Of a DNA stretch of 64,000 nt, positions 1-64,000 are shown one piece after another. This stretch comes from Macrostomum hystrix (Eukaryota > Animalia > Platyhelminthes), in the NCBI GenBank assembly GCA_950097015.1, contig CATNEN010000033.1:1-64000 (forward strand), read 5' to 3'. Each line of letters starts with the position of its first letter. Within the stretch, counting starts at the first letter, position 1. Under the pieces are notes generated by a model. That model was not told where the DNA came from. It saw only the letters and a program-made list of their open reading frames with translations, and made no database searches. The translations under genes were made by a program, and so were the position numbers.

Positions 1-6
1 GGAGTA

Positions 7-200
7 GCATGAATTATCGACGGAATAGCATAAATTATCGAAGATGAAGCATGATTATCGAAGGGAAGCATGAATTATCGAAGGGAACGCATGAATTATC
101 GAAGGGAAGCATGATTATCAAAAGGGAAAGTGTGAAATATCGAGGGGAAGAATAACTTAGCCGAGAGTAACTTAACTTAACTTAACTTAACTTAACTTAC
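7..200. repeat. About 20-bp repeat (gcatgaattatcgaagggaa) followed by (TAACT)n
   Basis: Tandem copies visible directly. Confidence 0.85.
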
Positions 201-297
201 CGGCCGTTAACTGCTTTCTACACTCCCGAGCGGCTTGATGCAGTCAGGCAACATGCTGTCAGCCTTCTGCGCGGCCGCTGGGACATTCTGCTGCCCT

Positions 298-525
298 ACG
301 TTTTCTAAATGTGTCCAACAGTTTTCTAAATTGTCCAACAGTTTTCTAAATGTGTCCAACGGTTTTTCTAAATGTGTACTCAACAGGTTTTCTAAATGGT
401 GTCCAACGGTTTTCTAAATGTGTCCAACAGTTTTCTAAATGTTCCAACGGTTTTCTAAATGTGTCCCAACGGTTTTTCTAAATGTGTCCAACAGTTTTTC
501 TAAATGTGTCCAACAGTTTTCTACA
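298..525. repeat. About 22-bp minisatellite (tttctaaatgtgtccaacagtt)
   Basis: About 10 tandem copies. Confidence 0.95.
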
Positions 526-539
526 TTGGTAGACGGGAC

Positions 540-1046
540 ATAGGGGACTTGGTTGTCTGCTGTGAGGGGACATTGGTTGTCTGCTGCTGAGGGGACATTG
601 GTTGTCTGATGCTGAGGGACATTGGTTGTCTGCTGCTGAGGGGACATGGTTTGTCTGCTGCTGAGGGGACATTGGTTGTCCTTGCTGCTGAGGGGACATT
701 GGCTGTCTGCTGCTGAGGGGACATTGGTTGTCTGCTGCTGAGGGGACATTGGCTGTCTGCTGCTGAGGGGGACATTGGCTGTCTGCTGCTGAGGGAACAT
801 TGGCTGTCTGCTGCTGAGGGGACATTGGCATGTCTGCGGCTGAGGGAACATTGGCTGTCTGCTGCTGAGGGGACATTGGTTGTCTGCTGCTGAGGGGACA
901 TTGGTTGTCTGCTGCTGAGGGGACATTGGCTGTCTGCTGCTGAGGGGACATTGGCTGTCTGCTGCTGAGGGAACATTGGCTGTCTGCTGCTGAGGGGACA
1001 TTGGCTGTCTGCTGCTGAGGGGACGTTGTTGTCTGCTGCTGAGGGG
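540..1046. repeat. About 25-bp minisatellite (gaggggacattggctgtctgctgct)
   Basis: Tandem copies; source of the three overlapping minus-strand repeat ORFs. Confidence 0.95.
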
Positions 1047-2883
1047 ATAGTAGTTCGCATGTACTGTAGTGGCATTAAGCTGAGTAGTATCGAAAGTAAG
1101 TTTATTTTGTAATTTTGCCCCAATGGGGCTCTTGGTGTACAGACCGAATGTCTCAGAATGTATTCGAGCTCAGACTAACCATTTTTATATTTAGTGAGAA
1201 TTCAAATTCTCGCTGAATCACAATCACGAATGTTCGCAATCAGGCAAATTCATACTGACGAAATGAGTTTTTCGTTTTTGTTTACTTTTAGGTGGGTTTT
1301 CCTTCTGCATTACACAAGATTTTTTTATCTCAACAGTAAGGGGGGCTAACCCCGTTGGGGCTTTGTGTGCTTGTAAAGAACACTAACAACTACACGGCAT
1401 TGGGGCCTTAGGCCTTCTTCGGGTCCTTAGCACTTCTTAGATGTCACAAAAAACTCAAAACGACAAACACTGCGCCCACACGCGCGCACTGAGCTTGATT
1501 GCTAACTTTTAAAAAATTGCGTACACATGTAGGGAGAGTGGGAGTGGCTGGGACAACAAATAATAGCGCTAGGGCGTACGAAGCGATTTTAAGAATGCCT
1601 CATACAAGAAAAGCGAGTTTGAATTTCCAACTTGAGTTCTGGACAGTCGACAACTGACTGCCTCAATCCCCACACGCAAAATAGGACTTCCCACGACCGC
1701 ATTGAAAAGTACTTAGTTTTTATTCCAAATGCACTATCATGCTATACAATGGTGCGATTAACTGACTATTCACAGATGCCGTTTTATAAAAAAAAGCTTA
1801 AAAAGCCGAGGTTACATAGTAAGTTAGTCCAAGTCAAGTACGTCCTAAAAAGGCTCTTGCAGGGACGCTTCTCAAATCCAAGCGTTGCGCCAACTAGCCG
1901 CCAGCGCGATCAGGCCTGGCGGTGGTGGCGCAGAATCCAACTGCGGCGGCCAAACAAAAACACCCCTAGCAACCGTTGCCAGGTGGGTGACGCGGAATTG
2001 GAAGCAGCCTCTCTATCGATGATTCTCCATTCTCTGCGGGTTTTTGTCAGCAAAAATGAAGAAAATATTCACCTGATGGATCAGAAGTTCTATTTGCTCA
2101 CCGATTCATTTTTTCAAGCAGCTTGGATTTTTTAACTTTGCTACCAGAGGCTTAACAGATTAAATGCGTGGGGAATTAAATACGTGGCCAAATCCTCACG
2201 CACAGCGGTGTGCGGTGCTCAAGGTAACCTATGTAGGGAGAAGCTCAGGAGTAGCTACCGTTTCTCTGGGCCAGCTGTTGCATGCACTGTGCATTCAGTG
2301 CGCACAAATTCATTGCAGTGTCGTGTGCTCAGGACACTTCACTCATTTGAGCCTAAATACACTTCTCTACATTGCTATTATCCCTATACACACCTTCGTG
2401 TCCAGTTCTATCTGATTTCATGCGTTGATCCCATGCACATTTTGTCCACGAACAGTTGGGGTCAATGTACGGATTGGCGCGAAATTACTACGATTTCGTC
2501 AATATGCATCGTAAATTTATAGTTGTAATTTCTGTCACATGGCGATGGATCTCTCCTATAAAGAACTATGCATGATTTTTGCCACAAAGGCGGAAATGGT
2601 AGCCATCAGACTCTGCATGACGGCTCAATATTGTGGTTCTGGTATGAATGAAAGTTATAGGTATCTAAAGACAGCGTGTTTGCAAAATGCCTTGCAAATC
2701 AACTGAAAGCACGAGTCAAAAGCGAATCGTCGCATGTAAATATTGCATGCGTGTGTGACGTTGTCACTTACTGCAAGAGCCCCTATGAAGTTTAAATTTA
2801 TGTGGTACTGAATTGGGCCGTTTTAACAAATGTAATTACGCTGTCACCAACTTTGCAAGTCCGTATATTTCTTAGCTTGTTAC

Positions 2884-3283
2884 TGTAAGTAAACGCCAAC
2901 GCACATCGCGCTATCCCTAAAACTTATCTCGCAGTTGTCAATTCTCTCAGCCAATGAGCGAGCGTGCGTGCTCCGTTTCTCTAGATTATCGATCGCCCTG
3001 TTTTTACCGCGGGCTAGCTTATTTAACTAGGCTCCCTGGGCCCGCCCGTGCCACAACCGGCCCACCCCTTTTGTCACTGCCTCTTGTCCCGGCCACTGTT
3101 ACTTTCACTGCAAACCTACTTAACCACTGTTCCGCCGAGTGTTCGTTCTGTCATTACCTATCTACTGTCATCCGCTGTCTTCTCTATTGCATCGTCATCA
3201 TTGAGCTCCTGCACCTGACTTTAATTATATTGCTTGTCGTGTGTCTCAGTGATAATAAATAAAGATAAAGTGCTACCGCTACA
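2884..3283 (+). mobile_element. Possible solo LTR
   Basis: About 400 bp bounded by TGTA...TACA, with an internal CCAAT, a TATA-like tatttaa, and aataaa shortly before the end. No target-site duplication found. Confidence 0.3.
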
Positions 3284-4361
3284 CTAGATTACGCGAACTC
3301 TGGACTCTAATTGGAATATTGAACTTCCGCCTGACTCTGTCTGCCGTTAATTTCGTCACACGTGCTTGGGATCGGCCCAACTGCTTCAAGGTGGCTGATT
3401 TTCAGCGCATTTTATATGCACATTTACTTGGTATAGTGTATCCTGTGGTTTCCTTTTATTGTACAGCTGTTAATGCTAGGCACACAGGAATGTTTTTCAT
3501 TTCTTATAAACCCAACAAATTTGTTATAGAGTTAAGTCGAACCAAAAAGATACTTTTTGATATCGGGTCATTGTCCAAGACTCGAACTCCAAGCTGAAAT
3601 AGATGTGGGTGTAACTTGTAAAACTTGTTACCGATAAAGGTTCAATGATGGAATTGTCAAATCAGTCAAGGATAGTCTTAATTTAATGCCATTCAGTACT
3701 ATTTTTTGTTTTATGATTGCCCAATATCTAGAGTGATTCAAATGGAGTCTAAAAACTATTTTTGTAAGATTTGGCGCTTTTATCAAAAAGTTTTTAAGCT
3801 TGCCTAACTTAAAATTGACCCAGTACTAGCCACAGAAACTCCACAGAATGCTGAATCGCCTATGCTGTGAGGGATGTGATGCTGAATATACCAATATTGA
3901 TAGGCTGCAGAGGGCTGAAACGAGGTAAAACGTCGAGAAGGGCGCGTAGCGAAAGCTAACTACAACTCCATAGCGGCTTCCTGTGAATTTTCTGTGGTGC
4001 TAACCTTTAACCTTTGCTTCTATTTCAAAATCGTGCCCATTTACGGCCCATAGACCAAGTAATGTACGGTAATTCTTTTTCGGAAAAAGGCCTCGACGCA
4101 TAGGAATGGCTTACTAAGGCAAAGTAAAGATATTGAACAATGACAGAAATACCAATGATCTGCTGGGCGAAAAATGGCGAATCCCCGGCCCCTGATTATC
4201 AAATTTACGCCCTTAAAGCATTGGGTATGCACGAGTGAGTGGATAAAAAATCGGCCTCCATTTTTTCTGATTTTTTAGAATTTTCCGTGTCCCGTAATTT
4301 TCAATCGACTACCTTGTAAGAAACTTTAAACAAAGTTCCTTCAGAAAAGTACAAATCTTGC

Positions 4362-4660
4362 GGGGTTGTAGCCTATAGTGGTTAGAGAGTTGGACTCTCG
4401 ACTTAAACGACTTCTATTCTTGACTTTGCAGTGGAACAATATGAGTCCTTTAGCAATACACGTAACTCTGCGTTGCTTCAGCTAAACCAGCTGTTGAATG
4501 GTGTACCAATATCAGCTGGGTGATTGAAGGTGTGTGTGGCGTCCCCACAGTCCATGGACTGAACAGTCATAAGTAGCCTTCCCTGATGCACCGCGCGACA
4601 GCTGCGTCGGTGCTGTCGGTTGCACATCTGGCCCAATTGGGGCAGGTGAATTCGATTTTT
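4362..4660 (+). mobile_element. tRNA-derived SINE family A, copy 1
   Basis: The head ggggttgtagcctatagtggttagag and the body (gcaatacacgtaactctgcgttgcttcagc...cagtccatggactgaacag...gcacatctggcccaat) align with 60363-60620. Confidence 0.8.
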
Positions 4661-7600
4661 ATTGAAGACCAACGAGAATTTAGTCACGAAGTACTCTAAG
4701 GCCTGAGGACCTCGTTATGTATATTGGTTAACAATTGGTGTGTGTCGGTGGGTGGGCTCAGTATAGCTCTTTAGAGTGGGACTCTTGAATTTTTTTAGAC
4801 AATGTTTTCCAAGTTCCAAGTTTCAATAACCGAGGGACCTGAGCGGGTCCGGTCCCGAAAGGGTGACAGACTGCAGCAGAGTGCAGTCACAACAACCACT
4901 TTCCCTCCTCGTTCTTGGTGGCGGGCCACATTGGAATGGGGATTCCCAAGAGTTCGCATCCTACCCTACCACTGTGACATGCCAACTGAAGAGGCATCTA
5001 GCATTACAACGGCCGGGCTGTACATTCTAGCGTTCTGCGGCCTCCAGACACGCGCCTTCTCGCCCGGTGCGAAATTTAGCGGCGGCAACCGCTTCGGTTC
5101 CGGCTTTCTATATGTATCGATGCTGCTAATTTCGGCTGCCCGCAGTGGAGTCGCTATCTTTCACCCGAGCATCAGTTTTGCCGAAAAAGGCAAGAGAACG
5201 CGTGGCAAGTTGCCCTGTAGGCCTCCGCTGTCAACTCTAAAGCCCATACAAAGTAAACCGCTGGATATCGCCGATGTCCTAGTCCGTAGTGATTTGGGTG
5301 AAGAGGTGAGAGATACCGGCAGAGGGACCTGAAGCGAGTCGGCAGAGTGCAGCCGCGACATACTTACAGAGTGCTGTCACAACAATCGATAGTAAATTTT
5401 ATTCCATTTAACTTAAAAGTATGTAAATTAACATATATGCATCCAAGCAGGCCACCCAAATGATGCCGTAAACAATACTCATTGATAGATTGACACCAAA
5501 GAATATAAAGGTTGCGTCTAAAAAGCGCGAATTTGGCGAAGTTACGGCGCATCCATTGTTGCGCAAACGGGGTCTCACATGCTGCCTACATATTGCTGTC
5601 AGCTGTTCGTTGTGGTGAGTTGATTTTTTCACTATTAAACTATTAGCGATACCGAAATTATAAGAAGCGATCGGCGAATTTAATTTATAATAAAGTAGGG
5701 TTGTGCTTATCCTGGAATCTTCAGCAGCAGTATATTCTTCATTGTGTTAGCTTTGGTACGAGCTATGTATCACGAATTTGTTAATATTTAAAAAACTTTT
5801 TAACATCTTCATAACAGTCGCGGCATGCGCGTGCGCAATCGTCACTCACCCTATAATCCTGCGCACACATAGGGAAGAAATGAGAACAGATATGTGGTTT
5901 CGTAAGTGCTTATTCAAAAGAAAAATTTATGTTTAGAAGATTCAAATACTTAAAAATTAATGTCAATTAGTCGTGGTCAGTATACCCTAGGCTTTTGTTT
6001 TTAATAATTTAAATTAATTCTTGTGTGCCATGTATATCCATGTATGGTCAGTATGGATTGTATGACATTACATTTATTTGGCATGTCGTGTCATGTCTAG
6101 ACCATTATCCTAGCCTTTAAAAAGCATAGAATGTACAGCATATCAAGAATAACACCAAACTTCTCGACATATTTGCAATGGTTAAAAATAGCTAATTGTT
6201 AGGCCTATTTTATACTTTGTATTTCAGTGTGTCTAGAGTCTGCTTTTTGTCAATTTTCACTGATTGCATCTGATATTTGACAATAGAAAATAATTTGTTT
6301 CTTTCTTTGAATCTAATACATTTGTTTTTTATAATAGTGTAAGGACAAAAATACACTAGTACAAACCATGGTAGGTGACCCCCTTTTTGTAGGATGACCT
6401 AAAATATTGCAAAGGGGAACCAGGTAAATTTTTCACCGAAACAGCCCTTGAACCCTATCTGCCACTTGTCCAAGATGATTCACCTTTGGTTACCCGCCTT
6501 TGGAAAATCCTAGTTGCACCATTGGATATAAATAGGCCTATGGAGAGGAGAAGGCTTTCACTGCCTTTGGTAGGGAAAAAAGCTCAAGTTTGAGTTTGAC
6601 TCACATGCAACGAAGAGTTTGGTTAGTTCCCTTATAAATTGAATATATAACCCTGGTTATATCAATAAAATTTTATGTGCCTATAAAATTTATACTTAGC
6701 TATTATAATTTCTAGCTTTTCAGTTAATTCTTACTTTTTATATTGTACTAGGCCTAGGGCTATTTTATAATATTTAATATCCCACTGATGCCACCAAAGT
6801 TGTGCTAGGGGTAATAAGATAATATAGGCCTATAAAAAATCCTACTGCTGTTACCAATCTTGTCCTAGTGCTAATTACTATACTAACTTTACTTTCAGAA
6901 AGTCTCAGAGAATGTTATATATATTAAATATATATTAAATAATTTCTTGGTAGGCCCTAGCATATTTTGTCTGGTAGCATATTTAGTTATTCTGAGTATG
7001 TATTCAGTTATTCTGAGTATCACATTTAGTTAGTCTAGGTAGCATGTTTAGTTATTCTGGCTGATTACTTTATTGTATATATTTATTTCTGAGAATAGGC
7101 TTTCCGAAGAGCATTACCAATGATCTCAAGTATACAGTAATACTTTCTATTTCTCTCTCTCTCTCTTGAATATTTCTTAGTATTCGTCTCTGTAGGCCCT
7201 GTGTTTTATAAAGAATGAAAGAACACAGTTCTGAGTATTGTATACAAACATTGTTTCAGACTGCATCAAACATTGTTAGTTTATCCCTCAATACCACTCC
7301 TGTATTTGTACTAAATTTGTATCATTTTGAACAAAATAATTATAGCACATTCAAACAAATTAACTTCGCATTAAAACAAACTATTTACAAATTTACACAA
7401 TTTACACATTAAAAATATATATACAAAGAAAAGTTGCAGATTTTCAATTTTACTATTACAGTCTACATCAATATTAAGTTAAAGAAGCCTATTTAGTTTT
7501 TATTTATAATTAGGGAGCCTTGAAAATAATATATTTAGGCCTAAAATGTTTATATAATTCCTTGAATATATATACAGTGCTTTAAACTCACTAGTATTTA

Positions 7601-8991
7601 GTAGCTATATTTGAATTGGTAAGTATGCCTTGGTTTAGTTTTTTTAATTAAAGTCTTAATTGTGTTTCCAGACTGGTATGAGAAACCATTTTAATTCTAT
7701 TAAAAAAATTGCCATTAAGCCTTAATTATTTTCTTAGCCAAATAATATTAATAATATGTATATATAATATTACGAGTATATATAATATTATAATATAATA
7801 TAATATAGCTGACTATATATATATATTTTTATATATAATAATAAATAATATAACATTAATTTCATTTAATGTTATATATGTTTACATGTTATATATTTTT
7901 ACAAACTTTTGACTCAGTTTGGCCTATCTATATTGGAGTAATTATACCAAAGTGCTTTGGTTTTATCATATTTATTGCAAGAGTAACACTATATTCATGG
8001 CCAAAAAATAAAACAAATGGTCTTTTTCTGGCTAACAAGCCTACCAATGGACTGTAAAAGTCTATTGATCTAGATATAAAATTTGTATCATGGAACCTGC
8101 TCTTGTTGCACTTATAAAATAGGCAATCCAAAGTAATATTAGGTAAAGCACACTTCATTCTATACAAAATTTGGGTTAAGCTATCTATCTATACAAAAAA
8201 GTTCCACAAACCTACATTTTTAAAGTCTCTCTTATCTTTCCTTAAAACCCCAGTTGTTTCTTACTTATCTTCTTGGCTTCCATCAGTCATATTGTTTTAC
8301 CAATTCCAAAAATATTTAGCAATCTGTCACTCATCCATAAAGTTTGTTATTGCAAATGACTGTTCACTAGTTAGTTGTCTCTGAAAGTGCAAAGTGGGCA
8401 AGTCAAGTGCAGCACAAACCCCGAAATGATAATTGATTTGCATTAATTAGAAAAACATTCTGGTAGCTGTGCCAGAGCTAACAGACAGAATCTAGAGTGA
8501 CACTGCATCCAAACATCCTTGAGTTGAGAGCTCTCTCCAGTTTTTCTTGCTCACACTCGAGATCACATAATTAATGTTCGATGTTGTATAGGTGCACATG
8601 TGCTGCATACACTGTCCACAGTAGTATTCCCAGTGCTAGCAGCAGTCAAGTGTTAACTTTTATTATTCCGGGTCACTCATCGGCCAGCTCTATTTACTAT
8701 CCAGACTGTCGGGCCTCTGTCATTGGCTCACTCTTAGGTGCCGGTTGTCCCTCCAGGGTATCGTTCCCCCACCCTCCAGGCATCCGATCTATCCTTTATT
8801 CCGAAAGTTCCTGCACTCCCCTTTACAAAGCTGGACAGGCCAGAGTTTCTGTTCAGCAACGCTGCTAAAAGATCAGCTTTCGCGAATCAGTCTAAGTACC
8901 CTGGAAACTATTTCAATGAAAATTGAACTCGAACTGTGAGCAAGACTTCACCGGGGCCTCCTTGCCAAGGCCCTGGCAGGGCAAGTTGGCT

Positions 8992-10833
8992 ATGCAGCAG
9001 CAGCAGCATCTGCATGCCTGCAGCAACTCGACTGGACGGCTGCAGCAGGCGAGTCAGCTGCTACTCCAACGAGTGGCTACCACCGATGCCGATCGGCAGC
9101 GCCTCGCTGAAGATGTTCAACGATGCCGCCGGGATCTGGTAGTCTCCGGGCTGCTGGCGCTGCCCACGCCCGCGCGTGGACTTTGCGGTTCCGTTGGCAC
9201 TAGTAAAAGGCAACAAGCAGCTGCCTGCAGCGGCGATAGAAGTCCAGGAAGAAATGGTGGCGGCGCCGTAGGACGCGGCTCGGTTGATCTGTCCCATTTC
9301 CGACCAGCTTACTGGGCCCGGCGTCGCTCAGGTCGTCCGGACGTGCGGCCGCTGCTGACGCACTCGGACGCTCAGGAGGCGGCCTCGGCGGCAAAATTTC
9401 CAGCCGCTCTGCGCCTGCTTGAATCCGCCGAGTCTCTGGCCGAACCGTCGGCTGTCCGCACCGCGCAGGCGCTCTTGCTGCGCTGCATTGGCGGCGGTCC
9501 GCTCTGCAGCGAGCTCTGCCTGCTGCTTATTCGCCAGACCACATGCGACTGGCAGTCTGCCGCCTGCGAGCGCGCCTTCCGCCTGCTCTGCGCCCTGTGT
9601 GCCGTGGCGGCTCCAGCCTCGCCTCCCGTCCTTGCCTACCTGCGCTGCCACCTGGACCGAGCGGCACTGGAGGGCCACACGGAGGCTGGCCGGTGCGCCC
9701 AGTTCTGCCTGCGCTGCCTCAATCGCTGCCTGCTGCCCGGCCGACCGCCTCGGCTTTGCCCGCCATCGGCGCCGGAGCTTCTGGCGCTTTATCGACGCGC
9801 CGCCGCGTCGGCGTCAGTTCAGCTGCCAGATGGGGATCAGCGCCGGTTGGATTATCACGCCCGCCTCACAGGCTCCGAGGCGCTGTCTGTTGTGCTGACT
9901 CGCATCCCCTTAGCCGCCTCCGCTGTGGGCTGGGCCTTGTATGAGCAGTTCGGCAGACTAGAGCGGCCCACCGGGCCCCAGGATTACATTGGCGATGTCC
10001 TTTTCCGCTGGGAGCGGCTCTGCCAACTGGCCGGACCAACTGGCATGGTTGGTCCCGTTCGCCTGGTATGCCGGAAGCGCCTGTTTGTGCCGCCCCTCAT
10101 TGGAGCCGGAGATCGCGCCGAGGCTGCTCTGCTGGCCCATCAGTGCCTCGGCGACGTCTATGACGGCCTGCTCCCGTTGGACGTCCGGCTGGCGGCTCAG
10201 CTGTGCGGCATTCGGGCCGTCCGTGAAGCTTCTTCACCTACGGCCGCTCTGCGCATCCTGCCCCTGGCCTGGCGTGATCGAGTCACGCCCCGGCGAGTGG
10301 CAGCCGCGGCAGCAACCGCCACAGCAGCCTGCTCCGCCGACGGCGCCAGCGACGCCGACCAACGGTACGCACTCGACCGGATGCTCATCGACGCCTGCTC
10401 GCGCTCCTGCAAGCCTTTGTTTGGCTGCGCGCAATTCGAAGTTCGCGTACTCGCCGCGTCCGGCACCTGCGCCGTTGGCATCGCTTCCGCGGCTGGAGCT
10501 GTCGGCGGCGACGATGCGCCGCAGATTCTGGCCGTCGGCGAGTCTGGTATTCACGTACTACCTGGCACAGATCCTGCCCAGCCTCCTTGCCTCTCCTATT
10601 CGCTGGATTGTGTCCTGGCATTCGGCACTGAGGGCCGCCGGCTACTGCGGCTGCGCCTTCGTCAAGCTGGCGATCTGGCGCTGCAGTGCCGCAGGGCCCT
10701 CCACGCAGCCAGGCTGATTCGTGACTACCTGCTGCACCTAAAACTGCTAGCACCTGCTGATGCCGCCGATGCCTCCCCCGCCGTTGCTGCCTCTTCCTCC
10801 GCTGCCACTGCCGCCTTTGAAACACAACTTTAA
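8992..10833 (+). CDS. MyTH4-FERM protein, PLEKHH1/2 / MAX-1-like, single coding exon
   Basis: 636-codon GC-rich ORF with first in-frame ATG at 8992, just after a possible acceptor (ccctggcag). The MyTH4-like segment (AQALLLRC...SELCLLLIRQTT...AFRLLCALC...VLAYLRCHLDR...EAGRCAQFCLRCLNR...PSAPEL) follows the PLEKHH pattern. A FERM-like region follows (VQLPDG...WALYE...DVLFRWE...LVCRKRLF...FGCAQF...LAVGESGI). C-terminus is ETQL. Confidence 0.8.
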   Translation: MQQQQHLHACSNSTGRLQQASQLLLQRVATTDADRQRLAEDVQRCRRDLVVSGLLALPTPARGLCGSVGTSKRQQAAACSGDRSPGRNGGGAVGRGSVDLSHFRPAYWARRRSGRPDVRPLLTHSDAQEAASAAKFPAALRLLESAESLAEPSAVRTAQALLLRCIGGGPLCSELCLLLIRQTTCDWQSAACERAFRLLCALCAVAAPASPPVLAYLRCHLDRAALEGHTEAGRCAQFCLRCLNRCLLPGRPPRLCPPSAPELLALYRRAAASASVQLPDGDQRRLDYHARLTGSEALSVVLTRIPLAASAVGWALYEQFGRLERPTGPQDYIGDVLFRWERLCQLAGPTGMVGPVRLVCRKRLFVPPLIGAGDRAEAALLAHQCLGDVYDGLLPLDVRLAAQLCGIRAVREASSPTAALRILPLAWRDRVTPRRVAAAAATATAACSADGASDADQRYALDRMLIDACSRSCKPLFGCAQFEVRVLAASGTCAVGIASAAGAVGGDDAPQILAVGESGIHVLPGTDPAQPPCLSYSLDCVLAFGTEGRRLLRLRLRQAGDLALQCRRALHAARLIRDYLLHLKLLAPADAADASPAVAASSSAATAAFETQL

Positions 10834-13800
10834 GACCTACGAGTATAGATAACTGTAAAGAAGCTCTAAGATTTTTGCTCCATCATAGACTATCCTTTTT
10901 CCTGCCTGCCCAACTGCACCGGCCGAAACCTTCCTTGCCATACATTAAATGCCCAGTGCCTCGTCATTCATTGTCCGCTACTATCGTGGGCTCCGCTCAT
11001 TGTGAAGTGGCGTGCCGGGCTTCCTTCCAAGACTGGCCCCGCCCCATGTCTGTGTTGGCTTCTAATTCTCTTGCTATATTTCTTTTACTGAGCCAAGAGA
11101 GGCAGCCTGATTCCGCTGACTGTTGATGAACTGCGCATTAACACAGATACGGACTTTTTTGCCCCCGAATCAATGCGTTTTGTCGCACAACCAGAGGCAG
11201 AAAATATAGAGACGCGTGAGAGAAATGCCAAAATCTGCACACGCACACACAAACACTGGGTGCAGATGTTGCTTGTAGGAAATAGGGCAGACAGTCTCTT
11301 GGACAGGATTTTCTGTGAGTCCAAAATTGTGAGGCTTTTTTCTCTCGATTCTCTTCACCGCAAGGGGTTAATTCATGAAGACTCTTTTGCGTCTTTCTTC
11401 TTTTTGTCTGGCGAAACCGTGGGAAAGGCAGATGGACAGTTTTAAGCGTGCCTTGACTAAATGCTGGAGTTTTTTAAGAAAATCAATGCTAGATTATTTC
11501 CCTCTTGTCTCTCTTCTGTCAGTTTCCCTTTCACGCCTGCTGCGACCTGCTTCGCCCCTGAGCTTATCTAAGCCCACTTGGATGGCCTCTCCATGGTTCT
11601 CTGTTCGGCAGCAAACAGCAAAAAAATTAGTTTTTTAAAGACGCCAACAGAGATAGCTCCCTTCACAGAGCCAGGGTTGTGGACCAATTACTGTGTCCGA
11701 AATGCGGGACAAGTGGCCTTCTTAACCCGGCTCCCACTTGCGCTCTGCCGCTCTTCCCCGTCCCGGCCGATGCGTGGACAGGCGGGAGGTCTGGCTTGCT
11801 CCTGAGCTTCACATGGACGGGTTGAGGGAAATCCGTTGCGAAGCTTGATCCCTGGCTGATCGCCTGCTGCTGCATCTAGCTACTCTTATATCATACACAC
11901 AGTCTACAGCCACAAGGAGAGAACTAGAAAGGTCTCTGATTCGCATCCAACCACCCTCCTAGTGGCACGACGAATTTTTCTATATAAGAAGCGGTTTCCG
12001 CTTTCTGTGCCGCCCCACCTAGCCGCGGCCTCTCTGAGACCTCTCCATCACAGCCTGACCCGCCCTGTTCCTGTCCCGCAGCAAAAACCACCTCCATCCA
12101 AGCCCCCACCTACTCCTCGTACCCTCGTATCCTTTGGCTCCTCTGGGTCGCTCCATAGCCCTCCAACTACAGCTGTGCCTTTACCTTGCCTTCCACTTCT
12201 GCCTCTCTGACCACCCTGCACAGCACAATGACAGATGCGACGGCATTTATTGCCACTCGTTCCTCCCTCATCTCTCTCAATGCTCACTGGGCCCACTGAG
12301 AAAGGCCAGATTGTGTTCGCAGATTGCTGCTTCGTTATTTTGGGAATCTGTTTTCTCTCTAAAAACCAATCCCCACCCCCACTGTTCTCGACACATCCGG
12401 CCGGTACAGAAGAGCAGATTTAGAAAATCTCTGAAACCAATCGGAAACTGTGAAATCAATTTGAACTGAAGTACGAGCTCGTACTATCGTATAGCCATAT
12501 TATCGTTAACACTATGATTTAACAGTGTTAACACTCGCAAAATTATCGCAAAATTAAGTTTTGTTTAATTCACACTTCAAGTTATAATTAAATTCGATAT
12601 TGAAATGTAGAGTAAAAACTAGCTTGACTACATAGTGTTTGCCTTTGTTGATTGCAAAATTATATATTTGATTTTGTTATTGTTTTAGCAGTTTAAAACG
12701 TACTGCGAATGGCGTCTAGATTACTAAACACCTGAACTGAAAGCATAGATTAACAAACGATACCAAAGCTTAGTATTTGTTCGACTAATTCTACGAGGCA
12801 GACTTTGTGCCTACAAAACAGGATTGGTCCAGTTTTCTCTTGAGCATCAATATATGACCTGTATGTAGTTTTCCGCTCTGATGGATAGGTAGTCTAGAAT
12901 CTTGCCTGTGCTCAATACGGTTGAAGTTGCTTGAGCCAATGGGCACTGAGATAAAAAAACTTTGGACGATGATAGTCACGTATTTCGTAGCCGATTTTTC
13001 TAAGAATCTTTCTGCTCTATATTTAACGATTAAAATTATTCGAAATAGGTGCTCTGGCACTATATGACATCTGAAGGTTTTCTGAACAGCCAATAGCTTA
13101 AACTATAGTTTTTATATAAAATAGTGGCTTTGGTTACCCCTTTACTTATCTTATTTTTAAGACTTGCACTTTTACGATCCTTCAATTAAGCTAGTAGAGC
13201 CGATGAGCTCGGCTTAAGCCACAGCTGTGCAGAAGCAGGCAATTAATTAAATTGAGTGATGCATAGAATCAAAACTTAGGGTCGCTGCTGGTCTCTGTGG
13301 CCGTGATTTTAATTTTCGCTTTCGCTTTATGAATCGTAGTAACTAAATAACTGGCTTATGCTTAACTACTGACTTGATTGGTCAGCTAAATTATAGGCCT
13401 AGTTGTGAGCTAGACTCCGTAGCCTAAACACTATCAAGTTGGAATAGGCTTTTTACCTTTAGATTGTTCTATATTCTATAGAATTTTTTTTTCTAAACCC
13501 TATCGACAGAGTAACCCAGGCTAGGCCTCGGATTGATGCATAAGTAATGGTTTAGGTGAATTAATTTGCAACAGTAGCCTCAATGCCCACGGTTCATATA
13601 GGAACAATAGACTAGGTCCACAAGCTTGTATCAACTATTCCGTGTTGTCGGCCTTTGGCCCAGATGTCGCTTCGCTGAGCATCGCTGTATCGCCCATAAC
13701 AGTCTAATTTGGAATGGAAAAGCCAATGATTGCGGATTGACTGTCTGGCCCGCTACCAATCTTGCTTGCAGTCAACTCATAAATCACTATTCCTATCTCT

Positions 13801-16800
13801 GATGTACTCACATTGGCCAGCATTGAATAAATATTTCAGTAGCCTTCAGTTATAGCTTTCAACTATAGTTAGCGTAGGCAGCAGATTGCACACCTATTTG
13901 GCTGATTAACTAATCCCTGGCTAGTGACTCCACTCTTCCAGAGGCTTAATCTCACATTCCCGTTGATTCTCATTGCTGATAGATTGCTATAAAGCATTTT
14001 ATTTCTGTTTTCTTACTGAGGCCGCCACGAGAAACTAGACATTGTTAGATGCTGTAGGTAGGTCATTTTAGCTGGTTAATGCCCCTTTGTAGTAAAAAGT
14101 ACTTTCAAAACTCTTCATGTGAGCTCAACAACTACAAGCCAATCGTGTATTGTATGTAAAATGATTTTGGCAAGGTTTTGACTTTTAACAATCTTTCACA
14201 ACAGATACTTCTGAAAAACCAAAAGTACTGTATAGGCCTAGGGCTTTAGACCAGAGCGGCTTGCGTGTATAATTTTTTTAATTCTTTGTTTTAGTAAGCA
14301 TAGATTCAGTGTAAATACAAGCGTGGTACCGGTTGTCAGACTACGTCCTCTCCGTTGCTTTTTTTAAGTCTGTTTTGGTTTCTGTTTCCTCACCACACAG
14401 CCTTAATCATATTTATACGTTATATATATTACAATTAACGGAGTACACGAGTAATGCAAAAATCGATGATCCTGGTCTTCCTTCGTGTCTGTCTTCCTAG
14501 CTACTCCTCTCTCCCTTGCTTCCATCCTTGTTTTCGGAAGCTGCGCAAACTTACCCAAACCAGTCCCGACTGTAGCGCTTCGCTCGCTCGCTTCCTCCCA
14601 TTGAGCTTGCGCATGACTATTTGATGTTAATTCATCGATGTTTGTGTTGCCGTCCTTTTTTTTATCTTCTCTGTTCGCGCATGCCGGAAAGCACGAAAGT
14701 CAATCAAATCTTGCCGGCCTCCCTTCCCCCCACAATCTCCAGGCTCTGTCTTGCCAAAACTGAAACTGCAAAGCCAGGAACGAGACGGTGGGAGAATTCA
14801 CGGGTGACGGACGGGTGAGGGAAACGGGTCCGCGGGATTAGGAAATTGAGTTTCTACTGTTCACAAACTCGGCCTGCCTCCGCCTCCTTTCCCTTTCCAG
14901 GCCCATGATAATGCAGCATTCACGCGCACATGCGTACGCAAACAAACCCCTGGTTTTCACTTTCTCTTTTTTCTGTGGGCTCGAAGCTGTGGGTCTCCTA
15001 GTCTTTTTTCTCGCCTATCCCTTCCGCTCCACTCATTTTCCAGGCGACTGAGCAAATAAGACTTCTAAACGGTCACTGAGTCTTTCTTTTATCCCTATAT
15101 AATATCCCTCTTCTACGCGCCACTCTCGATGTCCGCTTCCTCCGGCATATTCGCAGACAGGCATCCAAGAAAGATGATGAAGTCTTGCGGATTAGACGGA
15201 AAGCTTGAGGATTTGAAGCTGAAATATGAGAGTTATTATGACCTCCTGGTTCAGTTTCAGGATTTTGCCGTCTTATTTGACCCGTATTGATTGATATTAG
15301 GGCTGCAGTGAGTTGTGCATTGATTAAAGGGCTTTCGTGAGCGTGTGTTGCTCCTAGTTCTACTGGCTCTCTTTGGGATAAATTTATCGAAAGCAGACGT
15401 ACTTATTTGCTGATGTTTTTGCAGTAAAAGTTACTTATAAATCAACACAATCTAGCCAGTGGATTTACATCGCTGCCTTTTTGGCTCTCGGGTAATAGCA
15501 AAACCAAACTGAAGAACAGGAGATAAGACAAGAACGGCTATTGTCGTCTTCAGCTTTTCGTCGACAATAGCAAATATATCATTGATGCTTGTTGTAGTAG
15601 GAAGTACAGCGAGAAAAAATTGCAATGTGTCTGGCAGAACTTATGACTACATGCGCGCTAGCGAAGCGAAGCTGAGACCAGCTAGCCAGCCAACTTGAGC
15701 ACTTAATGTTGCGTGTTCTGTAAGTCTGTCAGGCAATCATGCGTTCTTGGACCACAGAATTGGGAATAGAGCTGCGGACGGTGCTTCGATTAGGCAGGAT
15801 TGCAAGCAAAGGCCGGGAATAGTATGGAAAATTGGGGTAGAAAAAAGCAAACTCGGCTCTTGCTGCTGCTGCTTAATTTGTGCGCACGGAGCGGTCTCGG
15901 TCTCTGTTGGCCCGCTGCCGCCGGCGAAAAAAGCTGAGCGAAAGACAGAATGAGAGGCTGAGGTTTTTGGCTGGCCTCTTGTTGGCTGATGGGGCTCGAG
16001 GCTACATACGGCCTGCTAAGGCGGGTTCCTCTCAGATGCCTGCAGCATCTTTCTCTGTCTGAGCGTTCTGTTCTTTCTGAGAATCGACCCGCATCACAGC
16101 GAGGGAAAAGGGAGTTGGCAAAGAAAAGGTTTGATGGCTTTCTTTTCCGTTCCCTCTGGACACACTGCCCTTCGGAACTTCCCTCCTCCCCCTGGCTGTT
16201 TGGTCCGGTCGGACAAAACGCATAGGCAGGTGGTGTGTGGACAAGAAATAATAATTCTCATCTGGACTTACCTGGAATTTTTTCTCTCCTCTTTCTCTAT
16301 TGCTCTCGCTCTGTAAACTATAAGAAAATTGACGGATGTCGGCAAGTTGAGTTGGTGCGCAAAATTGTGCTCATCGATCAAGGACTTTCTATCGCCTTTC
16401 TTCAACGCCTCATCAATATGGTGTTATAATTGTAGTATTAGTATGTTTTTTGATCTCTGATATGCCATTTTCGGGCAGTGTCTATTACTTCTGAAGTATC
16501 TGAATGCGCGAACACGATGATTTTTCCAGCCAAATACTCGAATTAACTATCTTCGCTCGCTTTTCGCCTACAGAAATAATGCCGGTTAGGGGGACAAAGA
16601 ATAAATCGAATCAACAATTGGCTACTTCTATATATATATATATACATATATATCGTGTGTGTGTGTGTGTGTGTGACAGGTACACCTGTCTAGATTAATT
16701 CGTATGGATGGTGTGAAGGCTGAAAATATTGTTATCCACCTTTGAGTATGGTAAGTCGCAGATACTTCCCAGTGTACTTTACACAAAAATACCACACAGA

Positions 16801-18302
16801 GGCAATATGTGCAATTCGGTAACACTTTTCACTCTTTGAACCCAAACGGTCCATCTATTTTTACGGCTGTGTCCGTCAAAGGAACAAAACGCAGCATTGG
16901 CATGACAGGATTAGTTAATAGATATGTTAGACATCCAGGGATCTTGTAGTTCAATTGTTTAAGCTTTGGAATTTTGACCGAGACTTTAAGGAGTTCGAAG
17001 CTCAGCCCAAGGAAAAGAATTATCTTTTTTGAGCGACACTTTTTACCTTTTGCTTCATTTTTGCCACCTGCAAAATTGGTTCTGACTGGGTCAAGACAGC
17101 AGATACAGTGCTGAGTTACTGCTATAGAGACTTCAGTGTTTCGCCGTATGGCTTTTATATGCGATGTATTTTAGGGTGTCCAAGCGGTGTACGAGTAGTG
17201 TTGCACTTTCACTGACGTCCAATGTTCGAAATCTGCTTGCAATGATTAGAAGTGTCTAATTATTAATCAGGCATGTGTGTGCCCCTTGCAATTTAAAACG
17301 AGCCCTTCAATTGACACGTTCTGTCAAATAATGAAGCCCTAACATAGCTTAGTTGCCTACACAGAAGTGAAAATTAAAGACAGTTTTAGTTTTCTTTCCC
17401 GCCCTTAAATCCGTCAGTCAGTCGCTAAATCGAAATTTTGTCTTTTAGATTGCGGCTCGAGTTACTTTAGGAAATTGACTAGCATAAGAAGCTTCCATCG
17501 ATGAGAACAGCTAGTGGGACTTAGGCGGGGGTCACTTGAGATCCTCAATTTCATTGGATTTCTCTGCGGACAGAAAGAGAATCTGCTCCAGTAGAAAAAA
17601 TTGAGAAAAGCTTTTCCTCCTTGTAATCTAGCAAATTTTTAGGCCAATCGATCATTGCCTACGTGGGATCAGTTTCAACTTAAGCGGATTAGTATTTACA
17701 CTGAGCTACATGCCGCTCATGTAAATCTTAGACTTGGTCTGCTCGTTCTGTCCTTTATTGGCTCAGAATGTGCGACTCATGCCATCCTGTCTATTTAAAA
17801 GTTTTTCTAATCAACTCAGCCTTCTGGGAGATAATCATAGACTTGAATTTTGTTTTAAATTTAATTATAAAAAATTATTATAGTTTCTAAATTTACCACT
17901 GAGTCTATCTATAATTTCTGCGTATTAGTCCTTTTTAAGTAATACTTTCTATTTATAAATATGAAATCCTTATAATAACAATACCTTTGATATAGATACA
18001 TACAATAAATCAAAAGGCCTCCAAAAGTCCAGATACACAATCATTCGATAATTATATAAATACGTAAAATAATTTACAGTCACATAAGCATACTGTCAGT
18101 TAGATTGTGAGACAGACACAAGCAGATAAGCATTCTGGCAGTTAGATAAGCATGTTGCCATGCTGATTAGCATCACACAGGTAGATTAGGTACGCAAAGG
18201 TAGACAAGTCAGGCCGCGCATATCGAGTCGTTGCTATCTGCAGCATGTTTAAATAAAGCTACTTAAAAAACGGTTTCAATACGAAACTGTTCACTATTGC
18301 AG

Positions 18303-19568
18303 CTGCTCCAAGCTGCCTTGGCGCTGTGGCAGCAGCCGTCGCTGCCGGATCGTCTAGCCAAGACCGGCCTGCTTGCAAGCCGTCTGGCCGCTGTGGCCGC
18401 AGCTCTACGGCTGCTGCAGCTGCTGATCGTTGAGCCACTGCCCGCGCTGCGGAGCCGCTTGGCCCCTACGCAGCTACTCAGTAACTGGAGGCGCCGCGCC
18501 TTCCGTGCCTTAGCCGGCCTCGCGCCGGTCTGTCGCACGCCGGAATCGGCCGGACGGCTGCGCCTCATGCCGGAGCTGCTGGAGCCGCAGCAGACGGTGA
18601 CAAACGACGCCGACGGAGAATACATTGACAGGGACGACGAAGAGCGACAGCGGCAGGTGGCGGTCATGTTTGACGAAGAGGGCCGCCTGTTTCCTGAGGA
18701 CGATGACGACGGCCTTGGCGCCTCGGTCCTCGGCGACGAGGCCGGCTGCTTCGGCTTCAGCTCATCTGCTGACGAAGCCGACGATGCGGAGGAGCTGGCT
18801 GAAGAGCCGGCCTGGCTGGAGCTGCAGGAGCCGAACCGCATGGTCCGCCTGCCTGATCCCTACCAGCTGTGCTATGGCCTGAGCCCCGGCCAGCAGCGCC
18901 AGCCGGTGCTGAACTACCACGGCGGCTTCTCCTTCGCTGTGGACGATGAAGGCGACGGACTGGTCGCGTTTCACTGCGACGCGTCCACGCCGGAGCCAAG
19001 AACTGCGTCTGCGGCGGCCGATCCGGCCGCGCTGGAAAAACTGCAGCGCCTTGAGAGCGAACTAGCCGCCCTCCGAGAGCAAGTAGCCCGCCTGGTGTCC
19101 GCTCAGGAAACCGCGGCCAAGCAGCCGCCTCCGCCGCCGCCTCCGCCTCCGACGCGTGCGCCGCCTCCGCCTGCGCCGCCGCCGCCACCGCCACCACCGC
19201 CTCCGACGCCATTGATTCTGCCACGGCGTGGTCGGGCGGCGGCCGACTCACCCTCCAGCCTGCAGCAGCCAGCAGCGTCAATGCCAATCGATATGGGCGC
19301 CCTTCTAGCTGATATCGGCAAAGTTAGACTGCGGCCAACCAGACTGAACAAGTCTCCAGGCGGCACGCCCCTGAAGCCGAAGTTCGGCGACCAGCCGGGA
19401 CAGCGGCAGCGCCAGCCGCCGCCGGCCAGCGATCCCGCAGCCATCATCGCCGCCGCGCTTCGACGCAAATTCAAAAACGTTGCCTCTCCGCCGCCACAGT
19501 CGGCGTCTTCGAGCGCGATGAAGCTCATTGAGTCAAATGACAAGGAAAATGGGGAGTCATTTGCTTGA
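18303..19568 (+). CDS. Mitochondrial fission regulator MTFR1/MTFR2 (FAM54)-like protein
   Basis: Ordered MTFR-family motifs: coiled coil ALEKLQRLESELAALREQVARLV, polyproline tract, MGALLADIGKVRLR..KSPGGTP, and DPAAIIAAALRRKF. The start is uncertain: acceptor ttgcag at 18297-18302, candidate micro-exon ATG 18160-18180 (phase 0), or ATG 18567. Confidence 0.8.
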   Translation: MLQAALALWQQPSLPDRLAKTGLLASRLAAVAAALRLLQLLIVEPLPALRSRLAPTQLLSNWRRRAFRALAGLAPVCRTPESAGRLRLMPELLEPQQTVTNDADGEYIDRDDEERQRQVAVMFDEEGRLFPEDDDDGLGASVLGDEAGCFGFSSSADEADDAEELAEEPAWLELQEPNRMVRLPDPYQLCYGLSPGQQRQPVLNYHGGFSFAVDDEGDGLVAFHCDASTPEPRTASAAADPAALEKLQRLESELAALREQVARLVSAQETAAKQPPPPPPPPPTRAPPPPAPPPPPPPPPPTPLILPRRGRAAADSPSSLQQPAASMPIDMGALLADIGKVRLRPTRLNKSPGGTPLKPKFGDQPGQRQRQPPPASDPAAIIAAALRRKFKNVASPPPQSASSSAMKLIESNDKENGESFA

Positions 19569-19664
19569 CGCATTTTCTCATTGATTTTTTAGCTTTTTTG
19601 GGCTTCTAATTTATTTCTGTTCAGTTTTCATTTTTGTCATTCTCATCTTCTCATCTGGTCGGTC

Positions 19665-20112
19665 ATTACCCTCGCTTCTCATCTGGTCGGTCATTACCCT
19701 CGCTTCTCATCTGGTCGGTCATTACCCTCTCTTCTCATCTGATCGGTCATTACCCTCTCTTCTCATCTGGTCGGTCATTACCCTCGCTTCTCATCTGATT
19801 GGTCATTACCCTCGCTTCTCGTCTGGTCAATCATTACCCTCGCTTCTCATCTGATTGGTCATTACCCTCTCTTCTCATCTGATCGGTCATTGCCCTCGCT
19901 TATTTGGTCATTAGCTTCTCCCCTGGTCGGTCATTACCCTCGCTTATTCGGTCATTAGCTTCTCCCCTGGTTGGTCATTACCCTCGCTTATTCGGTCATT
20001 AGCTTCTCCCCTGGTCGGTCATTACCCTCGCTTATTCGGTCATTAGCTTCTCCCCTGGTCGGTCATTACCCTCGCTTATTCGGTCATTAGCTTCTCCCCT
20101 GGTCGGTCATTA
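19665..20112. repeat. About 28-bp minisatellite (cttctcatctggtcggtcattaccctcg)
   Basis: Tandem copies; the unit lengthens in the second half. Confidence 0.95.
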
Positions 20113-20671
20113 ACCTTTCATTTTATTTAATCCTTCTGGTCTTCTATTCTCCTTGTTTGTCACATCTATAAACTTATTCGCATAGTCTGTGCCAATGTTA
20201 ACAATATACTTGTGTATGCTGTAAGTCATGGTAAACTACGTATTATTTACTTATTATGACGGTTTCAATAAACTAAGTGAACACATTTTTCACAGCTCTA
20301 CTTATTAAGTAGAGTGAAAGTATTTGTGTGTGTTGCCACTTTCCCATTCTCTGTGTCCCAGTGATGTTGTTTTCCTGCATTTTGGTTCTTCCTAATGTTC
20401 CTAAGTCAGTCAATGTCGCTGCAAAATGATTTTTTACTTTAAAGTGCCACAAACTGCTCAAATTTATTTTTTTATTTGTGTGACCCTTACTTTCTGCTTT
20501 TATTAAACTAACGTAATTCCTCATCTTCGGTTAGCTAACTTACATGCCGCTTTTTGTAATGCATTTTTAATTACCCTGCCGCAGTGTTTATTGCTACTTT
20601 TTATTGCGAGCTGAATGCGGGTTGCTTGCCTAAACCTTTTGCAGAGAATATAACAAAAAATATTGCCTCTC

Positions 20672-20880
20672 CACAGTCCTCTGATTGGCCGTTACCACTA
20701 ACCACTTCCCAGTCCTCTGATTGGCCATTTACCAATTATCTGATTAGCCGTTATCCGAACCCTAGTCCCCTGATTGGCGATCACCCTGAAGTCCCCTGAT
20801 TGGCAGTTACCCTGAAGTCCCCTGATTGGCAGTTACCCTGAAGTCGCCTGATTGGCTGTCACCTTGAAGTGACCTGATGA
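20672..20880. repeat. Degenerate repeat containing ctgattggc (reverse CCAAT box)
   Basis: Recurrent gtcc(c/t)ctgattggc units. Confidence 0.8.
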
Positions 20881-21439
20881 GCGGTTTCGCCCTCTCCAGT
20901 TCTCTAATAATTTAGAAAATACTATATAGTAATTTTCTATCTCAGCAGCAAAAGTGCTCCTTTTATTGAAACCTTAATATTCTGTGCAATTGACGCCATA
21001 ATAAAAAATCAGTTTGTGTGAGCTGACTAACCAAATCTTAAACTGCGCATTGCCTGTTCAACCCACATGGCTATGATAAGATGCGAATAACAACGAACAG
21101 AAAAACATGAAACATTACTAGCCGAGAATAAGTTTTGCCTTGTTTTTCCCTCCTTTCTTTTCATAATTCATTCCTAAAGATTCCGAAAGTTCTTTACTGG
21201 CTACTTAGTAGTAAGCTAGTAAATTAAATCATTTTTTGTTCGAGATAAGTGTCTCCGTTTTTGCAAACTCGAAGTGAGTCGCGTCACGAGCAATTTTGTA
21301 GTTTAAGGCCTCAAATTAAAAATCCTATAACCTCTAATGCAAATAATATTTTGCTGTTTTACAGTGCTATTGTTTAGGGATCAATATCTACTGGGTTGAA
21401 ACCTACTCATATTGCGAATCGTTCGCAACACCTTTTTGG

Positions 21440-21635
21440 GGTGAGATTTTGAGATTTCAACATTTTTAGCGTGAGATTTTGAGATCACAACACTTACGAG
21501 ATCTCTTTGAGAGGGAACACACGAGAACACTTTAAGATCTCTTGTATTGAAGTGAGATTTTGAGATCTCAAAATTTATTTGGGTGGGATGTTGAGATCTC
21601 AACATTTATTAAGGTTGGACGTTGAGATCTCAACA
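21440..21635. repeat. Degenerate GAGATCTC-core repeat
   Basis: Recurrent gagattttgagat / gagatctcaac. Confidence 0.7.
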
Positions 21636-21746
21636 CCCATTTATCGTAATTTTCTGAGGCACATTGTCGGCAGTTCTTACTTTTATTATCCGATCGTAAA
21701 TTTATTTTAATGTCCATGCACTTTGGCCATTGCAGCAGCAGCAGAG

Positions 21747-22475
21747 ATGTCCATCAGCGATGCTGATGCATCTAGTAAAAAGCCAAAGCTGGACGCCGAC
21801 GAGGCTCAACTGGATGGTCAGCCGCCGGGTTTGACGCTGGACGACGGTGCAGCCGCGGCCCGTAGACTCTTTCGTGGCAGCGGCAGTGGTGGCAGCGGCG
21901 GTCAGCGGTCGCGCCCAAACCCGGCGTCAAAATCGAAAGCGTCGACCGCGGCCGCCCGGCGGACCTCGAAGACGGCAGCAACGGGCGTAGGCGGAGGACG
22001 CGCACGAAGCGGCGGCGGAGGTGGCCAGCCTCGTCGTCGTCCGGCGCGCGGAGGTGCCGGCGGCGCGGCCGCAGCCGACTCGTCCCCGCTGCCTCCGGGC
22101 TCAGTTCGCATCTTCACCGACGACTTTCTGCGGCTGAACGCGCAGCGGGAGAAAACCGCCCGCCAGCTGCGTCGGTCGGTGATCGTGCGCGAGGAGGAGG
22201 CCCTGCTCCGGACGCGCCACACGGAGGACCTCGCCGACGCTGTTGCCGACCTGCTGGCGCGTCGCGACGCAGGCAATGCCGACGCTGAAGCGCTGACTGC
22301 AGCGCTGACAGACCTGCGGACTCGCCTTCTAGGCGCCTTCCCGGAGTTGTCTGCGGAGGCCACATCGGTGGTGGAGCAGGATCAGCAGCTGCTGGCCAGT
22401 GTCAAGCTTTTGACGGACAAGCTGGATCCCGACGCTGTCAGCCGCGTGCTGACGGAGTTCTCCAGTGCCAAGTAG
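21747..22475 (+). CDS. HMG20A/B (BRAF35)-like C-terminal coiled-coil protein, no HMG box visible
   Basis: IFTDDFLRLNAQREKTARQLRR...EEEALLRTRHTEDL resembles the HMG20 motif [22 protein letters not shown]...EEQNAVLQRH. It is preceded by a Gly/Arg/Ala-rich region. ATG at 21747 follows the acceptor ttgcag. Confidence 0.7.
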   Translation: MSISDADASSKKPKLDADEAQLDGQPPGLTLDDGAAAARRLFRGSGSGGSGGQRSRPNPASKSKASTAAARRTSKTAATGVGGGRARSGGGGGQPRRRPARGGAGGAAAADSSPLPPGSVRIFTDDFLRLNAQREKTARQLRRSVIVREEEALLRTRHTEDLADAVADLLARRDAGNADAEALTAALTDLRTRLLGAFPELSAEATSVVEQDQQLLASVKLLTDKLDPDAVSRVLTEFSSAK

Positions 22476-22699
22476 CTGACACTTAAATTGCCTGTTTGAC
22501 GAGAATTTTCCAGCACAATTACATGTACGAGTATAGGCTTTCATTCATTGCTGCTTGTAGATAAGTGAATGCTGTGCTCATTCGTTGCTATTGTAAATAA
22601 ACAGCTCATACTAGGTTCACTTTTCACTGTGACCGCTTGAACTCAAAACGAATTTTTTTAAATATGTGATTCGATTTTTTCATACTGACAATCAAACAA

Positions 22700-23180
22700 G
22701 TGAGATCTCAGCCTGTCAATCAGAGAGTTAATATCTCAGCCTTTCAGTCAAAGATATGAGATCTCAGCCTGTCAATCAGAGAGTTAATATCTCAGCCTGT
22801 CAGTCAAAGATATGAGATCTCAGCCTGTCAATCAAAGATTGAGATCTCAGCCTGTCAGTCAAAGATTGAGATCTCAGCCTGTCAGTCAAAGAGTGAGATC
22901 TCAGCCTGTCAATCAGAGAGTTAATATCTCAGCCTTTCAGTCAAAGATATGAGATCTCTGCCTGTCAATCAGAGATGAGATCTCAGCCTGTCAATCAGAG
23001 ATGAGATCTCAGCCTGTCAATCAAAGATTTGAGATCTCAGCCTGTCAATCAAAGATGTGGGATCTCAGCCTGTCAATCAAAGATGTGAGATCTCAGCCTG
23101 TCAGTCGAGGAGATGAGATCTCAGCCTGTCAGCCAAAGATGTGAGATCTCAGCCTGTCAGTCAACGATGTAAGATTTCAT
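22700..23180. repeat. About 25-bp minisatellite (gagatctcagcctgtcaatcaaaga)
   Basis: Tandem copies. Confidence 0.95.
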
Positions 23181-24189
23181 TCCATCAATTTGAAAGGTGA
23201 GATGTTTTCCCTGAATCTAAGAGCGACATCTTAGAATGTCAATCAATCAGCTGAGATCTGAAACTCGGAGATGAGATCTGTTTATCTCGTCAGTCAAAAA
23301 GAGAGGTTTTCCCGTCATTCAAAGTGTCAGCATCTGATTAGTGGCAGTGTACTAGCTTGTCTAATAGATTTATAACTCTACGCATTGTGATATCAAGGAA
23401 ATCTTTTCTTAAAAAAAACGCATTCGCACTACTAGCCCATTAAGTAGTGAGCAAAAGCGATTGCATAAGTAAGGCTCTATCGTGCCTCCGTAGCAACAGG
23501 TCTGCATGTAAGCCGACCTGAGCGCAACAGCTTCAAGTGATGGCGGCACTAGATCAGATGTAGATCAGATGGCGGCTAGCCTACTCACGGGCTGTTGAAC
23601 AAAGTCTACTGTTACCCAGCATCCCCTGTCTCATTGCAGCGGGGGTAGGCCCGGCTTGGTTGCAAAATTAACTCGCCGAAGAAAAAACTTCAGTCGAAAA
23701 AGAAGTCGAGGTCAATTAATTTGATGCAGATTGGATTTCCGTGCTTCGCTTTTTGTAAAAGAAGAAGCCCTGCTGTGGGTCTATTAGGGACGTTGGGGGA
23801 CGGGAGGAAACCGCCCGTCCTCTTCTTTCACGGCGAGCTTGGCTGGCGGGTCCTCCTGCATCAAGTTGCCAACTTCTCCCCTTCGCCTCCCTCCTGCCCC
23901 AGTTGTCCCCGCAGCCTCGCCGTGTTGGCGGTGAGTGCGGATTGCCCGGCCGAAATCAATCCATATTTTTGCTTCTCCATTTTGCCCGTATCTTTGAGTG
24001 CTCGCGAAATACGGTTATTCGATATGCGGGCCTACCCTGTGTTGTCTCCCCGATGGGCGGAGTCCCTCCAGCCTCCTCTTCATCTGCTGTCTCTACTTTC
24101 CTTTCCCTACTGCGGCGGTCTCAATTTTCCAATCTATCAAAATCATTTTGTGACCATTTCAGTGTGCCACAGCTTCGAGTGCCGCATCG

Positions 24190-24670
24190 ACTGTCACTCC
24201 ATGAGGCGAGATTCTGATCTGTCACTCCATGAGGCGAGATTCTGGTCTGTCACTCTATGAGGTGGGGTTATGATCTGTCACTCTATGAGGTGGGGTTATG
24301 ATCTGTCACTCTATGAGGTGGGGTTATGATCTGTCACTCTATGAGGTGGGTTATGATCTGTCACTCTATGAGGTGGGGTTATGATCTGTCACTCTATGAG
24401 GTGGGTTATGATCTGTCACTCTATGAGGTGGGTTATGATCTGTCACTCTATGAGGTGGGTTATGATCTGTCACTCTATGAGGTGGGGTTATGATCTGTCA
24501 CTCTATGAGGTGGGTTATGATCTGTCACTCTATGAGGTGGGGTTATCAACTGTCACTCTATGAGGTGGGGTTATGATCTGTCACTCTATGAGGTGGGGTT
24601 ATGATCTGTCACTCTATGAGGTGGGGTTATGATCTGTCGCTCTCTAGGAGACGAGATTCTGATCTGTCAC
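24190..24670. repeat. 27-28-bp minisatellite (gatctgtcactctatgaggtggggttat)
   Basis: Tandem copies. Confidence 0.95.
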
Positions 24671-25479
24671 AATGTAAGAAATTATTCTTTTCTGTTTAAA
24701 TTTTTTGTTGAGATTATTCAGTCGCAGCCCGCAAAAGCCTATGACCTTTGATGGTAGTCGCTAAAAATTGTCTTCTATTGTACCCATTCGCTTTATTGTC
24801 GCCAGGCATTGTCACTCTGCTGCTAAGCGGAAGTCTTGCTGTGTCCCAAGGCAATCCAGCTGAGATTCTGAGAGCCCAGTTCTCCAAAGCAGTTTTCTTT
24901 CATCGTTCGTACTCGATTGTGAGGCTTTAGTGTTAATAAAAGCAAACTCTGCAGCTGAGCCGTAGTGCCTACCTGCCTGCTGGAACCAGCTCCTGTGTCT
25001 GTTGCCACCCCGCCCAATTCCCCCCGCCTACCAAACACGGCCTCTTCAATTCCAGCCATCCGCTGCGGCCCAATCCGGATCTCCCATCCTCCCATTTTCT
25101 TTCTTCCTTAGATTTTTTAATAAAAACTGCACCCGACCAGAAAAATCTTGGCCCAGTGGAGAGAGAGAGAGAGAGTTCACGCTGCGCCCTCCAGTTCTTC
25201 AATAGCTTGTAAAGCTCGCCTGCTGATTGGCGTTCTGTAGCTGTGGCCGCGGTGCACATACCGCATGACTTGTTAAACATTTGTTCTTTGCGCAATCCAT
25301 TTTTTGTTATTTCATAATTCCATGCCAAATGCGATCAAATTAAGGGGAGCGTAAAACACTTGGATTTCAGATTAAACTCTCCCCTTTTTTGCACCTCATT
25401 AGTGAAGCTCATTGGTAAGTCATTCTCTATTTTCCCTTGTAACATTCTTATTCTTAATAATATAATTTATTACACATTC

Positions 25480-27292
25480 GAGTGGGAGAGAGTTGATAAG
25501 AGTGGGAGAGAGAGTTGATAAGAGTGGGAGAGAGAGTTGATGAGAGTGGGAGAGAGAGTTGATGAGAGTGGGAGAGAGAGTTGATGAGAGTGGGAGAGAG
25601 AGTTGATGAGAGTGGGAAAGAGAGAGAGTTGATGAGATTGGGAGAGAGAGTTGATAAGAGTGGGAGAAAGAGTTGATGAGAGTGGGAGAGAGAGTTGGTG
25701 AGAGTGGGAGAGAGAGAGTTGGTGAGAGTTGGTGAGAGTGGGAGAGAGAGTTGGTGAGAGTGGGAGAGAGAGTTAGTGAGAGTGGGAGAGAGAGTGTTGA
25801 TGAGAGTGGGAGAGAGAGAGTTGGTGAGAGTGGGAGAGAGAGTTGGTGAGAGTGGGAGAGAGAGAGTTGGTGAGAGTTGGTGAGAGTGAGAGAGAGAGTT
25901 GGTGAGAGTGGGAGAGAGAGTTGGTGAGAGTGGGAGAGAGAGTTGATGAGAGTGGGAGAGAGAGAGTTGGTGAGAGTGGGAGAGAGAGAGTTGGTGAGAG
26001 TGGGAGAGAGAGTTGGTGAGAGTGGGAGAGAGAGTTGGTGAGAGTGGGAGAGAGAGAGTTGGTGAGAGTTGGTGAGAGTGAGAGAGAGAGTTGGTGAGAG
26101 TGGGAGAGAGAGAGTTGGTGAGAGTGGGAGAGAGAGTTGGTGAGAGTGGGAGAGAGAGTTGATGAGAGTGGGAGAGAGAGTTGGTGAGAGTGGGAGAGAG
26201 AGTTGGTGAGAGTGGGAGAGAGAGTTGGTGAGAGTGGGAGAGAGAGAGTTGGTGAGAGTGGGAGAGAGAGTTGGTGAGAGTGGGAGAGAGAGTTGATGAG
26301 AGTGGGAAAGAGAGAGAGTTGATGAGATTGGGAGAGAGAGTTGATAAGAGTGGGAGAAAGAGTTGATGAGAGTGGGAGAGAGAGTTGGTGAGAGTGGGAG
26401 AGAGAGAGTTGGTGAGAGTTGGTGAGAGTGGGAGAGAGAGTTGGTGAGAGTGGGAGAGAGAGTTAGTGAGAGTGGGAGAGAGAGTGTTGATGAGAGTGGG
26501 AGAGAGAGAGTTGGTGAGAGTGGGAGAGAGAGTTGGTGAGAGTGGGAGAGAGAGTTGGTGAGAGTGGGAGAGAGAGAGTTGGTGAGAGTTGGTGAGAGTG
26601 AGAGAGAGAGTTGGTGAGAGTGGGAGAGAGAGTTGGTGAGAGTGGGAGAGAGAGTTGATGAGAGTGGGAGAGAGAGAGTTGGTGAGAGTGGGAGAGAGAG
26701 AGTTGGTGAGAGTGGGAGAGAGAGTTGGTGAGAGTGGGAGAGAGAGTTGGTGAGAGTGGGAGAGAGAGAGTTGGTGAGAGTTGGTGAGAGTGAGAGAGAG
26801 AGTTGGTGAGAGTGGGAGAGAGAGTTGGTGAGAGTGGGAGAGAGAGTTGATGAGAGTGGGAGAGAGAGAGTTGGTGAGAGTGGGAGAGAGAGAGTTGGTG
26901 AGAGTGGGAGAGAGAGTTGATGAGAGTGGGAGAGAGAGTTGGTGAGAGTGGGAGAGAGAGAGTTGGTGAGAGTGGGAGAGAGAGTTGGTGAGAGTGGGAG
27001 AGAGAGTTGATGAGAGTGGGAGAGAGAGTTGGTGAGAGTGGGAGAGAGAGTTGGTGAGAGTGGGAGAGAGAGTTGGTGAGAGTGGGAGAGAGAGAGTTGG
27101 TGAGAGTGGGAGAGAGAGTTGGTGAGAGTGGGAGAGAGAGTTGATGAGAGTGGGAGAGAGAGTTGGTGAGAGTGGGAGAGAGAGAGTTGGTGAGAGTGGG
27201 AGAGAGAGTTGGTGAGAGTGGGAGAGAGAGTTGATGAGAGTGGGAGAGAGAGTTGGTGAGAGTGGGAGCGAGAGTTGGTGAGAGTGGGAGAG
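25480..27292. repeat. Purine-rich minisatellite (gagagtgggagagagagttggt)
   Basis: 1.8-kb array, essentially C-free on the + strand. Confidence 0.97.
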
Positions 27293-27974
27293 TAGCAGAA
27301 GTACTATGAACCATCCTATGCAGGATAGCTGGCAAACTCTGTCTTAAGTGTCTGATCCTCCTATATCGGTTTAGAAGGAATACAAATATTAATAATGATA
27401 ATTATTTTAGTCACTAAAGTGAGCATAATGATGGCGGCATAGTTCGCCTGGTGCCTAATTTATTCAGCATTCAGCATCCCAAGCCATAATCTAATGTGGG
27501 ACTAATGACTAGCTATTCTCCCTTTCCTTTTCCCTCCCACTTTCTCTTCATATTCTGCTTTAGTGCAGAAATCTCTGCTTTATTAAACTGCATTTATTTT
27601 CTACTATTGATTTCTGAGAGAGCCGCGCCATTTGCTGACGGTTTGTCTTTAGAACTTTATGAAAGTGGCCCCATTCACAGCTGAATTAGATTTGCTGATT
27701 GATTCAGCTTTCATTCAGAATCAGGAGCTCATGGCTCAGATGCAGTGCGTTTCCAAGTTACGAAGGCCCGGATAACTGGAGCCTGCAGTCAGTAGCCTTA
27801 GCCCGTCTGATCTGCCTGACAAGGGAAAAATGAATTTTGGATTTCTGCTTCATTCTTTTGGCTTCTCTCTGCCTGCCCCCGGGTCAGGCAGCAATGTACA
27901 TAACCCAACAGGTTCAGATACTGTCTGCATAGCAGCGAATCCTGCCCTTGAAACACCTCCCCTACTGATTTCTC

Positions 27975-28440
27975 TGCCTCTCTTGTCTCATCTCTTCCCT
28001 GTCTCATCACTCACCTGTGTCATTCATCTCTCTCCTGTCTTATATCTATCCCTTCTCATCTCTCCCCTGTCTCATCTCTCCCCAGTGACATCTCTCCCTG
28101 TCTTATCTCTCCCCTGTCTCATCTCTCCCTGTCTCATCTCTCCCTGTCTCATCTCTCCCTGTCTCATCTCTGCCCTGTGACATCTCTCCCTGTCTTATCT
28201 CTCCTCTGTCTCATCTCTGCCCTGTATCATCTCTCCCCTGTGTCATCTCTCCTCTGTCTCATCTCTGCCCTGTATCATCTCTCCCCTGTGTCACCTCTCC
28301 CCTGTGTCACCTCTCCCCTGTCTCATCTCTCCCCTGTCTCATCTCTCCCCTGTCTCATCTCTCCCCTGTCTCATCTCTCCCCTGTCTCATCTCTCCCCTG
28401 TCTCATCTCTCCCCTGTCTTAATTCTCCCCTGTCTCATCT
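27975..28440. repeat. 16-bp minisatellite (catctctcccctgtct)
   Basis: Tandem copies; the same unit recurs at 30232-30390. Confidence 0.95.
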
Positions 28441-28884
28441 TTCCTCGGCGATTGGTGTGAGCTCCGAAATGAGGAGATTGAGTGGCTGGTAGTATGCGGG
28501 GCATTGAATATGCTAAACTGGTGGGACCAGCGGCCATCCGGAAGTGCCTATTTGTAGGACAGGCCCCGCGGCAAAACCCCATGCAGTATGTGCAGTAGTC
28601 CATTCAATTCAATTTTCGTCCTTGTCAATGAGCAGCCTGCCCCATGCTCCATATGGTTCGACTATGTTAGGCAGGCGATCATGATTGAATGCCTGAATTG
28701 TTCGCTGACTATGATGTGTCCCCAGTAGCTATCCCAGCTCGGCATTGTCTGATTCTTTCTGCTCATTTTTCCCACGCGTGCACTGATTGTCCGCCTTAGT
28801 CTCACCAGAAATTGGAATTTTAACTGACTAAGTTTACCTGTCTACGTGTTTTTTCAGTTCATGATTCTTAAAATATTTCTGTGT

Positions 28885-29320
28885 TTCTCTGTTTATCTCT
28901 ACTCCTTCTCAGTTTATCTCTACTCCTTCTCAGTTTATCTCTACTCCTTCTCAGTTTATCTCTACTCCTTCTCAGTTTATCTCTACTCCTTCTCAGTTTA
29001 TCTCTACTCCTCAGTTTATCTCTACTCCTCAGTTTATCTCTACTCCTTCTCAGTTTATCTCTACTCCTTCTCAGTTTATCTCTACTCCTTCTCAGTTTAT
29101 CTCTACTCCTTCTCAGTTTATCTCTACTCCTTCTCAGTTTATCTCTACTCCTTCTCAGTTTATCTCTACTCCTTCTCAGTTTATCTCTACTCCTTCTCAG
29201 TTTATCTCTACTCCTTCTCAGTTTATCTCTACTCCTTCTCAGTTTATCTCTACTCCTTCTCCGTTTATCTCTACTCCTTCTCCGTTTATCTCTACTCCTT
29301 CTCCGTTTATCTCTACTCCT
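28885..29320. repeat. 21-bp minisatellite (cagtttatctctactccttct)
   Basis: Tandem copies; source of the SVYLYSF repeat ORF. Confidence 0.97.
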
Positions 29321-30231
29321 CTCTCCACCAGTCTCTCAACTTTGCCCACCCAATTTTCGAGCCTGCTGAGCAGTCAGTCAATACTGAGCAGACTGACTGT
29401 TCTCAAGCAAGTGTATCGAACTTGTGCTTCTAGTAGCAGAAAACTTCTCAAAGAAAAAATCGGTCGCATTCTCACAGAAGAAAGCGTAAAGTTTTGTTTG
29501 ACGAAACTAAATGTATTTCTTCTGCCAGCTTTGCCAAATTTGCCAGCTACGCTCGTATAGACAGTCGCATTGTGAGATAGGAGCATGGTGCCCTTTTAGA
29601 ATAAATTAGCACTCGGTTGAGCACACCACACTGCTGTGCTAATGCCTATGCACTGTCGTGTCCGCCCCTGGCCAACCGGTTGAGTCCGTCGCCTCTGCTA
29701 TGCTCAATTATTAACTACGGCCAGGTACAGCGGATCAGCTTGAGTTCACTCTATCAGCCCTGAGTTCCGTCTATAGATCTAACATAGTAAAGCAGAATCA
29801 TTTTTTAATAGGCAGTTTTTTTACATTTTAGACAGCTGTAGGTAGGGGCATTGTAAATGAGATGGCTGGTGGTACGGTTGACTGTTTGGCCAATAGTCTA
29901 ACTAGTGACTAATTGTTATGAACTTGTTCAGTGGAAGCTGAAAATAATTAACAATAGAAACACCGTGTCTGACAGAGGAGATCCGCACGAGGTGAGACTG
30001 CTTTAGTAGATTGCTTAAAGACATTAGAGATGGTTTACCAGCTTAGGGGAATTCGGAAACTCCGCGTGGGATTATTTGCTTAATAGGAATAATTGACCAG
30101 ATTTGGTTACAGTGCTTGGACCATAGATAGATCTAAGAAACATACTGGAGTGAGCTAGAGGGTGAAATAATGTTACGGCCATAGACGAAACTACGACTGC
30201 TGTCATTATCATAAAGGCTCTAATTTTTTTA

Positions 30232-30462
30232 AGCCCGTCTTATCTCTCCCTTGTCTTATCTCTCCCCTGTCTCATCTCTCCCTTGTCTTATCTCTCCCCT
30301 GTCTCATCTCTCCCCTGTCTCATCTCTCCCTTGTCTTATCTCTCCCCTGTCTCATCTCTCCCCTGTCTCATCTTTCCCTGTCTCATTCTCATTCCTTCTC
30401 ATTGCTTGCAATGCTCCCCTCATTCTCATTCTCATTCTCATTCTCATTCTCATTCTCACTCA
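30232..30462. repeat. 16-bp minisatellite followed by (CATTCT)n
   Basis: Tandem copies. Confidence 0.9.
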
Positions 30463-30529
30463 TTCTCAAAAAGCCGCTTAACTCTGCAAGTCTGAAACCC
30501 AAAAAAATTATTGTTTTGTCTATGGCCTA

Positions 30530-30893
30530 GGGGGTCGGTGGCAGAGCGGTTAACGCGTTTGCCTCTCACACCATGGTCCCTAAGTTCGATTCAGCGGCGA
30601 GGCCGCATTCATTTGGGGCGCAGCCGCGGAGAGAAGGCTGGGGGCTTGTCGTGCAATTTACGCCCTTGAGGGCCAACCTCCAAGGCACAGTGAGAGTGTA
30701 CACTGCCTGACGATGAGAAAGTCAGGGCAGATGTACACACCTGTGTGAGCGTGTGCCTGCGTACAGTATCTGTGTGCTCAGGAGTCAGCGAACCGGGCAG
30801 AATTGCCTCCTCGCTGGCTGCGGGTCTAGTGTCACCAAATGATGTGACATTGCCCGCAGCCCTCCTGCAATTAGTACGAGTATTATTATTTCT
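30530..30893 (+). mobile_element. tRNA-derived SINE family B, copy 1
   Basis: Head gggggtcggtggcagagcggttaacgcgtttgcctctc with A box tggcagagcgg and B-box-like gttcgattc; body aligns with 60857-61235; short att tail. Confidence 0.85.
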
Positions 30894-31959
30894 ATGGCCT
30901 CGAGACGAAAGGTCATTAAAAGACCTCTGAAATCTTGCTGCAATAAATTTCTGTCAAGCGTCAAGGTGTTCAATAATATGAGTCCACCAATTTCGACTAA
31001 CTTTAAAGAAATTCCTACAGACAGTTTTCCCAAGCTCTCCTCACCGATTCTCCCAATCACTAGTTAGATCCCAGGTGAGGATCTCGCCGGGGATTTGTAG
31101 CAGAGGCCAGATGAATTAGAAATTGTCTTCTTCATCTCTCTAACGAAGAAACTAGGGATCAGAAAATGCAGATCGATCGTGATTTCCCCACTAATGAGAA
31201 GCCGTCTCGTGCCTGCCTGCAAGGGAAATCCTTCCCAATTTTCCCTGCAGAAGAATTTGAATTTTCAAATCAATTAAATTAATTGACTTTTTGCAATCCC
31301 TCAGCTCTGTTGGGTTGAAAATTGCAACGCTCATTTCCAAGATGTCCAATTAAAAAAATATTCTTATTTCTAAGAAAGCAATAGCTTTGCTAAAACAATT
31401 TTTCAATTGATTGAGCGGCAAAAAATCTTTCGCTGACTCTTGTACTCGTACTCGTGGCGAAGAAGAAATAAAAAAAATTTTTTTTTTCTTAATTCTCATA
31501 ATATAATTCGCGTCGCCGAGCGGTCGGGGCAGGGCAGGAGGCAGGGATTGAAGAGTGCAATCGAATCACTTGACGGGGCGTCAAAATATTCGTCAGTGTT
31601 TTTCTCTCCGCATACAACTGAACAAGCGGCAGCCGTGTCCGTGCCAACATTGCGGGGTTAAAACTCTCGCCGCTGCGGTACACGGCAGCCACCCCAATAC
31701 CAGGTGTAAGTGCCTACCTAGGAACCCACCTCCCTCCGCCACCTTCTGTCTGCTATCGGCATTCTATATTCAACTGTTCTGTTTTAGAAGCCAGACTGCA
31801 GCAGGCTGGTATAAGCCTACGGTTGGCTGAGGGACGTTGCTGAGGGATGACGCTGGGATTCCGCTTTGCCGACTCGTCTGTACGATTTTGTCTGTGGCCT
31901 AAATTGGTTGATTCCGATCTGATTTAACTGCGATTCTTTTGGGCACCGCTCAGTTTCTC

Positions 31960-32100
31960 AACTCTATACTCTCAACTCTCTTCTCTCTACTCTCTACTCT
32001 CTACTCTCTACTCTCTACTCTCCACTCTCTACTCTCTACTCTCTACTCTCTACTCTCTACTCTCTACTCTCTACTCTCTACTCTCTACTCTCTGCTCTCC
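31960..32100. repeat. (CTCTACT)n 7-bp repeat
   Basis: Tandem copies. Confidence 0.95.
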
Positions 32101-32354
32101 AATCTGTCTAATTCCCACTTCCCATCCAATTCAAGCAAGCTGGCTTGATTCGCAGACAAGTCAGCCGACTTTCAGCTGAGTGTGCAGTCGCGAAGCTTTT
32201 ATTGGAACAAAAATGTTGATGATGGAAGCCCTTACACTGAAATCCTGATGGACTAGATGGCGGCTCGGAGATTAGACTCAAAACAGGGGTCTAAAGCATG
32301 TGCGGCCCTCCACTCTCTGCTTTTAGCTTTTCCGCTCTCGCTTCTCCCACCTCC

Positions 32355-32425
32355 GTCCTCCCGGCTCGCTACTGAGTCCCGGCTCGCTACTGAGTCCCGG
32401 CTCGCTACTGAGTCCCGGCTCGCCA
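32355..32425. repeat. 18-bp repeat (cccggctcgctactgagt), 3-4 copies
   Basis: Tandem copies. Confidence 0.9.
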
Positions 32426-33584
32426 GTCACCGTAAGGAAGGCTGCGAGTTCCATTCCCCTGAGCAGCCATGCGGTCAGGTTGAGTAGCTCAGCTGGCCGG
32501 CACGATTCTCTTTTTGGCCAGCCTCTGCAACATCCCCCACCCGCCTCAGCTGCAGTTATTAATGATCTGTTATTAAAATTCCCGATCCCGCCTATACCGG
32601 CCTAGAGAGACCTAGAGTGTGCTGAGCCGGTCATTTTAGTCAGAGAATAACACACGTCAGGTAACTTTGACAGTTACGAACTTTTATTGACATGGGATCA
32701 AAGCTAGAAGCTAGAAGTTGGCAGAATAAAATTTTGGCTACTAAATTAGCCTTTAGTTATATTGATTCAGCTTAAATGTGTATCATTAATTTTATCTATA
32801 AATTTAAAGATTTCTATTGAAAATTCTCCTATCTTTACTAACAGTAGCCAATATAGCTTTTTCGTTTGAAAAGCATTAAAAAGGGACAAAGAATGCGTTT
32901 AATTATAAACAATAAGTAGTTACACATGTACAGCAGATTAAGTAGTACATGAATGTACAGCGATGTACAGCGACATGGCCATACACTGTGCACATGACTG
33001 GATAGTATTAGTTACATCTCTATTAGATTTTTTCTCTAGACAATGTACAATATGAGAAGCGGTGTATTCCTCTAATAGCCTCAAGACTAGTTAAGAAGGC
33101 GACGATGCACTCTAAATTTTAATGGATTCCAACTCAACAGCAGACATTAAACAGGCCGATGAAGCTACTCAGAGCCCATGATGCCGGGTTTCGCCAGCCG
33201 GACATTCTGCTCGGCATGAATTTATGCAAACCAGCTGTTAACAAGTGTGGGATAAAAAATGTGCACAGCGAAAATGACATCCCGTCAAGGCAGTCTTGAG
33301 CCGCCTCGGCAGCAGTCCCATAGCGAAGAATTTGAGTCCGAATCGCTCACTTTGCATCTAACGAAATTAGCTCAGAATTAACGACCAGCTCAGCAGTTGC
33401 TGGGATCAGCACGGAAACTCGAAACCTGCTTGTCTCGCGGTCCTCAGGGAGCGAATGGGGCGCTTATTGGCAACAATCTATTCTACGATACTTCCCCATC
33501 CAATTTCTGATCAAATGCCAGAACTGATCGAAAACGGACTCTCTGGGTGCATGATGAGTTTGAAATGCAACTTTTAATTGATTA

Positions 33585-34319
33585 CGAGGGGCATTCAAAA
33601 ATTTTTGGCAACTGGTCTACTATTCAAAAACAGTAACTGCAAAAAACAACTGAACATGTTACAATCCTTCAATGTAGTCTCCCCCTCTCTCAATGCACTT
33701 TTGGTGCCGCCGAATCCATGCTTCGAATGCGCCATGGTACTCAGAAGCAGGTATGGCCTTCAGCTCTGAATTGATGCATCTAGCCAGGTCCTGGCATCGG
33801 TGAAAATTCCGTCCTGCCAGCCGTTCAGTGAGCTTGGCGAACACCCAGAAGTCGCAGGGAGCCAAGTCAGGACTGTAGGGTGGGTGTCGGATGGTCTTGA
33901 TGTTGTTGGCTGCCAGAAAGTTGGTCGTCAGGGCCGCTGTGTGACTGGAGGCATTGTCATGGTGCAGGTGAACTTGCCCAGCTTGAAGCCGTGAGGGCTG
34001 AGTTGCATGAAGTGACGCCATGACTTGTGGCAGAACTGTACCGGAGTAGAAGCTAGCGTTCACATTCTGTCCATTAGGCACCTTTATGACGGCCACGGGC
34101 CCAGATGTGCTGATGAAGATGACGAACATCTCCTTCCGGGACCGAAAGCTGGACCGCAGGACAGTCGGCCTCGCGTCTCCAGAGCCCACCCAGGCCTTGT
34201 TCTGCATCTTCTGGGGCACTTGAAAATTAAAAAAACATTTCTCATCACCTGTAACGACGTCGGAAAGCCTCTGGCTGCCTCCTGGACCGAAGTTTTTGAA
34301 ACTTTTTGAATGCCCCTCT
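33585..34319 (-). mobile_element. Mariner (DD34D) transposon, internally deleted derivative
   Basis: TIRs cgaggggcattcaaaaa (33585) and tttttgaatgcccctct (to 34319), each flanked by TA. The reading frame gives VVTGDEK...HHDNASSH...HPPYSPDLAPCDFW, with 34 residues between the second and third Asp. No N-terminal HTH region. Confidence 0.92.
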
Positions 34320-34832
34320 TAATATCTCTACAAACTCGAGATCTTTCAATCGGAGGCTGTTAAGAGGCAGCTGTTCCACCTTCTCTCTGTCACATTCTCT
34401 AACACACTGCCTAACACGCACGCCTTCTTAAAAAATAATCAAGTCTGACTTCAGTTCGACGTATGCAGAACGTCAGAACGTCGCGATATTCAACGGTTCT
34501 CTCCGTGTAGTCGCTAATGCATTATAAGTTCACAGCCCTGTAAAAGCGTTCAGCTTTCATGAGTTTGTCAACCACGCATGCTTGCACGATCATCATCTGA
34601 GAATTGGTCAAGGTGTCAATTCGCATCTTGGTACTCGTACTACTAAAACGTGCGGAAACATAGCTTGAAATTCTTACTGTTAAAAAATGCTGCGAAATTT
34701 GTTTTTTTCCCTAACAATTTAACAAATTAAACAAATTGTTAAATTTGTTTAAATATTTCAGAGGATCTCTTGGAGCTGACAGACACTCGATTGGCCCAGC
34801 CAGCACGGCCAGCACGTCCAATAGGCTGAGCG

Positions 34833-36395
34833 ATGCTCTACGTTCCCTCCTACATGAGCCCGAGCGGGGGCGGTCTGGGCAACATGGGCCACTCGCGCGA
34901 GGACCTCAGCATGTCTGGCGGAGGAGGCGCCGGATCCGACAATCGGCAGCAGAGCCAGCGGCGCAGCCGGAAGCAGAGGAAGCCGAGCGGCGGTCTGGGG
35001 CGGAGCAAGCTGGTGCGATTCGAATCGCGGACCTCGCACCTGCGCCTCTACCGCCAGAGGCGGCAGCAGCAGAAGCTGCAGGCAGACGATGACAACGACG
35101 ACGAGGAGGAGTCCGCGGTCAGGATAATTTCCGAAGAAGACGATGGCGACGATGACGAGACTCAGAACTCTCGGGACGACTCGCGCTTCCAGTCGAATTC
35201 CGCTGCGTCCACCCGGCACCTGGCGTCGGTTGACACGCCAGCATCGGCAGTCTTTCACGACTGTCACATGCTGGGCTGCGAGAGGGTCCGCTTGAACGTC
35301 TCCGGCATGCACTTTGAGACTCGACTTGGCGTACTCAACCAGCACCCGCGAACTCTGCTCGGCAATCCGCAGAAGAGGGCGCGCTACTTCGACAGGCGAA
35401 GCCACGAGTACTTCTTCGATCGGCACCGGCCGACCTTCGAGGCCGTGTTCAACTACTACCAGTACGGCGGCAAGCTCAAGCGACCGCCAACCGTCACCGA
35501 CGACATCTTCCTGACCGAGCTGGAGTTCTACGAGATCGAACGAGAAGTGATCGACGCCTACAAGAAGGACGAGGGCTACATCTCCGAGACTGTGGTGCTG
35601 CCGGAGCACCCGTTCAAGCGGGCCGTGTGGATGCTGTTTGAGTACCCGGAGACTAGCGCCCCCGCCTTTCTGATTGCCATCGTCTCGGTGGTGTTCACCA
35701 TCCTGTCGATCATTCTGTTCTGTGCGGAAACTCTCAGCGAATTCAGAGGCACCCACTGCGTGCCATCCGGCCTGCCAAACTTCCTGGACCCGTTCTTTGT
35801 GGCCGAGTCTGCGTGCACCGCCTGGTTCACCATCGAACTTGTCGTTCGCTTCTTTGTCTGTCCCTGTAAGAAGGCCTTCATGAAGGACATCAAGAACGCG
35901 GTGGATCTATCAGCTATTGTACCTTATTATGTGACGCTAACTAATGTTCTCGTCACAATGAGCTGCGAGGGCGCAAGATCTAGTGCGTCCTTGGCCTTCC
36001 TCCGAGTGGTTCGCCTCATCCGCGTGTTCAAGCTGACCAAGCACTCGGCCGACCTGCAGGTTCTTGTGCTCACCTTCCGCGCCAGCATCGAGGGCCTGGG
36101 CCTGTTCCTCGTGGCCCTGATCGTCTGCATCCTGCTGTTCTCGTCCACCATCTACTATGTCGAGAGCGAGGTGCGCGGCTCGCAGATTGAAAGCATTCCG
36201 GATGCGTTCTGGTGGGCGGTGATCACCATGTGCACCGTCGGCTACGGTGACAAGGTGCCCAAGGGCCCGCTGGGCAAGATTGTCGGCTCCGTCTGCGCTG
36301 TGGCCGGCGTCCTGACCCTGGCCATTCCGGTGCCCATCATCACCGAGAACTTCAACAAGTTCTACACGCACAAGACTGGCCGCGGCAGGCACTGA
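34833..36395 (+). CDS. Shaker/Kv1-like voltage-gated potassium channel subunit, intronless CDS
   Basis: T1 domain (ERVRLNVSGMHFET...YFFDRHRPTFEAVFNYYQYGGKL), S1-S6 helices, S4 LRVVRLIRVFKLTKHS, pore FWWAVITMCTVGYGD, S6 LAIPVPII. Confidence 0.95.
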   Translation: MLYVPSYMSPSGGGLGNMGHSREDLSMSGGGGAGSDNRQQSQRRSRKQRKPSGGLGRSKLVRFESRTSHLRLYRQRRQQQKLQADDDNDDEEESAVRIISEEDDGDDDETQNSRDDSRFQSNSAASTRHLASVDTPASAVFHDCHMLGCERVRLNVSGMHFETRLGVLNQHPRTLLGNPQKRARYFDRRSHEYFFDRHRPTFEAVFNYYQYGGKLKRPPTVTDDIFLTELEFYEIEREVIDAYKKDEGYISETVVLPEHPFKRAVWMLFEYPETSAPAFLIAIVSVVFTILSIILFCAETLSEFRGTHCVPSGLPNFLDPFFVAESACTAWFTIELVVRFFVCPCKKAFMKDIKNAVDLSAIVPYYVTLTNVLVTMSCEGARSSASLAFLRVVRLIRVFKLTKHSADLQVLVLTFRASIEGLGLFLVALIVCILLFSSTIYYVESEVRGSQIESIPDAFWWAVITMCTVGYGDKVPKGPLGKIVGSVCAVAGVLTLAIPVPIITENFNKFYTHKTGRGRH

Positions 36396-36647
36396 CCGTG
36401 CTTCTCACATGTCCCTAAAACTTGATGCTAGCTAACACTGACTAACTGACTCACTGACTGACCGATCAAGGTGCTTCCTAACCAGAGTGATTTACCCTAG
36501 CTCAGCAGGTGTGGTTCCTTTCCTCCCCCCGTCAAGGCAATTTAAAAGCTCACTACAATGGCGCTTCACGTGCGTGAGATATGCGGCACATTAATAATTA
36601 CAGACAGCCTGTGTGACATGAACAAGTGCCTCAACCAGTGTGTGATG

Positions 36648-37877
36648 GTTAAACAGACTGGTGTGTGATGGTTAAACAGACTGGTGTGTGATGGTTAAAC
36701 AGACTGGTGTGTGATGGTTAAACAGACTGATGTGTGATGGTTAAACAGACTGGTGTGTGATGGTTAAACAGACTGGTGTGTGATGGTTAAACAGACTGGT
36801 GTGTGATGGTTAAACAGACTGGTGTGTGATGGTTAAACAGACTGGTGTGTGATGGTTAAACAGACTGATGTGTGATGGTTAAACAGACTGGTGTGTGATG
36901 GTTAAACAGACTGGTGTGTGATGGTTAAACAGACTGGTGTGTGATGGTTAAACAGACTGGTGTGTGATGGTTAAACAGACTGGTGTGTGATGGTTAAACA
37001 GACTGGTGTGTGATGGTTAAACAGACTGGTGTGTGATGGTTAAACAGACTGGTGTGTGATGGTTAAACAGGCTGGTGTGTGATGGTTAAACAGACTGGTG
37101 TGTGATGGTTAAACAGACTGGTGTGTGATGGTTAAACAGACTGGTGTGTGATGGTTAACAGACTGGTGTGTGATGGTTAAACAGGCTGGTGTGTGATGGT
37201 TAAACAGACTGGTGTGTGATGGTTAAACAGACTGGTGTGTGATGGTTAAACAGACTGGTGTGTGATGGTTAAACAGACTGGTGTGTGATGGTTGAACAGA
37301 CTGGTGTGTGATGGTTAAACAGACTGGTGTGTGATGGTTAAACAGACTGGTGTGTGATGGTTAAACAGACTGGTGTGTGATGGTTAAACAGACTGGTGTG
37401 TGATGGTTAAACAGACTGGTGTGTGATGGTTGAACAGACTGGTGTGTGATGGTTAAACAGACTGGTGTGTGATGGTTAAACAGGCTGGTGTGTGATGGTT
37501 AAACAGACTGGTGTGTGATGGTTAAACAGACTGGTGTGTGATGGTTAAACAGACTGGTGTGTGATGGTTAAACAGACTGGTGTGTGATGGTTAAACATAC
37601 TGATGTGTGATGGTTAAACAGACTGGTGTGTGATGGTTAAACAGACTGGTGTGTGATGGTTAAACAGACTGGTGTGTGATGGTTAAACAGACTGGTGTGT
37701 GATGGTTGAAACAGACTGGTGTGTGATGGTTAAACAGACTGGTGTGTGATGGTTAAACAGGACTGGTGTGTGATGGTTAAACAGACTGGTGTGTGATGGT
37801 TAAACAGACTGATGTGTGATGGTTAAACAGACTGGTGTGTGATGGTTAAACAGACTGATGTGTGATGGTTAAACAGA
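36648..37877. repeat. 23-bp minisatellite (gtgtgatggttaaacagactggt)
   Basis: About 1.2-kb homogeneous array. Confidence 0.98.
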
Positions 37878-39250
37878 TAGACAGCTGGAAATGATATTAG
37901 ACAGCTGGAAATGATAGTAGACAGCTGGAAATGATAGTAGACAGCTGGAAATGATATTAGACAGCTGGAAATGATATTAGACAGCTGGAAATGATATTAG
38001 ACAGCTGGAAATGATATTAGACAGCTGGAAATGATATTAGACAGCTGGAAATGATAGTAGACAGCTGGAAATGATAGTAGACAGCTGGAAATGATATTAG
38101 ACAGCTGGAAATGATAGTAGACAGCTGGAAATGATAGTAGACAGCTGGAAATGATATTAGACAGCTGGAAATGATATTAGACAGCTGGAAATGATAGTAG
38201 ACAGCTGGAAATGATATTAGACAGCTGGAAATGATATTAGACAGCTGGAAATGATATTAGACAGCTGGAAATGATATTAGACAGCTGGAAATGATATTAG
38301 ACAGCTGGAAATGATAGTAGACAGCTGGAAATGATAGTAGACAGCTGGAAATGATATTAGACAGCTGGAAATGATATTAGACAGCTGGAAATGATATTAG
38401 ACAGCTGGAAATGATATTAGACAGCTGGAAATGATAGTAGACAGCTGGAAATGATATTAGACAGCTGGAAATGATAGTAAATAGCTAGAAATGATATTAG
38501 ACAGCTGGAAATGATATTAGACAGCTGGAAATGATATTAGACAGCTGGAAATGATATTAGACAGCTGGAAATGATAGTAGACAGCTGGAAATGATATTAG
38601 ACAGCTGGAAATGATATTAGACAGCTGGAAATGATAGTAGACAGCTGGAAATGATATTAGACAGCTGGAAATGATATTAGACAGCTGGAAATGATAGTAG
38701 ACAGCTGGAAATGATATTAGACAGCTGGAAATGATAGTAAATAGCTAGAAATGATATTAGACAGCTGGAAATGATATTGGACAGCTGGAAATGATATTAG
38801 ACAGCTGGAAATGATAGTAGACAGCTGGAAATGATATTAGACAGCTGGAAATGATATTAGACAGCTGGAAATGATAGTAGACAGCTGGAAATGATATTAG
38901 ACAGCTGGAAATGATATTAGACAGCTGGAAATGATAGTAGACAGCTGGAAATGATATTAGACAGCTGGAAATGATATTAGACAGCTGGAAATGATATTAG
39001 ACAGCTGGAAATGATATTAGACAGCTGGAAATGATATTAGACAGCTGGAAATGATATTAGACAGCTGGAAATGATATTAGACAGCTGGAAATGATATTAG
39101 ACAGCTGGAAATGATATTAGACAGCTGGAAATGATATTAGACAGCTGGAAATGATATTAGACAGCTGGAAATGATATTAGACAGCTGGAAATGATATTAG
39201 ACAGCTGGAAATGATATTAGACAGCTGGAAATGATAGTAGACAGCTGGAA
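37878..39250. repeat. 20-bp minisatellite (agacagctggaaatgata(t/g)t)
   Basis: About 1.4-kb array abutting the 23-bp array. Confidence 0.98.
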
Positions 39251-39689
39251 GTCTTAGCACAGAATTGGCTTCACGAGTGTACTTCTGGCCTTTTCTTCCA
39301 GTTTCATGTGTCGCTTCTGTTGCCGTGTCTTTCAAGCAATATAAACAGGGCTCTAGGCACGGGGCACAGGCGGGAATGTATGAGGCCATCGGATCAAAAA
39401 AGATTATCTGAAAGTATTGGGACAACTGTCATCTGAGATTTGGCACCACGGGAGAGCGAAAGTCTTCTAGGAATCTTTTTTCGACAGCATGGCGACGGTC
39501 TGGGGAAAATTTTATACGGATGAGAACAGACAGCGAGGATCCTGTACTAAGGCTTGAACTGTCTGGCTTTTAGTGACTTTTCTGGGAAATTTCACTTACA
39601 AGAGATCGAATACTGAGCTTTTGGATGTGATAGATATATGAGATAGGATACTTTATGAGTTAGGATGTTAGATGAGTTGGGATTGACAG

Positions 39690-42060
39690 TGAGATGGGAT
39701 ATTAGGTGAGATGGGATATTAGGTGAGATGGGATATTAGGTGAGATGGTATATTAGGTGAGATGGTATATTAGGTAAGATGGGATATTAAGTGAGATGGG
39801 ATAATAAGTGAGATGGGATATTAGGTGAGATGGGATATTAAGTAAGATGGGATATTAGGTGAGATGGTATATTAGGTGAGATGGTATATTAGGTGAGATG
39901 GGATATTAAGTGAGATGGGATAATAAGTGAGATGGGATATTAGGTGAGATGGGATATTAGGTGAGATGGGATATTAGGTGAGATGGGATATTAAGTGAGA
40001 TGGGATAATAAGTGAGATGGGATATTAGGTGAGATGGGATAATAAGTGAGATGGGATATTAGGTGAGATGGGATATTAGGTAAGATGGGATATTAGGTGA
40101 GATGGGATATTAGGTGAGATGGGATATTAGGTGAGATGGTATATTCGGTGAGATGGGATATTAAGTGAGATGGGATAATAAGTGAGATGGGATATTAGGT
40201 GAGATGGGATATTAGGTGAGATGGGATATTAGGTGAGATGGGATATTAAGTGAGATGGGATAATAAGTGAGATGGGATATTAGGTGAGATGGGATAATAA
40301 GTGAGATGGGATATTAGGTGAGATGGGATATTAGGTAAGATGGGATATTAGGTGAGATGGGATATTAGGTGAGATGGGATATTAGGTGAGATGGTATATT
40401 AGGTGAGATGGGATATTAAGTGAGATGGGATAATAAGTGAGATGGGATATTAGGTGAGATGGGATATTAAGTAAGATGGGATATTAGGTGAGATGGTATA
40501 TTAGGTGAGATGGTATATTAGGTGAGATGGGATATTAAGTGAGATGGGATAATAAGTGAGATGGGATATTAGGTGAGATGGGATATTAGGTGAGATGGGA
40601 TATTAGGTGAGATGGTATATTAGGTGAGATGGGATATTAAGTGAGATGGGATATTAGGTGAGATGGGATATTAAGTGAGATGGAATATTAAGTGAGATGG
40701 GATATTAGGTGAGATGGGATATTAAATGAGATGGGGTATTAAGTGAGTTGGGATATTAAGTGAGATGGGATATTAGGTGAGATGGGATATTAAGTGAATT
40801 GGGATATTAGGTGAGATGGGATATTAAGTGAATTGGGATATTAAGTGAGATGGGATATTAGGTGAGATGGGATATTAAGTGAATTGGGATATTAAGTGAG
40901 TTGGGATATTGGGTGAGATGGGACATTAGGTGAGATGGGACATTAGGTGGGGTGAGATTTTGGGTGAGATGGGATATTAAGTGAATTGGGATATTAGGTG
41001 AGATGGGATATTAAGTGAGTTGGGATATTAGGTGAGATGGGACATTAGGTGAGATGGTATATTAGGTGAGATGGTATATTAGGTGAGATGGGATATTAAG
41101 TGAGATGGGATAATAAGTGAGATGGGATATTAGGTGAGATGGGATATTAAGTAAGATGGGATATTAGGTGAGATGGTATATTAGGTGAGATGGTATATTA
41201 GGTGAGATGGGATATTAAGTGAGATGGGATAATAAGTGAGATGGGATATTAGGTGAGATGGGATATTAGGTGAGATGGGATATTAGGTGAGATGGTATAT
41301 TAGGTGAGATGGGATATTAAGTGAGATGGGATATTAGGTGAGATGGGATATTAAGTGAGATGGAATATTAAGTGAGATGGGATATTAGGTGAGATGGGAT
41401 ATTAAGTGAATTGGGATATTAAGTGAGTTGGGATATTAGGTGAGATGGGACATTAGGTGAGATGGGATATTAAGTGAGATGGGATAATAAGTGAGATGGG
41501 TTATTAGGTGAGATGGGATATTAGGTGAGATGGGATATTAGGTGAGATGGTATATTAGGTGAGATGGGATATTAAGTGAGATGGGATATTAGGTGAGATG
41601 GGATATTAAGTGAGATAGAATATTAAGTGAGATGGGATATTAGGTGAGATGGGATATTAAGTGAGATGGGATATTAGGTGAGATGGGATATTAAGTGAAT
41701 TGGGATATTAGGTGAGATGGGATATTAAGTGAATTGGGATATTAAGTGAGATGGGATATTAGGTGAGATGGGATATTAAGTGAATTGGGATATTAAGTGA
41801 GTTGGGATATTAGGTGAGATGGGACATTAGGTGAGATGGGACATTAGGTGGGGTGAGATTTTGGGTGAGATGGGATATTAAGTGAATTGGGATATTAGGT
41901 GAGATGGGATATTAAGTGAGTTGGGATATTAGGTGAGATGGGACATTAGGTGAGATGGGACATTAGGTGGGGTGAGATTTTGGGTGAGATGGGATATTAA
42001 GTGAGTTGGGATATTAGGTGAGATGGGATATTAAGTGAGATGTGATTTTGGGTAAGATTG
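39690..42060. repeat. 17-bp minisatellite (ggatattaggtgagatg)
   Basis: About 2.4-kb array with recurring variant blocks. Confidence 0.98.
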
Positions 42061-42489
42061 GATTGTGAGATGTGGCAGTAGTTAAGATAGTAGAGAAATA
42101 TTTAACTGACATTCGTAGATAACAACATAGATAGATAGCAGAAGTTGTGGAAGTATTATATGCAAAACAATCGAGTCAAGTACTCGTGCATTTGTCAATG
42201 GTGTGATGAAAGCTATCAACTATTGTGCATGGTATCTGCAGGTTTTCAACTGATCTAGGAATAAAAGATTTGCGCAAAACTCCTCACAAAGGGATCAATT
42301 GAATTACCGTTTAGTTAGACCGCTGGTGCTCAGCACCTGAATAATGTATGAGCACAGTCTCAGCGAGTGGACTCAAGACTGAGACGACAGGTCAGAGCCA
42401 TCTGCTACGCCTGTATCCGCAACTGGACTTTCAGAGATACATTATGCAGTAGTGGGGGCTAGTGAGGGATCTTGTCTGCTCTGCTGTTC

Positions 42490-42490
42490 G

Positions 42491-42542
<52 letters not shown>

Positions 42543-42608
42543 ATCTGTCTGTCTGCCTGTCTGTCTGTCTGCCTGTCTGTCTATCTGTCTGTCTGTCTGT
42601 CTATCTGC

Positions 42609-42642
<34 letters not shown>

Positions 42643-42665
42643 GTCTGTCTGTCTGTCTATCTGCC

Positions 42666-42728
<63 letters not shown>

Positions 42729-42787
42729 CTGTCTGTCTGTCTGTCCGTCTGTCTGTCCGTCTGTCCGTCTGTCTGTCTGTCTGTCTA
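42490..42787. repeat. (TCTA)n/(TCTG)n microsatellite
   Basis: Visible directly. Confidence 0.98.
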
Positions 42788-43186
42788 TAATATTTATTCA
42801 ACAGTCCCAGTTCAATTGACATCGGGAAGAATGTGAAAATAGATCCTCTCGGTTTTGAAATGTTTCGAATTTGAAAAGCTCATTCAAAGAAACGGAAGCA
42901 ACTGATTGATAATTTACGAGTAAAACCCGCGATTTCCACTCGTGAATTGAAAATCAATTCGGTCGAAGCGCTGATTGAATTGCGCGAGACTCTTACAGTT
43001 CATATTTAATTGAAATTGCATTCATATAGATTTCAGAAATTAATTAATTAGAATTCAGAATCAGAATTACCAGAATTAATTCCCCCTCCCTGTCTATCTA
43101 TCTAGATAGACAGATAGATTGTCCCTCTTTCTCACCCTCCCTCTCTCTCTCCCTCTCTCCCTCTCTCTCCCTCTCTAGGCTAGGCT

Positions 43187-43241
43187 AGGCTAGACTCTAC
43201 TGATGAGCTCCAATAAGAGCGAAATGCGTCTGGAGTTGCCT
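43187..43241 (+). ncRNA. Minimal type I hammerhead ribozyme, copy 1
   Basis: Core CTGATGA at 43200-43206; stem II GCTC/GAGC with loop CAATAA; GAAA; short stem III (AT-GC-GT); cleavage triplet GTC ending 43230. Stem I is ACTCTA/TGGAGT, extended by AGGC/GCCT. Confidence 0.88.
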
Positions 43242-43522
43242 TGGTTCGAATCTGGATTTCAATTTTTTCGATACATATCGGAATTGATTCCAACATTAGA
43301 TTTTAGAAATTCAATGGGCAGTGTCCTCTCTCCTCTCTCCCGCTCTCTCTCTCCCTATCTCCCTCTCTCTCAGGCCAGCACCGGCGTCTCGTACGACCGA
43401 GTCAGTGCCACGGAGTTGAGTGAGTGTGGATTGAGTTGCGGGGCGCTGCCGAATCGATTACGATATGTTGAGATTGAAAGCTGGATTTGAACAAGCGCCT
43501 ATAGCCTAATGGCTAAAGCGCT

Positions 43523-43577
43523 AGGCTAGACTCTACTGATGAGCTCCAAAAAGAGCGAAATGCGTCTGGAGTTGCCT
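43523..43577 (+). ncRNA. Minimal type I hammerhead ribozyme, copy 2
   Basis: Same architecture: CTGATGA at 43536-43542, stem II loop CAAAAA, GAAATGCGTC ending 43566. It lies exactly 336 nt downstream of copy 1. Confidence 0.88.
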
Positions 43578-44564
43578 TGGTTCGAATCCGGATTTCAATT
43601 TTTTCGATACATATCGGAATTGATTCCAACATTAGATTTTTGAAATTCAATGGGCAGTGTCCTCTCTCCTCTCTCCCACTCTCTCTCCCTCTCTCCCTCC
43701 CTCTCTCACACTTTCTCTCTCCCCCTCTCTCCCTCTCTTTCCCACTCTCCTTAGTGCCCGGAATCGAAGCTGTTCTTTTCTCTCCCTCACTCCCTCTACC
43801 CCGTCTCTCTTACTCTCTCTCTCTCACCTCTCCCTCTCTCTCAAGCCACCTAAGCGTTGTATGACTTTATTTTATTCTACAATACTTGCCCTCAATGCAT
43901 AGTTCTAGCCGGCTTATTTCGCAGCAATAAACTCGGTCTCAGTATATTTGACAACACTACTGAGGCAGCCAATAACTAAGCTGTACTGCTTGTTGCCATG
44001 CAAGCTTTCATAAACTGCTCAAGCGTCCATGCTCCGTCTCTCTTTCACTCACTCCCATGGGCTCCATGAGCTGTGAGAGCTTTGCTCAGGGGAGGGCCAA
44101 ATCCCGCAATATTCTGGTAGCAACTGCGGGCCCGAGAACTTCGGCTCCGTCGCCTGCAAGGAGGGCCTGTCAGGCGACTGCTCCGGAATTATATGCGCTA
44201 CAAATCCCCTGTGTTTAGCTGGCGACCTTTCCCCCTTCCCCTACCCCGAGCCCCACGGGTTAAATAGAACCCAGTGGGACTCTGACCTACCGTATCTTCC
44301 TTCTCCTTTCCTTCTTGTGTCTGCTTTCTGCTCCTGGGCATCAGTATGTTGCTGCTTCTCTTGACAGAGCAACAAGGCAGAAATTTTTATAGTTATTATA
44401 ATTACTGATGCGCAAAATATGTTAATTTGTCCGCTTAAATTCCACTAAGATTACAAAGTGCACATCGTTATAAATTAATGGTACAGCATAATTTGGAGAG
44501 ACACTCTTCAGACTGCCTTCTGACATACTCGAACTTCGATGGCTGCCAATCACAGCCAAATTTG

Positions 44565-44915
44565 ACTTCAGCCATTTATAGCGTACCAGCCAATCACAGC
44601 TAAGCCACCTAGTCTAGACCCCAAGCCATTCCTAGCTAACAACCAATCACAGCTTAGCCAGCTAGTTTAGACCCCAAGCCATTCCTAGCTAACAACCAAT
44701 CACAACTAAGCCACCTAGTCTAGACCCCAGGCCATTCCTAGCTAACAGCCAATCACAGCTTAGCCAGCTAGTTTAGACCCCAAGCCATTCCTAGCTAACA
44801 GCCAATCACAGCTTAGCCAGCTAGTCTAGACCCCAAGCCATTCCTAGCTAGCAGCCAATCACAACTAAGCCAGCTAGCTTGGAACCAAGCAATTCAAGTT
44901 TATCAGCCAATCACC
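44565..44915. repeat. About 56-bp repeat containing agccaatcac
   Basis: About 5 copies of ccaatcacagcttagccagctagtttagaccccaagccattcctagctaac. Confidence 0.92.
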
Positions 44916-45630
44916 GTAGCCTATTTAGGAGTTTGATAAACAAACGTTTTCTTTTCCTAGGCTAATTTTTCCCTTAGATTGCGACAAAGAAACGTGAAAA
45001 GCATATTTCCTAGCCAGCTACTATGAGTAGCCATGTTTAGATTTAGTTGCTAAAAGAAATGGAAACTAAGATTAAATTACCCAGAAGTACAAATTGCAAA
45101 GGAAACTGGCTAGCACCCACCGTTTCCAGTGCAAAGCAAGACCCGAACAGGCAACATGTTTCAATACACTCTTTATTGCGTCTTCCTGTGGGATTTGCTC
45201 TTATTAATTCATTGCGCTGTTGAGGATACGTCAACCGTCAACTATTCTCTCTTCTCTCCGCAGATCTGCCTCGCACGCAGCTTTTCCTGCGTGAATGCCG
45301 GAAGACTTGTTGAAGCATTGCGCGCCCTCTGCCCAGGTTCTGGCTCGCTCACAGGCAACGGGGTTGGGAGGTGGGAAGAATGGGAGAATTCGTGTGGTTG
45401 CTTCTTTCTTGTACAGTTTGTGCGGGCTATTGACTGAGTAGCTGGGAGTGGGGACGAGAGGAGGGAGAGAGAGAACAGGCCTTCATTTCTAGTGAGCAAT
45501 GGAGTTCCGTGAGCGTCTATTAGACTGGACCAGGGGAGCAGCGAGACCTTCCTCTACTAGAAGCAAGAAGAGCAGCAAAAGTAGAATTAACCCCACGGAC
45601 ACAAAAATATTTATCAGCGCGGCTTCCAAA

Positions 45631-48600
45631 ATGGCCAGTCAGATGCTGCTGCTGCTGCTGCTGCTGCTGCTGTCTATGGTCCAACTGCCTGGTCGCAGTT
45701 ACGCCTGCTATGATTCAGTTCGTCTCTACCCGGTTGCCAACGAACAGGCGTGGATCCGGGTTCGACTGCAGCTGCCGCCTGCCTGCAGCCTGGCCAACGT
45801 GGGCACCTCGATGGCTCCCGTGCTGAGCATCCAGCAGGTGAATTCTTCACAAGCTGTGCACCGATCGGTTGTGCAGACACTGAGGCAACTGCCGGGCAGC
45901 GATCGACTGGACCTACTGCACACTTTCAGAGGCCTGCGACCCGGTAGAGCCTACTTTGTGTGCTTGAGTAAGCACCAGCTGGTGTTAAAGTCCAACATGA
46001 CGGTCTACACCAAGCAGCAGGAGTGTTCGCCAGCGAGTACACAGGAGGCGCCCGGACCCACAAGGTGGGACAGCATCCTCGGTGTCTGCCTGTCCATGCT
46101 GTACATCTTGACCTTGGTGAGAACTGGTCCTTGTACACCCGATCTTTCCATCCACTGGAGATTAGAGAGCGTGACACACACACCCTCAATTACTCCATTT
46201 ATACCAGTACAAACTTTTGGAGTCGAGTAGGGAATCGAACCCCCGACCTTCTTAAGTTGTGAGACCGGCGTTCAAGCCCCTAGACTACATTATAATGCGC
46301 GAATAACAGATTCAACACTTCAAAAGAGCTAGTATACATTAGAAAAAAAAATTCAAATTTGATTTTGTACTTTATAATATAATCTCATCGAGAAATCGAA
46401 AATATACAAGCCATATTCACACCATGCTACAGGGCCAAGCCCCCCTGAAACTCAATCCGCATCGATGAGTTTGCTCAATCCAAAATGAAAGCGATCAAAT
46501 TTCTTCTATCGTAAAAATGCATTTTTCCATTATCACAGTCATCTTTTATGCTAGCAATAGCTTATTCAAACTTTTTTGCGCTCTGCATGAAAATAATTTA
46601 CTACACACCCTGAGCAGCTCAGCACTGGAATCCCACACCCTGAGCAGCTCTAGTCTGGAATCCCACACTCTGACCACCTCAGCACTGGAATCCCACACTC
46701 TGACCACCTCAGCACTGGAATCCCACACCCTGACCACCTCAGCACTGGAATCCCACACCCTGACCACCTTAGCACTGGAATCCCACACCCTGACCACCTC
46801 AGCACTGGAATCCCACACCCTGACCACCTCAGCACTGGAATCCCACACTCTGACCACCTCAGCACTGGAATCCCACACTGTGACCACCTCAGCACTGGAA
46901 TCCCACACTCTGACCACCTCAGCACTGGAATCCCACACCCTGACCACCTCAGCACTGGAATCCCACACCCTGACCACCTCAGCACTGGAATCCCACACTC
47001 TGACCACCTCAGCACTGGAATCCCACACTCTGAGCAGCTCTAGTCTGGAATCCCACACTCTGACCACCTCAGCACTGGAATCCCACACCCTGACCACCTC
47101 AGCACTGGAATCCCACACCCTGACCACCTCAGCACTGGAATCCCACACCCTGACCACCTCAGCACTGGAATCCCACACTCTGACCTCATCGGCACTGGAA
47201 TCCCACACTCTGACCACCTCAGCACTGGAATCCCACACCCTGACCACCTCAGCACTGGAATCCCACACCCTGACCACCTCAGCAGTGGAATCCCACACTC
47301 TGACCACCTCAGCACTGGAATCCCACACCCTGACCACCTCAGCACTGGAATCCCACACCCTGACCACCTCGGCACTGGAATCCCACACTCTGACCACCTC
47401 AGCACTGGAATCCAACACTCTGACCACCTCAGCACTGGAATCCCACACCCTGACCACAACAGCACTGCAATCCCACACGCTGACCACCTCAGCACTGGAA
47501 TCCCACACGCTGACCACCTCAGCACTGGAATCCCACACCCTGACCACCTCAGCACTGGAATCCCACACCCTGACCACCTCAGCACTGGAATCCCACACCC
47601 TGACCACCTCAGCACTGGAATCCCACACCCTGACCACCTCAGCACTGGAATCCCACACCCTGACCACATCGGCACTGGAATCCCACACTCTGACCACCTC
47701 AGCACTGGAATCCCACACTCTGACCACCTCAGCAGTGGAATCCCACACCCTGACCACCTCAGCACTGGAATCCCACACCCTGACCACCTCAGCACTGGAA
47801 TCCCACACCCTGACCACCTCAGCACTGGAATCCCACACCCTGACCACCTCGGCACTGGAATCCCACACTCTGACCACCTCAGCACTGGAATCCAACACTC
47901 TGACCACCTCAGCACTGGAATCCCACACCCTGACCACAACAGCACTGCAATCCCACACGCTGACCACCTCAGCACTGGAATCCCACACCCTGACCACCTC
48001 AGCACTGGAATCCCACACTCTGACCTCATCGGCACTGGAATCCCACACTCTGACCACCTCAGCACTGGAATCCCACACCCTGACCACCTCAGCACTGGAA
48101 TCCCACACCCTGACCACATCGGCACTGGAATCCCACACTCTGACCACCTCAGCACTGGAATCCCACACTCTGACCACCTCAGCAGTGGAATCCCACACCC
48201 TGACCACCTCAGCACTGGAATCCCACACCCTGACCACCTCAGCACTGGAATCCCACACCCTGACCACCTCAGCACTGGAATCCCACACCCTGACCACCTC
48301 GGCACTGGAATCCCACACTCTGACCACCTCAGCACTGGAATCCAACACTCTGACCACCTCAGCACTGGAATCCCACACCCTGACCACAACAGCACTGCAA
48401 TCCCACACGCTGACCACCTCAGCACTGGAATCCCACACCCTGACCACCTCAGCACTGGAATCCCACACTCTGACCACCTCAGCACTGGAATCCCACACCC
48501 TGACCACCTCAGCACTGGAATCCCACACCCTGACCACCTCAGCACTGGAATCCCACACCCTGACCACCTCAGCACTGGAATCCCACACCCTGACCACCTC

Positions 48601-49069
48601 GGCACTGGAATCCCACACTCTGACCACCTCAGCACTGGAATCCCACACTCTGAACACCTCAGCACTGGAATCCCACACCCTGAGCAGCACTACTCTGGAA
48701 TCCCACACCCTGACCACCTCAGCACTGGAATCCCACACCCTGACCACCTCGGCACTGGAATCCCACACTCTGACCACCTCAGCACTGGAATCCCACACTC
48801 TGAACACCTCAGCACTGGAATCCCACACCCTGAGCAGCACTACTCTGGAATCCCACATCCTCACGCCACCACAGCCTACCGCTCTTCCCTAATCCCACCG
48901 CCAGCTGCTTCTGGCTGTCATTTGTTGGCGCTTTCGCACCTGCCTGGGCCAGTGGAGCGGCGAGGTGGCCTGCGACCCGGAGACTGGCTCGGCCGCCAAA
49001 AAGGCGGAGGCAGCGGCTGCCGCAGAACCGGTGGTGGCCACGAGAGTGATGCGATCCACGCTGATCTGA
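45631..49069 (+). CDS. Small type I membrane protein: signal peptide, FN3-like domain, TM helix, short tail (2 exons)
   Basis: Exon 1 is 45631-46116 (caaaATGG, donor gtgaga, phase 0); exon 2 is 48905-49069 (acceptor ccag). Splicing completes a TM helix, ILGVCLSMLYILTL|LLLAVICWRFR. FN3-like motif LRPGRAYFVC; C-terminus STLI. Confidence 0.75.
46219..46289 (-). mobile_element. tRNA-like head of SINE family A, truncated copy
   Basis: The reverse complement tgtagtctagggg...ctcacaacttaagaaggtcgggggttcgattccctactcgac matches the head at 60363. Confidence 0.65.
46603..48860. repeat. 27-bp minisatellite (tgaccacctcagcactggaatcccacac) inside the intron of the FN3-TM gene
   Basis: About 2.25-kb array; unit length is divisible by 3, giving long stop-free frames. 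Confidence 0.98.
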
Positions 49070-49125
49070 TGTGCCTTCCGAAAGCAGCTGTTTTATAATT
49101 GCGATTTTTTAAATGTTGTTATTGC

Positions 49126-49585
49126 TCTCTCATTCCTGTCTCATCTCTCATTCCTGTCTCATCTCTCATTTCTGTCTCATCTCTCATTCCTGTCTCATCT
49201 CTCATTCCTGTCTCATCTCTCATTCCTGTCTCATCTCTCATTCCTGTCTCATCTCTCATTCCTGTCTCATCTCTCATTCCTGTCTCATCTCTCATTCCTG
49301 TCTCATCTCTCATTCCTGTCTCATCTCTCATTCCCGTCTCATCTCTAATCTCATCTCTCATTCCTTTTGTCATGTACTATCTCATTTTTAATTTCTATCT
49401 CATCTCTAATCTCATCTCTCTTGTATGTCTCATCTCTAATCTCATCTCTCTTGTATGTCTCATCTCTAATCTCATCTCTCGTATGTCTCATGTCTAATCT
49501 CATCTCTCTTGTATGTCTCATCTCTAATCTCATCTCTCGTATGTCTCATGTCTAATCTCATCTCTCTTGTATGTCTCATCTCTAA
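49126..49585. repeat. 18-bp (ctcattcctgtctcatct) then about 30-bp CATCTC-rich repeats
   Basis: Tandem copies. Confidence 0.95.
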
Positions 49586-49825
49586 TATCAGTTTTTCTGG
49601 TTTTGCTCTTGAAATTAAAACTAAGACTTCAAAGTACACATGCATGAAAAGCATATTTCAAAATGTTTAATTTTCATGAAAATTATTTACGCATAAATAT
49701 ATTTCTCTAAGTAAAACAAAAGAAGCATTTAATCAATAGGATATTGAATTCGACAGCGATAAACACTGCTTCAACACGTTCGGTAAAAGTTTTGCTCCAT
49801 GGAGATGGCAGCGAGCAGTTCGACA

Positions 49826-52800
49826 TTATTTGAACTTCTCCTGAGAGAAGATGAACTTGACCGCCTCCAGACAGTTGTCAAAGTAATAGTGCGGCTTCGT
49901 CAGCTCGTCGTCGCGCTCGATGTCCCGATGACCGTGGTACACATGCGGCCCGCACATAGACGTGACGTTCGGGTTGTAGACCCCGGTGCCCACTAGGATC
50001 GCTGGTAAGGTTCGTTGAAGGCAAAAAGAATTTGATAAGTAGCTCAACTTTTTCAAACATTATCATTTCATTTTTGCGTTTTAGCATACGACTAGCAAGT
50101 TTTGCCCCCCCCCCATCGGGGAGCAGAAATATTTTTATTTCGTCCAGTATATACTTTTTAGCAATGATTCCCCAGTTGGGAGAGGCTCATGACAACACTA
50201 CCAAGGCTCATGATGTCACTACCAAGGCTCATGATGACACTACCAAGGCTCATGACAACACTACCAAGGCTCATGATATCACTACCAAGGCTCATGACAA
50301 CACTACCAAGGCTCATGACAACACTACCAAGGCTCATGACAACACTACCAAGGCTCATGATATCACTACCAAGGCTCATGACAACACTACCAAGGCTCAT
50401 GATATCACTACCAAGGCTCATGATGACACTACCAAGGCTCATGATATCACTACCAAGGCTCATGATGACACTACCAAGGCTCATGATGTCACTACCAAGG
50501 CTCATGATGACACTACCAAGGCTCATGATGTCACTACCAAGGCTCATGATGACACTACCAAGGCTCATGATGACACTATTGGCCATCTAGGTAATAATCT
50601 GAACAGGCGCAAATTTTCCGTCGGTAGACAAATGCTTTCCATAAAGCTCCTTTGGAAATGTAAAAACTAGATATCAAAAGAATTCTGTCCAATTCGAAGT
50701 ACTTAAAGAAAATAGAATGAGAAGATAGCATTGGTTTTCAATAGACTAGCAAACAAAAATTACTCACAGATAAAGAGCTTAGCCGAGTGCTCGATGAATT
50801 CCGCATCATCAGGGATCATGCGCGACTTTGAGATGTCAATCTGACGCCTGATGGCTCGAATCTGCTCAGTGGTTGGCGGACTGGAAAGCGACCCCGAGAG
50901 TCGGCGGTAGCGGCCCAGGTACTTGTTGTACAAGTTGGCGCCCTTTATGTCAACCTCGGGATTGTCTCTACAAAAATGAGGGCATATAATATTGCAGTTG
51001 TTATCGATGTTAATACAGCGATCTGAATGCAGCCAAGGTCACACCTGACTATTGAGACATTCTATTGAGGATAAATATAGATAGCGATCTAAAATTCTTT
51101 TCAATACGTCAAACCGAGGCTCATGATAACACTAACAAGGCACATTGTGGAAGCTCAAGATGTCATAGTCAAGAGAAAATTTTCAACGCTCAAGAGAACA
51201 CTGTCAACGCTCAAGAGGACACTGTCAACGCTCAAGAGAACACTGTCAACGCTCAAGAGGACACTGTCAACGCTCAAGAGAACACTGTCAACGCTCAAGA
51301 GAACACTGTCAACGCTCAAGAGAGCCACTGTCAACGCTCAAGAGAGCCACTGTCAACGCTCAAGAGAACACTGTCAACGCTCAAGAGAACACTGTCAACG
51401 CTCAAGAGGACACTGTCAACGCTCAAGAGGACACTGTCAGCGCTCAAGAGAGCCACTGTCAGCGCTCAAGAGAGCCACTGCAAACGCTCAAGAGGACACT
51501 GTCAGCGCTCAAGAGAGTCATTGTCAACGCTTAAGAGGACACAGTCAGCGCTCAATAGGGCACGACAAGCATCCAAGCCTTCTCTCCGCAGCTGCGCCCC
51601 AAATAAATGTGGCCTCGCCGCGGAATCGAACTTTTGGACCTTGGCGCAAGAGGCAACGCGTTAACCGCTCTGCCACCGACCCCCCTCTCAAGAGCGCACT
51701 GTCGACGCTAAAGTGCCTTTGTCTATGAAGAAACACTTATTCTCGGGCCCTAACGACACGACTTAGGCTTGACATTATTTTGCTACTCTTAGAGACGCAT
51801 CCGGAGCTCACCCCACAAAGTAGATCCTTTTGATCTGCCCTGCCTGTGGGATCTGCTTGGCCAGCTTGGCGATCATGTGCTCTGAGAACCTATAAGTGAT
51901 CTCTGACGGCTTGCCAATCAGGTGAGTGTATTGCAGCGCGTTGCCTGTGATCTTCTCGTAGAGAGCCTCGAGGCACAATAGGAAGGAGCCATGGCCGAAC
52001 CTGTGTTTTATGATAAGGTGCCATTTTGCTTTCAAATGAAAGTCAGATGGCTTCGAACCCCGTTTCCTCTCACCTGGGCATACAAGCCTCGGCTTTAAAC
52101 ACTAGGTCCATGTTGCAGGCCAGGATTGGTAGGTGAGTGTCTGGGTATCGTTCTGGCGCTTTGTCCGGCTTGCCATCGGTGACCAATAGGTCGATGATGA
52201 CCTGCAGATAGGACTCCCATCGTTTCGGCTCACCGATAGATATGATGCCTGGCGTTGGGTATTGGTGGTTTGGGCCATTTACAGGCACACTGGGCGATCA
52301 GCCAATTAGGACTAATACTGACCAGTACGACCAATTCTGACCAGTAGGACCAATTCTGACCAATAGAAACAATTCTGACCAATAGGACCAATTCTGACCA
52401 ATAGGACCAATTCTGACCAATAGGACCAATTCTGACCAATAGAAACAATTCTGACCAATAGGGCTAATTCTGACGGAATAGGACCAATTCTGACTAATAC
52501 GAACAACGACCAATTCTGACCAATAGAACCATTTCTGACCAGTACCACCAATTTTGACCATTCTGACTAGATTCAAGTTCGTAGCAATGATCGGTGAATG
52601 TAAATTGCACCACCTGAAAATTTGCGCCAATGCTTACATTCGACTTTAGGAAAGTCGAGGTTCTCTTTGTATCCGTTTGCCTGTAAGGTTGGAATTGCAA
52701 TTAGCGGAGTTAGTTTTTATAAAAATGATTCGTCAGTTGTCATATTCGAACAGGTTTCAATATCTTAATTTATGATTCCTACCACCGTCTTTCTGTTATC

Positions 52801-54345
52801 GTGGTCGACCATGTCCAGCAGTGGATAGGCCCTAGTCACATCCTCGAGGGTGCAAACGTTTGTGAAGCCGAGACTGCAGGTCAGGATAAGATAGGACTGT
52901 AAGAATTCTTGCTTTAAAATGCTCAAATTTCTACTTGTAGTAGGCTGAGAAGTGGAACTGACCTTTCGGCGATCTCCAGAATGGGACCCTGGCCCACAAA
53001 TAGAACTCGCTTGTGATGCCACTTGGTGAATACAGACAGCGGCGACTGCGAGTGAATGAATTGGTCCTGCATGATCTGCAGTGGGAATGCATTTGGGATT
53101 CCGTTTAGGAACATGCGGCTGACTGCGCTCTTCATGTCCAGGAGTACTCGTGGACCTTTGAATACTTTGCTAAGTATATATACAACTCATACCAACGCGA
53201 TTGTAGCGATCATTCGACAAAAGGTAAAATCTAAAAGTGATTTATGATTTACTTTAACGCATGGATCAGATGTAATTTAGTTAATTTTTTAGCTTTTCAT
53301 ATCATAAATAAAGTTTCCAATGTACTTTTATTATTGAATGTCAAGGAATAATCGAAGTAGGAGGACTTTGCACACTCAAATACTAAACGCTGCGACTGAC
53401 TTACAGGGGCTACAGTTAAGAAATTTGCTAACAGTATAGAGAGACTTATGGGGTATTTCAAATTTCCACATTTTTCTGAATCTGCAAAAACATTCAACCA
53501 TTCGCCATGAGAATGCAGAACACGGGCTAAACTTTTCCGCTCCATCCGATGAACCAACGCCCTGAATCACAAAGCACCGGCGTCGTCGAGACATTCAATG
53601 TTCATCTTCGGGTGTCTGGTGGCAAAAACCATCAATCTAGGCATAATTTTTCTGCTCACAAAACATAATGTAACCATGTCGGCAATTATTGGTGATAATA
53701 TAGTTTTGATTATATTCTTAATCATTACATTTTTACCCAATGTAAAGTTTTATGCAGAGCAATGTCAGTTGTTCTTGTCACCAGGGTCTTCGACAAGAAT
53801 CGCTGAATATATCGACGATGCTGACGTCGGACAGCTTTGAAAGTTAGTTCATCGTAAAGGGCGAAACATCCTGATCCATATGGTGGACTTTCACGAAAAT
53901 CGGTAGCCGGGAGCTATCGTGAAGTTGGCAGGGGAAATTGCTACTGGTACAAATCTCTAGAGCCAGTTAATTTCTATGTACCTGAGCGCTGAACCATTCG
54001 GACATCATCTTCGCCTTGCTGTCGCCCTTGGCGCAACCGTTGGTGACGAAGGCGAACGGCACCCGCGGCTTGCCGGTCTCCGGGCAGACCAGTTTCTGGA
54101 TGGCGTCCCGAGCCTCCGGCAGCGGATTCAAGCCGAGGGCGATGACTCCGTCGATGTCGAATAGAACTCCGAACTCGATCTGAGGGGGCGGATGTTCGAT
54201 TGTCCGCTAAATTCTTTCGGAGATCAGTAATCGAATCCTGCGATCTTACCTTGCTCTCTTCGACTTCTGCGTCCTCAAACGCGTCCTCGGCCTCAGACGC
54301 GTCATAGTCGAAGTCATCCTTGTCGACTGGTTCGTTGCTACCCAT
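49826..54345 (-). CDS. HDHD5: HAD-family hydrolase HDHD5/CECR5-like, 9 exons
   Basis: Exons 54345-54250, 54179-53982, 53075-52963, 52873-52783, 52680-52638, 52248-52074, 52000-51812, 50967-50768 and 50001-49826 join in consistent phase with GT-AG boundaries. Motifs: FDIDGV, FVTN, GEPKRWE, ACNMDL, RFGHGSFLLCLE, GKPS, VGDNPEVDI, SILVGTGVY. Confidence 0.93.
50184..50578. repeat. 21-bp minisatellite (aaggctcatgacaacactacc), HDHD5 intron 8
   Basis: Tandem copies. Confidence 0.97.
51185..51550. repeat. 21-bp minisatellite (aacgctcaagagaacactgtc), HDHD5 intron 7
   Basis: Tandem copies. Confidence 0.97.
51570..51686 (-). mobile_element. SINE family B, 5' part, in an HDHD5 intron
   Basis: ttctctccgcagctgcgccccaaat...gcgttaaccgctctgccaccgacccccc is the reverse complement of the family B head. 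Confidence 0.8.
52318..52560. repeat. 20-bp minisatellite (ccaattctgaccaataggac), HDHD5 intron 5
   Basis: Tandem copies. Confidence 0.93.
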
Positions 54346-56109
54346 TTTTGTTCGAAGAAAATAGTATTGCACGAGTAATTATTAAGTTGTGGCTTTGATG
54401 CAGAAATTCCTAACAAAAATCTCTATTTTTTGTCCTTTTATACACGCAAACCACGGTTGACTCTAACTGAAAACTTCTACCGCGTTCTTTGATGTCAGAA
54501 GTCAAGCCGTCCAGGTGTTATCAGGCCTGATTTTGCTCACTTCGCTGCTCCCATTCCACACTCTGTGGTATCTTATCTAGCCCATGGAAACAATATTTCT
54601 ACTTTTCCTACAGCCGAGAGCTAATGACCTTCCAAAACGATCGAGGCCAAGCTCAGTGAGTAGACCACAAGCATTTTCTGCTTTCTTTACTAAGAAAAAA
54701 GCACAGATTCGCAGAAACACCACTGAGACTAGAAGAGCTGTAACACCCCCCGACCGCCCAGAACCTGTGCAAACTGCTTCTCACTTATTTGGCTGGGTGC
54801 ACCAGATCTCGCTCCAGATTAGTGCGGTGGTCAGAATGCACTTTTGTGTGACTTAAAAAACTATTGCACTATTATATTGTACGAGCGTAAGTGATATAAC
54901 AATAGCTTGAAAATATGAGTTACCAGCATGCTTTAAGTTAAAACAAATATTACTTCCTTTCTTAAGTTGACAGACGTACTTTAGTGGAGTGGGTTAAACG
55001 ATAATTTTAGTAAAATGTCACTTAATTGCAAATGTTAAACAGTACTTCTTGACTTTTAATTGCATGCAAAATACGCAGGATACTCAAGAAGCAATTAAAA
55101 AATAATCGTATGTGCTCCCCATTGGACTATGACTCGAACTCCAGACCTCCTGTGAAAGTTCTAAAGCTATTACCTGTAGAGTCTAGGCTACCAGCTCTCT
55201 TGAAGCCCGTATAAAAAGCAGTATTTCGCACAGTTATCAACGCAAACTGCCCCTGCCTAAAATAGAAAAAGCAAATTTAAGCATTTTTCGTAATACTCGT
55301 AAATTAACGCTGACACAAAAAATTGCTGTCACACTGACTGACATTCCGAGCCTACTCGGAAATCACAAATTTCTAGTTGAATTCTGAGGGACGCTTTGGT
55401 CTCACTCATGCTATTTGATAAGCACGCGGTTAAGAGTAAAAGTGCAGCGAAGTGTGCACCCCATAGCTCTGCGCTAAATAGCGAGTGGCACGGGCGCGTA
55501 CGAAGGCCACTAGTTTAAATACAGTGGCTAGATGAGCTCGGTAGCCTAGAGCAGTCCGCTAAGACTTGCTCTTTCCCATTTCCTGCCCAGTGACAAAATT
55601 TAAATAAAAAATTTAGCTTTTTCATACTGTTTGCTGCATAGAGTTTTCCATCTGTCGGGATTAGCCCATAGAGTCTCTCCTATTGGTTGAAGAATTTCTT
55701 TCTATCTCTCATCTCTCTGCCCCTCTGCCTCAGCTTCATTGCGATTGGTCCGGCTGTAATGTTATTCATTTAGATTAAATAACAAACTGTAATAGTTGCT
55801 ATGCTCTCAAGATAAAAAACTTTATAATAAATTATATGAAAGTCAATGCTGACAACAAAATAAATATTAATTAGACTGGTATTATAAGCAAAAAGCAAAA
55901 ATAATAATCTTAAATATCTGCACTGTTAACGTCCGACTGACTTCTAAAGGACAAATGCACTTTTACGCTGCGTGCTGCATAGCTTTAGTGAGCGCTGCTC
56001 GCTGGAGCCCGACGAGTATAGAGTATTGCTTTAATAAGGTCAAAATTAAATATTAGAATGTTTAATTTAATTTAGACATGAAGTCTGTCCATGCTTTCTG
56101 TTTGGTTCA

Positions 56110-58486
56110 TTAAGACGCCATCTCACTCAGTTCAACCACATCCGTGATCATTCCAAATGGTTGCTTGTGCCGCTGCCACTGCTGCCACTGCTGCTGCTGC
56201 TGCTGTTGCTGCTGTTCTTGTTGTTGCTGCTGCTGTGAATTGTCTTTTGCTAGTGGCTCCAGGAAGCGACAAGCTCGACTGCGGTAGGTGTTAATGAACG
56301 GATCATCTGTGCAATGATCAGCTTTTTCAAAGTCAGGCTTGATGCTCATGTCGACCTTGCTAACTGATCCGGTCATCTCAGTGACCCATTGCTCCCAGCT
56401 GTCCGCTATGATCTTCTTCGGTGTCACCAGTATTTGGACTTTAGCTGCGATTTAGTACGAACGAAGATTCAAGTAAATGTAACATACAATAGACATATTA
56501 TATTGAGTGCTCATTGACTGTGACAAGGGGCATAGAATGAGACTGAATATCTTATGAGCCAATCAGCAGTGACAAGGGGCATAGAATGAGATTGAATATC
56601 TTATCAGCCAATCAGCAGTGATGAGGGGCATAGAATGAGACTGAATATCTTATCAGCCAATCAGCAGTGACAAGGGGCATAGAATGAGACTGAATATCTT
56701 ATCAGCCAATCAGCAGTGATGAGGGGCATAGAATGGGACTGAATATCTTATCAGCCAATCAGCAGTGATTTGGGGCAGAGAATGAGTTATAATATCCTTT
56801 CAGGCAATCAACAGTTTGTAGTGGACAGAGGTTGAGAGATTGTGGGATTGTCAAAGAGGATTTGAACCAATCAGCAGGGTAGTTTAATGAAAGCGGGTAA
56901 GAATGTCGGCCAATCAGAACTGTGGAAGATGCACAGCATAGGCTGGTCTCACACTTCTTCTCGTCCCGTTGAGTCTGGCCCCTGCGTGGGTACCAGATGA
57001 GGCTCTGGCAGTCGGCTGCGTTAAGGTAGCTCAGCGCCGAGGCGGGCAACCGCTTGCGTTCTCCTTCGCAGATCTTTGGCCCAACAAGACAGCATCTACA
57101 GCCGCGCACTCGTTTACCAAGGGGCTGGTCGGTGTCAACATCTATAGCGACCTGTAGGTCCCACTTCACCGTGGCGAGCACGCTTATTTTCTCGTTACGC
57201 CAGTCGATTTCACCAGCTTCAAAGTCCAACATTGATTCCCGCGTTCTGTCCGAAGAAGCGATGAAAAGTGGCAAACCAAGTTTTATAAAAAAAAATTTTC
57301 TTACCCATTCTTACACCTGTGTTCTCATAGCATGATCCGATCTGATCCAATAGCCATCGAAATCCCTCATTCCCTGTCCCTCATCACTGCTGATTTGCTG
57401 ATAGGATATTCCGCCTCATTCACTATCCCTCATCATTGCTGATTGGCTGATAGGATATTCCGCCTCATTGCCTATCCCTCATCATTGCTGATTGGCTGAT
57501 AATATATTTCGCCTCCATTCTGTGCACCTCGCTGATTTGCAAAGATTGTTAATTTCTAGCCATTATGCAATTTTCTTAACTTCTTAAAATTTGTTTTTCT
57601 TATTTATTCGAACCAAGCAATTGTATTTACCTGAACGCCACAAGCCACAGAACAATACGATTGCGACGCAAAACCTTAGTGAGTCTGTTTGATCGGTTCA
57701 GTATCCACCAGTTGATTGTGGGCTCGTGATACTCCTCAAACTGGATGCTAGTTGTACACCTGCGCTTCTCGCCTCGCCGGATTCGAAGTACTTTGTTGCC
57801 TGGATTTCATAAAAGTGCAAATAGCATTTTATTTCAGCTTTATTTCGAATTTTTTAAAACAGCGAAGCACGCATTTATCTCTCGTTGGTTTACCCATGAT
57901 GTACGGTGTGCTGCTGTTACCGCTGCTGGAGTTCACCATCTTCTGCTTTCCACTCTTCAGAGGGTGCAGCTCCCATCGGGCCTTGCCAGACGAACCAAAC
58001 ACATTCTCGCTCTCCATGCGATCCGTGGCCTGCACAAAGCCGATTAACCAGTCGTGATTGGCTAACGACTTTTTAATCTAGAAGGTAAAGTATTGCGTTA
58101 GCGCAAATTATTTTATCCCTCGTCGATTCTTACGATAAGTTCTCAGCTTCAGTTCTCAGATCTAAAGTTGGAATGAATCAGTCCTCTTCACTCCAGTCAC
58201 TCTCTTACTCTCAATCAATAGCGGTCAGTTGACAGTTTAATGAATACTGGTCAGTCATTGTGCTCACCTTGATGTGCGCCTTAACCATAATCGATGGCGT
58301 CCTAAAAAGCAGGAATCTGTCGTCCTCTCGAGTAACCACGCCGCAGTCGTGCACCTGATCATTTGGCTGCTTGGCTACCGGCTTCTCGACTTTACGCACA
58401 TCCAGGTAGAAGTCAATACAGCCAGTGGAAAATATTTTTACATCAGCGGCAGATAAGAAGTTATTTTCGCTGTCTCCTTGATGCAT
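56110..58486 (-). CDS. FAM78-like protein, 5 exons, with polyQ-containing C-terminal extension
   Basis: Exons 58486-58268, 58077-57894, 57799-57631, 57245-56953 and 56444-56110 are phase-consistent. FAM78-like motifs: FRTP, WLIGFVQA, WEL, LWLVA, KWDLQVAIDVD..QPLGKR, LPASAL..NAADCQSLIWYPR. Confidence 0.85.
56518..56770. repeat. About 49-bp repeat array, FAM78 intron 4
   Basis: About 5 copies of gccaatcagcagtga(c/t)(a/g)aggggcatagaatgagactgaatatcttatca. Confidence 0.95.
57365..57530. repeat. Inverted-orientation copy of the about 49-bp array, FAM78 intron 3
   Basis: ccctcatcattgctgattggctgataggatattccgcctcatt is the reverse complement of the 56518-56770 unit. Confidence 0.9.
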
Positions 58487-58865
58487 TTACACAAAGCTAA
58501 AGCGACTACTACCAAATTTCGAATGAAGAAGTTGCTTTCGTCCGTTGAATACCGTTAAATCGAAAAATGCTGAGAAAGTCAGTGAAGTAATGCTAGCCGT
58601 ATTCTAATTTCTTTTCTTAGTGTCTGCTAAGATTTTTACATCAACAAGACCGCCACACTATTTCTCCATAGACATTTGGCATTTCGCTTTCAAATGCAAC
58701 TTTAAGTTGAAAACCAGGCAAAGTAGTCTAGGGCCAAGTGTGACTGTACCTTCAAAATAGCTGGAAGTCGCAAAAGGACAAAAGTTTAAATATATTATGT
58801 TAAATAGATTAGCTTGAGCAGACGCACCAGCAAGGCAGACGACCAGCGATAGCTAAGTAAACAGA
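58487..58865. promoter_or_regulatory. Probable bidirectional promoter between the FAM78-like and TTLL-like genes
   Basis: Predicted start codons diverge 379 bp apart; the promoter is inferred from gene orientation only. Confidence 0.45.
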
Positions 58866-60626
58866 ATGGAGAACGATGCATTTAAACCATTCCCACTGCC
58901 GGATGCATCCGCTGCCGATCATGCCACGCTAGAAGACGTTCTCAGCGACGAAAACCTACCTATGGAGAGTGCACCACGGATTCCCCAGCGACCTCCGCAG
59001 ATGCAGCAGTCGCGACATGCTAAGCCGAGCGAGAAGTCTCTGTCGAGTAATTCGAACATTATCGATAAGCAGAAGCGTCTGCTCGGCGTCGGTGACACGA
59101 AAAAGTCGGCAGCTGCCAGCGTCGCTGTGAAGCAGCGCATGCTGTTCAGGCAGCCCGGGTCAGGACGTATTCAAGACATCAATTACTCGAGGCAATCGAA
59201 TTGTGACGACAGCTCGAAGAAGAGTAAGCTACAGTCCCAAGAGTTCGTCTTCAGCAAGTCTATGGATATGTAAGCTTTTGGATTGCTGTGGAAGGGTGAT
59301 GTAACATCGCAATAAATGATAATAAAATAGGGATGACCGAAAGCCCGTTTGAATTTAAAATTTCAGGCAACAATGTATTGTGGTTATCTATCTCCATCTT
59401 CCCGATTATCTATCTATCTCTATCTTCCCGAAAATTCACTTCGACGAAAATAAAATGTCTGTATCAATTCACGACCGGGATGGCTTGAATAAACATGTCA
59501 GAATAAGCTTCCAAAACTGTTAGCCAATACTTAGGCGTAAGTCGTAAGATGAGCCCTATGTTAATTGAGCAACGTGTAATGAAAAAGAAATTCAATACAA
59601 ACAAACAATTGCACTTCCATCGCTTTCTCTGAGTGAGAAATTCATGTCATCCAAGAATTTTTACCTAGGTCTTCTGTCCTTTCTTATCCGACAACACTAA
59701 GTGACTGTTTGACGTTTTGGTTTTTGGCGAAGTGGAATTTTGAGCGAGTGAAGCGCCCACTGAATGCCTTTAAAACTTAATCATTGTCTCCATCAGCTCG
59801 GCAAACAACCCGGATGACGCCGGATTCGACGAGATAAAACTGTCTCCATTCTACGATGGCTACGACACGCGAAACTTGCTGGAAAAATGGCATGACCTTC
59901 CAAATAGGCTAACCCTAAACGACTGGGCCTTCTATATACGCACCACTCGGCGCAGGTCTAATCGCAGTCAGGTTGATCGTCTAGTTGGTGACGTCTGCGC
60001 CAAGGTGCTGAGCATGCGCGAGTTGTTGCAATACTCGCTGGATAGCGGGGCGCACTGCCTGATGTGGTTGAATTCGAGTCTGGCCAGGCGATTTCTACCG
60101 CGAATGCGTAGCGGCGCACATATTATGGGCCGCGTGCAGTGCGACGTTGTTGTCAAGGACAAGCAGAGTCTGTCCAGCCTGCTGTCGGAGTACAAATTTA
60201 CCGAATTGGCGGATTGGCCAATGCACGTGTGCCTCAACGAGAATCGCCAAGAGATTAAGAGGAATATTCAGCGATTGTGCCGGCATCAATATATTGTGAG
60301 TGGACCATTTTTCTATTTCTCAGTTAATGGGGCAGAGGTTTTGAGCAGACAAAGGCTACAGTGAGGTTGTAGCCTTGTGGTTAGAGGGTCGGACTCACGA
60401 CTTAAAGGTCGGGGTTCGATTCCCGACTCGACCGGAACGATTTGTGTTCTTTAGCAAGACACTTAACTTTGCATTGCTTCAGTTCACCCAGCTGTTAAAT
60501 GGGTTACCAGCATTAGCTGGGGTGATTGAGGGGGTGTGGCCTCTCCCCAGTCCATGGACTGAACAGTTGTACCCAGCGGCTGTGCTGTCGGCTGCACATC
60601 TGGCCCAATGGAGGCAGGTGTAATCA

Positions 60627-60664
<38 letters not shown>

Positions 60665-63509
60665 TATTATTATTATTATTAATTATCACTATTATTGTTA
60701 TTATTATTATTTTTCGTTATCTTTATCGATGTAACTTCCGTTCACCGAATTTACTTTTAATGTTGAGCTTGTCAATTTTTTCATTATCGCTAAACTTCCA
60801 AAGCTAATCGCTTGTTTTGAGCCGCTGTAATAGAACAAATGTAAGTAAGTTTCTAAGGGGGGTCGGTGGCAGAGCGGTTAACGCGTTTGCCTCTCGCACC
60901 AATGTCCCCGAGCTCGATTCCGCGGTGAGGCCACGTCATCACCAAATGAACCAAATGTGGTTCATTTGGGGCGCAGCCGCGGAGAGAAGGCTTGGGCGGA
61001 CCAAGGATCAGCAGGGGCTTGTCGTGCGACTTACGCGCGTGAGGGCCATCGTCCAAGGCACTGTGAAATGTACCTGAAGATGAGACTCAGGGCAGATGTA
61101 CACACCTGTGTGAGCGAGTGCCTCTCAGGAGTCAGCGAAATGCGAAATTGCCTCCTTGCTGGCTGGGGGTCTAGTGTCACCAAATGGATGTGCCATTGCC
61201 TGCAGCCTTCCTGCAGTTATTATTGTTTTTATTATAAGCTAGTTTCTAGATAAATCTGAGTAGACATAATCAGCTATCTTGTGTCTGTCATCCGCAAATA
61301 GACAGTTATGGAATAGTGCCTAATACGCACACACCAACGGCATTGCAGGGCCACTACATGGCCAAGTGTTTGGATAAAGACGCGCAGAATTGTCCCAATA
61401 GCGAGAACAACTTTTGCGAGTGCTTCCGCAAGCACTACTTCGTGCCTGAGTACTTTGCGTTCAGCCACTTCTATGTAATGGAGGAATTTCTAAAGAAATA
61501 TGAAAGTGAGTTGGTCTAGTTCCAAATGTCTAATTGGTCTAGTACAATAGGTTTAACAGAATAGGAAATGCGATTTGTTATGAAAAATCTCCATAAAAGT
61601 GTTCGAGGCGATGTGTACCGAGGTGTACGGTAACCCTGACTATACCATTTGAAATTGTGCAATATAGCTCGTACTCTGTCGGTGTGGTTAGTATCTGCTT
61701 TGTTTTGGTGTTGATTTCGCTAGCTACAAGTAATCAATGAACATCGATCCACTCGCTCCCTGCCTGTTCAGCGGACATCGACTTCATGAAGACAGTCTGG
61801 TTAGCCAAGCCCGCCTATCTTACTGGCGGCAAAGGCTTCTTCCTCATCCGCGACGCGAAGGAATTTCGCTACTTCTACCTGGTCAGGTCTGACTCCTGTG
61901 TCCGGCGCGAGGGATTCACTCTTCAACGCTACCTGTCTCGACCGTGCACACTGAACAATATGAAGGTTGACTGCCGCATGTACCTATTGATTACCGTGCT
62001 GAATGGGCACCGAGTCTGCGGCTTCTTCCATCCGGGATTCGCTCGCACTGCGTCCGCCGCCTGGAATTTCGACAAATCGACCGGCAACGTATTTGAGCAC
62101 ATCACAGCCACCGAGCTCTACAAGCTGAGCAACAAGAAAATTCCAGGCCAGAACGATGACGACGATGACGATGAGAAGGCTCAGTGCTTCAACTTCAACG
62201 AAGCCTGCGAAATGATTGCCACCGGGGGCAAGAAAGCAAAAAAAGGAGAAGCGGAGAGTGTGCCGCCATTCGCTGCGGAGGACTCCGATGGTGACAAATT
62301 TCTTGAGAGAGACTTTCAAAAATTTCACTGGCGCTTAAAGTACATGATTGAAGTGCTGTGCGCCAAGATGGACCCTATTGTGCGAGACAAGCCAGGCACC
62401 TTCCAGATCTTTGGGCTCGACATACTAATCGATTCCGACACCAAGGTAAATAAAGGGTAAAAATAGAATAATCAGAGTACTACTCTCAATAATTCTTCAC
62501 CTACAAATTGCAGCCCTGGCTACTTGAGGTCAACTCTCATGTGGCCACTGAGCAAATCTATGATCGAACTCAGTGTCAGGTTATCTCAAATGTTGTCACT
62601 GAAGCCATCTGCATCGTAGTTGAATTGTTTCAGAAGGCTATCGAGGTAACTTCACTATTTTATAATGGTGTTTGAGCAAGCTATCGAAATCATACTTTTT
62701 TGTTCGATTAGGTCCTAGTAGAAACAAATTTGCAGATCGATTTTGAATCAGAATAAACAGAAGTTTCAGTCAAATTTAGTTTTATGTCACTCAAAGATCA
62801 ACCGCTCCACTTGTCACGCCACAGGAGGAGGCCATCGCCCTTGAGATTGAGCAGCGAGAGGCTCCACTAGCCAAGCTGTCGCGGTCCCAGCGCTTCATGA
62901 CAGCCAAGGATCAGCAGGAAGCCATCGATAATCTCTCCGCTTTGTTAGATATGACGGAAATCTCCAAGCGAAAGCCGCCAATCTTCATGCAGAACTTCTT
63001 CTGGTGGTACGACACGCCACGCTATCGCTGGATCAAGCCGTGGGTGATTCGCAAACCCAGGCCAGTCCAGGAAATCCCGTGGTATTCGCAGACTTTCCTC
63101 ACCTTGGTCAAACGAAACGACGCCATGATGCGATGCAACATCAAAGCCGATGAAGTCACCGCGAATCACGACAAAATGGACTATTTCAGACATGTTTTCT
63201 GGCGGGTGAGCGATTAGCAAATTCTACCAATAAGCCATTAGGCCCGTGCAAATACGATTATGACAACTTCTAGCAACTAGCGTGTTACATGATTTATGAC
63301 ATTCAAATAGCATATCGAACGCCCGATTTTCAAATCCGCAGGATAATATGGAGTCGCAGATAAATGCTTTCGAAAACAAGATTCAGAAGCAGGGAGAAAA
63401 ATTTCAGCAGCGGAAAGAAAGAATTCAGCAGCCAGCCAGCAGTGGCACCAGTGTCAGCGAATCTCCAGCAGGCCATGTCTTCGAATCTAGCAACATTTCG
63501 CCCAAATGA
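58866..63509 (+). CDS. Tubulin-tyrosine-ligase-like protein, closest in layout to TTLL10 (glycylase), 7 exons
   Basis: Exons 58866-59269, 59797-60295, 61274-61505, 61772-62445, 62514-62645, 62825-63205 and 63342-63509 are phase-consistent. Motifs: WLAKP..GGKGFFL, LQRYLSRP, KVDCRMY, GFAR, FQIFGLDILID..PWLLEVN. The subfamily call comes from remembered TTLL10 spacing. Confidence 0.85.
60363..60715 (+). mobile_element. tRNA-derived SINE family A, copy 2, with (TTA)n tail, in TTLL intron 2
   Basis: A box tagccttgtgg, B box ggttcgattcc, body shared with 4362-4660, followed by a long (att)n tail. Confidence 0.85.
60857..61235 (+). mobile_element. tRNA-derived SINE family B, copy 2, in TTLL intron 2
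   Basis: Near-colinear with 30530-30893, with small insertions. Confidence 0.85.
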
Positions 63510-64000
63510 ATTTAAAAGAGGTGTTCGGACTGATGTGCGAATCAAAAACATGATGTTCCACAGGCTGAACCAGCTCAAATGGAATATTGAACTTGCTATC
63601 GACTTTGCGGCCATACTGTTGTTTTGAGCGGTGTATCGAGTTTTTGCATTGTACCATTTTCATTTTGTATACTTTACAAACAGAATGCTTTTTGTAACCT
63701 CTTTAGAAATTGAAGCCTTTTGGGCCTAAGAAAATATATGACCATGTACCATATTCTGTGATTTTTCCGTTTTTTTCTGGCTTGAATACAAGCTAAACGA
63801 TAAACTACCAACAAACACTTGAAAATTTAGGTTTAAAAATAATATAGATGAACTGCAGGCTTGAAGGCAAAGCAAGTGTTAAACTACGATTTGGCATTGC
63901 GGGCCACAATGTGTAGAATAATTTCAAAAGTCTTAAAGAGCTAGCTTGCATTGAATCAAAACTAATAGCAGCAATAAGATTTTTAATAGGTTGGCAAATT

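Follow-up and report, generated by a model that had tools for sequence, protein, structure and literature searches.

A small family of hammerhead-bearing, retrozyme-like elements in CT-rich arrays of the Macrostomum hystrix genome

A pair of minimal hammerhead ribozymes in Macrostomum hystrix marks a locus that is probably a single copy of a retroelement, young and non-autonomous and of the retrozyme or Sm-alpha type, with the life cycle proposed below. The DNA analyzed was a stretch of 64 kb (the window), and the 220-Mb genome (42 contigs) was searched for further copies. The ribozyme family found there is a further member of the kind already known as metazoan retrozymes and schistosome Sm-alpha elements. 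The features of the locus and of its surroundings are collected in Table 1. Unit positions refer to the window's own 336-nt unit, in which 43231 is position 1 and 43566 is position 336.

Table 1. Positions of the ribozyme element, its parts and neighbouring features in the window
Feature	Position	Strand	Remarks
ORF with DDE_3 (Tc1/mariner-type) transposase domain, 186 aa	33659-34219	-	Directly upstream of the Kv gene
Shaker-type Kv channel ORF, 520 aa, uninterrupted	34833-36395	+	BTB_2 and Ion_trans domains
Potassium-channel RNA editing signal	36237-36350		55.2 bits; inside the Kv ORF; the window's only Rfam match at gathering level
17-bp minisatellite	40000-42063		121 copies
(TGTC)n array	42473-42786		
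Upstream CT-rich target microsatellite	43122-43183	+	Short AGGCT slippage at the 5' junction, 43177-43186
Entire insertion, 522 nt (1.56 units)	43184-43705	+	BLAST of the tripled unit against all loci
Hammerhead 1, minimal type I	43187-43241	+	Cut predicted after 43230; upstream A box absent
Cut-to-cut unit, 336 nt, rod fold	43231-43566	+	Predicted double-cleavage product
First-unit B-box-like GGTTCGAATCT and T6 run	43243-43268	+	GGTTCGAATCT at 43243-43253; T6 run at 43263-43268
Internal CT-rich tract, unit 94-142	43324-43372	+	End site of every family copy
Purine/GT-rich arm	43373-43495	+	Complementary to unit 1-141
tRNA-type A box TAGCCTAATGG	43502-43512	+	A-to-B-box pattern match
Hammerhead 2, minimal type I	43523-43577	+	Between A and B boxes; cut predicted after 43566
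Third, partial unit (unit 1-141)	43567-43705	+	CT tail at its end
B box GGTTCGAATCC and T6 run	43579-43604	+	GGTTCGAATCC at 43579-43589; T6 run at 43599-43604
Downstream CT-rich microsatellite	43706-43850	+	Target, or target plus tail expansion
30-bp repeat array	46517-48892		Reads as a 791-aa ORF of 10-residue repeats
tRNA-derived SINE copy	~60355-60700	+	(ATT)n tail

The window was searched with a hammerhead core pattern allowing up to two mismatches, which resulted in exactly two sites and in none in 100 shuffled sequences. Both sites contain the conserved core of CUGAUGA (43200-43206 in hammerhead 1), GAAA (43221-43224) and the NUH triplet GUC, with cleavage predicted 3' of the C. In hammerhead 1, AGGC, UAG, ACUCUA and CUGAUGA are followed by a GCUC/GAGC stem II with a CAAUAA loop and then by GAAA, UGCG, UC, the predicted cut, UGGAGU, U and GCCU; hammerhead 2 has the same layout, shifted 336 nt downstream. 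Helix I is the open helix (type I) and is composed of 6 bp, an internal loop (UAG versus U) and a 4-bp AGGC/GCCU extension, while helix II is composed of 4 bp and a 6-nt loop; both helices are present in the MFE folds. The two motifs lie within a direct repeat of 189 nt whose copies are 336 nt apart and 95% identical. Outside the CT-rich end, these copies differ at three positions, and within the ribozyme they differ in loop II only (T versus A), as the sequence-only reading of this DNA had pointed out. The Infernal check against Rfam that it proposed resulted in matches of both sites to the HH9 model with scores of 36.0 and 36.6 bits (E = 2e-7 and 1e-7 in a 651-nt E-value search). A search at Rfam gathering thresholds gave no match at the ribozyme sites, the gathering score of HH9 being 52. 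In the HH9 alignment every core position is present and the helix III of the model is deleted, and the scores fall below the cut-off because this helix is missing. A helix III closing the core is absent within one copy, where only an A-U and a C-G pair around a 2-nt loop would be possible. The AUGCGU of the window ribozymes is self-complementary when two G-U pairs are included. The earlier description of two complete minimal hammerheads 336 nt apart, with a nearly absent stem III and a self-complementary ATGCGT, is thereby confirmed by the sequence, the shuffles and the HH9 match.

The same reading called the ribozymes tandem, but they are not part of an array of repeats: the two belong to one insertion, which in unit positions runs from 290 to 336, then from 1 to 336, and then from 1 to 141. 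The window copy has two ribozymes because it ran for 1.56 units. The proposed cut-to-cut monomer stands at its coordinates and at its length of 336 nt. This unit has a GC content of 48.5% and is non-coding, with spurious ORFs only and with no LTR, PBS or PPT. Both window ribozymes have a C-to-T change (GAAAU for GAAAC) that is unique to them among the 72 exact ribozyme matches in the genome, and they also have two further derived variants in common; they are therefore sisters that come from one template or insertion event. At one position, the last, the B box of the first unit departs from the family form, with T in place of C.

The region around the ribozyme element is dense in satellites (Table 1). 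The element lies 6.8 kb downstream of the Kv channel ORF and on the same strand, and the DDE_3 ORF on the other side of that gene is probably a transposon remnant.

When the 189-nt repeat was used as a BLAST query against the genome, 163 candidates were obtained, and the 40 that were scored are 94-97% identical. The exact ribozyme pattern matched 72 genome sites and a 21-nt pattern from the 3' part of the element matched 126, with no match for either control (the reversed pattern in the case of the ribozyme). Across 40 scored copies, identity is 97-100% over the 123 nt that precede the tRNA-like head. The ribozyme family is thus dispersed, with roughly 100-130 copies that are 94-100% alike, and by its low copy number and high identity it is, as judged from these sequences, young and small. 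The proposal of a dispersed retrozyme-like family is supported by these counts, which give at least 72-126 copies genome-wide, the 72 exact matches all keeping the core. About 25 of 29 copies found via the upstream region, independently of the ribozyme, have an intact core; because divergence is low, however, intact cores, conservation and covariation are uninformative on selection for the ribozyme. Most copies span 0.4-1.4 units and hold one ribozyme. Two ribozymes, 300-336 nt apart, are present at about six loci in the genome, and arrays of more than two were not found among the genome loci, the longest copy being 1.64 units. At one locus (L092, G000:C38:21522530-21529498), five single-ribozyme copies are spaced 1589, 690, 1589 and 680 nt apart, and a 226-nt copy appears to have been amplified there within a larger, higher-order tandem repeat. 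Loose patterns of a ribozyme followed by a B box resulted in 76 genome matches, 75 of which belong to the ribozyme family, and no other family with this layout was identified. Two metagenome scans gave no relatives. Eight loose-pattern matches from metagenomes were rejected as relatives, being bacterial-type tRNA T-arms beside a chance CUGAUGA. A metagenome contig (Ga0265297_10015416, L107 3842-3911, minus strand) contains an unrelated hammerhead-like motif, a chance match, with CUGAUGA, helix II, GAAA, a long helix III and GUC, and with a T-loop-like GGTTCGAATCC in the helix III hairpin.

The end points of 88 distinct fetched copies were mapped by placing the copies on the window unit. The 3' ends of all 88 fall at unit 131-142, in the CT-rich tract, and 44 of them are at unit 141. 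The 5' ends are spread and reach up to 1.64 units back: about 45 are found within the 90 nt preceding the cut site, about 5 between unit 104 and 246, 26 in the CT tract at unit 94-98 (exactly one turn), and 18 further out, within unit 1-93. One unit is exceeded by 25 of the 88 copies, 7 of which (482-551 nt, the window copy among them) have two ribozymes. The junction between positions 336 and 1 is crossed by all copies that extend back beyond unit 1, and none of the 88 mapped copies ends at unit 336 or in the T6 run (unit 33-38). The templates were therefore uncut or religated, and not terminated by Pol III; given that copies cross the junction and span as many as 1.64 units, their template was an RNA that was either multimeric or religated (circular). 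Unit 1, where the cleavage product is predicted to begin, is the exact start of four or five copies, against a local density of about 0.5 ends per position (Poisson P of about 0.002, the site having been chosen in advance); this excess is suggestive, and consistent with a 5' end produced by self-cleavage.

The sequences flanking the copies were examined for their composition. If a 60-nt flank of at least 80% C+T is counted as CT-rich, both flanks are CT-rich in 53 of 89 copies, one in 32 and neither in 4. The identical micro- or minisatellite is often found on both sides of a copy and differs by locus, examples being (CTCA)n, 12-mers and 24-mers, which means that the CT-rich arrays existed before the element entered them and are not its product. 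Around the window copy, CT-rich DNA is found at 43122-43176 and at 43706-43850. The cleanest insertion of the family is L025 (G000:C38, ~31509127-31509602), which starts exactly at the predicted cleavage site and has a target-site duplication of about 80 bp in non-satellite DNA, starting directly after a short CT tract. At a further locus (L065, G000:C2, ~7353328-7353469), a 142-nt copy begins at unit 1 and has its first six bases repeated in front of it, and some 80 nt of unrelated sequence separate the copy from the duplicated CT-rich minisatellite target; this extra sequence may have been captured, or added without a template, at the 5' junction. Together, the constant 3' end, the 5' ends truncated at various points, the target duplication and the microhomology shared by tail and target are the signature of target-primed reverse transcription.

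The RNA of the 336-nt unit folds into a long rod with a linear MFE of -127.5 kcal/mol (z of -5.8); as a circle, it has an MFE of -123.0 kcal/mol (z of -5.6) with 71% of its bases paired. In the rod the two unit ends are held close by helix I and helix II is formed, and the L025 copy folds likewise. Dimer energies were obtained from an explicit double-hammerhead structure. With the family-type helix III (ACGCGU/ACGCGU), the double hammerhead gains -8.1 kcal/mol over two monomers, whereas the AUGCGU variant of the window gains only -4.5 kcal/mol. An unconstrained RNAcofold run gave a domain-swapped dimer without helix III. In these energy models, a palindromic helix III favours the double hammerhead and is weakened in the two window copies. 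The double-hammerhead mechanism is established for the hammerheads of newt and ASBVd (PMC6155905). In newt, a helix I extension with an internal loop can permit cleavage of the monomer (PMC6155905), so solitary copies of the present family need not be inert.

From these patterns we infer a course for the transcription, cleavage in vivo, circularisation and reverse transcription of the family. The unit holds its minimal type I hammerhead inside a tRNA-like frame that has decayed, and its remainder pairs with itself into the rod. A transcript longer than one unit would be cut at its GUC sites, mainly by a double hammerhead, for which two copies would form the 6-bp palindromic helix III between them. 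The unit-length or multimeric RNA, possibly circularised by tRNA ligase, would then be copied by a reverse transcriptase supplied in trans, the cDNA being primed on nicked CT/AG microsatellite DNA annealed to the internal CT tract of the element. The enzyme would run back over the ribozyme junction and halt at variable points. If transcribed from outside, the window copy would release the 336-nt RNA of 43231-43566. Among the sequencing runs listed as containing the element, none is recorded as RNA, and contigs from four runs aligned to it only as four short pieces, with no joints or ends. Candidates for the enzyme were sought with Pfam models. A search of the genome for GIY-YIG resulted in two weak matches only, in frames of about 310 aa, and a search for RVT_1, a profile that cannot separate Penelope-like elements (PLEs) from LINEs, resulted in 1,998 candidates, of which the best 150 were scored and most have long uninterrupted frames. 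Since there are many intact reverse transcriptase ORFs of other kinds, a LINE, in particular one with a CT-type tail, could be the driver of the ribozyme family.

Such a LINE is also part of another reading, which we consider unlikely, in which the element is an ordinary tRNA-derived SINE that is transcribed by Pol III from its A and B boxes and copied by a LINE with a CT-type microsatellite 3' tail; no circle would be formed, and the hammerhead would be a passenger or a 5'-processing device. The A box, ribozyme, B box and T6 run do stand in tRNA-gene order and both boxes fit the consensus, the A-box-to-B-box pattern having one match in the window and none in shuffles. The genome also contains a very abundant tRNA-derived SINE that lacks a hammerhead and ends in an (ATT)n tail; its head pattern has at least 1,360 exact matches, and one copy is located in the window (Table 1). 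At 17 of 19 positions, the head of this SINE agrees with the A-box region of the ribozyme element. LINE-driven copying classically leaves a fixed 3' end and truncated 5' ends, intact reverse transcriptase ORFs of 950-1300 aa are numerous in the genome, and Sm-alpha itself has been termed SINE-like (PMC2770079, PMC8490949). The tRNA-like frame is, however, decayed. Its T stem and acceptor stem are gone, ARAGORN called no tRNA at default settings and only implausible ones when relaxed, with the ribozyme kept or removed, and the Rfam tRNA model gave no match at E values up to 10. A Pol III transcript ending at the T6 run would be about 100-115 nt long; all copies run past this run, which is internal to every one of them, and such a transcript was therefore not their template. 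Nor do 5' ends pile up where Pol III would be expected to start, about 6 of them falling in unit 266-276 at a density equal to that of the neighbouring positions. Copies as Pol III start-to-tail products were rejected, since their 5' ends are scattered, with many located well upstream of the A box. Some 123-150 conserved nt upstream of the A box, and the copies that exceed one unit or have two ribozymes, also speak against an ordinary SINE. We read the tRNA-like frame as a probable relic of a tRNA-SINE ancestor.

Two further alternatives appear very improbable to us. In one, the ribozyme pair is a pseudo-LTR remnant of an autonomous PLE whose coding part was deleted. It draws on PLEs having minimal hammerheads in partial tandem repeats and preferring microsatellites (PMC8557442, PMC4209133). 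All 88 mapped copies are nevertheless 69-551 nt long and made of the 336-nt non-coding unit, with none joined to an ORF, and patterns from the tail and the mid-region gave no genome matches beyond the ribozyme family. In the other, a repeat that merely resembles a hammerhead was duplicated locally in DNA, the motif being inert and without RNA function. The weakened helix III of the window copies would fit an inert motif; against it, every core position is intact in 72 copies, the sequence has helices I and II as well as the palindromic helix III, the z of the rod fold is about -5.8, and dispersed insertions with target duplication need an RNA intermediate. The non-autonomous retroelement proposed above may also be carried further than we have done, in a version that appears distinctly unlikely to us, by which the placement of the ribozyme is functional. 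The hammerhead would cut exactly at the anticodon-arm position of the tRNA-like module and present to the tRNA ligase RtcB a 2',3'-cyclic phosphate and a 5'-OH, held by helix I like the exon halves of a spliced pre-tRNA; the CT tract of the resulting circle would be the annealing site for nicked CT/AG microsatellite DNA, and microsatellite-primed reverse transcription would follow. If true, this would explain the fixed 3' end, the class of exactly one turn and the copies of up to 1.64 units.

Some of the small circular RNAs of invertebrates are known to come from retroelements with ribozymes, and the copying of such elements back into DNA has so far been a matter of inference. The family described here is small, young and mappable, and its 88 copies form an unusually legible insertion record, with a fixed start in the CT tract, passage over the junction, stops after one turn or near the ribozyme, CT-rich targets and an 80-bp duplication. 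It is therefore a convenient family for testing the circle as a template and for asking which reverse transcriptase copies it. For genome annotation, the element accounts for a class of CT-flanked repeats.

Among known hammerheads, Rfam RF02275 (Hammerhead_HH9) has an identical core, and the helix and loop II of hammerhead 2 (GCUC-CAAAAA-GAGC) equal the model consensus; in contrast to the ribozymes described here, HH9 has a hairpin helix III, and the score of 36 bits lies below the cut-off of 52. In amniotes, HH9 is a conserved intronic ribozyme present as a single copy. Newt satellite 2 and ASBVd share with the present family a helix III that is too short within one copy and is extended when two copies share it, as well as a helix I with an internal loop and an extension (PMC6155905), but they come from other hosts, their unit sequences are unrelated, and the newt repeats are located in large arrays. 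The pseudo-LTR hammerheads of PLEs and the non-autonomous derivatives of PLEs are alike in having a partial copy before a full copy, a microsatellite bias, minimal hammerheads and extra junction sequence, as seen here in L065 (PMC8557442, PMC4209133), and in a long target duplication (PMC8557442), as at L025. The targets reported for them (PMC8557442, PMC4209133) are (TA)n, (CA)n and (C)n, whereas here they are CT-rich tracts.

The same kind of element has been described as metazoan non-LTR retrozymes (Cervera and de la Pena 2020, PMC7229834), the carriers of which include platyhelminths (PMC7229834). These have in common with the present family a type I hammerhead, a non-coding unit (170-400 nt in theirs, 336 nt here), a highly self-paired unit RNA of moderate GC content, target duplications of more than 4 bp and a presumed mobilisation in trans by a non-LTR or Penelope-like reverse transcriptase (PMC7229834). 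Unlike the family described here, which has at most 1.64 units and mostly one ribozyme per copy, they are found in tandem, from dimers to 62-mers (PMC7229834). The present family further differs in having its ribozyme between tRNA-type boxes, in its strict 3' anchor in a CT tract and in its insertion in CT microsatellites.

By description, the family most resembles the SINE-like Sm-alpha element. Sm-alpha and Sj-alpha of Schistosoma share flatworm-type hosts, a type I hammerhead and an occurrence both dispersed and in tandem, and the Sm-alpha unit is 335 bp long versus 336 bp here, a likeness that is likewise by description (PMC2770079, PMC8490949). Sm-alpha also has a tRNA-related head, its copies being called tRNA-Gln pseudogenes by tRNAscan. 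It differs in its copy number of more than 10,000 to 38,000 (about 100 to 130 in the present family), and the schistosome ribozyme is fast as a monomer, whereas the ribozyme described here is without a hairpin helix III. The family is thus set apart from Sm-alpha and the retrozymes by its low copy number, its maximum of two ribozymes per locus, its CT-anchored 3' end and CT-rich targets, and a helix III predicted to form only in the dimer.
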